DNA of 61,630 nucleotides, counting the filler. It is 6 parts of 6 records of this genome, joined end to end, with 100 filler letters (N's around TTAATTAATTAA, not from the genome) between each part and the next. Parts side by side here need not be neighbours in the genome. Positions count along the whole stretch, not along the records: positions 50,921 to 61,630 come from DRR723986_13850; 5 more parts are not named here. One strand, given 5' to 3'. The notes below the pieces were generated by a model. It did no database searches. It was not told where the DNA came from and saw nothing but the letters and a program-made list of their open reading frames with translations. Each line of letters opens with the position of its first letter. The first letter of the stretch is position 1. Made by a program: the position numbers and the translations under genes. Below are positions 1-61,630 of the stretch, piece after piece.

Positions 1-1
1 T

Positions 2-835
2 GGCACCACGGGTTACGAAGAGGCGGCGGCTCAAGGTTTGTTGGCGGGTGTGAATGCCGCATTGATGGTGCAGGGCAGAGAGCAATGGACGCCCCGCCGT
101 GATGAAGCCTATCTGGGTGTGCTTGTGGATGATTTAACCAGCAAGGGTGTGGCAGAGCCTTACCGCATGTTCACGAGTCGCGCAGAGTACCGTTTAAGCC
201 TGCGCGAGGACAATGCGGATCAGCGCCTCACGCCAATCGGTCGCAAGCTCGGTTTGGTCGATGACATCCGCTGGAAGGCTTTTTCGGAAAAGCGGGAGGC
301 TGTGGAGCAGGAAAAGCAACGTTTGCGTTCCACGTGGATCAATCCGAAAATTGTCGCGCAGGCCGAAGCAGAGCGAGTGCTGCACAAAGGAATTGATCGC
401 GAGTACAACTTGTATGATCTGCTAAAACGCCCGGACGTCAGTTATCAAGATCTCAGCACTTTGAGCAAGGAGAATGGCGAAAGGGCCCTGAGCAATCCTT
501 TGCAACAGAATGATTTGGTTTCTCAGTTGGAAATCGAGGTGAAGTACGCGGGTTATGTGCTGCGCCAGCAGGCAGAAGTGGAGCGTGGTGCGGGCAACGA
601 ATCCATCCGCTTGCCTGAGGACTTCGATTATTCAGGTGTAAACGGATTGAGCAAAGAGGTGCAGCAAAAGCTGAATACCCACAAGCCTGAAACGATTGGT
701 CAGGCCGGTCGAATTCAAGGTATTACACCTGCAGCCATTTCCTTGTTGCTGGTTCATTTAAAGAAACGTGATTTGTTGAACAAGGCAAAGAGCGCGACTC
801 ATTCCAGTGACGATGCTCCGGAGCAAGTGGCTTGA
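2..835 (+). CDS. mnmG: tRNA uridine 5-carboxymethylaminomethyl modification enzyme MnmG (GidA), 5'-truncated
   Basis: Frame is open from base 2 ([13 protein letters not shown]); motifs [14 protein letters not shown] and [13 protein letters not shown]; sits upstream of rsmG-parAB. Confidence 0.97.
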
Positions 836-1509
836 GTTCAGTACACCGAAAACCAAAGTCTGAAACCCTCGAGTCTTCGGACCAATTGCTGCTGAACGAT
901 GGGATTGCACAACTTCGTTTGGGTTTGAGCGTCGATCAACATGCACAGCTGTTTAAATATGGTCAGCTGATCCAGAAATGGAACCGGGTTTATAACTTAA
1001 CCGCCATCCGTAACAATCGAGAGCTGGTCACACACCACTTGCTCGATTCGCTCGCTGTGCTGCCAGCAGTTTCAGTTGCGCTTCAATCAAACCGACAGCC
1101 CAGAATACTGGATGTGGGTGCGGGCGCAGGGCTGCCTGGTTTGGTGTTGGCAATTGCTCAGCCAAACTGGCAAGTGACATTGATCGATACCGTTCAGAAA
1201 AAAGCCGCATTCATGCAGCAGGCCATTGCCAGCTTGGGTTTGAAAAATGCGCATGCTGTACATGGTCGGGTCGAGGAGTACCAGCCCGGGGTGCCATTCG
1301 ACCTGATTTGTTCACGTGCATTTTCCAGCATCGACAATTTCATCGCTCTCAGTCAACACCTTTTGGCCGAGGAGGGGCAATTTGCGGCCCTCAAAGGCAA
1401 GGTGGAAGTGGACAGTGATGTTCCGGAGAATTGGCGAATTGATGCGCTTCATCCAATTGAAGTGCCATTCTTGGACGAAGCAAGGCACTTGTTCATGATT
1501 AAACGCTAA
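832..1509 (+). CDS. rsmG: 16S rRNA m7G527 methyltransferase RsmG (GidB)
   Basis: [21 protein letters not shown] motif [19 protein letters not shown] start overlaps the mnmG stop; exact start uncertain. Confidence 0.95.
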
Positions 1510-1539
1510 AATCAAAGCATTCATTCACAGGACAAGAAG

Positions 1540-2316
1540 ATGGCGAAAGTTTTCTGCATAGCCAACCAGAAAGGTGGCGTGGGAAAAACCACCACGGCGG
1601 TGAATCTGGCTGCGGGTTTGGCCATGGCCAAACAGCGGGTGTTGCTGGTGGATCTGGATCCCCAGGGCAATGCCACGATGGGTTGCGGCATTGACAAACG
1701 CAGTGTAAAGCACACGGTCTATCAGGTGTTGGTAGGCATGGTGGGTGTGGCCGAGGCCACAGTTCGCGCAGAAGGCGAATTTGATGTGTTGGCGGCAAAC
1801 CGCGAATTGGCCGGTGCAGAAGTCGAAATGGTCGAGTTTGAAAACCGTGAAATCAAGTTGCGGGAAGCCATTCTGGAAGTGGATGATCAGTATGATTTCA
1901 TTCTGATCGATTGCCCACCAGCTTTGTCGTTGCTGACTTTGAACGCCCTGTGCTGTGCCAACGGCGTAGTCATTCCGATGCAATGTGAATACTATGCGCT
2001 GGAAGGTCTGAGTGATTTGGTCAATACCATCAAGCAAGTTTGTAAGAACCTGAATCCCAATCTCACGATCATCGGTTTGCTTCGCGTGATGTACGATCCC
2101 CGGATGACATTGGCGCAGCAGGTTTCGGCCCAGCTAGAAAAGCATTTTGGTAACAAAGTGTTTAAAACAATCATTCCTCGCAATGTGCGTTTGGCCGAAG
2201 CGCCCAGCTACGGGGTTCCCGGTGTGTTGTTCGACAAAACCAGCAAAGGTGCAAAGGCTTATCTGGACTTTGCCAATGAAATGGTCGATCGCTTGGGCTT
2301 GCCGATTGCCGCCTGA
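1540..2316 (+). CDS. parA: Chromosome partitioning ATPase ParA/Soj
   Basis: Deviant Walker A NQKGGVGKTTT; DLDPQGN, DCPP, IPRNVRLAEAPS. Confidence 0.97.
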   Translation: MAKVFCIANQKGGVGKTTTAVNLAAGLAMAKQRVLLVDLDPQGNATMGCGIDKRSVKHTVYQVLVGMVGVAEATVRAEGEFDVLAANRELAGAEVEMVEFENREIKLREAILEVDDQYDFILIDCPPALSLLTLNALCCANGVVIPMQCEYYALEGLSDLVNTIKQVCKNLNPNLTIIGLLRVMYDPRMTLAQQVSAQLEKHFGNKVFKTIIPRNVRLAEAPSYGVPGVLFDKTSKGAKAYLDFANEMVDRLGLPIAA

Positions 2317-2349
2317 GCCGCGGCATAACTATATTCAGCAGAAGAACAT

Positions 2350-3231
2350 ATGAACGCAATTAAACGTAGCAAAGGCCTGGGCCGCGGCTTGGAGGCCCTA
2401 TTGGGCCCTTCAGGTGACGATGCCAACAAGGACATGGGTGAACAAGTCATGACCTTGGCTTTGGGAAAGCTGCAGGCGGGCAAGTATCAACCTCGCTCCC
2501 GAATGGATGAATCCTCGCTCATGGAGTTGGCGGAGTCCATTAAAAGTCAGGGCATCATGCAACCCATTCTGGTTCGTCCGATTGGCTCTGGAAAATACGA
2601 AATTATCGCAGGTGAGCGCCGATTCCGCGCCTCCAAATTGGCAGGACTAGAGGAAGTGCCCGTTCTGGTCCGTGCAGTACCCGACGAATCCGCCTTGGCC
2701 ATGGCTCTGATCGAAAACATTCAACGTGAAGACCTCAATCCGTTGGAAGAAGCTTTGGGTGTGCAGCGGCTCATTCGTGAATTCAGTTTGACCCATGAAG
2801 ATGCTGCCCGTGCGATCGGTCGATCCCGCAGTGCAACAAGCAACATGTTGCGGCTGCTCAACCTGGCTGAGCCGGTTCAAACCATGTTGCTGGCTGGCGA
2901 CATTGAGATGGGCCATGCCCGTGCTTTGTTGGCGCTGACCACAGCCGAGCAAATTGCCTGCGCTAACGAAGTAGTTAACAAGCGTTTGTCGGTTCGGGAA
3001 ACGGAAAAGTTGGTCAATGACTGGGCCAGTGATGGTGATCGCCAAGCCAGCAAGCCCAGGCAAACAGCGGATGTACGTCGTCTCGAGGAAGGTTTGGCCG
3101 ACTGGTTGGCCAGCGCTGTGCAGTTAAAAGCCAATGCAAATGGCAAGGGCAGTGTTACTATTAAATTCAATAATTTGGATGAGCTGGACGGTGTGCTGGA
3201 GCGCATCGGCTTTCCCAAAGAAGAGCTTTAA
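2350..3231 (+). CDS. parB: Chromosome partitioning protein ParB/Spo0J
   Basis: GLGRGLEALL, YQPR, IIAGERRFRA, ENIQREDLNPLEEA, HTH region. Confidence 0.97.
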   Translation: MNAIKRSKGLGRGLEALLGPSGDDANKDMGEQVMTLALGKLQAGKYQPRSRMDESSLMELAESIKSQGIMQPILVRPIGSGKYEIIAGERRFRASKLAGLEEVPVLVRAVPDESALAMALIENIQREDLNPLEEALGVQRLIREFSLTHEDAARAIGRSRSATSNMLRLLNLAEPVQTMLLAGDIEMGHARALLALTTAEQIACANEVVNKRLSVRETEKLVNDWASDGDRQASKPRQTADVRRLEEGLADWLASAVQLKANANGKGSVTIKFNNLDELDGVLERIGFPKEEL

Positions 3232-3271
3232 CTTTTGCACCAAATCGGTGTGAAAAATAAGCCGTTTTCGT

Positions 3272-3301
3272 TTGACGAGGGGGCGTACAAACCCCTATAA
3301 T
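3272..3301 (+). promoter_or_regulatory. Sigma70-type promoter of the atp operon
   Basis: TTGACG (3272-3277), 18-nt spacer, TATAAT (3296-3301), about 80 nt upstream of atpI. Confidence 0.7.
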
Positions 3302-3379
3302 CTGGCGGTTTGTCAAAAACACGTGAGCCCTGCGGAAAACACGTATCCGATCAAGGTCAAATGTGGCAGCGCAGCAAAT

Positions 3380-3712
3380 ATGTGGAAAATAGTTGGACTC
3401 CAATGGGTCGTCGGGGTGGCAGTTTGCCTCCTCATGTTGTTGGTGTCCCCAAATCACGCGCAGTCTGCCGCATGGGGTTTCGTCGCCGTCGCGTTGCCGA
3501 GCACATTGTTCGCCGCACGCCTGGCCTTGGGTAGCAAAACGCCCATTGGTGGAACTTTCGTGTTTTTGACCGGAGAATTCCTGAAGGTTGGCGCAACAAT
3601 CGCAATCATGTTTGTAGCGAGTCAAGTTGATCCGAACATTGTTTGGTGGTCCTTGATCCTCACAGCGGTCGTCACCCTCAAAAGCTATTTTTTGGCATTT
3701 TTCTTGAGATAA
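3380..3712 (+). CDS. atpI: ATP synthase subunit I (AtpI)
   Basis: Small hydrophobic protein (MWKIVGLQ...GEFLKV) directly before atpB. ATG 3380 is preferred because the longer ORF start overlaps the promoter. Confidence 0.8.
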
Positions 3713-3714
3713 GT

Positions 3715-4575
3715 ATGGCATCTTCACCGAATGGGCTTACCCCCTCAGAGTACATCGTCCATCACTTGCAGCATTTCGCTACCGATAAGCAAAAATTTAT
3801 CGTCGATTTCTCAGTGATCAATCTTGACACGATGTTTTTCTCCATCCTGTCTGGTCTTGTAGTGATCTTCATGCTGCGTAAGGCAGCCTCCAAAGCCACC
3901 TCTGGCGTACCCGGTCGTTTTCAGGGCTTCGTCGAAATGATGGTGGAAATGGTTGAAAACCAATCCAAAGCTATTGTTCATGGTGATCGCAGTTTCATTG
4001 CCCCCTTGGCTTTGACTGTGTTTCTGTGGATTGTGGTCATGAATGCCTTCGACTTGGTGCCTGTTGACCTGATTCCCATGGCCTGGGGCCACCTGTTGTA
4101 CAACCTGGGCTTTGCAGCAAGCCCAGGCGATCCCTACATGCGTGTGGTAGCCACTGCCGACTTGAACGGCGCCTTGGGCATGTCTCTCGGTGTGCTGGTA
4201 CTCATGCTGTACTACTCCGTCAAAATCAAGGGTGCCGGTGGTTTTGTCCATGAATTGTTCTGCGCACCCTTCGGTGCCAATCCATTGCTGTGGATCCCCA
4301 ACTTTGTATTGAACCTCATTGAGTTTGCCGCGAAAACCGTGTCCTTGGGCATGCGATTGTTCGGCAACATGTATGCAGGCGAATTGGTGTTCATGCTGAT
4401 CGCTTTGCTGGGTGGCGCTGCTGCGTTGTCCTTGGGTGGTGCGTTTGCCTTCTTGGGCCACGTGTTGGCCGGAACAATTTGGGCGATTTTCCACATTCTG
4501 ATCGTGTTGCTCCAGGGCTTCATTTTCATGATGTTGACCTTGATCTACATTGGCCAGGCACATCAGGGCCACTGA
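3715..4575 (+). CDS. atpB: F0F1 ATP synthase subunit a
   Basis: [43 protein letters not shown] at 3715. Confidence 0.97.
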
Positions 4576-4622
4576 TCGATTTTTAGTTTTTGGTTTTTTT
4601 AATTTTTCATTTTTCAATTTAA

Positions 4623-4874
<252 letters not shown>

Positions 4875-4949
4875 TTTACAGCCACTTCCTTCGAACAACA
4901 CCGCACGAATGTTTTAAGTCCAATTCGTGCGTTTTAGAGGAAACATGCC

Positions 4950-5420
4950 GTGAACTTAAACGCAACGCTGTTTGCTCAGCTCGTCGTTTTCTTCATCTTG
5001 GCGGTCTTCACAATGAAATATGTGTGGCCTCCACTGATCAAGAGCATCGATGAGCGTGCAAAGAAAATCGCAGACGGCTTGGCCGCTGCAGAACGTGGTA
5101 AGCAGGCTTTGGCAGAAGCCGGTCGCAAAGCTGAACAGGAACTGGCTGCTAGCCGTTCTGAAAATCAGCAGCGCCTGGCCGAAGCAGAAAAGCGTGCCCA
5201 GCAGATTATCGAAGAGGCAAAACAACAAGCCGAAGTTGAACGCAAGCGAATTCTTGCGCAGGCTGAAGCGGAAGCTGCGAACGAAGCACAACGTGCCCGT
5301 GACCAGTTGCGCGATCAGTTGGCAACTCTCGTGGTGAAAGGCGCTGAACAAATCCTGAAAAAGGAAGTGAACGCCCAGGCCCACGCAGACTTGCTGAATC
5401 AACTGAAAGCGGAACTGTAA
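4950..5420 (+). CDS. atpF: F0F1 ATP synthase subunit b
   Basis: [34 protein letters not shown] start. Confidence 0.97.
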
Positions 5421-5444
5421 GCCTAAAGCTTAAGGAAACACAAA

Positions 5445-5978
5445 ATGGTCGAACTATCCACCATCGCCCGTCCTTACGCTGAGGCAGCGTTTGATGTTGC
5501 TAAAACCTCAAACCTGAACCAGTGGAGTGATTGGCTACAGTCGTGGTCGGCAGTCGCAAGCAACGCAGACATCAAATTGCTGGTCAGCAACCCAAAGTTG
5601 ACTGACGAGCAAGTGCTGAGCGTGTTTGTTGAACTGACCAAGACACCGGCGGAAGCGCAAGCAACGAATTTTTTGAGTGCGCTTGTGGAAAATGGCCGTT
5701 TGCTGGCCTTGCCAGAAATCGCTCGACAGTTCGAAGAATTGAAGAACAGTCATGAAGGTTCTGCAGACGCGATCATCGCTTCGGCATTCCCCATGACTGA
5801 CGCTGAAGTTCAAAACGTACGTGGTGCATTGGAAAAGAAATTTGGCTCCAAACTGAACGTGACTGTTCAGGTGGATGAATCGCTGATTGGTGGCGTTTGC
5901 GTCACCGTGGGCGATCAAATTTTGGATAGTTCGGTGCGCGGCAAACTTAACGCGATGAAGGCGGCTTTAACAGCCTAA
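5445..5978 (+). CDS. atpH: F0F1 ATP synthase subunit delta
   Basis: [15 protein letters not shown]...[14 protein letters not shown]. Confidence 0.97.
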
Positions 5979-6010
5979 CTTGGCCCTCAAACGTAATTGG
6001 AGCAATCAAT

Positions 6011-7552
6011 ATGCAGATTAATCCCTCTGAGATCAGTGAACTGATCAAGAGCCGGATCGAAGGCCTCGGATCATCGGCCGACATCCGGACACAAGGTACT
6101 GTAGTGTCCGTGAGCGACGGTATTTGCCGCGTTCATGGTTTGTCAGATGTTATGCAAGGTGAAATGCTGGAATTCCCAGGCAACACCTTTGGTTTGGCGC
6201 TCAACCTGGAACGTGATTCCGTGGGTGTCGTTATTTTGGGTTCTTACGAGCACATTTCTGAAGGTGACATGGTCAAGTGTACCGGTCGTATTCTGGAAGT
6301 GCCTGTTGGTCCCGAGCTGCGCGGTCGCGTGGTGAATGCATTGGGCGTGCCCATCGATGGCAAGGGCCCAGTCAACGCAAAGCTGACCGACGTGATCGAA
6401 AAAGTGGCGCCTGGCGTGATTGACCGTAAGTCAGTTGACCAGCCACTGCAAACCGGCGTGAAGGCGATTGATGCCATGGTTCCCGTTGGCCGCGGCCAGC
6501 GTGAATTGATCATTGGTGACCGTCAAACTGGTAAAACCGCTGTTGCGATCGACGCGATCATTAACCAGAAAGGCACTGGCGTTACCTGCGTGTACGTGGC
6601 TGTAGGTCAGAAGGCTTCTTCCATCGTCAACGTGTTGCGCAAGCTGGAAGAACACGGCGCAATGGAATACACCATTGTTGTGGTGGCTTCTGCATCAGAA
6701 TCAGCAGCCATGCAGTACCTGGCTCCTTACTCTGGTTGCACCATGGGCGAGTACTTCCGCGATCGCGGTGAAGATGCCCTGATTGTGTACGATGACCTGT
6801 CCAAGCAAGCTGTGGCTTACCGTCAAATTTCCCTGTTGCTGCGTCGCCCACCTGGCCGCGAAGCTTACCCAGGTGACGTGTTCTACCTGCACAGCCGTTT
6901 GCTCGAGCGCGCATCACGCGTGAATGCGGAATATGTTGAGCGTTTCACCAAAGGTGAAGTCAAAGGCAAAACCGGTTCTCTGACCGCTTTGCCAGTGATT
7001 GAAACTCAAGCCGGTGACGTAACAGCATTCGTTCCCACCAACGTAATTTCGATTACTGACGGTCAAATCTTCTTGGAAACAGACTTGTTCAACGCCGGTA
7101 TTCGTCCAGCGATTAACGCGGGTATTTCCGTGTCTCGCGTGGGTGGTGCAGCGCAGACCAAGGTGGTCAAGAAGCTGTCGGGCGGTATTCGTACCGACTT
7201 GGCCCAGTACCGTGAATTGGCTGCGTTTGCGCAGTTCGCTTCAGACTTGGACGAAGCGACCCGCCGCCAGCTGGAACGTGGTCGCCGTGTGGTTGAATTG
7301 TTGAAGCAGCCCCAGTATGCCCCATTGAAAACATGGGAAATGGCACTGGCCCTGTTCGCAATCAACAATGGTTATTTGGATGATGTCGAGGTATCGAACG
7401 TTCTTCCTTTCGAGGTTTCTCTGCGTCAATACATGCAGACAAGCCACAAGGACTTGATCGATCGTATCGAGCAGACTTACGAGTTGTCGAAAGATGATGA
7501 GCCAAAGCTGCACGAGGCCGTGAAATCATTCAAGAAAACTGGCGCGTATTAA
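6011..7552 (+). CDS. atpA: F0F1 ATP synthase subunit alpha
   Basis: [31 protein letters not shown]. Confidence 0.99.
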
Positions 7553-7625
7553 TCAGAGCGATCTGATTGTACCCACCGCATAACTCGGAAGGTCTAGTGC
7601 CTTCCCAGTCATTGGAGGAAATACG

Positions 7626-8495
7626 ATGTCAGGAATGAAGGAAATCCGGACCAAGATCAAGAGCGTGCAAAACACGCGAAAGATCACGAAGGCGATGGAA
7701 ATGGTGGCTGCGTCCAAAATGCGCAAAGCCCAGGACCGTATGCGTTCGGCTCGTCCCTATGCGGACAAAGTTCGGAACATTTGCGCCAACCTGGCCAAGG
7801 CAAACCCTGAATACCGCCATGAATACATGGTGGCGCGCGACGAGATCAAAAACGTGGCTGCGATTGTTGTGACAACGGACAAAGGTCTGTGTGGTGGTTT
7901 GAACACCAACATTCTGCGTCTGGTGACCAGCAAGTTTCAGGAGTTTGGTGCCAAGGGCGCAAAGGTACGAGCAACCGCAATCGGTACAAAGGGCGCTGGC
8001 TTCTTTAACCGTATTGGTGTTGATGTGACTTCCAAAGTGACGGGTCTTGGTGACAAGCCCCATCTGGAGGCACTCATCGGCGCGATCAAGGTTCAACTTG
8101 ACGCGTATGTTGCGGGCGAAGTGGATGCTGTTTATTTGGCATACACCCGCTTTGTCAACACCATGAAGCAAGAAGCCGTGTTCGAGCAATTGCTGCCCTT
8201 GGGTGGCGACAGGCTGCAAGCCGATGAGGGTTCCACATCGTGGGACTACATCTATGAGCCGGATGCGAAGGCCGTGATTGACGATTTGTTGCTGCGCTAC
8301 ATCGAAGCATTGGTGTATCAGGCAGTGGCAGAGAACATGGCTTCAGAGCAATCAGCACGTATGGTTGCGATGAAGGCAGCGTCAGACAACGCCAAGAATG
8401 TGATCAGTGAACTACAACTTACCTACAACAAAGCCCGTCAGGCTGCCATTACCAAAGAATTGGCAGAGATCGTCGGCGGCGCAGCGGCTGTGTAA
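7626..8495 (+). CDS. atpG: F0F1 ATP synthase subunit gamma
   Basis: [38 protein letters not shown]. Confidence 0.98.
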
Positions 8496-8518
8496 GCGGA
8501 TGTTCGGAACGATTTTGA

Positions 8519-9117
<599 letters not shown>

Positions 9118-9217
9118 NNNNNNNNNNNNNNNNNNNNNNNNNNNNNNNNNNNNNNNNNNNNTTAATTAATTAANNNNNNNNNNNNNNNNNNNNNNNNNNN
9201 NNNNNNNNNNNNNNNNN
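9118..9217. other. Artificial contig spacer
   Basis: 44 N + TTAATTAATTAA + 44 N; the same spacer occurs five times. Confidence 0.98.
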
Positions 9218-11497
9218 TGACGACGTCGCACTTAACACCAGGTTCGTGAATGGCGTGTCGATATCACTTAGCTGCACAGACGTCTGTGTTGAATTATCTT
9301 CATCGCTGAAAACGTTTGGCGTGCTTGTCGCAATCACCGGTGGATCATTCACCGGATTAACCGTAAGCACAATTGTTGTTGAACTAGTTAAACTACCGTC
9401 ACTAACTTCAAAGGTCAATGGCACAGAACCACTCGCATTCGTCACCGGCGTTACCAGAAAACTTGTTGTAGCGCCGGTTGCTCCCTGTTGACTGATAGAT
9501 GCAATTGTTGACAAATCCGCGGCGGGCGGACGAACGACCAAATCACCGACATCCGTGCCGTCGGCCGTCAACTGAAAACTGAGTGTCGTTGAGTTGTCTT
9601 CATCGGTCTGCGGTGCTGCAACGACCGCATCTATTGTCGGCAGGTCTTTTACCAGAATAGTGCTGCTCGTGGAACCAGTTTCGCTGAATACCGTCAGCGT
9701 CAGATTTCCACCGGTGGCAAAGGCGCCCGCCGGCGCTTGTGCATTCAAACGAATCAGTGACTGTGTACTGTAGGTCAACTCTATATTGCCAACGGTAACG
9801 CCCGCACCGTTTAACTGCGACAGCTGCACGGAGGTAACATTTTCAAATTCAGCCCCGCTGATGCCAATAGTCGTGGCCGAAAGATTTGCCGAAGTAACCG
9901 ATGGCTCCAGAGCTGTAATCTGCGGTGCGGACGCACGATTATATAGAATATCCATCGGCTGACCGCTGCGATTGGTAATCAGAATGTCCAGATCACCGTC
10001 GTTGTCTAAGTCGCCAAGGCCCACGCCGGTTGAGTTGCGCGCGCCGGTAGTACTGGCCGTAAACGTGGCGTCGCCATTATTTAACAGAATCTCATGTGGT
10101 TCACCTGAATAATTTGCTGCAACGATATCCAGGTCGCCGTCGCCGTCAAGATCACCGCAGGTGATGTCGTTTGTATTGTACGTGCTCCCACCGATCTGAC
10201 TGGTAGTGAAGGTGGCATCGCCATTATTGGTCCAAAGAATGTGCTGATCATTGTTTTTTGCGATAACCGCGTCAAGGTCGCCATCACCATCCAAATCGCC
10301 AAGAGTCAGTGCAGTTGAACCACTATCATCGAATGTCGAACTTGCAAAAGTTCCGTCGCCATTGTTTATTAAAATATCGCTGGGGTTGCGACTGCTGGGA
10401 ACGATTACGTCAAGATCACCATCACCGTCTAAATCGCCTATCTCCGGTCGATGTGCATAAGCAGTACCATTGAGGTTTGTACTCGTAAATGTCCCGTTAC
10501 CATTGTTAAGCCATCGAAACAAACCAGCCGTACTTCCGATAATCGCATCCAGATCGCCGTCACCATCCAGATCGCCAAGGGCAACTCCCAGATGATTACG
10601 GTTAAGTCCAAATTTTTGTCGTGTAAAACTACCGTCGCCATTGTTCAACAGTATATCACAGAGCTTGCCGTCGGAGGTAGAACCGAGGGCATCCAGATCA
10701 CCGTCACCGTCCAAGTCTCCTAGTACAACCTCCGTGGTAAAGTTTCCACCGAAATTACTTGTTGAAAAGGTACCATCACCATTATTGAGTGCGATGCGAT
10801 ATGGGTTGTCGTTTAAGTTGGCAACGATAACGTCAAGAAGTCCGTCACCATTTAGGTCACCAATCGCAGGTGACGTGCCGCGTGCCCCCATATTCAACTG
10901 GTCAGCATTAAACGTTCCGCTGCCGCGCTGAGCCTCTACCATAAAGTCAAAAACCAGCGGATCATCCAGCGCCGTCCCGCCGGCACTCTCAGCATCGTCT
11001 TTAACGGTCACCCAAATGCGCTCGCCCGGTTTAAACGCGGCTGCCGGTGTAAAAATGCGTGCGGGGTTGCCCGTAAACTGTCCCGTAGTGCTAAGCAAAC
11101 CCGTCTGTGATCCAAAAATCCGAATGTTCGACGCCGAAATCGTCGTCAGGTTCATCGACGTGCTGAAGGTAACATTGATGTTGCTCGAAGTCGCCACGTC
11201 AAACGCATTGGCCACAGGCGAAACACTTGCAATCGTTGGTGTCTGTGCCAGCAGCGGTAGCCCGGAATCAACGCTGCCCAGCACCAGTACCGCAGCAGCT
11301 CCATGCAGAAGCCCCAGGGCCCGCATCCTTCCCAGGATCGTTTGTATCCGTTTTTGCAGTTGCAAACGTTTGCGCTGATTGCGCCCCGAATCGCCTTCAG
11401 ACGCAATTTTTTCCAAACGCCGATAGCTTTTGATTAGCCGGCGACGCAGTTCCAGCAATGTATTTTTCAGAGAATTATTCACGGAAAGAAACTCCAC
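9218..11497 (-). CDS. Large secreted FG-GAP/VCBS-repeat protein with Ig-like and cadherin/tandem-95-like domains, 3'-truncated
   Basis: Seven GDL(D/N)GDGDLD-type Ca-binding repeats; N-terminal Ig-like domain (PTIASVSP...); TDEDNSTT...VSDG...VNPVNDPP repeats; runs off the contig. Confidence 0.85.
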
Positions 11498-11928
11498 TCT
11501 GGCCAGACTGAACTCCTCAACACCACCGCAGAGCCATCAATGTTTGCGGTGACCGAAGTCCGGAATTCCACTATATCTAGATTCTAGAATACGACTTTGA
11601 CTATTAGCTGCAGAAACAGGAACCGCAGCCTTACGAATTTCGCCATAATTCACTGTCACACCCCTACTGCAAAACGACGCAGATTTCACCTCGGCCTCAG
11701 TCAATACAACTGTCCACTATTCAGCACGCGCATTCCCTAATAGAGATGCTGCAGGCAGAACAGTAAGTACATCGCACTCACCCAGTACTCATGACGTCTG
11801 ATACGCTTCCGGACTCACCGTTTGCCAGACTTTTTCACTCAGCAGGCCCAAAACTCGCTGCCGGCAAATGCACGCACAGAAATATCAGCACTCGACTTAA
11901 CATTTTAACACCCCCTAAACACAGAAGA

Positions 11929-11983
11929 TTGCAGCGCCCCTACCACTCCGTTTTGTGGCTTGCTTTTAGAGCTTCTTGTTAGT
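11929..11983 (+). repeat. 55-bp intergenic repeat, copy A
   Basis: TTGCAGCGCCCCTACCACTCCGTTTTGTGGCTTGCTTTTAGAGCTTCTTGTTAGT; 49/55 identical to 16218-16272. Confidence 0.85.
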
Positions 11984-12723
11984 AGTCGAATTGGCATTCG
12001 ACGGCAACTGAATGAAATACGACTGTGGAATCAGTGCAAAACATAAAAGAAAACAAGCCAGGAGAGAATCGCAGGACGAAGTGAGGTATTACCGGCCTGT
12101 GATCGTGTTTGCCCCTTACTATAAATCCCCCTTTGAATCCAGCCTGCGCACAGCTTAAGGGAATCACCTAGAACATTGTCAGGAATTCTCTTAGTATCAA
12201 CTAGGGGTTTTTCTGATAAACAATTGCGGATTTCTCTGATTGCCTTGGCGCGTTTATTGTTGTAACTTGCGCACCGAACATCAACCGAGTCTTCCACTGA
12301 CTCCCTACTGTTAACGCGAATTCAATTCGCCTGCGAACCTTCTTGGGTTCCACCATAACTCTACCATAACCGGCAAACCGATGTTCAACGCCGCCGGTAC
12401 GCTTAACACTATTTGACCGAATGTTTAACGCCACTGTGGCAGCGAATTCGCCATTTGCGCACCTGCGTTAAACGCACGAACATACATCTGGGCCAGCACT
12501 CTGCCGGCAGGCCCCTGTTCACCGCTAGACAACACAGACGCGCCAAGCCGATTACTGACCGGCAGGCGAATCCTGTGAAATTATTCACCGAGCCCAAATC
12601 GACTGAACGCTCTATACGCGCATCAGCACTGCTCTTATCCGCAAACTTGCCCCGAATGTTAAACGGCCTGTTTGCGGTAAGACAACTATACATTTCACTT
12701 AACATTTTTTTGGAGGTACGATC

Positions 12724-14517
12724 ATGCCCAATCAACGCGTGATCCACACATTACTGGCGGCATGCTGCCTGATGATGTTGTATTCTACGACTGAGTTAAG
12801 CGCCCAGCCCTACTGGGAGCGCGCCGCCGGCGGACGCATGCTGGACAATGCCCACAAAGTTATCACATCTCCCTTGTTTGAATTTGGCCCAATGCAAATT
12901 GGTGGCACCAAATCTTACGGTCAGGCAAACGTATCCAGCCCACCGAACGTGTACATCTCCGCGTTTACACCAGATGGAGTATTGCAGCAGGACTGGGTCT
13001 TTGAAGCCCAATCCTGGGACGTGGATTATTCTATAGCGAACGTCTCCAACGCCAGTACCGGCGATTTTGTGTGGACGACGGGTGTGTTAAACAGTGTGAC
13101 CGGCTCTTACGACCTGGTGGTTGTGCGCTACAGTATTTTTACCGGCACCGTTTGGGTAACCGCAATTGGTGGCCTTGACGCCGACGGCGGTACGTCAATC
13201 ATCGAACTTTCTGAGTCCGACGGCGGTGACTTTATCGTTGCAGGTGTTACCGAAAGTTTTGGCGTTGGCGCGCGCGACGGTATGCTCGTACGCCTGGACA
13301 GAGACAACGGCTCAATTGTTTGGGGACGCGCCTATGGTGGCTCACAAAATGACGAGCTGTACGCTGTTAAACAGGCCCTTTTCACCGAAGAAAACAACTC
13401 ATTGTACGCTGTCGGTTTTTCCAATAGTTTCACCGCAACTGGCAATGATGACGTCTGGTTGTTAAATGTAGATGTTAATACCGGTAATGTGATTTTCACC
13501 AACACCTATGGTGGTGACCTGAACGAACGTGCCTACAACCTCTTGTTGCAGCAGGATGATGAGTTTGGAACAGTCGTAAGCATGGTTGGTGAGACCTTCA
13601 CGTATGCAGACAGACTCTCAAATGCATACGTCGTTCGTACCGAGGAAAACGGCAATCAAATCTGGCAACGGTCCTATGATCTCTGGGGCGCAAATGGCTG
13701 GGACGTCGCCTACGACCTAACCGAGAGCCTGCAGTACGGTCCCAGTAATATGGTCGTAGTTGGCCAGAGCAACAATTCACTCAACGCACCGCGTGGCGAA
13801 GGTTTTGCGCTTGAAATCGACAACAACGGCGATGTTAACTCGATTAGCCGTGTCTATGGCGGCGGTGACTATGAGACCCTGCGTTCGATTACACAGCAGA
13901 ATCCCGAAACAGGCCAGGAAGGCTATTACATTGTTGGCCACACACAAAGTTATGGATTCGGTGCAGGTGATCAGTACATCCTCAGTGCCGACGTAACGCT
14001 CTCAACCGGTATTGACACTGACGGCAACGAGTGTGCTCCCGAAGTAGATGTTGATATTCGCGACGGCGAGGAATTTCAGGAAGTGCGCGTGGAAGAAACT
14101 GAAATTGAGCAGATAGAATTTGAAATGCGCGACCCACAGGAAGGCGGTAATTACCTTGAGATTTGTAATTCTGAAGGTTTTAAGAGTTTCGAGACTCCTG
14201 AAAAGGACAACTCGCTCAATGTTAATGATGCCCTCGAACGCCAGGGCGCAGACCTTAACAACGCACTGAAGGTCATTCCGCAGCCCAACCCACTCAAAGT
14301 TGGCACACCGTTAACATTGCGGTTCGCGGGCGAACAACAGCAAGCTCTCACGGTGGTCATCAGTGATGTAATGGGCCGTGTTCTGACACGCCAGGAACTC
14401 AGCGCCAAGACATCAATCACAAGTATTGACACCACGGACTGGCCAGTCGGCAGCTACACAGTATCAGTTAGCGGCGGCGAACAAACAAGCACCAGCCGGA
14501 TAGTACTGCACGACTGA
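12724..14517 (+). CDS. Secreted beta-propeller-like protein with C-terminal T9SS (Por) sorting domain
   Basis: Signal peptide ending LSA-Q; repeated W/FxxxYGGxxxD/E motifs; tail PQPNP...ISDVMGRVL...GSYTVSV typical of a type A CTD. Confidence 0.8.
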   Translation: MPNQRVIHTLLAACCLMMLYSTTELSAQPYWERAAGGRMLDNAHKVITSPLFEFGPMQIGGTKSYGQANVSSPPNVYISAFTPDGVLQQDWVFEAQSWDVDYSIANVSNASTGDFVWTTGVLNSVTGSYDLVVVRYSIFTGTVWVTAIGGLDADGGTSIIELSESDGGDFIVAGVTESFGVGARDGMLVRLDRDNGSIVWGRAYGGSQNDELYAVKQALFTEENNSLYAVGFSNSFTATGNDDVWLLNVDVNTGNVIFTNTYGGDLNERAYNLLLQQDDEFGTVVSMVGETFTYADRLSNAYVVRTEENGNQIWQRSYDLWGANGWDVAYDLTESLQYGPSNMVVVGQSNNSLNAPRGEGFALEIDNNGDVNSISRVYGGGDYETLRSITQQNPETGQEGYYIVGHTQSYGFGAGDQYILSADVTLSTGIDTDGNECAPEVDVDIRDGEEFQEVRVEETEIEQIEFEMRDPQEGGNYLEICNSEGFKSFETPEKDNSLNVNDALERQGADLNNALKVIPQPNPLKVGTPLTLRFAGEQQQALTVVISDVMGRVLTRQELSAKTSITSIDTTDWPVGSYTVSVSGGEQTSTSRIVLHD

Positions 14518-14588
14518 TACCCAGACTGCAGATACTAAACACTATACATTTTAACACTACACTAATTTTCACATAGAGAGAATACAAA

Positions 14589-16088
14589 ATGCGATACAAT
14601 TCAAAACTGTGCATTAAACTTTCGGGAGTGATAGCCTGTGCTGCACTGCTCGCGGTTGGCACTGTCCAAGCTCAACCATGGGAACGCGCACTTGGCGGCT
14701 TCCAGCAGGAAAATGCTTTCGACGTAATTACCAGTCAACAATTCGATGGTACCTTTCAGGTTGGTGGAACCTGGACCTATGGTAGCTCCTTTAACCCCAA
14801 TCCACCCAATATGTATGTGACACAAATTACCGCTGACGGTAGTACAGCACAAGGTGTCGCCTACGAAGTTAACGGCTGGGACCGCGACGCCGACGTACTG
14901 GAAATCGACGATCAAATTATTTGGACGAGCGGTGTATTTAACCAAAACACTGGGAGTTTTGATCTCGCTGTCGTCAGCAGTACAATTGACGGCGCAATCA
15001 ACTGGACCGCCTGGTTTGGTGGATTCCAGCCGGATGGCGGTACTGGAATTATCGCTACTCAGGATGGCGAGATCATTGTCTGCGGTTTTGTAGAGAGCAA
15101 CACGTTCGGTGGTCGTGATGGTTTTCTGGCCAATATTGCACTAGATGGAACCGTTAACTGGGCGTTCAACTACGGCGGCAGCGCTAACGACGAACTCTGG
15201 GCTGTCCAGGAATCACTGGATGGCAGCGGTACGTTGTACGCAGTGGGTTACTCAAATGATCCAGCCGGCGCCGGCGGCGATGACTTTTGGCTTCTGGCGG
15301 TTGATAATGCAGGCGGCATTCAGTTTTCCAACCTGTATGGTGGGCCACTTAACGATCGCGCCTTTGACCTCCTGTTAAACAGTGCCATCTGTGAACCGGA
15401 AGACCAGTTCTTAACAATTGTGGGTGAAACCTACAGTTTTGGCGGCATTAACAATGACATCATGGTGTTGCGCACACTTCCCACTCCGAATACTCTGCCA
15501 CTCTGGATTTTCGCCTATGAAATTTACACCGCCGGCAGCTGGGATGTTGCATACGCAATTACTGATGGACTCTCCGATTTAGAGTCAAACTTCGTAATTA
15601 GTGGCCAGACAAATTCACAGCCAGGCACAATTGACGCGCGCGGCCAGGGGTTTGCAATGGAAATTGGACCAGCCGGTGGACTGCCGTTCTGGACTAACAC
15701 CTATGGCGGCAACGATTACGAAACACTGCGCGGTCTAAGCACGTTTAGTGACGGCTACTATTCTGTTGGCCAGACCTTAACCTATGGCGCCGGTGGAGGT
15801 GATCAATATGTATTGTCACTTAACCTCGGTGGCGGAACGGGAACACGCTTCGGCACGGAATGTGCGGAACTGCAGTTCCCCAATTTCGTGGCAACCAATG
15901 CACTTTCAATATTTGATATTGCGCAGCAGAACTACGCGAAGGTCGAAGGCCCCGAGATTATAGTTACTAACGAAGTCACGATTCGTGAAATTTGCTCACC
16001 TGGTTTGGCGCCACCGCCACCGTTCCAAAACCCTGCTACTTTGGAGCGCACCTACGAACAAAACAACACACCTGCCGACTCTCGTTAA
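14589..16088 (+). CDS. Secreted beta-propeller-like protein, tandem paralog of 12724-14517 lacking the T9SS tail
   Basis: Colinear blocks with the upstream gene (WERALGG/WERAAGG, YGGSANDEL/YGGSQNDEL, YGGNDYETLR/YGGGDYETLR, GDQYVLS/GDQYILS, ECA, EIC). Confidence 0.8.
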   Translation: MRYNSKLCIKLSGVIACAALLAVGTVQAQPWERALGGFQQENAFDVITSQQFDGTFQVGGTWTYGSSFNPNPPNMYVTQITADGSTAQGVAYEVNGWDRDADVLEIDDQIIWTSGVFNQNTGSFDLAVVSSTIDGAINWTAWFGGFQPDGGTGIIATQDGEIIVCGFVESNTFGGRDGFLANIALDGTVNWAFNYGGSANDELWAVQESLDGSGTLYAVGYSNDPAGAGGDDFWLLAVDNAGGIQFSNLYGGPLNDRAFDLLLNSAICEPEDQFLTIVGETYSFGGINNDIMVLRTLPTPNTLPLWIFAYEIYTAGSWDVAYAITDGLSDLESNFVISGQTNSQPGTIDARGQGFAMEIGPAGGLPFWTNTYGGNDYETLRGLSTFSDGYYSVGQTLTYGAGGGDQYVLSLNLGGGTGTRFGTECAELQFPNFVATNALSIFDIAQQNYAKVEGPEIIVTNEVTIREICSPGLAPPPPFQNPATLERTYEQNNTPADSR

Positions 16089-16118
16089 CACTTACAGTTA
16101 GCCGCTTATTTAACTTTC

Positions 16119-16152
16119 ACTCCACCGGCATTTTGTCGGTGGAGTTTTTTTT
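16119..16152 (+). terminator. Rho-independent terminator
   Basis: ACTCCACCGGCA-TTT-TGTCGGTGGAGT followed by a T-tract. Confidence 0.85.
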
Positions 16153-16217
16153 ATTTGTATCGTTTGTGGCTAATCTCTAGCCGATAATTGTCTGGGCAAT
16201 GTGGGCATTAAAGCAGG

Positions 16218-16272
16218 TTGCAGCGCCCCTGCCACTGCGTTTGGTGGCTTGCCTTTTGAGTTTCTTGTTAGT
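16218..16272 (+). repeat. 55-bp intergenic repeat, copy B
   Basis: TTGCAGCGCCCCTGCCACTGCGTTTGGTGGCTTGCCTTTTGAGTTTCTTGTTAGT; internal GCCAC/GTGGC stem. Confidence 0.85.
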
Positions 16273-16860
16273 TTTTGGCTCAAAAGTTTGCGGCCACTGT
16301 ACGAATTAACACCTGCAGTTCATTGCCAAACAAAATAATCATAAAGCGAGCCGGAAGCGACAAGCGAATGGCGCTGCAATGTTTTGCTTTACCCGGCACT
16401 ACTCCCATAAACACTGGACTGCGCAAGCCCTGGAGACGAAGTAATAATACAGTTAAGTCATAAGTCTGGAACGTTAGCCACTATTGTTTGCACGATTTAG
16501 CACAGCAATTCAGCTTCGGAATAGGCGGGTTAAAAGCAAAGAACCAGCCTCCAGTGTTTAACACAAAACACAGGCAATCGCACACGCCCAAATACGGGCA
16601 TGTGAATGCGGGAAGCATACGCAGATATTTCTAGCACAAGCCACAAAGACAGCACAAAAACGTATTTGTAACACGGTTTCCTATATTATTTTGAACACTG
16701 TGTGTAGAACTAAGCTTAAGCTTGTGGAACGCTACATTGTCTGGGAGCATTCGCAATTGGCGCGCGTAAAAACTGAGCCGTCAATCGTTGGATATTTCAC
16801 AAACTCTTCCGATATTGCGGTCCCACGGCTGAATGTAACATCACTTTAATACGTTCTATT

Positions 16861-17571
16861 ATGCAACGACTATTACTTCTTGTTTTCGTCTGTTTCACGC
16901 TATTGTCGACTACCTTATTGGCCCAGGATGACACGCGCATGCGTGGCGGTGCCGGAGGTTTTTCGATCGCTTTTGGCAAGTTCGATGTAGAAGACTTACA
17001 GGTGTTTCTACCGTCCGATTTTCCGGAGTTAAGTGACAACTTCACAATTTTCGGCGGCGGCGGTTATGCTTATTACAACAACTTTCTGATTGGTGGCTCC
17101 GGTCAGGGAATGATAGGTAAAGAGGAGTCGACAGATAGCCTGACGGCGCGCATCAATGCTGGAATGGGCTTTTTTAATCTTGGCTACCTGCTGGTTAACA
17201 ATGCCGACTTCCGTGTCTACCCAATGCTTGGTTTAGGTTTTGGCGGCTTAACTCTGGAACTGGCCGAAAACGGCGTTTTGACTCCGGAAGGCATTGTTGA
17301 CAAACCGGGCAACGAAACACATATCAGTCAGGGTGGGTTGATGTTTGATGTTTCCGCCACTGTTGAGTTTAACCTTTTCAATGAAGCACGCCCCAACGGC
17401 AGATCGGGCGGAATGATGCTGGGCCTGACGGCCGGCTATTTGTTAAGTCCCAAATCGAACGACTGGTCCTATTCCGGTGGCGAAATCAACGGCGGCCCCG
17501 ATTTTGGCATAAGTGGCTTTTATGCCAGGCTAAGCATCGGCGGATTTGGCTACAACGGCGCTCAAGAGTAA
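16861..17571 (+). CDS. Secreted protein, probable small outer-membrane beta-barrel
   Basis: Signal peptide (LLA-Q); Gly/aromatic-rich alternating strands (GGGGYAYY, GFFNLGYL, GLTAGYL, GFYARLSIGGF). Confidence 0.6.
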   Translation: MQRLLLLVFVCFTLLSTTLLAQDDTRMRGGAGGFSIAFGKFDVEDLQVFLPSDFPELSDNFTIFGGGGYAYYNNFLIGGSGQGMIGKEESTDSLTARINAGMGFFNLGYLLVNNADFRVYPMLGLGFGGLTLELAENGVLTPEGIVDKPGNETHISQGGLMFDVSATVEFNLFNEARPNGRSGGMMLGLTAGYLLSPKSNDWSYSGGEINGGPDFGISGFYARLSIGGFGYNGAQE

Positions 17572-17578
17572 CGCCATA

Positions 17579-17634
17579 TAACTGTAGAACCGGTGGAACT
17601 GAGCTTTAGTCTGCCACCGGTTCTCCTGTAGTTA
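17579..17634. terminator. Long inverted repeat between convergent genes (terminator-like)
   Basis: AGAACCGGTGG (17586-17596) pairs with CCACCGGTTCT (17614-17624); imperfect outer extension. Confidence 0.55.
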
Positions 17635-17896
17635 AGCACATTCCAGAGCAATTGTTGATTTATGTAACAAGAGTTGCTCCTGAATCGGGCTTTTTATTTG
17701 GTGGTGTTAAACATACCAAAAACGCATTGGCCCAGACCTGAGCGGTTCCGGACCAATGCGTTCAATGTTTTCCACAATATTTAATTAAGCCAGAGCTGCA
17801 ATGTGACTCCACCGCTCAACATCAGAGCCAGCGGAAGTTCAAAACATATCGGTTTAATGCACGGAGACAGCGAGCTCCTAACTCATACTGAATAAC

Positions 17897-19162
17897 TCAG
17901 GGATTAAACGAATCGTTTCGGTATTCCTTGATCACATTTGGCCCCTTTCCAGGGTAATCAGAACCATTGAGAGCAACATACACAGCGCCTGTATGTGGAT
18001 TTGAACAAATATCCCTAATTCGCTCATTAAGATGTGAAAGATACTGTTCATTTCTAGTGACGCTCATACCATCATCACTCAAGTGCAATACCCCCATCTG
18101 TTTATGGGTGCCGCGCATGCCACCCAATACGGCCACCAAGACAGAATTGCGCCACTCAGGGATGGCAGGGTGATCGTAGTATTCAATGCCGGAGACTCCC
18201 ATGGATGGCAACCACTCCATAACAGGTTGCATTACATTGTTTTTATTACAGTATTCCAACTCATTTTCCGCATCACACAAACCCTCAACAAATGGCCATC
18301 CATAGTTCCTGTTTGGCAAGATGATATTAAACTCATCGTTGTGTGATGCGCCATGCTCCGAACTGTAAATGATGTTGTGCCTTCCAATTGTTAAACCCTG
18401 AGGATTCCGATGGCCGTAACTATAAACATAACTATTGGGAATAGGATTGTCCTCTGGAATGGATCCATCCAGGTTTATCCTGAGAATTTTTCCATTCAAA
18501 GATTCGAGATTTTGCGCCGTTTCCTCACGCAAGCCAACTTCGCCGGTACTCATCAACAATTTACCGTCAGGCGCTACAACTAAGCGCGAACCGTTATGCC
18601 ATCCCGATGCTCCAAATTCGAGCAGAACCTTCTCATTAGCCAAACTTGTTTCGTTCCAATCAAATACACTTAAGCGCTCCCTGCCGGTTCCTTCTTTGTA
18701 CTGCCCAATGGTATAGACGATATATACTTTGCGGTTTTCATTCCATTCAGGATGATGCACCAGACCAAACATGCCCCGTTCAGCACCATCGACCACTTCG
18801 GGATGTTCCAGTGCAACTATAAACTCCCCTGACTGCGGGTCTACATGTAATACTCTGCCGCCACGCTCAGTGACCCAGATATGGTCATCGGGGCCCCAGG
18901 AAATGTCCCACGGCAGATTGATCCCGGATACGAGGTCTCTTTCAGTCAAAGTCGTATTGTCCAATTTCAAAGAATTTGTTCTTTGAAGAGAGTCACCCTT
19001 CTCAGTTGATTCCTCTGTTAACTGTTCGGACACTTCCTCTGACTGGCCACAGCTATTCAGAGTTGTTAACACAATAAGTACAACTAAACAATACAGCAAT
19101 CTTTGCAAGTTTGCACTTAACTCAACAAGTTGTTGTAGTCTATTGGCAAACACGCTGTTCAT
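17897..19162 (-). CDS. PQQ-dependent sugar dehydrogenase (GSDH / soluble GDH-YliI family), probable lipoprotein
   Basis: PWDISWGPD, HNGSRL, GKILRINLDGSIPEDNP, GHRNPQGL, SEHG, NYGWP, RIRDI; lipobox-like LNSC. Start uncertain. Confidence 0.88.
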   Translation of the reverse strand: MNSVFANRLQQLVELSANLQRLLYCLVVLIVLTTLNSCGQSEEVSEQLTEESTEKGDSLQRTNSLKLDNTTLTERDLVSGINLPWDISWGPDDHIWVTERGGRVLHVDPQSGEFIVALEHPEVVDGAERGMFGLVHHPEWNENRKVYIVYTIGQYKEGTGRERLSVFDWNETSLANEKVLLEFGASGWHNGSRLVVAPDGKLLMSTGEVGLREETAQNLESLNGKILRINLDGSIPEDNPIPNSYVYSYGHRNPQGLTIGRHNIIYSSEHGASHNDEFNIILPNRNYGWPFVEGLCDAENELEYCNKNNVMQPVMEWLPSMGVSGIEYYDHPAIPEWRNSVLVAVLGGMRGTHKQMGVLHLSDDGMSVTRNEQYLSHLNERIRDICSNPHTGAVYVALNGSDYPGKGPNVIKEYRNDSFNP

Positions 19163-19443
19163 TGCTGACGATTTTTCAGATACCAGACACCACATACTCT
19201 ATCCTTGTCAATGAATTGGAATTGGCATTCCATGTTCAAGAAATCACAATCTATTGTTTATTGGCGTTGGCACACAGCAATTAACACAGAAACATAATTT
19301 GCTCGCACACTTCATTTATGGATATGTGAGTTCAACCTTCCTTAAGATGTTAGCATTCATAATTTGTGTATCACATCACAATCAAAACAGACTCATACGG
19401 TGTGACACACACTTATTTTTTTGGCTCAGAACTTGGACGATAA

Positions 19444-21480
19444 TTACAAGGTCATCCGCACACCGCCAAAGATATTCACAGCGGGAGCGGGTTCATAATA
19501 TCTACCGCCAAATGCATTGATGCGTATGTTGTCATTATACTTTGTGTCAAAAACATTGTTAACACCTACAAAAGGCGCAACAACGAGACTTCCCGAGCTG
19601 TACTTGTAGCCCAGGTTGACGTTCACAACAGCATAGTCATCATCGTTGATTGTATTGGAATCATTTACAAACAAGGCACCAATGTAGTTTACTTGCACCT
19701 GCATGTTAATTCCAGTTTCAGTGTAATAAGCGAGAGATAGCGAAGCCAAATGCTCTGGGATGCCCGGTAAATGGTTGTCCTCAAAATCACCAGATGGTGT
19801 TTCAAAAGAGGAGTACTTAAAATCAGAGAAGGTGTAGCTTGTTCTAACGCTTACACTTTGGAATAATTCTTGTGTATGCGCAAGTTCTATTCCTTTGCGA
19901 TTGCTACCTCCGGCATTTCTGAAGAATGTTCTGTCCGGAAATGCTTCCAATTCAAAAGGAACTAAATCATTGTCCGTTTTCACATAGAACAATACAACTT
20001 CAGAACGCCTGTTTTCACCTTCCAGTTTATAGCCAACTTCAAAGTTATGCGCGTTCTGTGCTTTTAGACTTTCATTAAATCCACCTTCTCCGGAAGGGTT
20101 CGCAGATAACTCACTTAGAGCCGGCGTTTCAAAACTTGTTGAATAACTGGAAAAGATGTACTGTTGATTGCTTAGGCCGTAACTAAGACTCAAACTTGGG
20201 TTTATGGAGTTCAGAGTAATATCACCAGAATCATCACCATTCGCTAAAAACAAGTCTTTGGCTTTCAGGTCATCCCTGTCAAATCGTATCCCCGCTCTAA
20301 TCAAAAAATCCCCTATTGACAAATGGTCCAGAGCATATATTCCCATAGTTGTAAAAGACTCCGTCTGCTCCAGGGTTTTATCGCCTTGAAGACCTTCTAA
20401 ATTTCGGAAGCGCAACCGTTGATCAATCTGAAAGGCAAAGTCATAACCAAATCGCACGGTATTTTGCAGGTTGGCAAAGTTCTGGTGGAAGGTTAGCCCA
20501 GCGCCATTTCCGAAATAGTTTCGGTCTAACTCTACAATGCCACCAAACTCAAACGGTAGTAATCCATTAAAATCTCTGTACGAATAAAATCCATAGGTGT
20601 TAAAAGTGACGTCATCCCATTCATACACAAACTGCATTCCCGTCTTAAACTGGCGGATAGTTTCACCGGCCTCAAAATCCACGTTGCGTTGTCTTGCTTG
20701 TTGCCTTTCACTGTTTAACTCTTCGAGAGTCAGTCCCCCCGAATCATCGGCAAACGGGCTATCGGTGTAATTTAAGTGCAGGTTCAGTTTGGAAAAATCG
20801 GAAACCTGGTGAACGGCTCTCAAGTTAAAATTGTAGCTCTCAAAGCCGCTTTTGCGTCTATAACCATCGGTCGTAACTCGATTTCCTTGAAATATGAAAT
20901 AATTCTGATCAGTCTGCAATCCAACTGTTGCCTGATACTGCTGCATGTTGTAATTGCCAAGCGTAATTCCTGCTTTGACAAAATCCTTTTCAATCTTGTC
21001 CATCGTATTTATGCTAATCACACCACCCGATGCATTGCCATACAGGGTTGATGCCGGCCCCCTGATTATTTCAATATTTTTAATGATGCCTAAATTGAGG
21101 TTGTCAATTTGTCCTTGCCCGTCGGGCGTTGTCTCCGGAATACCATCGACGAGAATCTTAACACCTCTGATCCCAAATGCTGATCTTGCGCCAAACCCCC
21201 GAATTGAAACGCGAAGGTCTTGTGAGAAGTTATTTGCATTCAGAGCAAATAGCCCAGGCACATTGCTCAAATATTCGTTAAACGAAAGTTGCTGCCGCAT
21301 ATCCTGACTCGGCTGCACGTCCTGGTACGTAACTGAGAGAGGGAGCCGAACCTCGTTTTCTGGAATACGCGAAGCACTAACTGTTACCGAATCGACCCTT
21401 ATTATTTGAACGCTGTCTTCCTGCGCCAAAACACTCAATGAGGAAAAAAGCAGAAAAAGAACGATTAATGCAATTTTCAT
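19444..21480 (-). CDS. TonB-dependent receptor, YncD/PqqU (PQQ uptake)-like
   Basis: Plug NFSQDLRVSIRGFGARSAFGIRGVKILVDGIPETTPDGQGQ, RGPASTLYGNASGGVI, SFETPALSEL and C-terminal GRYYEPAP resemble E. coli YncD; signal peptide from ATG 21480. Confidence 0.85.
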   Translation of the reverse strand: MKIALIVLFLLFSSLSVLAQEDSVQIIRVDSVTVSASRIPENEVRLPLSVTYQDVQPSQDMRQQLSFNEYLSNVPGLFALNANNFSQDLRVSIRGFGARSAFGIRGVKILVDGIPETTPDGQGQIDNLNLGIIKNIEIIRGPASTLYGNASGGVISINTMDKIEKDFVKAGITLGNYNMQQYQATVGLQTDQNYFIFQGNRVTTDGYRRKSGFESYNFNLRAVHQVSDFSKLNLHLNYTDSPFADDSGGLTLEELNSERQQARQRNVDFEAGETIRQFKTGMQFVYEWDDVTFNTYGFYSYRDFNGLLPFEFGGIVELDRNYFGNGAGLTFHQNFANLQNTVRFGYDFAFQIDQRLRFRNLEGLQGDKTLEQTESFTTMGIYALDHLSIGDFLIRAGIRFDRDDLKAKDLFLANGDDSGDITLNSINPSLSLSYGLSNQQYIFSSYSTSFETPALSELSANPSGEGGFNESLKAQNAHNFEVGYKLEGENRRSEVVLFYVKTDNDLVPFELEAFPDRTFFRNAGGSNRKGIELAHTQELFQSVSVRTSYTFSDFKYSSFETPSGDFEDNHLPGIPEHLASLSLAYYTETGINMQVQVNYIGALFVNDSNTINDDDYAVVNVNLGYKYSSGSLVVAPFVGVNNVFDTKYNDNIRINAFGGRYYEPAPAVNIFGGVRMTL

Positions 21481-22369
21481 ATTACAACTCGGAATCGGCA
21501 AGCGGGGATTGAATCTAGGCATTTAGAATATTTGTCGATGATGATAATGTTTCTCCAATATTTGGATTACAACAAGTTCTCAAGGCATTCTCACTGAATT
21601 AAACGGGAGCAGAGTATTTTTCAGTGAACCGCAAGCAGGACTGTCGTCGCACAACACAGACAGTTTCATCGTTGCCAACGTGAAAATCGCAAGTCCTTAC
21701 GGTTGAATTGCGCAATAGATTCAATTAATCATTTTTTTGTGGATCTCGCACCGTTACCTGGAATTAGTCAATCGTCACACTTCCCGGCCAGGCCGCACCA
21801 CTGCGCCAATTCAGGCGGTTTATACCTCGTGATCCGTTCCAAAAAACAATTACGCAGTCCCAGGATAATAGCCAATAGTATTCGTAGGCTAGCCTTCGAA
21901 AAACACGGCGTCACTCTGACACTTCTTTTCAGTGATTAGGGCTTTTCTTCTGCGCATTTTTGCCGGAAGTCAGTGGCGGAGTGTTGCGGAATAGGAGGTT
22001 TGCCTTGTGGTGAGCGCGGGAACTGTTATCGCAGCGCAGCGCGGTGTACGACACACACCGCGTCCCCTAATCCTCTACAAAAAGGATTATCAAACAATTA
22101 GCCACAAGTCACTGACGTTAACGGCTAAGTCAGTCTGTTAACAGTTTAAATAGAAATAGATAAGTCTTTCCCCGCTCTCACGCAGCCTCAACCCCCTCAA
22201 CCTCAAGTCTCAAGCCTGCACAGCGCGCACGCTGGCCACTACGGGCACGGCCATGCCCCCTGCCTTGCGGGCCGCATCCGCACTGTGGCTGCCGCCGCAC
22301 CAATTAACATTTTAGTCTGAAGTATTTGTATCCGCTTTCGCGCATCGCTGTTACATAATGTGGCCTTAT

Positions 22370-22469
22370 NNNNNNNNNNNNNNNNNNNNNNNNNNNNNNN
22401 NNNNNNNNNNNNNTTAATTAATTAANNNNNNNNNNNNNNNNNNNNNNNNNNNNNNNNNNNNNNNNNNNN
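22370..22469. other. Artificial contig spacer
   Basis: N44-TTAATTAATTAA-N44. Confidence 0.98.
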
Positions 22470-22517
22470 GTGCAAAAGCTTTGAGCCGGTGATGTATGAC
22501 GTCGCCGAGAGCTTCAA

Positions 22518-22796
22518 TTGAGCGAGAGTGGGGACACGCTGAGCGCGGAACTGCGCCAGTTGCGCGAAGAGGTGGCCGTGATCAACCGGCACCGTCTGTT
22601 CACCTCGCAAAGCACGGTGGGGCGGATGCTGGCGCTGAGTTTCGGGCGTGGGCTGGCCTTCGGGTTCGGGTCTGTCATCGGTGCATCTTTTCTGGTGTCG
22701 GCGGTGGTCTATTCGCTAAGTCAGATCGACTTCATCCCGGTGATCGGGGAATGGGCGGCGCGAATTGCGCAAGAGATTCAGGGTGGTCAACAATAG
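22518..22796 (+). CDS. Small membrane protein, DUF5665-like
   Basis: RGLAFGFGSVIGASFLVS...IDFIPVIGEW. TTG start overlaps the stop of a truncated upstream ORF (CKSFEPVMYDVAESFN*, 22471-22521). Confidence 0.7.
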   Translation: MSESGDTLSAELRQLREEVAVINRHRLFTSQSTVGRMLALSFGRGLAFGFGSVIGASFLVSAVVYSLSQIDFIPVIGEWAARIAQEIQGGQQ

Positions 22797-22803
22797 GCCG
22801 CTG

Positions 22804-23574
22804 TCAGGGGCGGCCGAGGTCTTCGGGTTCTGCGCAAGGATAATCCGTACCGTCGGGCAAGCGGCACAGAGTTGACAGGAATTCCGGCGGCAAGAGTTGG
22901 TATTGGGGTAGGGCGTTGGATTCATCCTGGCGGTCCAGATAGTCGCTGCACGCCGCGATGTAGTAACTTTCACGACGCCAGTCGGACCCGTACCATTGAT
23001 AGAACGCAGCAGCACTGGCCCCGGTTTCATCAGCGCCCCGGTCAATGGCTTGCTGGAAGGCGGCGGGGATATCACCATAAAGCGGCCAGTCCGTCAGGGC
23101 CTGCCATGCCCCGTGCTGCCCGGCATCGGCCAACGTCCATGCGACCAATGTCGTGACGGCCATGGCATCGGCTTCCAGCGCGAAAACGGCCCGGGCATTT
23201 TCGGCCATGGACAGCGTCGAGGCAGGGCAAAAGCCTTCGCCGATCTGTTGGAGATGCCTCAGCTCGTGCAGGAAGATCACCATCTGTTCGTCAAGCGTCA
23301 GCCGGGTGCTGATGACGATGCGATTGCCGTCGACATCGAGAAAACCACGCGCACCAAGGGGGCCGTCATCCAGGCACATTGTGGGGCGTTCTATCGCCAG
23401 CGAGGCGCGATAATACGGAAAGCGATCCAAGGCGGGGGCGGCGGCATTCAGGACCAGCCGCATATCGGGTGGGGCATCGTCGAAAGGATAAGGGCGACAG
23501 GTTTCTTCTGCTGATACAGGTGGCGCTATTGCCAGGCAGATGGTGAAGAGTGTGGCAGGGGTGGTCAGTCGCAT
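22804..23574 (-). CDS. Secreted putative zinc metallopeptidase (DUF6782-like)
   Basis: Signal peptide, HELRH zincin motif, downstream LEADA; several Cys. Confidence 0.7.
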   Translation of the reverse strand: MRLTTPATLFTICLAIAPPVSAEETCRPYPFDDAPPDMRLVLNAAAPALDRFPYYRASLAIERPTMCLDDGPLGARGFLDVDGNRIVISTRLTLDEQMVIFLHELRHLQQIGEGFCPASTLSMAENARAVFALEADAMAVTTLVAWTLADAGQHGAWQALTDWPLYGDIPAAFQQAIDRGADETGASAAAFYQWYGSDWRRESYYIAACSDYLDRQDESNALPQYQLLPPEFLSTLCRLPDGTDYPCAEPEDLGRP

Positions 23575-23712
23575 TTTGAAACTATAGACGCGGTCAGTCA
23601 TGTCTGTCGCGGGAATTTTGAATCGCCCGCGGAAATCAGATTGCTGTTGCGTGGCGAGCAGCCTGCCCGTAGCCTCACATTCAAATCATTGCATTTGAAG
23701 TGGAGAATACCC

Positions 23713-24306
23713 ATGCGCCGCAGCTTTCTTGCCGCCATTCTGATCGGATTGACCTCTGTCACTGCTGCGCTTGCGCAGAACGCTGTGGCCATCACACCGG
23801 ACGTGATGTCGGTCACGGTCGAGACAGCATCCGGTCCACGAGAGATCACTCGCATTCAGGACAATGATCACGTGATCGAGGACGACTGGGGCCGTACATC
23901 GCGCCCCTGCCCGAATTTCTGCGTCCAGCCGATGATCCCGGCGCCCGGCGTGACCCCGATTGGTGAACTGGAACTGCTGGACGCCCTACAGAATCCCGAG
24001 ATCACGGTTGTCGACAGCCGCACACCGGACTGGTTCCAGGCGGGCACCATCCCCGGCGCGGTGAACATGCCCTATACGGAAATGGTGGACCGGTTGGGCG
24101 ATCTGGGCTGCGAGATCGATTTTGACGGCTGGGATTGCACCGAGGCGCGGCCCGTGGCGCTGTTTTGCAACGGGCCATGGTGCGGGCAATCGCCAACCGC
24201 GATTCGCCGGATGATCGAAGCAGGCTACCCGGCGGACCGCATCCACTACTATCGCCCCGGCATGCAGGGCTGGCGGATGCTGGGGCTGACGGTCGCAGGT
24301 GGCTGA
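23713..24306 (+). CDS. Periplasmic rhodanese-like domain protein
   Basis: GGAG RBS, signal peptide ALA-Q, VDSRTPDW, GTIPGAVNMP, FCNGPWCGQS, GMQGW. Confidence 0.85.
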   Translation: MRRSFLAAILIGLTSVTAALAQNAVAITPDVMSVTVETASGPREITRIQDNDHVIEDDWGRTSRPCPNFCVQPMIPAPGVTPIGELELLDALQNPEITVVDSRTPDWFQAGTIPGAVNMPYTEMVDRLGDLGCEIDFDGWDCTEARPVALFCNGPWCGQSPTAIRRMIEAGYPADRIHYYRPGMQGWRMLGLTVAGG

Positions 24307-24398
24307 TCCTGACGAAAATCGTCGGGTAGTGCATTGTCTGGCGCTGGTTTGCCCCTATCTGAAAGGGAACATCAACCCGCCGGAGGAGACCCGCGCCC

Positions 24399-24662
24399 AT
24401 GCAATGCCCGATTGACGGAACTGCCCTTGTGATCACCGAACGCAGCGGGGTCGAGATCGACTATTGCCCCACCTGTCGGGGCGTCTGGCTGGACCGAGGT
24501 GAGCTGGACAAGATCATTGAGCGCAGCGCATTGGTCGACAATCGTGAAGGGCATTGGCGCGAAGCCCCGGCGCGCGGCGGTCGCAGCGATAGCGACAGCG
24601 GTGACCGGCGCAAGAAGAAGGACGGCATCGGGTCGTTCCTGGGCGATATCTTCGATTTCTGA
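24399..24662 (+). CDS. zf-TFIIB-type zinc-ribbon protein
   Basis: CPID...VEIDYCPTCRGVWLDRGELDKII...FLGDIFDF; GGAGGAG RBS. Confidence 0.9.
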   Translation: MQCPIDGTALVITERSGVEIDYCPTCRGVWLDRGELDKIIERSALVDNREGHWREAPARGGRSDSDSGDRRKKKDGIGSFLGDIFDF

Positions 24663-24668
24663 TGAAAC

Positions 24669-24695
24669 GGGCGGCAGACAGCCGCCCTTTTCTTT
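24669..24695 (+). terminator. Rho-independent terminator
   Basis: GGGCGGC-AGACA-GCCGCCC-TTTTCTTT. Confidence 0.75.
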
Positions 24696-24729
24696 GCCAC
24701 ACTCCCGCCAGAACCGAACGGGAGGTGAC

Positions 24730-25545
24730 ATGACCGATCTGCCCATCGTCGGCGCGCAACTCAGCGTGCTGGACCTCGACAAACACCGCGACTGGCTGTT
24801 TGAAAAGAACCGCGATCTGGAACTGCCAGAGTTTTGTCTGGCCGATATTCTGGCCAATGCCGGGCCCTTTATCGACATGGCCAAGGCCAAGCTGGACGGC
24901 TGGACCGGACGGCTTGGCATTCACGGGCCCTTCGGCGGGTTCGAGCTGGACGTGAAAGACCGCGATCTCCGTGCCGTGGTGCAGAAACGGCTGGATCAGG
25001 CGCTGGATGTCTGCGCCGCCCTGAACGCGCGGCAGATGGTCATTCATTCCCCCTATGACGGCTGGGATTCCTGCAATCTCGACAATGGCCCGAAGGATCG
25101 GGAACGCCGGGTTTCCGCCGTGCTGGACACGCTGAAGCCCGCCATTGCACGGGCCGAGGATCTGGGTGTGGAAATGGTGATGGAGAACATCAAGGATATC
25201 GACCCGCGCGACCGGGCCGCGGTGATCGCTGCTGCGGACACGCCCGCCCTGCGCCTGTCGGTCGACACCGGCCACGCCCATTGGGCGCATTGGGTCTGCG
25301 GCGCACCGCCTGCGGATCGCTACATTGCGGCGGCGGGCGAAAGCCTCGGCCATGTGCATTTGCAGGATACCGATGGCTATGCGGACCGCCACTGGCCGCT
25401 CGGGCGCGGCAATATCGTTTGGGAGGCGGTGTTTCAGGCGCTAGGCAACATCAAATCTGCCCCGCATCTGATCGTTGAGATAAACGATTTCGACCGGGTC
25501 GAGGAAAGCGTTGCCCATCTGGAGACATTGGGCCTGGCGCAATAG
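24730..25545 (+). CDS. Sugar phosphate isomerase/epimerase family TIM-barrel protein
   Basis: GGAGGTGAC-ATG; IHGPF, MENI, DTGHAH, HVHLQDTDGYADRHW, IVE metal-binding motifs. Confidence 0.85.
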   Translation: MTDLPIVGAQLSVLDLDKHRDWLFEKNRDLELPEFCLADILANAGPFIDMAKAKLDGWTGRLGIHGPFGGFELDVKDRDLRAVVQKRLDQALDVCAALNARQMVIHSPYDGWDSCNLDNGPKDRERRVSAVLDTLKPAIARAEDLGVEMVMENIKDIDPRDRAAVIAAADTPALRLSVDTGHAHWAHWVCGAPPADRYIAAAGESLGHVHLQDTDGYADRHWPLGRGNIVWEAVFQALGNIKSAPHLIVEINDFDRVEESVAHLETLGLAQ

Positions 25546-25556
25546 GCAGGCTTGGC

Positions 25557-25580
25557 CCGCGCCCCCTTATCGGGGCGTGG
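25557..25580. terminator. GC-rich hairpin between convergent genes
   Basis: CCGCGCCCC-CTTATC-GGGGCGTGG. Confidence 0.45.
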
Positions 25581-25590
25581 ACCTTTGGGG

Positions 25591-25977
25591 TTATTCAAAG
25601 CTTACCAGCATAATATCAATATCGGCAGGATCGGCTGCGGGGCACATCTGGCGGCCATTATTGGTGATCGCGACGGTTTCAGATCGGCCACCCGACAGCA
25701 TCGCCGTGGCCTCGGTCGCGGTTTCATTGCCACGCAGGGTCACGCAGACGCGGGCCGCGTTGCCATCCAGAATGACGGCCCAAGTGGAGCGGTCCGCGCC
25801 CACCCGCGCCAGGCGCCGGTTATCAGTGCTGATCGTGCCGCCGCTCGCGTTGAGCTGGGTGATCGCAATTTGCAGGCTGCGCGGATGGTTCGGATTTGAA
25901 AATGTGGCAATGAACTGATCTGCAAACGCCGCAGGGGCCGACAGCATCAGGGCGAGAGCGGCAAGTTTGATACGCAT
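25591..25977 (-). CDS. Hypothetical secreted protein
   Basis: GAGG RBS; signal peptide MRIKLAALALMLSAPAAFA; two Cys. Confidence 0.7.
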   Translation of the reverse strand: MRIKLAALALMLSAPAAFADQFIATFSNPNHPRSLQIAITQLNASGGTISTDNRRLARVGADRSTWAVILDGNAARVCVTLRGNETATEATAMLSGGRSETVAITNNGRQMCPAADPADIDIMLVSFE

Positions 25978-26098
25978 GAAAACCTCGTCTGAATAGAAAG
26001 TTCCGGGCCTGGCGCAAGGGCAAGGCCCGATGAAAGCAACCCGCATGGGGCCGAGTCGTGACCTTGATACTAGCGCAATCTCCTCATGGTTTTGACCG

Positions 26099-26362
26099 TC
26101 AATTCATATAAACCGACAGACCAGCCAGCCCGGCCAGCGGTGTCAGGGCCATGGCCATGCCCAGATGCTGCCGGTTGTGCGAATGGGCAAGCACCAGTGC
26201 GGGGACCAGCAGCGCCGCAAGCCCCAGCCCAGCCACAAGCGCCATCCAAAGCGGCAGTGGCTGGCCAGCCATCGCGATGGCGAACCGATGCGACAGAAGA
26301 ACCGCCACCGCCAGCAGACCGGCTTGCAATCCGGCAAGCACATAGATGACCCGGCGCATCAT
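26099..26362 (-). CDS. Small hypothetical membrane protein
   Basis: Three hydrophobic segments; start uncertain. Confidence 0.55.
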   Translation of the reverse strand: MMRRVIYVLAGLQAGLLAVAVLLSHRFAIAMAGQPLPLWMALVAGLGLAALLVPALVLAHSHNRQHLGMAMALTPLAGLAGLSVYMN

Positions 26363-26421
26363 CTGACTGTAGCAGGGCAGGGGGGCGACAGGGGCGAAAA
26401 TGTTGGCGTGCATGGCTTGGC

Positions 26422-26691
26422 TCAATCCGTCAGGGGGCAGAGAATGATTTCGCGGGTGTCACAGCTGGAATCGAGGCAGGTGATGCTGTCGATGATCAGC
26501 GGATCGGCGGGATACTGCCCGGCGTTGAAGACAACGCTGTGACAGGCAGGGGTGTTTTGGGCGAGTGCTGCGGGAAGGCCGAAGCCCAGAGGCGCGGCGA
26601 GGTCCAGAATCGGGCCGGCGGTATGGGCAATGGCAGGGCCGGTCAGACCCAGATTGAGGGCGGTGCAGAGAATACTGACGATCCGGCGCAT
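26422..26691 (-). CDS. Small hypothetical secreted Cys-containing protein
   Basis: AGGA RBS; signal peptide MRRIVSIL...AIA; four Cys in the mature part. Confidence 0.55.
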   Translation of the reverse strand: MRRIVSILCTALNLGLTGPAIAHTAGPILDLAAPLGFGLPAALAQNTPACHSVVFNAGQYPADPLIIDSITCLDSSCDTREIILCPLTD

Positions 26692-26754
26692 GGTTGGCTT
26701 CCTTTGGTTCCTGACCATGGGTCGCCCGGGGCCGCGCGTCGGTTCAAAGATTGC

Positions 26755-27183
26755 TCAGGCAGAGGGGCTGGTGGCGCAGGCGCGGAAGGCCTCGACCTCG
26801 GGCGCCGCGCCGGTCAGATCGACGGCGGCACTGGCCTCGCCCGCGAAGGCGGTCGCGGTCTGGTTGGACGCCAGCCCGTCCAGCACGTTGGAAAAGCCCC
26901 GGTCGCTGACCGTCAGGCTGTGGCCGGTGGCGTTTAGTTCGTGCCGGGATGTGGTGATGGTGTTGGGCTGGGAGCCATCGAAACGGATGGCGAAGAACGG
27001 CGCATCGGGCCAGGGGTCGGGTGTGGTCACGGTGATGGTATAGAGCGGCCCGACCGGATCGTAGGTCAGGAGGATATCAGCCGCGGCGTCGGAATGGGAG
27101 AGCGTGCAGAGGCGCCCCTCATACCCCGCTTGCCACGCATGGGCGGGGGAGGTGAGGAGGGCGAGGAGGACAAGCGTGCGCAT
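26755..27183 (-). CDS. Conserved-looking secreted hypothetical protein
   Basis: Signal peptide MRTLVLLALLTSPAHA-W; motifs CTLSH, LTVSDRGFSNVLDGL, VEAFRAC. Confidence 0.7.
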   Translation of the reverse strand: MRTLVLLALLTSPAHAWQAGYEGRLCTLSHSDAAADILLTYDPVGPLYTITVTTPDPWPDAPFFAIRFDGSQPNTITTSRHELNATGHSLTVSDRGFSNVLDGLASNQTATAFAGEASAAVDLTGAAPEVEAFRACATSPSA

Positions 27184-27225
27184 ACCTGGAAGGTAGCAGG
27201 GTTTGGGGATGGGGCAAGCGGGGGC

Positions 27226-27248
27226 GTAGGGTGGGCAGTTTGCCCACC
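27226..27248 (+). repeat. GTAG-family REP upstream of RAYT
   Basis: GTAG-GGTGGGC-AGTTT-GCCCACC. Confidence 0.85.
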
Positions 27249-27293
27249 ATCCCTCTTAACCAAAAGGTAACGACGATCGTGTTTTCATCGGGC

Positions 27294-27875
27294 ATGTCCA
27301 ATTATCGCCGAACCCATTCCCCCGGTGGCAGCTTCTTTTTCACCGTCGCGCTCAGTGATCAAGGCTCCAACCTTTTGACAGACCGGATCGCCGATCTGCG
27401 ACGCGCCTACCGGGCGACCATCCGCCATGCACCGATCCGCTGCGATGCCATGGTCGTTCTGCCTGATCACCTTCACGCGGTCTGGACCCTGCCGGACGGG
27501 GACAGCGCCTATTCCGAGCGTTGGCGCAAGATCAAACACCGTTTCACCCGGATGGTGGTGACAGAGGTGGGCAGAACTGCCCACCCTACGCTTTCCCCAA
27601 GCAAGCGGGCCAAGCGGGAGCAGGGAATCTGGCAGCGCCGCTTCTGGGAACATACGATCCGGGACGACGCCGATTTCCGGGCGCATGTCGAATATTGCCT
27701 GGGGAACCCGGTGAAACATGGCTTGGTCGAGAGGCCGGCGGACTGGCCGTTTTCGTCCATCCACCGGGATATCAAGGCAGGGCGCGTTGATCCTGATTGG
27801 ATCGGTGCGGAGATGGTTGGAGCGTTTGGAGAGGGCCGAGCCTACGAGAGCGGTTCAGAGGACTGGATGATCTAG
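27294..27875 (+). mobile_element. REP-associated tyrosine transposase (RAYT, Y1/HUH)
   Basis: MSNYRR...GGSFFFTV, HUH motif PDHLH, WQRRFWEHTIRD, YCLGNPVKHGLV, WPFSS. Confidence 0.92.
27566..27589 (-). repeat. GTAG-family REP inside the RAYT coding sequence
   Basis: Reverse complement reads GTAG-GGTGGGCAG-TT-CTGCCCACC; near identical to 27226-27248. Confidence 0.85.
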
Positions 27876-28031
27876 ATCAAATCATTTCAATCTGCAATTG
27901 TTATTATGGTCACGTATTCGGGTGGACTGGGTCATCGCTTTCGCGGTCCGCTTGGTCCTTAGAGATAGGAAAGGGCGGTCTTTCCGAGAATGTCCTTCGC
28001 CTTTGCATCTGAATGATCATGGGAGGTTGGA

Positions 28032-28832
28032 ATGTCAGTCAGTATGATGTGGAGCACGTTGAGCGAGTCTTTGCGGAGTGCGGCTTTTCTGGCCATCTTT
28101 GGGATTTGCGGATGTGGGCTAATGGCTGGTGTTGCAGAGGCCCAACTCTATAATCCTTGTCCATACGTGAATGATGGCGATTGTGACGAGCCAAATGGTT
28201 TGGGCTATTGCGCATGGGGCACAGACACCGCTGATTGTTCAAACCCCAACTCGAACTTCGGGGCCGGAAGTGGCAGCGCGGGGGGCGGTGGCACGGCGGG
28301 CATATCCGGCGGTGGCGGCGGATTGTACAATCCTTGCCCCTATTTGAATGACGGCGATTGCGACGAACCAAATGGCCTCGGCTATTGTGCCTGGGGTACG
28401 GATACAGCCGATTGCGCGAACCCGAATTCCAACTTCGGAGGCGGGAGCGGATATAACCCCGGCAGCGGTGGCAGGCCGGTGCAAGGTGGGGTTGTTCAAG
28501 GTGGGGTGGTGCAGGAGATAGATACATCGACGAATTTCTTCGGGGAATTGTGCACTCCCGGTATGAGGCCGTTTGCGGTGGAACGCGGAAGGCAGGCAGC
28601 CTTGTTCAGGATTATTGATTTGAGCCAAATATCTCAGCAAGCCTGTCCGAACGGCGGGGCCGCGATATCTGTCTACTCTGGTAATCCGAGGCGGCAGATC
28701 GCGAGTTTCGATCTGTACGATGGGGGTGTTGCGAATCGGCTATATGCACTTGAGTTGCCAGCCGGCGATTACATGTTGCACTTTACCTATCCTACACCGG
28801 CCAGATTGCGATTGCAGTTCACGACCCAATAA
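28032..28832 (+). CDS. Secreted protein with two 39-aa Cys-rich repeats
   Basis: GGAGG RBS; signal peptide AEA-Q; LYNPCPY(V/L)NDGDCDEPNGLGYCAWGTDTADC(S/A)NPNSNFG at 28146-28262 and 28323-28439, joined by a Gly-rich linker. Confidence 0.75.
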   Translation: MSVSMMWSTLSESLRSAAFLAIFGICGCGLMAGVAEAQLYNPCPYVNDGDCDEPNGLGYCAWGTDTADCSNPNSNFGAGSGSAGGGGTAGISGGGGGLYNPCPYLNDGDCDEPNGLGYCAWGTDTADCANPNSNFGGGSGYNPGSGGRPVQGGVVQGGVVQEIDTSTNFFGELCTPGMRPFAVERGRQAALFRIIDLSQISQQACPNGGAAISVYSGNPRRQIASFDLYDGGVANRLYALELPAGDYMLHFTYPTPARLRLQFTTQ

Positions 28833-28926
28833 CCATATCACTGCTCGGAGCAGGGCTAAGACACGTCAACACAACGTGGGTTCGACATTCACACTTGTTG
28901 CTGTGGGTAAGCGCGGTGATTCCTAT

Positions 28927-29865
<939 letters not shown>

Positions 29866-29866
29866 G

Positions 29867-29966
29867 NNNNNNNNNNNNNNNNNNNNNNNNNNNNNNNNNN
29901 NNNNNNNNNNTTAATTAATTAANNNNNNNNNNNNNNNNNNNNNNNNNNNNNNNNNNNNNNNNNNNN
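29867..29966. other. Artificial contig spacer
   Basis: N44-TTAATTAATTAA-N44. Confidence 0.98.
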
Positions 29967-29967
29967 C

Positions 29968-30258
29968 ATCGGCATCGCGCCGTCGGCCAATATCAACCCC
30001 GAGGGAAAATTCCCGTCGATGTTCGAACCGGTTCATGGATCCGCCCCCGACATCGCAGGCAAGGGCGTCGCCAATCCCGTTGCCGCCGTCTGGACAGCCG
30101 CCATGATGCTGGAGCATCTGGGAGAGGTTGAAGCCGCCGCCGAGATTGAACGCGCCATTGAGAATTCGCTGGAAAAACCAGAAACCAAAACACGCGATCT
30201 GGGTGGCACCGCCGATACCGCCGGATCAGAAACCGCCATTCTAAACGCTCTGAAATGA
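29968..30258 (+). CDS. Tartrate/D-malate dehydrogenase-like enzyme (isocitrate/isopropylmalate DH family), 5'-truncated
   Basis: IGIAPSANINPEGKFPSMFEPVHGSAPDIAGKGVANP, TRDLGG. Confidence 0.85.
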   Translation: MGIAPSANINPEGKFPSMFEPVHGSAPDIAGKGVANPVAAVWTAAMMLEHLGEVEAAAEIERAIENSLEKPETKTRDLGGTADTAGSETAILNALK

Positions 30259-30297
30259 ACACCCCGAATTAAACGTTGTGAACGTGAGGACATTGAA

Positions 30298-30636
30298 ATG
30301 AACAAAGACCAAATCGTCTATGACGACTTTGCCAAGATCGAAATGCGTTTGGGCAAGATTGTTGAGGTCAAGGATTTCCCCCGTGCCCGCAATCCATCTT
30401 ACAAGGTCTTTGTAGACTTTGGCGTGTTGGGCCAACGCTGGTCCAGCGCCCAGATCAAGAACTATTCCGAAGAAGAGCTGATGGGGCGCAATGTGGTCTG
30501 CGTCGTAAATATGCCACCGCGCAACATTGCCGGGTTCAAATCTGAAATCCTGATCATGGGCGTGCCCAATGACGCAGGCGATACCATTCTTCTGCAACCT
30601 TCTGACGATGCCGTTCTCGGCAGCGAAGTCTTCTGA
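30298..30636 (+). CDS. csaA: tRNA-binding/export chaperone CsaA-like protein
   Basis: DFAKIEMRLG, FPRARNPSYK, SSAQI, VVNMPPRNIAGFKSE. Confidence 0.85.
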   Translation: MNKDQIVYDDFAKIEMRLGKIVEVKDFPRARNPSYKVFVDFGVLGQRWSSAQIKNYSEEELMGRNVVCVVNMPPRNIAGFKSEILIMGVPNDAGDTILLQPSDDAVLGSEVF

Positions 30637-31571
30637 TGTCTGCCATTTTCTCGGCCCGCCATACTGGTCTGGGCGCGCTTGCGATCCTGTCCTGGGGCAC
30701 GTTGGGCGCACTGGGGGCGCTGTCGGCGTCCCTGCCACCGCATCTGGTGCTGACGGTTTGCTTTTCCATCGCGGCTGCAATGGGCAGCGTCATTTGCGTG
30801 GCCACCGGTCGCAGGCCGGCACGCCTGCTGGACCGGCGCGTCGGCCTATTTGCCGGGCTTTTAGCGGCCTATCACCTGGCCTATCTCCAGGCGTTTCATC
30901 ATGCCGCTCCTATTCCAGTCTCGCTGATCAACTATCTCTGGCCTGCCTGCCTGATCATTCTGGGAAACCTGTTTTTTCGCCTGCACAGTGGCGCTGCTGG
31001 ATACATGGGGGCGGCCCTTGGCTTTGCGGGGGTGCTGGTCCTGATCGGAAAAGACGGCTTTGCTTTAGAGGCATCTGATGCCCTGGGCTATGGGCTTGCC
31101 TTTCTCGGCGCAATTCTCTGGGCGTTGTTCTCAAATCTTCGACGTCACGATCCGTCAGATCCCATTCCCGCGATGACGACAATATGTTTTGGCGCGTCCC
31201 TGATGTGCGGGATCTGGTGGATGGCAACAGGGGCGAGTCTTCCTGATCTTCATGCGATGGATGTCGGGGTGATGCTCGCGCTGGGTTTGGGCCCAGCAGG
31301 GGGTGCTTTTTTTCTGTGGGATCTGGGAATGCGCCACGGTCACGCAGCCTTGTTGGGAGTGCTGGGGTACTCCGCTCCGGTCTTTTCGACACTCTTGATG
31401 CTGTCGCTGGGTATGGGAAAACCCGGTTGGGAAATCTTCGTGGCCATCGGGCTGATTACCTTGGGCGGCATCGTGGTACATGCCGGTCCGAAACGTGCCT
31501 CACCCGTTGGCACCAATTTGGGCAAAGGACAAAAGGCTCAGGGAACCGTGACCGCCCCTCCCCCCAGCTGA
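30636..31571 (+). CDS. EamA/DMT family transporter
   Basis: About ten TM segments, SLINYLWP, AFFLWDLGMRHG; translationally coupled to csaA (TGATG). Confidence 0.88.
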   Translation: MSAIFSARHTGLGALAILSWGTLGALGALSASLPPHLVLTVCFSIAAAMGSVICVATGRRPARLLDRRVGLFAGLLAAYHLAYLQAFHHAAPIPVSLINYLWPACLIILGNLFFRLHSGAAGYMGAALGFAGVLVLIGKDGFALEASDALGYGLAFLGAILWALFSNLRRHDPSDPIPAMTTICFGASLMCGIWWMATGASLPDLHAMDVGVMLALGLGPAGGAFFLWDLGMRHGHAALLGVLGYSAPVFSTLLMLSLGMGKPGWEIFVAIGLITLGGIVVHAGPKRASPVGTNLGKGQKAQGTVTAPPPS

Positions 31572-31729
31572 TGAGACAACTCTTGACCGCCACGCTGGGC
31601 ACATAAATTTTGCGTTTGCGAAATATGAACGCGTCACACAATTCGCAAAGCACATCGAGCGATCATCCCCTCACATTTGAACTGGCCATTTAGGTGGGGC
31701 TGATCAGCCGGATAATGCTGAAATATTTT

Positions 31730-32206
31730 TTAAGCTACGGGAGCAAGATCCAAGCGCATGAACGCGCTGTTGCGATCCTCTTCGTAACCATAGATGGGCG
31801 CGCAATAGCTATAGCCCAAATTTTCGTACAATTTACGCGCTGAATCGTACGCTGGCAGCAAATCAGACCCAGTTTCCAGCACCAAGGCATTGACCCCTTC
31901 GGCCTGTGCCGTTTCCGCCAGAAACGCCATCATTTGCCGCGCCAGCCCGCGTCCACGCGCGGATTCGACGATATGCACGGATTTCACTTCGGCAGAGCCA
32001 TCAGGAAGCTGCTTTAGCGCGCCACACCCAAGCGGGGTTTCGGCGTCAAATAAAGCCCAGAACCGAATACCATCACCACGCAACCCATCGACGCCCATTG
32101 TATGGTTGCTGTCGTCGGGTCCGGCGCTCTGACTGTGTGTCAGGTGATCTTCGACGACAGGGCGCAGGTTTTCTGCTCCGGGATCGGCCTGCCGTATCTC
32201 AAACAT
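31730..32206 (-). CDS. GNAT N-acetyltransferase (YsnE-like)
   Basis: GCGALK, AEVKSVH, ARGRGLA, LETG, ARKLYENLGY. Confidence 0.88.
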   Translation of the reverse strand: MFEIRQADPGAENLRPVVEDHLTHSQSAGPDDSNHTMGVDGLRGDGIRFWALFDAETPLGCGALKQLPDGSAEVKSVHIVESARGRGLARQMMAFLAETAQAEGVNALVLETGSDLLPAYDSARKLYENLGYSYCAPIYGYEEDRNSAFMRLDLAPVA

Positions 32207-32208
32207 GT

Positions 32209-32520
32209 TCAGTGGGTCCAAGGGGCGCGACGGTTGGTGGCAAAGTTTTCGCCATATCCACCTGCCCGCAAGTTCGGTTTGCGCATCTTAGGTTCGAACA
32301 CCTGCGCATCAATGCCATGGGCTTCGGCGTAGTCGATCGCCTCTTTCTTGCTGTCGAACTTGAGCCGTACTTGAGATTGCGTGTCCGAAGAAGACGTCCA
32401 CCCCATCAACGGATCCACTTCGCGCGACGAAGCTGGTGCATATTCCAGCACCCATTTGTGGGTCTTGGCCAGTCCCGATGTCATCGCATTTCTGGCAGGC
32501 TTGAAAATCCGCGCAGGCAT
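32209..32520 (-). CDS. ETC complex I subunit (NDUFS4-like)
   Basis: [45 protein letters not shown]. Confidence 0.92.
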
Positions 32521-32640
32521 CGCAGTCTCCTCGTATCTCGCTGTCGTCATGTATGCGCGAGTCCCTCGTGCTGAGCAAGGCACCTTTTGTCTCATGTTTA
32601 TTGGTGTTTGCGCGGTTCTGGTCGAATGCCCCTTGAACAA

Positions 32641-32655
32641 GAACAAAAACAGACC
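32641..32655 (+). promoter_or_regulatory. Putative alphaproteobacterial LexA (SOS) box
   Basis: GAAC-AAAAACA-GACC, one mismatch to GAAC-N7-GAAC, 30 nt upstream of uvrB. Confidence 0.55.
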
Positions 32656-32684
32656 AAAATCCAGCCACGAAAGGAATCTCCTCC

Positions 32685-34883
32685 ATGGCTTTTGCCCACT
32701 CAGATAAAACCGCTGCTCAAATGCCGACCTCGACCGATCAGGTTCAGGCGCGCCCCAAGCTTGAGGGCGGCATTGCCTTTCGTATGGAAACGGAATTTGA
32801 ACCCGCAGGGGATCAACCCACGGCGATTGCCGAACTCAAAGGCGGCATTCAAAGCGGTGAACGTGATCAGGTTCTGCTGGGGGCCACGGGTACGGGCAAA
32901 ACCTTTACCATGGCAAAGATTATCGAGGAAACACAACGCCCTGCGATTATCCTTGCCCCAAACAAAACGCTTGCGGCACAGCTGTATGGGGAATTCAAAG
33001 GTTTCTTTCCAGACAACGCAGTCGAATACTTCGTCTCGTTTTATGACTACTACCAGCCCGAAGCCTATGTGGCGCGCTCAGATACCTATATCGAGAAAGA
33101 AAGCCAGATCAACGAGCAGATCGACAGGATGCGCCACTCGGCCACCCGTGCGTTGCTGGAACGGGATGATGTGATCATTATCGCATCGGTCTCGTGCATC
33201 TACGGTATTGGATCTGTTGAAACCTACGGCGCGATGACTCAGGATCTAAAGGTTGGACACGAATACAATCAGCGCAGCGTGATGAGCGATCTGGTGGCGC
33301 AGCAATACAAGCGAAACGATCAAGCATTCCAGCGCGGGTCTTTTCGGGTGCGCGGCGATTCCCTTGAGATCTTTCCGGCGCACCTTGAAGACCGCGCATG
33401 GCGTTTGTCGTTCTTTGGGGAAGAGCTGGAAGGGATCACAGAATTCGATCCTCTGACGGGCGAAAAAACCGATACCTTTGAACAGATTCGGGTCTATGCG
33501 AATTCGCACTATGTGACGCCAAAGCCGACGATGCAGCAGGCGATGATCCACATTAAACAAGAGTTGCGTCAGACGCTGGACCGCATGGTGGGCGAGGGCA
33601 AACTGCTCGAGGCGCAGCGCCTTGAGCAACGCACCAATTTTGATCTGGAAATGTTAGAGGCGACAGGTGTTTGCAACGGGATCGAGAATTATTCGCGCTA
33701 TCTGACGGGCCGTGCCCCCGGCGAGCCACCCCCAACCCTGTTTGAATTCATTCCCGACAATGCGATTGTCTTTGCGGATGAATCTCATGTGTCCGTGCCG
33801 CAGATCGGCGGGATGTATCGGGGGGATTATCGACGCAAATTCACCTTGGCGGAACACGGATTCCGCCTGCCATCCTGCATGGACAACCGCCCCCTCAAGT
33901 TCGAGGAATGGGATGCGATGCGCCCCCAATCGATCTTTGTGTCGGCGACCCCTTCGGCGTGGGAACTGGAGCAATCCGGTGGTGTGTTTACGGAACAGGT
34001 GATTCGCCCCACTGGTTTGCTTGATCCGCCCGTTGAAATCCGCCCCGTGGGCATGCAGGTCGATGATCTGCTGGACGAGGTGCGCAAAGTGACCGAGACC
34101 GGGTTCCGCACGCTGGTCACCACCCTGACCAAACGCATGGCCGAGGATCTGACCGAATACATGCATGAGCAGGGAATCAAGGTCCGCTACATGCACTCTG
34201 ACATCGACACGCTGGAACGGATTGAGATTTTGCGCGATTTCCGTCTGGGCGCGTTTGATGTGTTGATCGGCATCAACCTGTTGCGCGAGGGGTTGGATAT
34301 TCCCGAATGCGGATTGGTTGCCATTCTGGATGCCGACAAAGAAGGGTTCCTGAGGTCTGAAACATCCCTCGTGCAGACCATCGGTCGCGCCGCACGAAAC
34401 GCCGAAGGGCGTGTGATCATGTATGCGGATAAGATCACCGGTTCGATGGAGCGGGCCATTGGCGAAACCAACCGCCGCCGCGAAAAGCAACAGGCCTATA
34501 ACCTCGAACACGGGATTACCCCGGCGACAGTGAAAAAGAACGTCGAGGATGTCTTGGCTGGCCTCTACAAGGGCGACACGGATATGTCCCGCGTCACCGC
34601 CACCATCGACAAGCCACTCCATGGCGCCAATCTTGAGGCGGTCTTGGATGGCCTGCGAACAGACATGCGCAAGGCAGCAGAGAACCTGGAATTCGAAGAA
34701 GCCGCCCGTCTGCGGGATGAGGTCAAGCGGCTGGAGGCCGTCGATCTGGCCGTGTCCGACGACCCGATGGCACGCCAATACGCCATCGACAAAGCGTCAG
34801 AAGCAGCGGTGAAATCTCGAGGCCGCTCAACCGCGGGCAGGCCGGGGCAACATGGCGGGAATGTGAAACGGCGGAGGCGATAA
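32685..34883 (+). CDS. uvrB: Excinuclease ABC subunit UvrB
   Basis: [22 protein letters not shown] beta-hairpin, DESH, C-terminal UVR domain. Confidence 0.99.
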
Positions 34884-35040
34884 AACCTAATCGAGGTTGT
34901 GTTTGGCCCAGAGCCAGACACAAAGGAGGCATTAGAGGGGCTATGTCTGCTTCAACAGATGCTACAGCTCGAAACTCCGAGAGGAACGCAGATTGTCCCC
35001 TCGCGGGTTTCTATCGGCCTCCTAGGAAAAAGAGATCGAT

Positions 35041-35439
35041 TTGAACATTCTGAAAGCCATTGTTCCCGGCATCATCTGCTGTTGCCTACATCCATCCGGT
35101 GCAACCAGCGAAACATCTGTGCCAGTCGCCGAGATCATGAACAGCTTCAAAGTGGCCATTCCCCGTACGGCAAACGGAGAGCTGCTCGAGGGCAAAGGGG
35201 AAATCTTAGGGCATCCGTTCACCTTTACACACAGCAACGTCGATGCGTCCAAGCCATTCAATTTGGCGATATTCTCCAATGACTTGAACCGCAACGACGC
35301 ATTCAGCGCTGCGGTCCTGCTAACCAGTACGCTTTGCTTGGTTAAGCATAAAAAATCAGTAGGGCTGTATCCAAAGAACACCCACGCAGTCGAGGGAACC
35401 CATCAGTACGAATATGTTGGCTCATGCAGCCGCAAATGA
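35041..35439 (+). CDS. Hypothetical secreted protein
   Basis: TTG start, hydrophobic N-terminus, followed by a terminator; no recognisable family. Confidence 0.5.
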   Translation: MNILKAIVPGIICCCLHPSGATSETSVPVAEIMNSFKVAIPRTANGELLEGKGEILGHPFTFTHSNVDASKPFNLAIFSNDLNRNDAFSAAVLLTSTLCLVKHKKSVGLYPKNTHAVEGTHQYEYVGSCSRK

Positions 35440-35509
35440 GCGGCCGTCTATTGCCTAGGCTGAGAGACACACAATTGTCAGCGTTCAGCGCATCCTTCTG
35501 ATGAATAGC

Positions 35510-35542
35510 AAAAAAGGCCGCTCCGGACTGGAGCGGCCTTTT
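35510..35542. terminator. Bidirectional Rho-independent terminator
   Basis: AAAAAA-GGCCGCTCC-GGACT-GGAGCGGCC-TTTT. Confidence 0.85.
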
Positions 35543-35671
35543 CTATTTCTGAGCCGAGTGCTGATGCCGCATTCTCGTGATCTTTCTTTCAGAAAGACAC
35601 TGCCATGCGGCATCCCACCGGTAACTTTGCCTCAGGCAAAGTTACTCGATGATTTTTGACACAACGCCGGC

Positions 35672-35771
35672 NNNNNNNNNNNNNNNNNNNNNNNNNNNNN
35701 NNNNNNNNNNNNNNNTTAATTAATTAANNNNNNNNNNNNNNNNNNNNNNNNNNNNNNNNNNNNNNNNNNNN
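35672..35771. other. Artificial contig spacer
   Basis: N44-TTAATTAATTAA-N44. Confidence 0.98.
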
Positions 35772-36189
35772 TAGGGCTCGACCCGGTGGTTTTGAGGCTT
35801 GAATAATCCTCAAATCCGCATAACATCCAAGCCCAAAATCCCAAAGTCTCCAAGCATCTCCAAGCCTCCAGACTCATCACCCAACAACTAACAAGAAAAT
35901 CGCCCAAGCCTGAGCCAAGCAGCGAAGCGCGCAGCTCAAAGCGCCAATCCTCAATCCAGAACAATCACAAATGTGAGCCAGGCCGCCGCCGCCACAGACA
36001 AGTAATACACCTGTGCCCAAGAAGAATACAAGGCCCAAGACCAAGCCGGAATCAGGCCATTTTGGCGCCGGACATCCGCTGAACACTGCCTCCGGGCCTG
36101 GGCCGAGGACGCAATTTTTTTAGATGCAGGACTTCTATACGACACTGAAAGTTTTTGGAATCAGCTTCTATAGGTATTTTCAGATGGGC

Positions 36190-36579
36190 ATGAAGGCACG
36201 GACGGCTACGATTCTGAACCTGCTGGGACTGGCGGTGATCGCTTTTGTGGTGATCTACCTGACAGCGCCGATACTGCTGGATGCCCGTGATGTTGATGTT
36301 AGCCTGCATCCGCGCTCGCTGCCGCCGGACGGACGCTCGCAGGCCGAACTGACAGTTGAGTTCCTGAATGAATTGGGAATGACTGTTGACGCCGCCGACC
36401 GCAAAGTTGTGTTTACAATTGTGGAAGGTCATGCTTCTGCCACCCTTGAGTCGAAGACTGGGCAGATGGCGGTGCTGCGTGCCGGGCTGGTTCCCGGACT
36501 GGTGCGCATTCAAGTGTTTGTGGAGGGATTTGGGCTGCCGCGCGAGCTTGTGCTTAGCGTAGAGCCGCAACTGACCTGA
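36190..36579 (+). CDS. Membrane-anchored protein with Ig-like (Big_1/invasin-like) domain
   Basis: N-terminal TM, then SLPPDGRSQAELTV...VVFTI...G...AVLRAG pattern; start uncertain. Confidence 0.55.
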   Translation: MKARTATILNLLGLAVIAFVVIYLTAPILLDARDVDVSLHPRSLPPDGRSQAELTVEFLNELGMTVDAADRKVVFTIVEGHASATLESKTGQMAVLRAGLVPGLVRIQVFVEGFGLPRELVLSVEPQLT

Positions 36580-36700
36580 CTTCCGGCCGGAACCAAATTC
36601 CTTTCCGCGCCGTTTTGGCCACACTCGTGTTGCTAAACGGCAGTATCCCGAGACGGTTTACCCCGAGATTTTTATCCCTATGCTTACCGGAGAAATATCT

Positions 36701-39700
36701 ATGACATTCGCGACGACGGGCCCTCGACGTTTTGCGTCCTTATTAGTAGTCCTGTTACTCACCTGCCTTGTGCTGCCTACAGATGGCGTGGCGCTCGAAC
36801 GCCCCAGCGTTGATCCAGCAGGTGTAGCGGGACATTATTCCGTCCTCAAATCCGGTGAGCAGCGCGCTGACGGCTTCTCCACGCCTGCCGTTTTGACGCG
36901 CGACGTCCGCCCTGAGCCAGAAACGTATCTGCCTCAGATGCTGATCGTCAAAACCCGCACTCTGCACACTACGCCCAAAGGCGCGCGTGGCTTCTTAAAC
37001 GCCACGCTGCAATCCAGCCTGCAGGGCCTGGTAGTGCGCGAAATCTCAACGCCATTCCCGGCTTACAACAGCGGCGACGCGCTGGCAAGTGACGTTGCGG
37101 GCGTGGGACGCATCCACGAAATCAGCTTTGAAGCTGAGATTGACGCCTGGGATGCCGCTCAAAAATTGATGGAAAACCCTGAAGTTGAATATGCCGAGCC
37201 GGTCTACCGCCGCTATTCTACCTTCACACCCAACGACCCGCGCCTGGGCCAGCAGTATCATCTGGACCGCATTGAGGCCGAAGCGGCCTGGGACGTGACG
37301 CAGGGCAACTCCAATGTTGTCATCGCAATCATCGACTCCGGGACTGACTACGAACACGAAGATCTGGACGATAACATCTGGGTTAATGAAGACGAAATCC
37401 CGAACAACAATCGCGATGATGACAACAATGGATTTATCGACGATGTGCGCGGATGGGACTTTGTTGGTAATGTGAGCCAGAATCAAATCTTCTCCGGTCA
37501 GTTTCAGCCGGACAACGATCCCAAACCGCGTGGCGGCATCAATAGCCAGACCAATCACGGAACAATTGTTGCAGGCTGCGCGGCAGCAAATACGCACAAC
37601 AATACCGGCGTGGCTGCAATTGGCTACAATTCCACGATTATGCCTGTAAAAGTGGGCTCCGACAATGCGAACCTGCGCGGCATTTATCGCGGGTACCAAG
37701 CGATTTTGTACGCCGCCGAGAATGGCGCGGACATCATCAATTGCTCCTGGGGCGGCTATGGGCGCCAAAATTCCGAGCAGGATGTGATTGACCAGGCCAA
37801 CGCCCTGGGCGCACTGGTTGTTGTCTCCTCCGGCAATGAAGGTTACCACACCGACCGCGACATAACATTCTACCCTGCCAACTACGACGGTGTGTTTAAC
37901 GTTGGCGCCAGCAACGCCTCCGAGCGCGTCACGGGCTTTTCCAACTTTGGTGCTTTTACACGCATTTACGCACCTGGGGCGAGCATCTGGAGTACGGCCT
38001 TAGATAACAACTATTCTGCGGCTTCGGGGACGTCTTTTTCGTCACCGATTGTCTCGGGAATTGCCGCACTTGTTAAAGCGCAACATCCCAACTGGACGGC
38101 TAAACAAATTATGCATCAGATTCGCAGTACGAGCGACGATGTATTTTCCGGTGGTGATGAATTAGTTCAAATGCTGTACTACGGACGTGTTAACGCCTTC
38201 CGCGCGGTTGACATGAATTCGAGTTTTAACTCCGGCAGAACGATTCCAGGCATTAGCCACGAAGAATTGCTGATCCAGAATGACAGCGGTCTGCTGGACA
38301 GTTATGAAGAAACGACGCTGCGCCTGGTGATTCGCAATTACCTCGGTACAGCCACGCGCCTTAACGTTGAATTCACTTCGCTGGACGGTTATGTAGATTT
38401 TTCGGATGCGCCGGTTAACATCGGCACGCTGCAAAATGATCGCACGCGCAATGTAGAAGTTGGCATGCTGCTTAACAATAAAATGCCGTGGTCGACAGGT
38501 TACCTGGATGTCCTCGTCACGTATCGCGCCGACAACTACGTCGACTTTGAGCGCCTGCGTGTACCGGTTGGACTGGCGGGCGGTACTGGTGGCAATCTGC
38601 GTTTTCCAAGCCAGATTGTCAGCGACTTAACATCTACTGTTTGGCAGTCGGCTTCAACGCCTGACGGCTCCAGTTTATGGACGGCGGGGCAGACGCGTCT
38701 TGGCAATACAACTGTCGGGATTTCTGCACGTGCCACACAGAGTGGTTTCCAGTCGGTCACGATTGGCCAGGGTTCCAACTTCCCGCGCAACCCGGTTTAT
38801 TCGATTGCCGGAGTTACGGGCCAGCTGGCGTACGTCTCTTCCAACGCAGCCAGTGGTGGCGGAACGGCCGTATGGCGCACAGCCAATGGCGGCAACACCT
38901 GGCAGGCCGTGGGCGGTTCACTCGATAATATTACGCCGTTTATTAACGACGTTCATTTCTTTGACGCGCAAAACGGTGTGGTACTTGGTGATCCAAATGG
39001 CACCAGCTGGGGTGTGGCGGTAACCAGCGACGGTGGCAATAATTGGACGGCTGCTTCACAAATTGGGCCGGCACTTAACGACGAAGCCGGACTGGTGGGC
39101 GCTTCCGCCCGCCATGGTGACAACGTCTGGTTCGGCACAAATACCGGCCGCGTGTTTTACAGTACAACACAGGGTCGCACCTGGAAAAGTGCAGTTGTGT
39201 TTAACGGCAAACAAATTACCGAACTGGCTTTCCGCTCGCCGATGGAAGGCATTGCGATTTATCGCGATGCGGGCAACGCCAACGCCGAACTCGAAGTTGC
39301 TTCAACAACTGACGGTGGTGGCACCTGGCAACGCGATGTTAACACACTCGCCGATTACGACGTACGTAGCGTTGCCGCTTATGGCGCACCGGGTGCGTTT
39401 GACAATATTATTATTGGCGAAAATGGCGAAGTTGTCAGCACACTGGACGAAGGTGAAAACTTTGCACCAATTTTGACGCCGACGATCGGGCCAACGGTGC
39501 AGGGCGCAGCCTTTTCCAACGGCACAACAGCACGCGTTTGGCGTGTACACGTCTCGGGTGTTTCCTACGCCGATATTAACGTCACGCCAATTCCCGAGCC
39601 AAAAGTCACGGAAGTTGACCGGACCTCGATTGTATTCGGTACGGTATTTTTAACCGAATCAGCAACTGAGGAAGTCATTATCAGCAGCAAAGGAACCGAT

Positions 39701-40195
39701 GCCGTCACGCTGGACATCAGTGTGCAGGACGAGGACAACTTTTCGATCGTAGGCACGCCGCCGACAACACTTGCGAGTGGCGAAACTTACACGCTGACAA
39801 TCAGGTTTAATCCGCAGACTACGGGCTTCAAAAATACGCGTCTGGTGATTAACAGCGATGGTGGTTCACACGAGATTTCCATGCGCGGGATTGGCAGCGA
39901 AATTGAAACCACGGTCGGCGAGGTTCGCGAAGGCAGCTTAACATTACACGCCGTTAGTCCAAGTCCAGCCAGCGATATAGCGACGGCACGTTTTGAACTG
40001 GCGGAAGCCGGCGATGTACGCCTGGAAGTCATTGACGTCACGGGCCGCACACTGCTGACACCGTTTAACGCGTTTGCGAATGCGGGCGAGCAGCTTGTAA
40101 ACCTGAATGCCGCCAGCTTAACAGCGGGTGTTTACATGTTGCGTTTAAGCACCGGTTCCACGCAGGTGGTGCGCAGCTTTGTGATTAATCGCTAA
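36701..40195 (+). CDS. S8 subtilase with BNR/Ycf48-like propeller, Ig-like domain and T9SS C-terminal domain
   Basis: Catalytic triad motifs IIDSG, HGTIVAG, SGTSFSSP; TANGGNTW/TSDGGNNW/TTDGGGTW Asp-box repeats; tail VIDVTGR...GVYMLRL. Start 36680 or 36701. Confidence 0.92.
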   Translation: MTFATTGPRRFASLLVVLLLTCLVLPTDGVALERPSVDPAGVAGHYSVLKSGEQRADGFSTPAVLTRDVRPEPETYLPQMLIVKTRTLHTTPKGARGFLNATLQSSLQGLVVREISTPFPAYNSGDALASDVAGVGRIHEISFEAEIDAWDAAQKLMENPEVEYAEPVYRRYSTFTPNDPRLGQQYHLDRIEAEAAWDVTQGNSNVVIAIIDSGTDYEHEDLDDNIWVNEDEIPNNNRDDDNNGFIDDVRGWDFVGNVSQNQIFSGQFQPDNDPKPRGGINSQTNHGTIVAGCAAANTHNNTGVAAIGYNSTIMPVKVGSDNANLRGIYRGYQAILYAAENGADIINCSWGGYGRQNSEQDVIDQANALGALVVVSSGNEGYHTDRDITFYPANYDGVFNVGASNASERVTGFSNFGAFTRIYAPGASIWSTALDNNYSAASGTSFSSPIVSGIAALVKAQHPNWTAKQIMHQIRSTSDDVFSGGDELVQMLYYGRVNAFRAVDMNSSFNSGRTIPGISHEELLIQNDSGLLDSYEETTLRLVIRNYLGTATRLNVEFTSLDGYVDFSDAPVNIGTLQNDRTRNVEVGMLLNNKMPWSTGYLDVLVTYRADNYVDFERLRVPVGLAGGTGGNLRFPSQIVSDLTSTVWQSASTPDGSSLWTAGQTRLGNTTVGISARATQSGFQSVTIGQGSNFPRNPVYSIAGVTGQLAYVSSNAASGGGTAVWRTANGGNTWQAVGGSLDNITPFINDVHFFDAQNGVVLGDPNGTSWGVAVTSDGGNNWTAASQIGPALNDEAGLVGASARHGDNVWFGTNTGRVFYSTTQGRTWKSAVVFNGKQITELAFRSPMEGIAIYRDAGNANAELEVASTTDGGGTWQRDVNTLADYDVRSVAAYGAPGAFDNIIIGENGEVVSTLDEGENFAPILTPTIGPTVQGAAFSNGTTARVWRVHVSGVSYADINVTPIPEPKVTEVDRTSIVFGTVFLTESATEEVIISSKGTDAVTLDISVQDEDNFSIVGTPPTTLASGETYTLTIRFNPQTTGFKNTRLVINSDGGSHEISMRGIGSEIETTVGEVREGSLTLHAVSPSPASDIATARFELAEAGDVRLEVIDVTGRTLLTPFNAFANAGEQLVNLNAASLTAGVYMLRLSTGSTQVVRSFVINR

Positions 40196-40236
40196 GTTTG
40201 CTAACGCTGGTCATTTTAGCGTTTGCAGATAGTTTT

Positions 40237-40273
40237 GCCCCGCTCCGACCTTGTGTTGGGGCGGGGCTTTTTT
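40237..40273 (+). terminator. Rho-independent terminator
   Basis: GCCCCGCTCCGAC-CTTGT-GTTGGGGCGGGGC-TTTTTT. Confidence 0.88.
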
Positions 40274-40547
40274 GTGTTTAAGTCTCCTGAGGCGGCCTTG
40301 TCTTTGAGATTGTTTTGGGTATGTGTCCTGAGTTTTGAGCGCTTCGCCTCCTGCCCCGACTTCGCGGGATCAGTTGGGCTTGCTGTTTCTTTTTGTTTGT
40401 CGCTGTACTGGAAGCTGCAAACTGATTTGCCGGTGACAAAAAACATTGAGTTTAAAATACTTGGGGATTGCGGCGCGGTGCCTAACAATAGGAAGAAACA
40501 AGCCACCGTATGAAATAAAGGGGGGCGAAGTGCTCTGCGTTGTCAGG

Positions 40548-41153
40548 TTATTTGCGACTCGCATTTTCTCGTTTGCGACGATTCTGTATTTCAAGTTTAT
40601 CGTGCCACCACAGTGCTTCGGCCAAATCCTCTACTTCTCCCAGGGACGGATCCGGGAACAATTCCGCAGGCTCCCACGCCATCGCCATTGAATACATACT
40701 GGGAGACGTCATCACCAGCGTCGGCGTCACTTTAACATCAAACATATCAAACACGCGCGCTAGTTTCCGGCGTCCAAGCTTCCGGCGCATGCCCTTGCTG
40801 AGCAGCTCTATATCGAAGAGAACATTAACATTGCGCCCGATGCGTTGCCGCAGTTTATCGGCACGCGACTGAAGTTGCCGGGGATCGTAACAGGTGGGCA
40901 ACATCACCCAAAACTCAAAATAATGGAAGCCGGCCAATTCATCAATTTGATCGACGAGGCATTGCAATTGTTCTGAGGGCGCAGATTCGTCAACCAAAAC
41001 AATTAGGCGTGCAGTGTAATTCGGGTAATTGTACAATACCACGGTATCTCCGTCGGCAGTTAACCCCACTGGCGGCCAAGTACTTTCTGCCTGCAGTCGT
41101 GCCTGCGACAGTTCACATATTAAAATCAGACAAAGAAATACGTACCGGCGCAT
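40548..41153 (-). CDS. Secreted hypothetical protein, possible thioredoxin-like fold without CxxC
   Basis: Signal peptide; GDTVVL...VLFD...MFDVKVTPTLV resembles the TlpA/AhpC layout with cis-Pro. Confidence 0.5.
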   Translation of the reverse strand: MRRYVFLCLILICELSQARLQAESTWPPVGLTADGDTVVLYNYPNYTARLIVLVDESAPSEQLQCLVDQIDELAGFHYFEFWVMLPTCYDPRQLQSRADKLRQRIGRNVNVLFDIELLSKGMRRKLGRRKLARVFDMFDVKVTPTLVMTSPSMYSMAMAWEPAELFPDPSLGEVEDLAEALWWHDKLEIQNRRKRENASRK

Positions 41154-41372
41154 GGAGGAACTCCTTCCGAATGTTAAGCCGATTGGCGGCAAAGTTTGGA
41201 ACTTATCAATGTGATGCGGCACAACGAGAGGGACCGGTGCAGCGTGGTACTGAGAGGGTAATGCGGCAGCCAAAATTTAGTCACAAACAATTTTGGCAAA
41301 AAAAACAAACGGCCCGCACAACATGTACGGACCCTCGGATCGATCAGTCAAATAAACCAGAAGCCACAGCGC

Positions 41373-42665
41373 TTAAGGAGTGGTGTCAATTATAAACATC
41401 TCGGGCAGAAATAACACACCCGCAAGTACCAGAATCTGCAGAATGATAAATGGCGTAACGCCGCGATAAATCTGTCCGGTTGTTAACGTATCGGGTGCCG
41501 CGCCTTTGAGGTAAAACAGCGAAAATCCAAAAGGCGGCGTCAGGAATGACGTCTGCAAGTTTAATGCGATTAAGATCCCAAACCAGACGGGGTCGATGCC
41601 AAAGCCGGCCGCAATTGGCGCGAGAATTGGAACGACGATGTAGGAGATTTCCACGAAATCAATAAAGAAACCAAGCAGTAGAACCACCAGCATTGAGATG
41701 ATCAGGAAACCCCACTCGCCGCCCGGCAAACTTGTTAATATATCGGCGACGGCTTCTTCACCACCGGTAAACGAAAAGACCATTGAGAAAGCGGTGGCGC
41801 CAATCAGAATCATGAAGATCATTGACGTGACTTTGACAGTCTCAAAGGCCGAGTCAAACAGCATTTTAAATGAGAACCTGCGGTATACAAGCGCCAGCAG
41901 CGCAGCGCCGGCAACTCCAACTGCCGCCGACTCGGTTGGCGTGGCAACCCCGGCAAAGATTGAACCGAGAACCAGAATGATTAACACGAGTGGTGGAACG
42001 ATAGCTTTAAGAGCCGCACCATAGCGCTGCAAAGCCGGGCGTTCGTCACGCGGTAAAGCCGGCGCTTTGGATGGACTGACGAGTGCCACAATCAGGATGT
42101 AGCCAATATAAACCAGTGCCAGAATCGCTCCAGGCAGAGCAGCGGCCTTAAACAAGTCTCCGACGGGCACCTGCAGGACTTCGCCCAGAATAATTAACAC
42201 AATGGAGGGCGGAATAATTTGTCCGAGTGTTCCCGAGGCACAGATCGTACCGGCAGCCAACTCTGGATCGTAGTTATATTTTAACATTACCGGCAGAGCA
42301 ATCACGGCCATTGCGACAACACTGGCGCCTACCACGCCCGTAGAAGCTGCCAGGATAGCGCCCACGAGTACAGTCGAAACAGCTACGCCGCCGCGCACAC
42401 GTCCAAACAGCGTACCCATGGATTCGAGCAGACGCTCGGCCATGCCCGACTTCTGCAGAATGATTCCCATCAGGATAAAGAGCGGTACCGCCATCAGCGT
42501 GATATTTGTCATCAACGCATAGATGCGGTAGGGCAGCATGCGGAAGAGATCGAGGCTGTCGGTGACCATGGCATAAAACAGAGCCACGCCGCCAAAGCTG
42601 AAGGCCACCGAAAAGCCGATTAACAGAACGATAAAAGCCAGACCAAAAAGTATTAAACCTTTCAT
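41373..42665 (-). CDS. dctM: TRAP transporter large permease DctM
   Basis: AVPLFILMG, GTLGQIIPPSI, ATPTESAAVG, QTSFLTPPFG. Confidence 0.93.
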   Translation of the reverse strand: MKGLILFGLAFIVLLIGFSVAFSFGGVALFYAMVTDSLDLFRMLPYRIYALMTNITLMAVPLFILMGIILQKSGMAERLLESMGTLFGRVRGGVAVSTVLVGAILAASTGVVGASVVAMAVIALPVMLKYNYDPELAAGTICASGTLGQIIPPSIVLIILGEVLQVPVGDLFKAAALPGAILALVYIGYILIVALVSPSKAPALPRDERPALQRYGAALKAIVPPLVLIILVLGSIFAGVATPTESAAVGVAGAALLALVYRRFSFKMLFDSAFETVKVTSMIFMILIGATAFSMVFSFTGGEEAVADILTSLPGGEWGFLIISMLVVLLLGFFIDFVEISYIVVPILAPIAAGFGIDPVWFGILIALNLQTSFLTPPFGFSLFYLKGAAPDTLTTGQIYRGVTPFIILQILVLAGVLFLPEMFIIDTTP

Positions 42666-43225
42666 GCCGCGCCTCCGCCGTCCGTATCTGCCAACTCTGC
42701 ACGGCTGTCACCTCCTGAGTTATCAGCCTGAAAAATGCGCAGGTTGCGCAGGAAAAAGCCAACAGCCGAGATGGATGTTAACAGAAATGCGAACGGGATC
42801 GTGGCTTTGATCAGGAAAGTCCAGGGCAGTCCACCGGGATCGGGCGATTTCTCACCTATCTCAAACGAATAGGCCACAAAACTCCAGGAATGCACCACGA
42901 TTAGACTGGCGAGCGGCAGGACAAAGAGGAGTACACCCGCCATGTTAATCAGCGCCTGGGTCCGCGGACGTTGGCGCGCGTAGAAGATGTCCACACGCAC
43001 ATGCGCATCGGCGCTAAGAGTGCAGCTGATGCCAAACAGAAATACCATAGCATATAAATGCCATTCCAACTCCTGCATGGCGATTGATCCGCTGCTGAAA
43101 CCGTAACGCAAAATCACATCAGCGAATGTGATTACAACGAGGAGTATCAGCAGCAGCGCCGCAAATTTTCCAGCCAGGTCTGAGAGCCTGTGAATTCCTG
43201 ACTCTAAAGGAGAAGCCGCGCGCAT
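42662..43225 (-). CDS. dctQ: TRAP transporter small permease DctQ
   Basis: DVILRY, MQELEWHLY, HVRVDIFY, EKSPDPGGLP; start uncertain. Confidence 0.92.
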   Translation of the reverse strand: MRAASPLESGIHRLSDLAGKFAALLLILLVVITFADVILRYGFSSGSIAMQELEWHLYAMVFLFGISCTLSADAHVRVDIFYARQRPRTQALINMAGVLLFVLPLASLIVVHSWSFVAYSFEIGEKSPDPGGLPWTFLIKATIPFAFLLTSISAVGFFLRNLRIFQADNSGGDSRAELADTDGGGAA

Positions 43226-43418
43226 TGCACATCCGTCCAGCAATTGAGAAAAGTCTTTTTGACAAAGGCGTCAATTTACGACGGCACGTAACAGAATCAC
43301 AACGTAATGGGATCGTGCACGGCGGGCAGCCAATACGGCTTTTGTGGTTCGCGCGGCAATGTGTAAACTTGTGGATATGTTATGAAGGCTTGCTGTTTAC
43401 TTGATCCGGGACGGAAGA

Positions 43419-43961
43419 ATGCGAATCAACAAAGAAAAGACATGCGCGGTAGTGATAGACGTTCAGGAACGCCTCTTTCCGCATATTCACGACCATTACG
43501 CTCTGGAACTTAAAATCGTCACGCTGCTCAACGGCCTGCGTGAGCTGGATGTTCCAGTGCTCGTGACGCAGCAATACACCAAAGGCCTGGGGCCGACGAT
43601 TGCCGCAATTACCGAGACGCTGAATGACTTCACGCATATTGAGAAAACGAGCTTCAGCTGCTGGGGTGAACGCCACTTTGAGGAGGCGCTGGAAACGATG
43701 GGCAAAAACTGTGTGATCCTGATGGGAGTTGAAACCCATGTTTGTGTTCAGCAAACGGCTTTGGACCTGCTGGCGCATAACTACACGCCAGTTATCATCG
43801 CTGATGCCGTATCCTCGCGTTCCGCACTGGATCGCCAGGTAGCGCTGGACAGAATGCGCCAGGCCGGAGCGATCATTACCACCGTTGAGTCCATATTGTT
43901 TGAACTTTGTAAGGTGGCAGGCACGCCGGCCTTTAAAGCCATTTCCAAGCTCGTCAAATAG
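43419..43961 (+). CDS. Isochorismatase-family hydrolase (YcaC/ISOC-like)
   Basis: VIDVQERL, EKTSFSC, GVETHVCVQQTALD. Confidence 0.92.
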   Translation: MRINKEKTCAVVIDVQERLFPHIHDHYALELKIVTLLNGLRELDVPVLVTQQYTKGLGPTIAAITETLNDFTHIEKTSFSCWGERHFEEALETMGKNCVILMGVETHVCVQQTALDLLAHNYTPVIIADAVSSRSALDRQVALDRMRQAGAIITTVESILFELCKVAGTPAFKAISKLVK

Positions 43962-44044
43962 CCCGTGCCGACATCCGTCCCCACGGTGCGATACGGGGCG
44001 TCTCCCTAACACGCGCCCCGCCTACCAAAATTCGGTCCGCACAC

Positions 44045-45958
44045 ATGGAACGTCTTGTCAACGAATCCCGCACACTCACGCCGCCCGACGCATTACGCGA
44101 AGCGGCTGTGATTCAGGATTACGAAGCTCTCTACCTGCATTCAATCAGCTTTCCCGAGCGCTATTGGGATAGTGTGGCACGTGAGCTGACCTGGTCCAAG
44201 CCCTGGTCAAAGGTCATGAATTTCACCCCACCGCGCCACGAGTGGTTTGTGGAAGGCCAGTGTAATATTACGGTCAACGCCCTTGACCGGCACGCGCAGG
44301 GCAATGATCGCAACAAAGTCGCTCTGATCTGGACCACGGAAGATGAGACCGAAGAGCTGATCACTTACGGCCGCCTGCTGCGGCGCGTCTGCCAGATTGC
44401 CAACGCCATGAAAGCGTCGGGCGTGCAGAAAGGTGACCGCGTGATGGTCTACATGCCACAGTCGCCCGAGGCGATAGCCACGATGCTGGCGTGTGCACGC
44501 ATCGGCGCGATTCACACAGTAGTCTATGCTGGAATGGGTGTCCAGGCCGTGCGCGCGCGCATTATCGACGCGCAGCCCAAGATGATTTTCTGTGCCGACG
44601 TCAACTACCGCGCCGGCAAACTCCTGCCGCTCAAATCGATTGTTGAAGCCGCCTGCGAAGATTTGGACGGCATCGAAAAAATTGTCGTCTTCCGCCGTCA
44701 GAAGCCACAGATTGAGCTAATGTCGCAGTTGGAAATCGATTTCTTTGAGTTCATCGAACATCAGCCACAGTGGATTGACGCTGAGGTGATGGAAGCCAAC
44801 GACCCGCTCTGTATTCTATATACCAGCGGAACAACCGGCAAACCCAAGGGCGTGGTGCACGCACATGGCGGCTACATGGTCGGGACTTACAACCTGGCGC
44901 GCACCTTTTATGATCTGCGACCTTCGGACGTCATCTGGTGCACATCCAATATCGCCTGGATTGTTGGTCACAGCTATATCGTCTACGGCCCGCTGCTCTG
45001 CGGCGCTACCGCGCTGGCACGTGAAGGCAGCCTGGACTTCCCCAACACAGATGTTGTCTGGCGCAATATAGAGCGGCATGGCGTCAACATCCTGTTTACG
45101 GTGCCCGCTGCGATTCGCAAGTTCATGCGCCGCGGTGAAAAGACCGAAGCGGCACTCAAAAAATTCGATTTGTCCAGCCTGCGCCTGGTGGCCAGCGGCG
45201 GGCAGCCGCTCAACCCCGAAGCGCAAATCTGGGCCCAGAAAAATATGCTCGGCAATCGCGGCCACGTGATTGACAACTGGTGGCAGACGGAAATCGCAGC
45301 GCCCGTACTCGGAACACTGCCCGGCATGACCGCCAAACTCGGTAAAGTCGGCAGACCAATGCCGACCGTGGTTGCCAACATCGTGGATGAAGACCATAAT
45401 ACCGTCGATCCCAACACCAGCGGACGCCTTGTCCTGCGCCGACCGGTGCCCTACATGATGACCGGCATCTGGAATAATGACGAACTCTATCGCGGCTACT
45501 GGGAGGAGATCCCCGGTTTCTACGATACAGGTGACGTCGCTTTTTACGATGAGGACGGCTATTTCTGCGTCCTTGGACGCCACGAAGACGTCGTCAACAT
45601 CTCGGGCCACAGCATCCGCGTTGCCGAAGTGGAATCGACACTCATGACGTACCCACAGGTCAAGGAAGCCGCAGCCATTGGGCTGCCCGACGACGTCACC
45701 GGTGAACAAATGATCGCCTATGTGGTGCTGCGCGACGGCGTGGAACAACGCGAGAAATTAGAGCAGGTGCTGCGTGACCACGTGCGCCGTGAGTTGGGGC
45801 CGATTGCCACGCCACGCGAGATTCTCTTCCGCAGCGGCCTGCCGCGCAACAGCAACGGTACAATTATGCGCCGCCTGCTGCGCGCCGAGTCACTCGGCGT
45901 CGATCCAGGGGACACGACTGCAATTCAATTTTCAGAACAGCGCGATAGTGCGAGCTGA
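44045..45958 (+). CDS. Acetyl-CoA synthetase-like protein with degenerate catalytic motifs
   Basis: Acs architecture (CARIGAIH, YTSGTTGKPKG, WIVGHSY, WWQTE), but A10 reads PRNSNGTIMRR instead of PKTRSGKIMRR. Confidence 0.9.
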   Translation: MERLVNESRTLTPPDALREAAVIQDYEALYLHSISFPERYWDSVARELTWSKPWSKVMNFTPPRHEWFVEGQCNITVNALDRHAQGNDRNKVALIWTTEDETEELITYGRLLRRVCQIANAMKASGVQKGDRVMVYMPQSPEAIATMLACARIGAIHTVVYAGMGVQAVRARIIDAQPKMIFCADVNYRAGKLLPLKSIVEAACEDLDGIEKIVVFRRQKPQIELMSQLEIDFFEFIEHQPQWIDAEVMEANDPLCILYTSGTTGKPKGVVHAHGGYMVGTYNLARTFYDLRPSDVIWCTSNIAWIVGHSYIVYGPLLCGATALAREGSLDFPNTDVVWRNIERHGVNILFTVPAAIRKFMRRGEKTEAALKKFDLSSLRLVASGGQPLNPEAQIWAQKNMLGNRGHVIDNWWQTEIAAPVLGTLPGMTAKLGKVGRPMPTVVANIVDEDHNTVDPNTSGRLVLRRPVPYMMTGIWNNDELYRGYWEEIPGFYDTGDVAFYDEDGYFCVLGRHEDVVNISGHSIRVAEVESTLMTYPQVKEAAAIGLPDDVTGEQMIAYVVLRDGVEQREKLEQVLRDHVRRELGPIATPREILFRSGLPRNSNGTIMRRLLRAESLGVDPGDTTAIQFSEQRDSAS

Positions 45959-45960
45959 TT

Positions 45961-47106
45961 GTGGCGGGACCACAGAAACACGGCAAACCCGCCGGGCGGC
46001 GTAACTCCAAAGAGCTGGAAATCCGTCTGCGGCGACTGTTTATCGGTCGCCAGCAAAATGGCAGCGCCGCCGACATCGTCGAGACTCCAGCGGCAGCGTT
46101 TGAACTCTCGACGCCACCACGCATCCTGCTCCTGCGCCAGGATAAAATCGGCGACGCGCTGATTTCGATTCCGCTGATGCGCGCCCTGAGACGCGCACTC
46201 CCCACCGCGCGTATAGATGTGATCCTCGGCACAAAAAACCGCGCGATAGAACCGGCCCTGCGTCGTTATATCGACGACGTGCACATCTACCACAAGCACA
46301 TTCTGAAACTACCGGCATTCACTCGCAAACTGCGCGCACGCGCATATGATGTGGCGATTGACCTGATGGACAATCCCTCAGTCACATCGTCAATCCTGCT
46401 GCGCCTCTGCGGCGCACGTTTTCGGCTGGGAATCAACAAAGACAATGCCGCCGTCTACACACATCTGGTGCCGCCGCGCGACCGCAGTTCGGTGCACATA
46501 GTTGAGCGTATTGCTCAGCTGCTCCTGCCGTTTGGCATAGATCCAGACGCCGCCAACCTCAAAATGGAGTACCCGCTGCATGACGGCGACCGCGCTCTGG
46601 CGGCTGAGCGCCTGGGCACATGCCGCGGCAAAATCCGCCTGGCGGTTAACCTGGCGGGCGGAAGCCCCACGCGTTATTGGGGCCGCGAGAATTTTATCGG
46701 CCTGCTGCAGAAACTGCAGCAGGATCATCCCGAAGTAGAAGTGATGTTGTTTTCCGATAAACAATACGCAGCTGAGCAGGCCAAAATCGCCGAGGCCGTC
46801 GCTGCCAGGCGTGCGCCGATTGTTTCCAGCTTTCACGAATTCGCGGCTATGCTTTCACTATGTGACGCGCTCTTCACTCCCGACACATCGACTGTGCATC
46901 TTGGGGCTGCATTTAAGCTGCCGCAGGTGGCTCTCTACCTGCATCGCGTCAAGACCTTGCTGCCGTGGACGCCGTACGGCACGCCGCATATTGCGCTCAC
47001 AACAGATGCGGCCCAACTTTCGTCTATTGCCCTCGGCGACGCACAGGCGGCGCTGGATCAACTGCTGCAATCACATTTTTCTGACAAGCTCCGTACAACA
47101 TCTTGA
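45961..47106 (+). CDS. Glycosyltransferase family 9 (heptosyltransferase-like)
   Basis: RQDKIGDALIS, RAYDVAIDL, TPDTSTVHLGAAF. Confidence 0.88.
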   Translation: MAGPQKHGKPAGRRNSKELEIRLRRLFIGRQQNGSAADIVETPAAAFELSTPPRILLLRQDKIGDALISIPLMRALRRALPTARIDVILGTKNRAIEPALRRYIDDVHIYHKHILKLPAFTRKLRARAYDVAIDLMDNPSVTSSILLRLCGARFRLGINKDNAAVYTHLVPPRDRSSVHIVERIAQLLLPFGIDPDAANLKMEYPLHDGDRALAAERLGTCRGKIRLAVNLAGGSPTRYWGRENFIGLLQKLQQDHPEVEVMLFSDKQYAAEQAKIAEAVAARRAPIVSSFHEFAAMLSLCDALFTPDTSTVHLGAAFKLPQVALYLHRVKTLLPWTPYGTPHIALTTDAAQLSSIALGDAQAALDQLLQSHFSDKLRTTS

Positions 47107-48944
47107 AGCTTTTTCTCCGCGTCCTCCACTTTGCCCGGCCCTTCCGCGCACTGTTTGTCCTGACAATCATTGTTAATGGTCTGTACGCTGCAACAACCGC
47201 AGCGTCCGTAGCGCTCATCAACCTCGTAATGCGTGTGTTTGAAGATGAGGAAACGCGCAGCCAGGCATTGGCGGGGGTAGCCGGCGCAGCGGGCGCCACT
47301 GGTGAAGTTCCAGGTTTTCTCAATGAAGTGGTTGAAGAATCCTTCAATGCTCTGTTTGAATTGATTGATTCCGGGGACACAGTAGACACACTGCTGAATC
47401 TTAGCGTCCTGATCCTGTCCATATTTCTGATCAAAAATATCTTTAAATACCTGGGCGCTCTGGTGAATGTGCGCCTGGAAGAAGGTATTATCAAGTCGAT
47501 CAGGGATCACCTATTTGGCCGTATGAGTTCACTCTCAATGGACTATTACAGCAAACGCAAAGGTGGTACACTTATCTCGCTCGTCACGAACGACGTCAGC
47601 CAGGTCAACCAGAGCATTACACCAACCATACTCTCATTTACACGCGAGCCAATTGAGATTGTGATATATCTGGGTCTGCTGCTTGGATTGTCACCTAAAC
47701 TTACTCTGATCGCCTTCAGCACCAGCATCCTCAGTCTGATTCTGATCCAGCTTTCGACGCGATATCTGCGCCGTTATGCCACAAGGATGCAGGACGCCAT
47801 GGCGGATTTCACAAGTGTACTGCAGGAAATGATCGGCGGAATCAAAATCGTCAAAGCTTTCAGTATGGAGAAAACTGCGCGCCGGCAGTTTGAGAGCCAG
47901 ACCAGTCGATACGTAAACTCTTCCATCAAACATCGCAAGGTCATCGCGCTTGTGCCCGGCGTCAGTGAGTTGTTTGCGATTGCATCACTTTGCGCTGTCC
48001 TCTTCGTTGGTGGTGGTGAAGTCTATGCCGATGAGATGCTCGCACGTGATCTGATAACTTTTCTGATCTTGCTCTTCTCAATCATGGGGCCAATTTCTCG
48101 CATTGTTAAAGTGCCGACGCGCATCCAGCGCGGGCTCGTGGCCGCCGAGCGCGTCTTTGCAACGCTCGACCTCGAACCGACTGTCAAGGACGGCGTGCAG
48201 ACAGACAAAAAGTTCGAACGCGAAATCAGCATCGAAAACATCGGCTTTGCCTATAACGACGACGCCGTGATTCGCGACGTAAGTTTTAAACTGGAACGCG
48301 GCAAAAAGATCGCATTTGTTGGCCCCAGCGGCGGCGGCAAATCAACGATGGCCGACCTGCTGATTCGCCTCTACGACCCGCAGTCCGGCGCCATCAAACT
48401 CGACGGGCTCAACATTCGCGATATCAAACTCGAAAACTACCGCTCACTGTTTGGTGTTGTTGCGCAGGAGCCGACGCTGTTTAACGACTCGGTGGCCAAC
48501 AACATCCGGCACGGCCGCCCCGACGCAAGCGATGCGGAAATTGAACAGGCCGCACAGATTGCAAACGCAGCTGAGTTCATTGAGAAATTGCCCGAGGGTT
48601 ATAACTCGTCGATTGGCGACCGTGGCACGAGCCTCTCCGGTGGCCAGAAGCAACGCCTGGCCATTGCGCGCGCGCTGGTGCGTGACCCCGCGATCCTGAT
48701 TTTTGACGAAGCGACTTCGGCCCTCGACTCCGAGTCCGAAAAGCTGGTGCAGGACGCCATCAACCGCGTCCTCAAGGACCGCACCGCCGTGCTGATAGCA
48801 CACCGCCTCTCAACCATCATTGACGCCGATCAGATTTTGGTCTTTAAGGATGGGCAGTTGGTCGAACAGGGCAACCACACTGAACTGCTCGAACACAATG
48901 GTGTTTACAAGGGCCTCTGTGATGTCCAGTTTGTGACGCAGTGA
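47103..48944 (+). CDS. ABC exporter, MsbA-like
   Basis: TM domain plus GPSGGGKST, LSGGQKQR, DEATSALD, IAHRLST; TTG start overlaps the GT9 stop. Confidence 0.92.
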   Translation: MKLFLRVLHFARPFRALFVLTIIVNGLYAATTAASVALINLVMRVFEDEETRSQALAGVAGAAGATGEVPGFLNEVVEESFNALFELIDSGDTVDTLLNLSVLILSIFLIKNIFKYLGALVNVRLEEGIIKSIRDHLFGRMSSLSMDYYSKRKGGTLISLVTNDVSQVNQSITPTILSFTREPIEIVIYLGLLLGLSPKLTLIAFSTSILSLILIQLSTRYLRRYATRMQDAMADFTSVLQEMIGGIKIVKAFSMEKTARRQFESQTSRYVNSSIKHRKVIALVPGVSELFAIASLCAVLFVGGGEVYADEMLARDLITFLILLFSIMGPISRIVKVPTRIQRGLVAAERVFATLDLEPTVKDGVQTDKKFEREISIENIGFAYNDDAVIRDVSFKLERGKKIAFVGPSGGGKSTMADLLIRLYDPQSGAIKLDGLNIRDIKLENYRSLFGVVAQEPTLFNDSVANNIRHGRPDASDAEIEQAAQIANAAEFIEKLPEGYNSSIGDRGTSLSGGQKQRLAIARALVRDPAILIFDEATSALDSESEKLVQDAINRVLKDRTAVLIAHRLSTIIDADQILVFKDGQLVEQGNHTELLEHNGVYKGLCDVQFVTQ

Positions 48945-49128
48945 GTTATGCGGTCTGCTGGTTTGCCTGCGCGTGCCTTGCACCGCTCCGATTCAACTGC
49001 AAGAGTGATTTTTTTACCTGCTAAGATGGCGTCAAATCTGGCTTAAGCCCGGCATGCATCAAAAATGCTTGCGTAAAATCTGCAGGAGTCGGATATTTGC
49101 AATTCCTCCGACCAAATCTGGCCGGAAT

Positions 49129-49211
49129 GGAGGGTTCGCATAATTGGTATTGCAGCGGTCTTGAAAACCGCCGGGCGCAAGCCTGTGGGGGTTCGAGTCC
49201 CTCACCCTCCG
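49129..49211 (+). tRNA. tRNA-Ser (anticodon TGA)
   Basis: Acceptor GGAGGGT/ACCCTCC-G; anticodon arm GCGGT-CTTGAAA-ACCGC; long variable arm; T-loop GTTCGAGTC; CCA not encoded. Confidence 0.95.
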
Positions 49212-49617
49212 CTCTTTGTTCTCTGGAGTTCTCTGCGACTCAAATCTCATTCCACCGGCCGGGCTGCTCGATTCTTTGGCGCCTGGCAGCTTCTGAAGTC
49301 GAACGCTCCCTTACGCGTTATTCTGGCCGGCCGTCAGTCGGTTCTATTCCAAGCAAAATTCTCTCTGCGTCGCGCTCTGTGCAACTTTTGCGCCCCATGG
49401 GCCTCTGTCCCAGGTGACGGCAAGCTGTTTCTAATTCCCTACGCATACAGCGCAAAACACATCATACTCGCTGAAGCAGCCTAACTGAAAACATATTTTG
49501 ATGCCTTGGGTTCGCCGCGACTTATACGTCGCTCCGCATCTTTCCGGACACCGCTTACGTGCCACGCGATGCTGGATCAGCCCAAGCCGCACCTACTTTT
49601 CTGAAAACGAGGTAATT

Positions 49618-50466
49618 ATGAATTGCACTATGCGCTGGTTTCGAATGCTTCTGATTTTGGCATTCTCCTCCGCCGTTTTTGTTGCATGTGACGATGACGA
49701 CGACAATCCCACAGATGGTGGTGGTGACCCTGTCGAAGGTGATAACTTCCTGCCGCTGACGGCCGGCACTTATTGGGACTTTGATGTCGTTTCCGTTGAC
49801 GCCGCTACCGACATGCCAATGGAAGAAACACGCCATACACAGCGTGCTACCGTTGGAGCTACTGAAGACTTCCAGGGACGCTCCTCAGCCGAACTTGTCT
49901 TCGTCCGCCAGGATAACAACGAAGAAGATAGCCGCCTGCGCTCTTCCAAAGATGAAAATGGCGATATCTATCAATATCTGGACCTCTTCCCTATCGATGA
50001 ACTCGATCTGACTGGTTTTCCCGAAATTGACCTACCAATCGGTTGGTACCTGATCGCCGATCTCGACAATTCCGGCCAATGGGAACTCGACCGCGCGACC
50101 GTACCAGAATTTGATTTCCCCGTACCGAACCTGCCAGTTGTAGCTAAAGTTTCCGGCGAAATCATTGCAACCGCCGAACGCGGCACAAGCAAAAATTACA
50201 CAATTGATGGCGCAACGGTGGAAGCTCAGGAATACATCATTACGGTGAACCCTGAGTTAACAATTAGTGCTACGGTTGGTACAGCACCAATTTCAGCACC
50301 GCTGAATGGTGACGTAGTTGTACGCATATTCTTTGCCAACAACATCGGCATTGTTGAATACACCAGCGACCCTGTTGTTCTTTCTGTTAACGTTTTAACA
50401 GAGCAAACTTTGGCAGAACTTCCCGGCACACAGCGCCTGATGACAGGTTATTCCATCGCCGAATAA
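49618..50466 (+). CDS. Hypothetical lipoprotein
   Basis: Lipobox FVA-C followed by acidic DDDDD; FLPLTAGTYW and FANNIGIVE motifs typical of Bacteroidota beta-rich lipoproteins. Confidence 0.75.
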   Translation: MNCTMRWFRMLLILAFSSAVFVACDDDDDNPTDGGGDPVEGDNFLPLTAGTYWDFDVVSVDAATDMPMEETRHTQRATVGATEDFQGRSSAELVFVRQDNNEEDSRLRSSKDENGDIYQYLDLFPIDELDLTGFPEIDLPIGWYLIADLDNSGQWELDRATVPEFDFPVPNLPVVAKVSGEIIATAERGTSKNYTIDGATVEAQEYIITVNPELTISATVGTAPISAPLNGDVVVRIFFANNIGIVEYTSDPVVLSVNVLTEQTLAELPGTQRLMTGYSIAE

Positions 50467-50505
50467 GAAGTTTAGCTCTCAACAATTTGAGACGTAGTTC
50501 TTACG

Positions 50506-50538
50506 AAGCCGCTTCCATTTTTTGGGAGCGGCTTTTTT
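50506..50538 (+). terminator. Rho-independent terminator
   Basis: AAGCCGCTTCCA-TTTTT-TGGGAGCGGCTT-TTTT. Confidence 0.85.
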
Positions 50539-50820
50539 GTTTAACAACTGATTATTCAGTGGTGTGCGGTTTTAGCATGGACTTTGTAGATTAACTTTAA
50601 GCTGGCGACCAACTGACTGGCCTTACACTTTCAACTGACTTTCTTGAGCGCCTGCGCCCCCTCACCTGCGGTTTGTGGCTAGCTTGTTTGAATCTTGTTT
50701 TGCACCGCACCACAAGTCAACAGCTGCTCAGCCTGCCGCAAAACTCAGATCCTGCCATGCCACAGTAAACAAGTGACGGCAGCCCCGTGCATTTCCGGCT
50801 CACAGCCCTCAGGGCTGTGA

Positions 50821-50920
50821 NNNNNNNNNNNNNNNNNNNNNNNNNNNNNNNNNNNNNNNNNNNNTTAATTAATTAANNNNNNNNNNNNNNNNNNNNNNNN
50901 NNNNNNNNNNNNNNNNNNNN
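50821..50920. other. Artificial contig spacer
   Basis: N44-TTAATTAATTAA-N44. Confidence 0.98.
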
Positions 50921-50921
50921 A

Positions 50922-51245
50922 TTTGAACCCGGAGAGGCGGGCGGCTGCCAGGCGTTTTTCCTGTTCCGAAACGAGGCTGGCAAAAGCTTTGAAGGCTTCG
51001 AGATGAGCCTTGCCATTCTGGATTCCCAAGGGGTGATTGACCGGCTTTTGTCCATTGACGCGGCCCCCCTTCCGATTGAACGCACCACGCTCAAACTGTT
51101 TGCGATCCCGGAGATCGCCTGCACAGATATCTCTGAAATCCTGCTGCACGATATCACGACCTGTAAACCGCAGAACGAGGCCGAACTTGATTGTTTTGCG
51201 TTCCTCAAACTAAACAGCAAGACATCCACAAAGTTGGTCAAATAA
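50922..51245 (+). CDS. Cys-containing exbBD-associated hypothetical protein, 5'-truncated
   Basis: Frame is open from 50922 (FEPGEAGGCQAFFLFRN...DSQGVIDRLL...C...C...C); stop lies 3 nt before the exbB-like gene. Confidence 0.7.
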   Translation, partial: FEPGEAGGCQAFFLFRNEAGKSFEGFEMSLAILDSQGVIDRLLSIDAAPLPIERTTLKLFAIPEIACTDISEILLHDITTCKPQNEAELDCFAFLKLNSKTSTKLVK

Positions 51246-51248
51246 CCG

Positions 51249-51872
51249 ATGTTTGGCTTGCTTGAAAGCATCGGAACCGGCGGGCCTATCATTGCCGTAC
51301 TGATTGTGTTGTCGGTGTTTTCCCTGACTTTGATCGCTGTGAAAACCCTGCAACTTTGGCCCGTCACTTCGGGTGCGGACCTGCGTATAAGTGCGATTGA
51401 GAAATATGCCGCCGGGGATGTTGCAGCGGCCACATCACAAGCCTCAGGCGGTAAGGCGCCCGCAGATCGCGTTCTGAGCTATGCGATGCAGGCGTTAAAG
51501 GATGGGTATTCCGGCCCGCCTTTGATGACTGAACTGACCCGCCGCGGGAACGAAGAATTTGCCCAAATGAACAAGCAAATCCAGTTTCTGGAACTCATCG
51601 CGATGATTTCACCGCTGATTGGCCTGCTTGGCACGGTATTGGGCATGATCCAGTCCTTCCAGGAATTGGAACTCGCCCAAGGCGCGGCCAATGCCTCCGT
51701 GCTGGCGGGCGGCATTTGGCAGGCGCTATTGACCACCGCCGCTGGCTTGCTCGTCGCGATCCCTGCGGCGGTCGGGGCGTCCCTGTTATCGTCCCGTGCA
51801 GAACGCGGGGCGCAATGTATCGAAGGGGCCATCGCGCAGTTGATGTTGGTCCACGAACATAACCCAAAGTGA
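51249..51872 (+). CDS. MotA/TolQ/ExbB proton channel protein
   Basis: SPLIGLLGTVLGMI, GIWQALLTTAAGLLVAIPA. Confidence 0.93.
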   Translation: MFGLLESIGTGGPIIAVLIVLSVFSLTLIAVKTLQLWPVTSGADLRISAIEKYAAGDVAAATSQASGGKAPADRVLSYAMQALKDGYSGPPLMTELTRRGNEEFAQMNKQIQFLELIAMISPLIGLLGTVLGMIQSFQELELAQGAANASVLAGGIWQALLTTAAGLLVAIPAAVGASLLSSRAERGAQCIEGAIAQLMLVHEHNPK

Positions 51873-51882
51873 GGCGGCAGGC

Positions 51883-52323
51883 ATGACCGATGATCCTGCC
51901 CAACTGCTGCACCGGCCCAAACGGCCCAAGGCCCTGATCTCCATGGTGCCGATGATTGATGTGATGTTGATTTTGCTGATCTTTTTTATGGTCACATCAA
52001 CCTACATCAATCTGGACATGATCCCGGCGCTGGAACGCAGCGCCGATGCCACTGCCGACCCGCAGCCAACGCAGGGTGATGGAGGCGGCGTTTTGATGGT
52101 GCGGATCGCGGCTGATGGCACCCCCACCATACGCGGACAGGCCTACGCGCAAACCGATCTGGAAAGGCTTTTTGCGGACCGCATTCGCCAAGATGCAAAC
52201 CAGCAGGTGCTGATCCTGCCCTCGGGTTCTGCCAATATGCAGGCGCTGGTTTCAGTCATGGATACCGCCACCCTATCTGGCGTCACCCAATTGCAAATTG
52301 TTCGATTGGATGCCTCGCCATGA
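51883..52323 (+). CDS. ExbD/TolR family protein
   Basis: MVPMIDVMLILLIFFMVTS with the conserved TM Asp. Confidence 0.9.
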   Translation: MTDDPAQLLHRPKRPKALISMVPMIDVMLILLIFFMVTSTYINLDMIPALERSADATADPQPTQGDGGGVLMVRIAADGTPTIRGQAYAQTDLERLFADRIRQDANQQVLILPSGSANMQALVSVMDTATLSGVTQLQIVRLDASP

Positions 52324-52736
52324 GGTTGGCCCGCCGCCCATCCCGCGCACCGCCAGAAACCATCGTGGCCTTGATCGATGTGGTCTTTTTTCTGTTGGTG
52401 TTCTTCATGCTGATTGGCCGTATGGATGCCACAGCGCCTTTCGACGTCACCCCACCAGTGGCCGTTACCGGCGCGGATATGCCTTCAGGTGGAATGACCG
52501 TTTCGGTCTCTGCCAAGGGTGCATTGGCCCTGGACGGTCTTGCCGTGACATTGCCGCAACTGGACACGCGCTTGAAGCAAGCCTTGGCCGACGCCCCGCA
52601 AACCCTGGTCCGCATCAACGCCCACAGCACCGTGGAATTGCGCCATGTCTTGCCCCTGCTCAGACGGATCGAAGGATTGGGCGCACAAGAAATCGCGTTG
52701 GTTGTGACGCCCGAACAGCATGATGCAAACCGATGA
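52320..52736 (+). CDS. Second ExbD/TolR family protein
   Basis: IVALIDVVFFLLVFFMLIG with the conserved TM Asp; ATGA overlap. Confidence 0.9.
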   Translation: MRLARRPSRAPPETIVALIDVVFFLLVFFMLIGRMDATAPFDVTPPVAVTGADMPSGGMTVSVSAKGALALDGLAVTLPQLDTRLKQALADAPQTLVRINAHSTVELRHVLPLLRRIEGLGAQEIALVVTPEQHDANR

Positions 52737-54319
52737 TGCGGGGCGGGGCACTTTGGGGCGCAGGGGCGTTGACCTCACTTGCGGCGCATGCCGGCGCGGC
52801 GGCTCTCTTGGTCTGGGCCATCAATCCAAGCCCGGTTGAAGATCAGCCAAAACCGCAAACCAAATTGAACATGACAACATATCAGGTGGCCCGCAGCCAG
52901 GCCGTTGAGGCCACGCCGGACGTGGCCCAAGCGCAGCAAAGCACCGCAGATGCCCGTACACTTGCGGCCTACGGTCCTGCGCTGCAACGCGCTCAGACGA
53001 TGCAGGCCAAGCCCGACAAAGCCGCGCAATCCCAGCCAAAATCGCTTAAAACACCGCAAATTACAGCGCCATCAACACCGCTGGCAAACGCCGCTGATCA
53101 GTATACAACCCACATTGAGCAAGGCCAGACCTCGCCCCCGGCCAATAAGGCGCAGCCCCTAGATTTGCCGACCACCGCGCTCGTGCAATCCCTATCCGTG
53201 CAAAGCGACGTTCAGCCCGTATCACTGGTGGCAGCCGCGCCGCAGACCATTTTTGCCGCTGTGGTGCCCATCCAAGCGATCGTACCGCAGCGCCCCGCCA
53301 ATGAAACGGCCGCATTGGTCGTGCCAGCGACATCAGCGGCAGTGCCGCCCGCGCAACTTGACCCGCGCCCTGCCCCCGCCGCTGTGTTGCCAAGCGTCAC
53401 CGCCACAACGGAGGCCCCGCAAACGGTCACAAGCGCCGATGTGCCTCTTTCGGCGAACCCTGCCGCCACGTTGGCCCTGCCCGCATTCAAAGCCCAAGCC
53501 AAACTGGCCTTCGCTGCATTGGGCGGCGGATCGGTTGATCCGGTTTCACTGGCCGCTTTCCAAAGTTTCATGCAACCGGGCGATCTGGATGGCGCGTCGA
53601 ACAGCGTCAAAGACGACCTCGCTTCGGTGATCGGCGGAGTGCCGTGCTCTCGGGTGCAAGTTCGGTTTGACCCTTTGGACAATGCGCTAATCGTGTCGGG
53701 CCATGTGCCGCAAGACGCCCTGCGTGGATCAGTGCTTCAGGCGATGCAGGACAAAATGGGCGCTGATATTCCGGTGCTGGACAACTTGCTGATCCTTCCC
53801 AGCCCCCAATGCGGCGCCTTGGCCGGCATTGCCGGTGTCGGCCTGCCCCAGTCCACCGATCAGATCACCAATCCGCTGTTGGTGGGCGATGACACGCACG
53901 CCAAGGAATTTCGATATGTGGCGGATCAACCGATGGTATTGACCCTTCAGGGCGCGGATTACGATGCCTATGTTTACGTCGACTATTTTGACGCCGCGGG
54001 GAACGTCCTGCACCTGCTCCCCAATGCTCACACGCCGATGACACGCGCCCCAAAAAAATCCGCCATCAAGGTCGGATCGGACCGCGCATTACAGCCCGGA
54101 GAGCCGGGATTGTTCTTGAAAGTTGGCCCGCCCTACGGTCAGGAAATTGCAGTGGCTTTTGCCGCATCTGTGCCGCTGTATGAAGGGGTGCGCCCCCTGA
54201 GCGAGCCTGCCGCGCCCTATCTCGATTGGCTTACGGACAAAGTGGCCGATGCCAGAGCGGCACATCCAGACTTCAAAGGCGAATGGGTCTATTTCTTTGT
54301 GTCCACCTCGGCCCAATAG
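52733..54319 (+). CDS. TonB/TolA-like membrane anchor + Pro/Ala linker + C-terminal DUF4384-like domain
   Basis: TM with SxxxH (TSLAAH); about 220-aa low-complexity linker; Cys-pair domain; YVYVDYFDAAGNVLHLLPN...VGPPYGQE pattern. Confidence 0.8.
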   Translation: MMRGGALWGAGALTSLAAHAGAAALLVWAINPSPVEDQPKPQTKLNMTTYQVARSQAVEATPDVAQAQQSTADARTLAAYGPALQRAQTMQAKPDKAAQSQPKSLKTPQITAPSTPLANAADQYTTHIEQGQTSPPANKAQPLDLPTTALVQSLSVQSDVQPVSLVAAAPQTIFAAVVPIQAIVPQRPANETAALVVPATSAAVPPAQLDPRPAPAAVLPSVTATTEAPQTVTSADVPLSANPAATLALPAFKAQAKLAFAALGGGSVDPVSLAAFQSFMQPGDLDGASNSVKDDLASVIGGVPCSRVQVRFDPLDNALIVSGHVPQDALRGSVLQAMQDKMGADIPVLDNLLILPSPQCGALAGIAGVGLPQSTDQITNPLLVGDDTHAKEFRYVADQPMVLTLQGADYDAYVYVDYFDAAGNVLHLLPNAHTPMTRAPKKSAIKVGSDRALQPGEPGLFLKVGPPYGQEIAVAFAASVPLYEGVRPLSEPAAPYLDWLTDKVADARAAHPDFKGEWVYFFVSTSAQ

Positions 54320-54340
54320 GTTCGGCGGATCATCATTGGC

Positions 54341-54850
54341 TTAGCTCTCAGCAGCAGTGTCGCGCCGACGCTGGCGACGGCCCAGTTGGCTATATTTGGT
54401 GTGCATGACGTTTACCGCGCCCTGGGGTTTGAAATCCTTGTCAGGGTGCCAGCACACCACTGCCTTACCCTTCAGGTTGACCTCAAAAAGCGTACCCTTC
54501 CACACCGTATATTTGGCCAGTGTTGCGGAATAGCTGGGTTCGTTCACCAATTCGATATAGACCGCCAAACGGTGATCGCGGTTTTGTTCGATCACCGCCA
54601 CCAGCGTATCGGCATCTCTTGAATAGGCGTTCTGTGCGCTCTTGAAAACCAGCCCCCGCACAACATCGATCACGTGCGAGATCACACCGACCTGATCGCC
54701 AAATTGAATGCCGGGGATGGCAGCATAAGCGTCCAGCACATCGTCAATCCAGCCCAGTTGCATCGCCTTATCAAGGCGGCCCGAAAGATCTTTGGCCAAT
54801 TGATCCAACCCGCGGGATTCCAGATTATGTAGCCCTTGAGACTTTGCCAT
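54341..54850 (-). CDS. Hypothetical cytoplasmic protein
   Basis: Long ORF filling the gap, convergent on the DUF4384-like gene; no recognisable motif. Confidence 0.55.
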   Translation of the reverse strand: MAKSQGLHNLESRGLDQLAKDLSGRLDKAMQLGWIDDVLDAYAAIPGIQFGDQVGVISHVIDVVRGLVFKSAQNAYSRDADTLVAVIEQNRDHRLAVYIELVNEPSYSATLAKYTVWKGTLFEVNLKGKAVVCWHPDKDFKPQGAVNVMHTKYSQLGRRQRRRDTAAES

Positions 54851-55076
54851 ATCGTTTCCGGTGCTGCTTATGCGGCCCATTCTAGCACAATCAGCTCAAA
54901 CGACGAAATCCGGCCACATCCGGCTATTGATCACAATCAACTCTCCCGCCTGCCTTGCTTTGTTTTTCCGACAGGCTTAGCATCCACCGGATAACTCCAA
55001 TCGTTTGAGCATCTCACACCGCGCAGCAACATGTGTGGTTTTACTGCTCAAATTCTCAGTGGAAAGCGCTGTTACA

Positions 55077-55781
55077 ATGATTTCAAATAAGTATACCCGC
55101 ATTGCTGTTGGCCTCTTCGCACCTTTTGGTTTGGTCGCGACGCCGGTTTTTGCCAACAACTCTCAATCCTCCTTGCCCTCCAATTTTCAAGACAGGCAGG
55201 CAACCGCGATAGAACTGATTTACCCACGCTATGCACAGGTCGGCGGTCAGCCAATTGAGCCTGAGTATGAAATGGAAGAGGAAGAAGGCGAAGGCCCCAT
55301 CGGGCACGAACCCGAGATTGAGGCAACGGACGCTCAAACCGCGGCCTTTGTTGCACAGATCCAGCAAATCGGAGACATCTGCGAAGCCTCGCCAGAAGAA
55401 TACCAGATCGGTTGTTACGCCGCGATGTACCGCGAACTGGCAGCCGAAATTCCGGCGAATGGTGAATATGATGAGGTTAAGGAAATCCTTGAAGACACAG
55501 CACGTGATCTCACCGCATTGACCCGCGCAAACCGGGACAAGACCAAGCCAAGAGTGCGCGTCAGCGCCACCAAAAGCAGCGGCCAGACAGTGACCACGCC
55601 GCCGATCACCCCCGTCAAGCCAGAGACAATTGTCCCGCTGCGGCAAGCCGCAGTAAATGTGTTGGAGGAGGCTGAAACCAAGCTGCTCCGCTCGGCCAGT
55701 TCAGATGCCAAACGGGCGATCCACTATCAAAAGATTGCGGCGGCAGTTGGATCAAACAAGGTTCTGCTCCGATCCGCGTAG
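55077..55781 (+). CDS. Secreted helical hypothetical protein
   Basis: Signal peptide ending VFA-N; acidic stretch; Cys pair (CEAS...IGCY); followed by a hairpin at 55817-55844. Confidence 0.7.
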   Translation: MISNKYTRIAVGLFAPFGLVATPVFANNSQSSLPSNFQDRQATAIELIYPRYAQVGGQPIEPEYEMEEEEGEGPIGHEPEIEATDAQTAAFVAQIQQIGDICEASPEEYQIGCYAAMYRELAAEIPANGEYDEVKEILEDTARDLTALTRANRDKTKPRVRVSATKSSGQTVTTPPITPVKPETIVPLRQAAVNVLEEAETKLLRSASSDAKRAIHYQKIAAAVGSNKVLLRSA

Positions 55782-55842
55782 GCGGGCCAAAACAATTCGG
55801 ACTTAGTAGATAGGCAAGGGCCGGCCTTCAAAAGGGTCGGCC

Positions 55843-57354
55843 TTACCCGTCTGTCAGGCCATAGGCCGCGCGAATGCTGCGGTTGGTGCCGGGGCCAAAA
55901 TCGCCATCAATGCTGCCCCCGTAAAACGCGTTGTTCTTCAGAAGTTTTTGCAACTCGCGGCGGGTCTCTTCTTTGAACATGGTGGGCCGCTCCAACAACA
56001 GGTTCAGCACATCCTCACTGCCCGACCGCAGCGCCGCATAAAGGTATCCAGCCGCCTCTGGTGGGCCTTTCTTGGCAATCAGTCCGTCGTCAATCAGCGC
56101 TGCAAAATTGAACTGCGCCTCAGGCTGGCGCAAATCTGCGGCTCGTTCAAACAGCTCAAGCGCCTTGGCCGGATCGGCCCGCAGGCCCAAGCCACCTTGA
56201 TAGTACAAGAACCCAAGATCATTGATCGCATCGGCAAAATCCTGATCCGCTGCGGCGCGGTAAAGTTCAAGCGCACGTTTCTCGTCAATCTCGACGCCGA
56301 GGCCCTGTTCAAAGAGTTTGGCCAGTTCCATCTGCGCCTCAGGCGACCCCCGCGCGGCGGCACGTTCCAGAAATTCCACCGCCGCAGCAGGATCAAAACG
56401 CGGATCTTCGGGGTTCAACCGGATATAGGCCAAACCCAGCATGGAGCGCGTATCGCCAAGATCCGCCAGCGCCAAAAGCTGCGATTCCTGATCCGGGCGC
56501 AGCTTGGACCATGCGGTCGCTGGCTCCGCGTTTGAAATATCAGGTTGGCCCTTGTTGTTGCCAGACAAATAGAACGGCGTGCCCGACAGGCTGCCGTAAG
56601 TATGCGGCTCTTGCAGATTGCCGGTTTCGCGCAGAACCGCATCGCGGACCTGGCGGAACATCAGGCTGATCTCCAGTCCCGGTTCTGCCATCTTGTCAAT
56701 CAATGCACGAGCATAGGGGCTGTTGCCACGATTGCCATCAAGCGCGACCTGACCGTCCTTGGCCGCAAAGGCGACCAATGTACCACGGTCCGGGTTTGCC
56801 GCCGCGAGACCACCAACACCGCGCGTGGCCTCGTCCACCGGTTGTTGGTTGGCGGCCTCCGTTTGCGCAAGGCTGATCCCGCCGCCCAAGGGGTTGTTCC
56901 GGCAACTGTCGAGGATCACGATCCGCATTTTGCGGGCGCGCTCCACCACGGACAGCATCTCTTTGAGGGAAATGGACTGCTGCTGCACTTCGTCATTGCT
57001 GCGGGGTCGTGCATCGACGGGAATCAAGAAATTCTCGCCCTGAACTTCGATGCCATGCCCGGCGAAATAGACCAAAGCCAGATCGGCGGTTTCCGACCGA
57101 AACGCAAAATCCCGCATCATTTCGCGCAACTCGGCAGCGGTCTTGTCAAGGCCCAGGGTCACATCAAAACCGATATCGGTCAGGGTTTGCGCCAATGCCT
57201 CAGCATCGTTGCGGGTATTGGTGAGAGGCTCAATCGATTGATACTTGGCCATGCCCAAAACCAGCGCGACCCGATCAGGGCTGGCATTGGCCAGACCAAC
57301 GGTCCCCGCGCAAAACGCCAAAGCCATGAGAAACATGCGCAGCAGAGTATTCAT
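55843..57354 (-). CDS. Secreted caspase-family (C14) peptidase with Sel1 repeats and C-terminal peptidoglycan-binding domain
   Basis: Signal peptide; RVALVLG, YFAGHG, ILDSCRNNP (His/Cys dyad intact); Sel1 repeats (AQMELAKLFEQGLGV, AINDLGFLYYQG); YGGSIDGDFGPGT. Confidence 0.9.
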   Translation of the reverse strand: MNTLLRMFLMALAFCAGTVGLANASPDRVALVLGMAKYQSIEPLTNTRNDAEALAQTLTDIGFDVTLGLDKTAAELREMMRDFAFRSETADLALVYFAGHGIEVQGENFLIPVDARPRSNDEVQQQSISLKEMLSVVERARKMRIVILDSCRNNPLGGGISLAQTEAANQQPVDEATRGVGGLAAANPDRGTLVAFAAKDGQVALDGNRGNSPYARALIDKMAEPGLEISLMFRQVRDAVLRETGNLQEPHTYGSLSGTPFYLSGNNKGQPDISNAEPATAWSKLRPDQESQLLALADLGDTRSMLGLAYIRLNPEDPRFDPAAAVEFLERAAARGSPEAQMELAKLFEQGLGVEIDEKRALELYRAAADQDFADAINDLGFLYYQGGLGLRADPAKALELFERAADLRQPEAQFNFAALIDDGLIAKKGPPEAAGYLYAALRSGSEDVLNLLLERPTMFKEETRRELQKLLKNNAFYGGSIDGDFGPGTNRSIRAAYGLTDG

Positions 57355-57680
57355 AACAAGCCAACTTTCTGAATTTCCCGACGACAGCTTTATCATAGGG
57401 GGATCACTTGACCGCACTATACACCTTTTTTTGAACTGGTGCAGCCACCTGGATAGAGGTGCTCACGGGGCAAGAATACTTGACTCGTAGCCAAATTCGT
57501 CCTCTGCTCAGACCATAGTCCGGGGGGCAGAATGGTGCTTATTCCATCTCTTCAAGCAATTGGATCACGCTGAAACACCGCAGCCGCGCGTATTTTCAAG
57601 GCGCTTTTCGGTGCAATTGTACCGCGCAAATCCCGCTTCTGGGACAGCGATAACAACATTAGATTGAAAGTTGGTCTGCC

Positions 57681-60600
57681 ATGCCCGATGATTTTGATGC
57701 CTCGCTAGAGACCACAGGTTCCGTCGCGATTGGCAGTGCGACAACCGGGGTGATCGAAACCATTGGCGATCAAGATTGGTTCGCCGTTTCCATGCTGGCC
57801 GGTCAAACCTACGAAATCCGCATCGATGGCATCTACAGTGACGATCTCAACACCCTCTTTGATCCCTTTTTGCGGGGGATCTATGACAGCGGCGGCCTGG
57901 CCATTCCTGGTCAAGCTGATGACGAAAGCGACCCTGCAACCCGCAGTGCCAGCTCGACCTATACCGCCGCCTACAGTGGTCAACATTTCATCGCGGCATC
58001 TGCCTATAATCAGGGCACCGGCAGCTATACCCTTTCGGTCAGTGACCTTGGTACCTTTGACGACTATGCTTCCAGCACCCTGACAACCGGCAGTGTATTT
58101 GCCGATGGCTCGGCATATGGCACGTTTGAAGCGCAGGGCGATTCCGATTGGTTTCGCATTGATCTGGTTGAGGGTGTCACCTACCGATTTGAACTGTTCG
58201 GCGATGGTTTCGGCACGTGGGCAACGGCCCCCGCGGTCAGCTTTGGCTTGTTGCGTGGTGCCAATGGTGATGCGATTTCCGGCAGCCTGGATATCGGCGG
58301 CGCCGGCCAATTTCCGGTCTCAACCTTTTTCGAATACACCGCCACCTATTCTGGCGCCCATTATGTTGATGCCTCGGCCTCCGGCTCTGATGTCGGGCGC
58401 TATCAGCTTGATATCACAGATCTGGGATATTTTGATGACTACAGTGACAGCGATTTCGCACCCGGTTTCATAGCCGTAGACGGCAGTACCACTGGAGAAA
58501 TCGAAGCGGACGGCGATGTCGATTGGATCGAGGTCATGCTGACGGCTGGCGAGACCTATGACATCTACGCTTTGGGGTTGGACACGGCTGATGGCACTTT
58601 GGATTTTCCCGTCATCGAAGCCCTAATCGACCCGCTGGGATCAGTTGTCCCATATGCCTTTAACGGCGGTGCATCTGGCGGCAACAGCGCCCTGCGCTAT
58701 CTCGCGACCGCTTCGGGTGTTCATCACATCGCGATTGCATCCTACATCGGCCATACCGGCACCTATACCGTTGAGGTCGACGAAATTGCGATAATTGATG
58801 ACTATGGCAACAACCCGTCAAGCGATGGTCATCTGCCGATCAACGCCGCAGTCGGCGGCGAGATTGAAACCCCTTTCGATCAGGATTTCTTTCATGTCGA
58901 ACTGACCGCTGGCACGATCTATCAGTTTGATCTCAACAGCTTTGGTGTGGTCGATCCCTATATTCGCGGTCTCTATAGCTATGCCTGGAACAACTACTAT
59001 AACCATCCTGACAACCTGATCCCGGGCACGGAAAATGATGATATTGCAGACGGCATTCTGGACAGCCGGATCACCTTTACCGCCCCAACCACCGGGGATT
59101 ATTTCATCTCCGCCGGTGCCTTTTCTTCGACCACCGGGTTTTACTCGCTCAGCCTGCTGACGATCGGGTCTGCGACAGATGATTATGCCAACACCGCCCT
59201 CACCACTGGCGCCTTGACCATTGGCGGGAGTGTAACCGGCACCAACGAAACCGAAGACGATGAGGATTGGTTTGCCGTCACCTTGGACGAAGGGTTTATC
59301 TACACCTTCACCCTGCTTGGCGAAGACAGTTACCTGTCCGATTTCGATCTTCCGGCCTTGCGCGTTTATGCCCCCTCCGGTTTTGAAGCCTTTGGCGTAA
59401 GCGATGAAAACTTCACCTATAATTATGGCCAGATCACATTCACCGCCAATGAATCCGGCACCTTCTATATCGCTGTAGGTGACGATGGCGCACAGAACGG
59501 CACGGGGTATTATCAGCTCAGCGGATCGCTTGTTGGCCCACTGGACGACTTTGCCGGCGACACCAGCACCACCGGCACCTTTAGTCCGGGCGGATTTGAC
59601 AACACCCATGTCACCGGCACCATCGAGACCTTTAACGACACCGATTGGTTCGCGGTCTCGCTGATCCAGGGCAACCTCTACGACATCCACCTCAAGGGAG
59701 AGGAAACCGGCGTCGGAACCCTCGAAGATCCTTTGTTCGTTGGGGTATATAATATCCAAGGGGCCTTCCTTGGTGGCAGTGACGACGACAGCGGCGAAGG
59801 CCTTAACAGTTTCTCCACCTATGAGGCCACCTATACCGGAACCCATTATTTCGCGGTCAGCGCCTCGCCCAGCGAAGGATCGGACACCGGCAGCTATGTG
59901 CTGCAATACGATGACCTTGGCCCTGCCTTTGACACTCCACTGCTGGATGAGACCGTAAACGAAGGGGAAACCTACACCGCCAATCTGACGCTTGAGGATG
60001 TCGGCTTTAGCTCTGACACGGTGATCGATTGGGACGTGACAAGTGTTCTTTTTGCAGGCACCGCCCTGTCACCGGATGACTATATTTTCACCAGCAGTGT
60101 CGATGACACACTGGAAATCTCGGTGCTGGCCGTGGACGATGACCGGATAGAGGACGACGAGACCCTCACCATCGACGCAAGCGGTTATGTGGATTGGGTT
60201 GGTCCGGCGGGCGGCAATGGCGGCGCGACCTATGAAAACGTCAATGGCGAGCAGGTTTTTGGCCAGTTGCAGCGCACCGAGGTTGACCTGTCACTCGACT
60301 TCACCATCAACTCCGCCCCGGAAGGCGCCACCAACGAAATTTTTGATTACCAATTCGACAGCCCCGAGGTGATCGGGAATGTCTTGATCGAATACCTCGA
60401 CGGCAGCGGCGAATCCTTCTCCGTTTTGCCCTTCACCTTTGGCGGGGCACTGACCGGATCTTTGTCGGCCAACGGGGATATCACTGTGACAGACGCCGCC
60501 GCGTCCCCTGGCTCGCGGCTGGTCATTCCGTTCACTGTGATCGACTCGCGCGGCGCCACCACACAAGGCAGCCAGTTCATCACGATGGCAGAGCTGACCG

Positions 60601-61630
60601 ATGATTTCCTGCCCGGCATCGATGCCACCCAATATGGTGATTTGACCCTTGATCTTGCCGCCACAGGCAGCATCGAAACACTTGGAGATCGCGATCGGTT
60701 TTTGGTCTCATTGGAAGCAGAACAAGTCTATTCCCTTTCACTAACCTCGTCGGATCTGGGCAACACCCCCCTACCAAACCCTGAAATCATTGGTCTTTTT
60801 GATCCCCAAGGCTTTTTGGTCGGCGGCACCTCAGATGACGACAGCGGCACCGGAAATAATGCCCAAACCTCCGCCTTCACAGTCGCGGTGGATGGGGTTT
60901 ATGAGGTCGAGGTCGCGGGTTCTGGTGATCTAAGCACCGGAGACTACGCATTGACAGCCACCTCTCTGGGCGCGGTTGATGATTATCTGCCGGGGCTGTT
61001 TGCCACCTCATTTGGGGCCATCACCATTGGCCGAGGGGCAACGGGTCGATTGGAAACCGAAACCGACCGCGACCGGTTCACTGTTGAGCTGACCGCAGGC
61101 CATACCTACGAGCTGAACCTGACCAGCAATGGTATTTCAAATGATCCACTGCTGAACCCTGAACTTTACGGTGTATTTGACCCATTGGGCACATTGGTGG
61201 CGGGCACCACCGATGATGACAGTGGCCTGGGGTCTGATGCCCGTGTCGACATCTTTCGAGTCACCGCAGATGGGCTATATGAAATCGAGGTCGGATCATC
61301 CGGCGACGGCTTTGCGGGCGACTATGCCCTCACCATCGACACAAAAGATGATTTTCTGCCAAGCACCGCCGTGGAAATCCCCCCCTCACGATTTGGGACA
61401 TTGGCACCGGACAGTACTGCCGAGGGTCACATCGACTTTGACGGCGACCGCGACCGATTTACCGTCGATCTGACCGCGGGCGAATTCTATGCACTCTCTG
61501 TGACCGGTACATCCGGCATCAGCGATCCCTCATTGATCGGCGTATTTGACAACGAAGGCGTCATGGTCAGCGGCACGGCGGATGGCGATGACGACCCTGT
61601 CCTCGACGGGATTGTGCCGATCTTTTCGGT
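57681..61630 (+). CDS. Very large acidic surface protein with tandem PPC-like repeats, 3'-truncated
   Basis: ATG 57681 (MPDDFDASLETTG...). The frame reads open at every point checked to the window end and is absent from the ORF track, consistent with no stop. At least nine ~125-aa DD(F/Y)...DxDWF/DRDRF...GxY repeats. Confidence 0.88.
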   Translation, partial: MPDDFDASLETTGSVAIGSATTGVIETIGDQDWFAVSMLAGQTYEIRIDGIYSDDLNTLFDPFLRGIYDSGGLAIPGQADDESDPATRSASSTYTAAYSGQHFIAASAYNQGTGSYTLSVSDLGTFDDYASSTLTTGSVFADGSAYGTFEAQGDSDWFRIDLVEGVTYRFELFGDGFGTWATAPAVSFGLLRGANGDAISGSLDIGGAGQFPVSTFFEYTATYSGAHYVDASASGSDVGRYQLDITDLGYFDDYSDSDFAPGFIAVDGSTTGEIEADGDVDWIEVMLTAGETYDIYALGLDTADGTLDFPVIEALIDPLGSVVPYAFNGGASGGNSALRYLATASGVHHIAIASYIGHTGTYTVEVDEIAIIDDYGNNPSSDGHLPINAAVGGEIETPFDQDFFHVELTAGTIYQFDLNSFGVVDPYIRGLYSYAWNNYYNHPDNLIPGTENDDIADGILDSRITFTAPTTGDYFISAGAFSSTTGFYSLSLLTIGSATDDYANTALTTGALTIGGSVTGTNETEDDEDWFAVTLDEGFIYTFTLLGEDSYLSDFDLPALRVYAPSGFEAFGVSDENFTYNYGQITFTANESGTFYIAVGDDGAQNGTGYYQLSGSLVGPLDDFAGDTSTTGTFSPGGFDNTHVTGTIETFNDTDWFAVSLIQGNLYDIHLKGEETGVGTLEDPLFVGVYNIQGAFLGGSDDDSGEGLNSFSTYEATYTGTHYFAVSASPSEGSDTGSYVLQYDDLGPAFDTPLLDETVNEGETYTANLTLEDVGFSSDTVIDWDVTSVLFAGTALSPDDYIFTSSVDDTLEISVLAVDDDRIEDDETLTIDASGYVDWVGPAGGNGGATYENVNGEQVFGQLQRTEVDLSLDFTINSAPEGATNEIFDYQFDSPEVIGNVLIEYLDGSGESFSVLPFTFGGALTGSLSANGDITVTDAAASPGSRLVIPFTVIDSRGATTQGSQFITMAELTDDFLPGIDATQYGDLTLDLAATGSIETLGDRDRFLVSLEAEQVYSLSLTSSDLGNTPLPNPEIIGLFDPQGFLVGGTSDDDSGTGNNAQTSAFTVAVDGVYEVEVAGSGDLSTGDYALTATSLGAVDDYLPGLFATSFGAITIGRGATGRLETETDRDRFTVELTAGHTYELNLTSNGISNDPLLNPELYGVFDPLGTLVAGTTDDDSGLGSDARVDIFRVTADGLYEIEVGSSGDGFAGDYALTIDTKDDFLPSTAVEIPPSRFGTLAPDSTAEGHIDFDGDRDRFTVDLTAGEFYALSVTGTSGISDPSLIGVFDNEGVMVSGTADGDDDPVLDGIVPIFS

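Follow-up and report, generated by a model that had tools for sequence, protein, structure and literature searches.

The 5:2 motors of the Ton/Tol type drive import across the outer membrane, gliding and type IX secretion and sustain the integrity of the envelope; in the operon described here the protein in the TonB position of such a motor carries a different tip. The operon lies on the plus strand of a 61,630-nucleotide stretch of DNA (the window). Since the window consists of six contigs joined via spacers of N's and stop codons, only positions 50921-61630 are contiguous with the operon; tblastn detected no genes of a type VI secretion system (T6SS) in the window's other contigs. As a stand-in for the window's own assembly we used the genome of a 92%-identical Sulfitobacter mediterraneus (G001), in which the corresponding locus is L001.

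The initial annotation had described a tightly coupled operon of a Cys-rich ORF, exbB, two exbD genes and a gene for a 528-aa protein. All five ORFs are present, with gaps of 3 and 10 nt at the first two junctions and overlaps of 4 nt at the other two. The first frame (50922-51245, 108 codons) is open from the first base past the N spacer, its 5' end missing at the contig break, and covers the last two-thirds of the coding sequence of a small secreted protein, whose gene is full-length in L001. It is followed by an exbB-like gene (51249-51872, 207 aa) for a proton-channel subunit of the MotA/TolQ/ExbB type (PF01618 MotA_ExbB, 102 bits; cut-off 22.9) and by two exbD-like genes, exbD1 (51883-52323, 146 aa) and exbD2 (52320-52736, 138 aa), which score 73.2 and 70.7 bits, respectively, against PF02472 (cut-off 25.4). 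Both ExbD proteins retain the proton-carrying transmembrane Asp, as had been claimed: Asp26 of ExbD1 is kept in 34 of 34 loci and Asp20 of ExbD2 in 35 of 35. The last gene (52733-54319), which overlaps exbD2 by 4 nt, encodes the TonB-like output protein of 528 aa.

This protein has a single N-terminal hydrophobic helix (residues ~7-29; 52751-52819) containing S15xxxH19, the type of SxxxH helix that couples TonB and TolA to ExbB/ExbD-type stators. The motif was found in 68 of 83 representatives; of the 15 that lack it, five or more have SxxxN, and the majority of the remaining ones are N-terminally truncated. Among the related loci the anchor Ser is found in 17 of 17 and the His in 17 of 18, the remaining one being Asn, which is reportedly the sole substitution tolerated at His20 of E. 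coli TonB. The helix is followed by a linker (residues 35-253; 52835-53491) rich in Ala (21%), Pro (13%), Gln (11%) and Thr (11%). Homologues range from 430 to 760 aa with a constant C-terminal 275 aa and a linker of varying length, and a linker this long and flexible could span the periplasm.

Beyond the linker lie two domains, an alpha-beta-beta-alpha-beta domain resembling BON or ring-building motifs (residues ~286-355; 53588-53797) and, at the C-terminus, an Ig-like beta-sandwich that includes a single long helix (residues ~370-528; 53840-54316). The second matches DUF4384 (PF14326, residues 409-479) with 29.2 bits against a cut-off of 27, whereas the BON_like family (PF21923) scores 20.9 bits, under its cut-off of 24.1, and Pfam searches gave no match to TonB_C (PF03544) or TolA families at E <= 0.1 and none to TssJ (PF12790). 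Cys305, within the BON-like domain, and Cys360, just past it, are invariant in 84 aligned sequences, and the two domains form a periplasmic tip held by this conserved Cys pair. An AF2 model of the C-terminal part (pLDDT 91.4) placed CdsD (4qo6) as the top fold match of the BON-like domain (Z 8.1, rmsd 2.1, 62 residues aligned, 21% identity), followed by EscJ, DolP and OsmY at Z 5.8-6.3, matches that are on the edge of the range for a common arrangement; the best 50 matches of the DUF4384 sandwich were generic Ig, pilus-chaperone and macroglobulin domains (Z about 6). The folds of TssJ, TonB_C and TolA were absent among the best 50 matches of this model, and Foldseek returned nothing from the PDB at E <= 0.001. 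The ORF, its composition, Pfam and the AF2 model thus agree with the anchor, Pro/Ala linker, Cys pair and DUF4384-like ending first proposed for this protein. The family comprises 591 matches in 90% clusters, the sole name among them being 'DUF4384 domain-containing protein', and 218 representatives match the C-terminal part at E <= 1e-30.

The module resembles a Ton system in its ExbB and ExbD homologues with transmembrane Asp, encoded in a single operon with a partner whose only SxxxH helix is N-terminal and precedes a periplasmic spacer rich in proline. Nevertheless, the spacer is Ala/Pro-rich, unlike that of E. coli TonB, which consists of Pro-Glu/Pro-Lys repeats; the tip is BON-like plus DUF4384 instead of TonB_C; and the module has two ExbD paralogues, an extra secreted protein, linkage to T6SS and no receptor nearby. 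A Pfam search of the window's contig found no TonB-dependent receptor, tolB or pal, in line with the initial annotation, and no TonB-dependent receptor was found in the flanks examined at related loci, although one may be encoded elsewhere. Most carriers have separate canonical Ton systems, and the module is no surplus component of these: canonical ExbB and TonB_C pairs are encoded elsewhere in four of five carrier genomes, and the closest relative's genome has no TonB_C match. The likeness to Tol-Pal is of a similar kind, with tolQ as the top NCBIfam model for ExbB and tolR for both ExbD proteins, and with TolA likewise having an SxxxH anchor and a long periplasm-spanning region. However, these scores are far under the equivalog cut-offs (75.5 against 221 for tolQ; 52.5 and 37.3 against 127.3 for tolR), the C-terminal family of TolA is missing, and tolB, pal and ybgF are absent from the module locus. 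The exbB equivalog model likewise scores far below its cut-off (56.3 against 206), and ExbB is an equivalog of neither tolQ nor exbB. The reading of a dedicated motor of the Ton/Tol type, with no TonB_C on the protein in the TonB position, is supported by the conserved SxxxH, the canonical pairs elsewhere and the absence of a TonB_C match.

The small protein of the first gene is highly conserved. Its L001 copy (L001:8040-8513) is 94% identical to the window ORF and has a signal peptide, and 29 orthologues share a mean column identity of 75% and four invariant Cys. The top fold match of its AF2 model (pLDDT 93.8) is E. coli IrmA (PDB 5ek5; Pfam PF18673), with Z 11.4, rmsd 2.9 and 109 of 120 residues aligned (runner-up 8.1), and the nearest Atlas clusters are IrmA-related (score 0.96; PF18673 in 10-95% of cluster members). 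Although the predicted beta-sandwich fold is the same as that of IrmA, the small protein is only 11% identical to IrmA, has its four invariant Cys and matches no Pfam family, PF18673 included, in either the window ORF or the L001 copy; its model had no PDB match by Foldseek at E <= 0.001. We conclude from the model that the module's first gene encodes a secreted protein with a predicted IrmA-like beta-sandwich fold. We know of no linkage of IrmA to a motor or to T6SS.

A canonical tonB or receptor gene just past the contig break could have explained the exbBDD genes, but none is present; upstream in L001 are the rest of the small-protein gene, a methyltransferase-like gene and a T6SS cluster. 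We surveyed the gene neighborhoods of 32 related loci for tssA, Peptidase_C14 and giant PPC-repeat neighbors. The tssA gene lies upstream of the operon in 26 of these, with the operon back to back with the T6SS cluster, while the other six end within 1.9 kb of the operon and T6SS adjacency is not judgeable there. In 25 of the 26 tssA loci further genes toward tssF follow, the exception (L014) being a contig that ends early; hcp was under the search cut-off in two of the 26. In S. mediterraneus the cluster continues as tssG-clpV-vgrG-fha-tssK-tssL-tssM-tagF-pppA, and ppkA comes next, reading the other way. An independent arrangement is seen in a second T6SS subtype, which has TssJ and a TssC of 56% identity: there the complete operon lies immediately upstream of tssA and in its orientation. 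The order of the five module genes is the same in every related locus with enough DNA, including four copies distant from T6SS. Linkage to two T6SS subtypes in two arrangements counts against mere co-travel in a genomic island.

Co-occurrence was assessed in 301 sampled family genomes, with counts uncorrected for shared ancestry. The 528-aa protein was found in 30 of them and TssC in 77; 29 of the 30 carriers were TssC-positive (one via a weaker, second-type match only), and in the exception the gene is on a short contig. In 18 of the 30 carriers, less than 8 kb separates the 528-aa gene from tssC; in four the operon is unlinked, being over 700 kb away from T6SS or on a different large contig, and has housekeeping genes at its flanks. 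Conversely, only 29 of the 77 TssC-positive genomes have the module, and it was absent beside tssA in four similar T6SS clusters checked directly, indicating that it is dispensable for T6SS as such. By linkage, the module qualifies as a T6SS accessory (Tag) gene set, with a predicted effect on T6SS. The unlinked copies and the optional presence of the module among T6SS clusters, together with the generic periplasmic binding-type fold of the small protein, would also fit a T6SS-independent envelope system, such as a Tol-like outer-membrane tether or an import/export energiser, that merely shares a genomic island with T6SS. We regard this as unlikely, since T6SS is present in nearly all carriers as opposed to about a quarter of the genomes overall, the linkage extends to two subtypes in two arrangements, and the output domain is common to a T6SS kinase.

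That kinase is PpkA. The C-terminal module of the 528-aa protein aligns with one such kinase (from genome G180) at 31% identity across 226 aa (E 5e-30), the two Cys being in register, and more weakly with S. mediterraneus PpkA (hhalign probability 90.9%, E 1.2e-6, 225 columns; BLASTP E 2e-6). The same domain occurs on a kinase adjoining tssA in another alphaproteobacterial family. With one strong pair and several weak ones, these alignments argue for homology between the C-terminal part of the 528-aa protein and PpkA's periplasmic domain, a similarity that, as a matter of sequence, shows common descent as opposed to a common ligand or contact. A complex prediction for the PpkA periplasmic part with the 528-aa C-terminus scored 0.00 against a mark of 0.34; it was run without supplied alignments or controls and is uninformative either way.

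Envelope accessories act on the periplasmic side of PpkA and set the time and place of T6SS assembly both in the TagQRST-PpkA-PppA-Fha pathway of the Pseudomonas aeruginosa H1-T6SS and in the TssW-PpkA-Fha pathway of Acidovorax citrulli (PMC13584744, PMC12607579). The cluster described here likewise encodes PpkA, PppA and Fha, along with TagF, but neither of those pathways has an ExbB/ExbD motor or a TonB-like protein. The kinases differ as well, since the periplasmic domain of PpkA is BON-like plus DUF4384 here and von Willebrand-type in P. aeruginosa.

On balance, we think that the module probably is a transducer driven by the proton-motive force that feeds T6SS control via the PpkA switch. 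The ExbB/ExbD stator would pull on or turn the 528-aa protein, and the tip, because it is a paralogue of the PpkA periplasmic domain, may bind PpkA's envelope ligand or partner, or PpkA's own domain. Membrane energisation or envelope state would thereby be coupled to the phosphorylation switch of PpkA, PppA, Fha and TagF by which T6SS assembly is licensed, and the small IrmA-like periplasmic protein, being highly conserved, would be the likeliest direct partner or ligand carrier. A more specific version, which we put forward only tentatively, is that the input is mechanical: the ExbB/ExbD1/ExbD2 stator would pull a TonB-like arm with a PpkA-sensor-like tip, and the force, exerted on an envelope partner common to both or on the PpkA domain itself, would set when and where PpkA licenses T6SS assembly. 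If true, T6SS control would here be coupled to a motor for the first time, and Ton/Tol-type motors would gain a new class of output. For envelope sensing by T6SS kinases outside Pseudomonas, a sensor domain on a force-transmitting arm offers a testable handle, and DUF4384, until now a label on orthocaspases and kinases, gains a defined genomic setting.

We found no description of a Ton/Tol-type motor tied to T6SS in the literature searched, which did not extend to subscription journals and supplements. Judged by title and the start of the abstract, none of the papers found on DUF4384 concerns T6SS. Among the matches listed, none joined T6SS, ExbB, ExbD and DUF4384, and nothing relevant was listed for T6SS with Roseobacter, Rhodobacteraceae or TssJ, or for the PpkA periplasmic domain with TonB. 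A preprint presenting a bacterial kinase atlas has one mention of DUF4384 and none of T6SS or PpkA, and a 2026 review of T6SS accessory factors (PMC13584744) has no mention of ExbB, TolQ, MotA, 'proton motive' or DUF4384.

The linkage to T6SS could also be accounted for if the module belonged to the T6SS envelope complex itself, as a structural or energy-supplying component that helps to cross or re-seal the peptidoglycan or outer membrane or that replaces the outer-membrane lipoprotein TssJ in docking on TssM. In its favor, PF12790 (TssJ) had no match in the five carrier genomes first checked, and the first periplasmic domain resembles the ring-building motifs of secretion rings (CdsD and EscJ, above); type IX secretion, moreover, is driven by the related GldLM/PorLM motor. 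However, module and TssJ are not complementary (of the 77 genomes with TssC, 3 carry both, 26 just the module, 11 just TssJ and 37 neither), and the second-subtype cluster holds the two together; the idea of a TssJ substitute is rejected because of this distribution. Furthermore, the beta-sandwich matches only generic Ig-type folds among its best 50, and the shared domain is that of a kinase, not of a structural Tss protein, making a structural role rather improbable in our estimation compared with control through PpkA.

Downstream of the operon, the window encodes on the minus strand a caspase-like (Peptidase_C14) protein with Sel1 repeats and PG_binding_1 (55843-57417, from Pfam matches), counted here as a frequent neighbor of the module; the alignment to its L001 orthologue extends to 57495, where the gene may start. 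That the motor activates, releases or otherwise acts on this protein or the giant surface protein with PPC repeats is very doubtful: although the Peptidase_C14 gene is convergent and within 10 kb downstream in 26 of the 32 loci, and papers name DUF4384 as an accessory domain of bacterial orthocaspases, the caspase gene is missing at the four unlinked operons and the second-subtype cluster (none in L052-L056), caspase C-termini vary by locus (Sel1 and PG_binding_1 here, none detected elsewhere), and the giant protein adjoins the operon in just 4 of 32 loci. A DUF4384 module shared with the caspases was likewise discarded (hhalign probability 0.3% and 0.1% for the caspase neighbors against the 528-aa C-terminus). 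Thus, of the distinct energised machine initially proposed, the dedicated motor without TonB_C stands, and the suggested targets are not supported as the best ones; by gene content and homology, the link to T6SS, which lies past the contig break, and to PpkA is stronger than that to the caspase or giant protein. A known anti-phage defence system was also dismissed, since PADLOC matched none of the five module proteins and only the caspase, to a generic caspase model.

Finally, we note where the DNA occurs. An RNA-labelled public run contained two contigs of 151 bases, at depth 2, that fall within the linker, and a run guessed to be RNA contained five short pieces, neither of which is evidence of transcription. 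Near-identical DNA is present in public runs labelled as biofilm, aquaculture, plastisphere and algae metagenomes, eight runs containing half or more of the sampled words. Among the carriers are the genera Sulfitobacter, Ruegeria, Leisingera and Marivita of the marine Roseobacter group, some of which are genetically tractable.

The last contig of the window (50921-61630) begins on the plus strand with an open frame from its first base to 51245, which comparison with the Sulfitobacter mediterraneus DSM 12244 locus (L001; 528-residue protein 92% identical to the window copy) identified as the 3' two-thirds of a gene whose complete product is small and carries a signal peptide. This is followed on the same strand by exbB (51249-51872; Pfam MotA_ExbB, 102 bits), two copies of exbD (51883-52323 and 52320-52736; Pfam ExbD, 73.2 and 70.7 bits) and a gene of 528 codons (52733-54319), the junctions being in order a 3-nt gap, a 10-nt gap and two 4-nt overlaps. 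In NCBIfam, ExbB is closest to tolQ and both ExbDs are closest to tolR, far under the equivalog cut-offs. The 528-residue protein starts with a hydrophobic helix bearing S15xxxH19, continues into a stretch (residues 35-253) composed of 21% Ala, 13% Pro, 11% Gln and 11% Thr, and has two Cys (positions 305 and 360). Its C terminus scores as DUF4384 (29.2 bits, cut-off 27), with a BON_like match under the Pfam cut-off (20.9 versus 24.1 bits) and no match to the Pfam TonB_C or TolA families at E <= 0.1. The operon is therefore as the initial annotation had described it, with the open reading frames, junctions and exbB/exbD/exbD families, the SxxxH anchor, Ala/Pro-rich stretch and Cys pair, and a DUF4384 rather than a TonB_C terminus all recovered. 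Judged from the encoded proteins, the module has the components of a Ton/Tol-type stator, together with a spacer and an anchor of the SxxxH kind.

Relatives of the 528-residue protein number in the hundreds in Roseobacter-group genera, where their sole name is "DUF4384 domain-containing protein"; with the C-terminal 275 residues alone as query, 932 cluster representatives passed E <= 0.001, of which 218 also passed E <= 1e-30. Since total lengths of the homologues differ (about 430 to 760 residues), the family combines a constant tip with a variable linker. SxxxH is found within the first 50 residues of 68 of 83 representatives; the remaining 15 include at least five with SxxxN and one with TxxxH, and most of the rest start within the linker and look truncated. 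In the fetched loci, the anchor retains Ser in 17/17 cases and His in 17/18, the exception being Asn, while the transmembrane Asp is conserved in every ExbD1 (34/34) and ExbD2 (35/35). Asn is reportedly the sole functional substitute for His20 in E. coli TonB.

Beyond the contig break, the S. mediterraneus counterpart has a type VI secretion system (T6SS) cluster. The genes upstream of the operon and divergent from it begin with a methyltransferase-like one and continue with tssA, tssB, tssC, hcp, tagJ, tssE, tssF, tssG, clpV, vgrG, a DUF6931 gene, fha, tssK, tssL (which carries an OmpA domain), tssM, tagF and pppA; ppkA, in convergent orientation, and a gene of the OmpA family come next. This S. 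mediterraneus DNA lacks tonB, tolB and pal as well as any receptor gene. Because the C terminus does not score as TonB_C, the His is conserved and no canonical tonB or receptor gene lies upstream in this counterpart, the initial reading of a Ton/Tol-type motor with a different output domain stands.

The same linkage recurs in related genomes. Upstream of the module, tssA was present in 26 of 32 related loci, and 25 of these (all except L014, whose contig ends early) have more T6SS genes towards tssF, with hcp under the search cut-off in two of them; the other six loci end inside the operon or within 1.9 kb and are not countable for linkage. In a sample of 301 genomes drawn evenly from the family, 30 carry the 528-residue protein (E <= 1e-10) and 77 carry TssC; TssC is present in 29 of the 30 carriers (in one of them only as a weaker match of the second type), counts that are not corrected for shared ancestry. 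The 528-codon gene lies within 8 kb of tssC on the same contig in 18 of the 30 carriers and 25 kb away in one, and the two genes are on different, possibly short, contigs in six. Four carriers are clearly unlinked (two with more than 700 kb between the genes on one contig, two with the genes on other large contigs), and the one carrier with no TssC match has its 528-codon gene on a short contig. All four unlinked copies keep the five genes in order, flanked by unrelated housekeeping genes. At the genomic level, the module is strongly associated with T6SS. It is also optional for T6SS-bearing genomes: it occurs in just 29 of the 77 TssC-positive genomes and does not adjoin tssA in four similar T6SS clusters that we fetched. 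A genome with another T6SS subtype (G218; TssC 56% identical, TssJ present) has the complete five-gene operon directly upstream of tssA and co-directional with it, and two arrangements in two subtypes are hard to explain by hitch-hiking alone. An envelope function unrelated to T6SS, favored by the unlinked copies and disfavored by the 29 TssC-positive carriers, is rather unlikely. In one genome (G279:C29:4-764), a copy of the 528-codon gene adjoining tssC at a contig edge is broken by three TGA and one TAA codons and could represent either a pseudogene or a misassembly.

The tip of the 528-residue protein has a counterpart on T6SS kinases. A kinase encoded between pppA and the cluster end in genome G180 has a C-terminal domain 31% identical to the 528-residue C terminus over 226 residues (E 5e-30), with both Cys aligned. 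In PpkA of S. mediterraneus, a membrane helix near residue 330 separates the kinase domain from a periplasmic part of 380 residues; the protein aligns with the profile of the 528-residue family across 225 columns (hhalign probability 90.9%, E 1.2e-6), and its DUF4384 core is matched by BLASTP (E 2e-6). This relationship is not visible in databases, since the precomputed Pfam assignments for these kinases list kinase domains only. The tip is non-TonB and, on these alignments, a paralogue of the periplasmic domain of the T6SS kinase. Across 401 genomes sampled from the whole class, only G001 (S. mediterraneus) and one other genome had the strong, full-length form, with weak matches in eight more. 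Four weak-match loci were inspected, and none has ExbB or ExbD nearby. Outside Rhodobacteraceae, BON-like and DUF4384 domains occur on a kinase adjoining a T6SS cluster (L066, genome G614) and on 593-residue proteins adjoining a PP2C phosphatase (L064 and L065, genomes G361 and G661), with no T6SS genes within 20 kb of the latter; the fourth locus has flanks without a matching neighbor. The most parsimonious account is that, within Rhodobacteraceae, a TonB-like anchor acquired a copy of an older sensor domain from a kinase.

In a model of the C-terminal 275 residues (pLDDT 91.4), residues 286-355 (approximately) form an alpha-beta-beta-alpha-beta unit that is closest in fold to CdsD, a type III secretion protein, at its periplasmic ring-building domain (Z 8.1, rmsd 2.1, 62 aligned residues, 21% identity), followed by EscJ and two BON proteins, DolP and OsmY (Z 5.8-6.3), a likeness that is borderline for the comparison tool's "common arrangement". 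Residues from about 370 to 528 are modelled as an Ig-like sandwich and one long helix, with generic fold matches only (Z about 6). With the CdsD likeness on one side and the kinase relationship on the other, a structural role of the module in the T6SS envelope complex is improbable. The small first-gene product (75% mean column identity and four invariant Cys in 29 loci) is modelled as a beta-sandwich (pLDDT 93.8) resembling E. coli IrmA (Z 11.4; next-best match 8.1), and the protein Atlas independently placed it near IrmA-related clusters.

Taken as a whole, we lean towards reading the module as a T6SS-linked transducer. The stator would energise the 528-residue arm, whose tip would contact the partner of PpkA, or PpkA directly, and the result would be control over the PpkA/PppA/Fha/TagF switch that permits T6SS assembly. 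Coupling specifically to PpkA is a more tentative proposal. Envelope proteins working on the periplasmic side of PpkA are described in PMC13584744 and PMC12607579 (TagQ/TagR in Pseudomonas aeruginosa and TssW in Acidovorax), and as described there these act without a motor, unlike the module here. The initial annotation had suggested the neighboring caspase or giant protein as a possible motor target, which beside the T6SS linkage is very doubtful. We found no published description of the module, and ExbB, TolQ, MotA, "proton motive" and DUF4384 are all absent from the 2026 review of T6SS accessory factors (PMC13584744). The machine type itself is known; what is new is the output domain and the partner system.

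The caspase-like Peptidase_C14 gene (55843-57417, minus strand) carries Sel1 repeats and PG_binding_1 in the window copy and is convergent to the 528-codon gene in 26/32 loci. Next after it is a YceI+OmpA protein of about 350 residues in seven of eight annotated loci (L008, L010, L012, L017, L019, L022, L026 and L032). The giant protein (57681-61628, plus strand, extending past the window end) has at least five domains of the PPC (pre-peptidase C-terminal) type, as well as internal repeats 44-46% identical; its L001 counterpart exceeds 2210 residues, and only 4/32 loci have such a protein. Between the module and the caspase gene lie ORFs of 179 (54341-54880, minus strand) and 258 residues (55005-55781, plus strand), with matches among the 32 loci in L001 only and in seven, respectively; neither falls into a family of Pfam, NCBIfam or PADLOC. 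The six window contigs, joined at 9118-9217, 22370-22469, 29867-29966, 35672-35771 and 50821-50920 through spacers that combine N and stop codons (N runs around TTAATTAATTAA), may not all derive from one organism because their GC content spans 0.43 to 0.62. In L004, L005 and L007, the caspase neighborhood downstream of the module is replaced by genes for two-partner secretion, a ShlB-type transporter and a TpsA-like protein of 1700-1800 residues. Finally, a 1330-residue protein encoded directly upstream of vgrG in genome G020 (L049:45-4037) combines a VipB/TssC-like domain (E 2e-42) with a stretch weakly resembling VipA/TssB, and many T6SS clusters of Rhodobacteraceae have a similar second PF05943 match at a distance of 10-16 kb from tssC.
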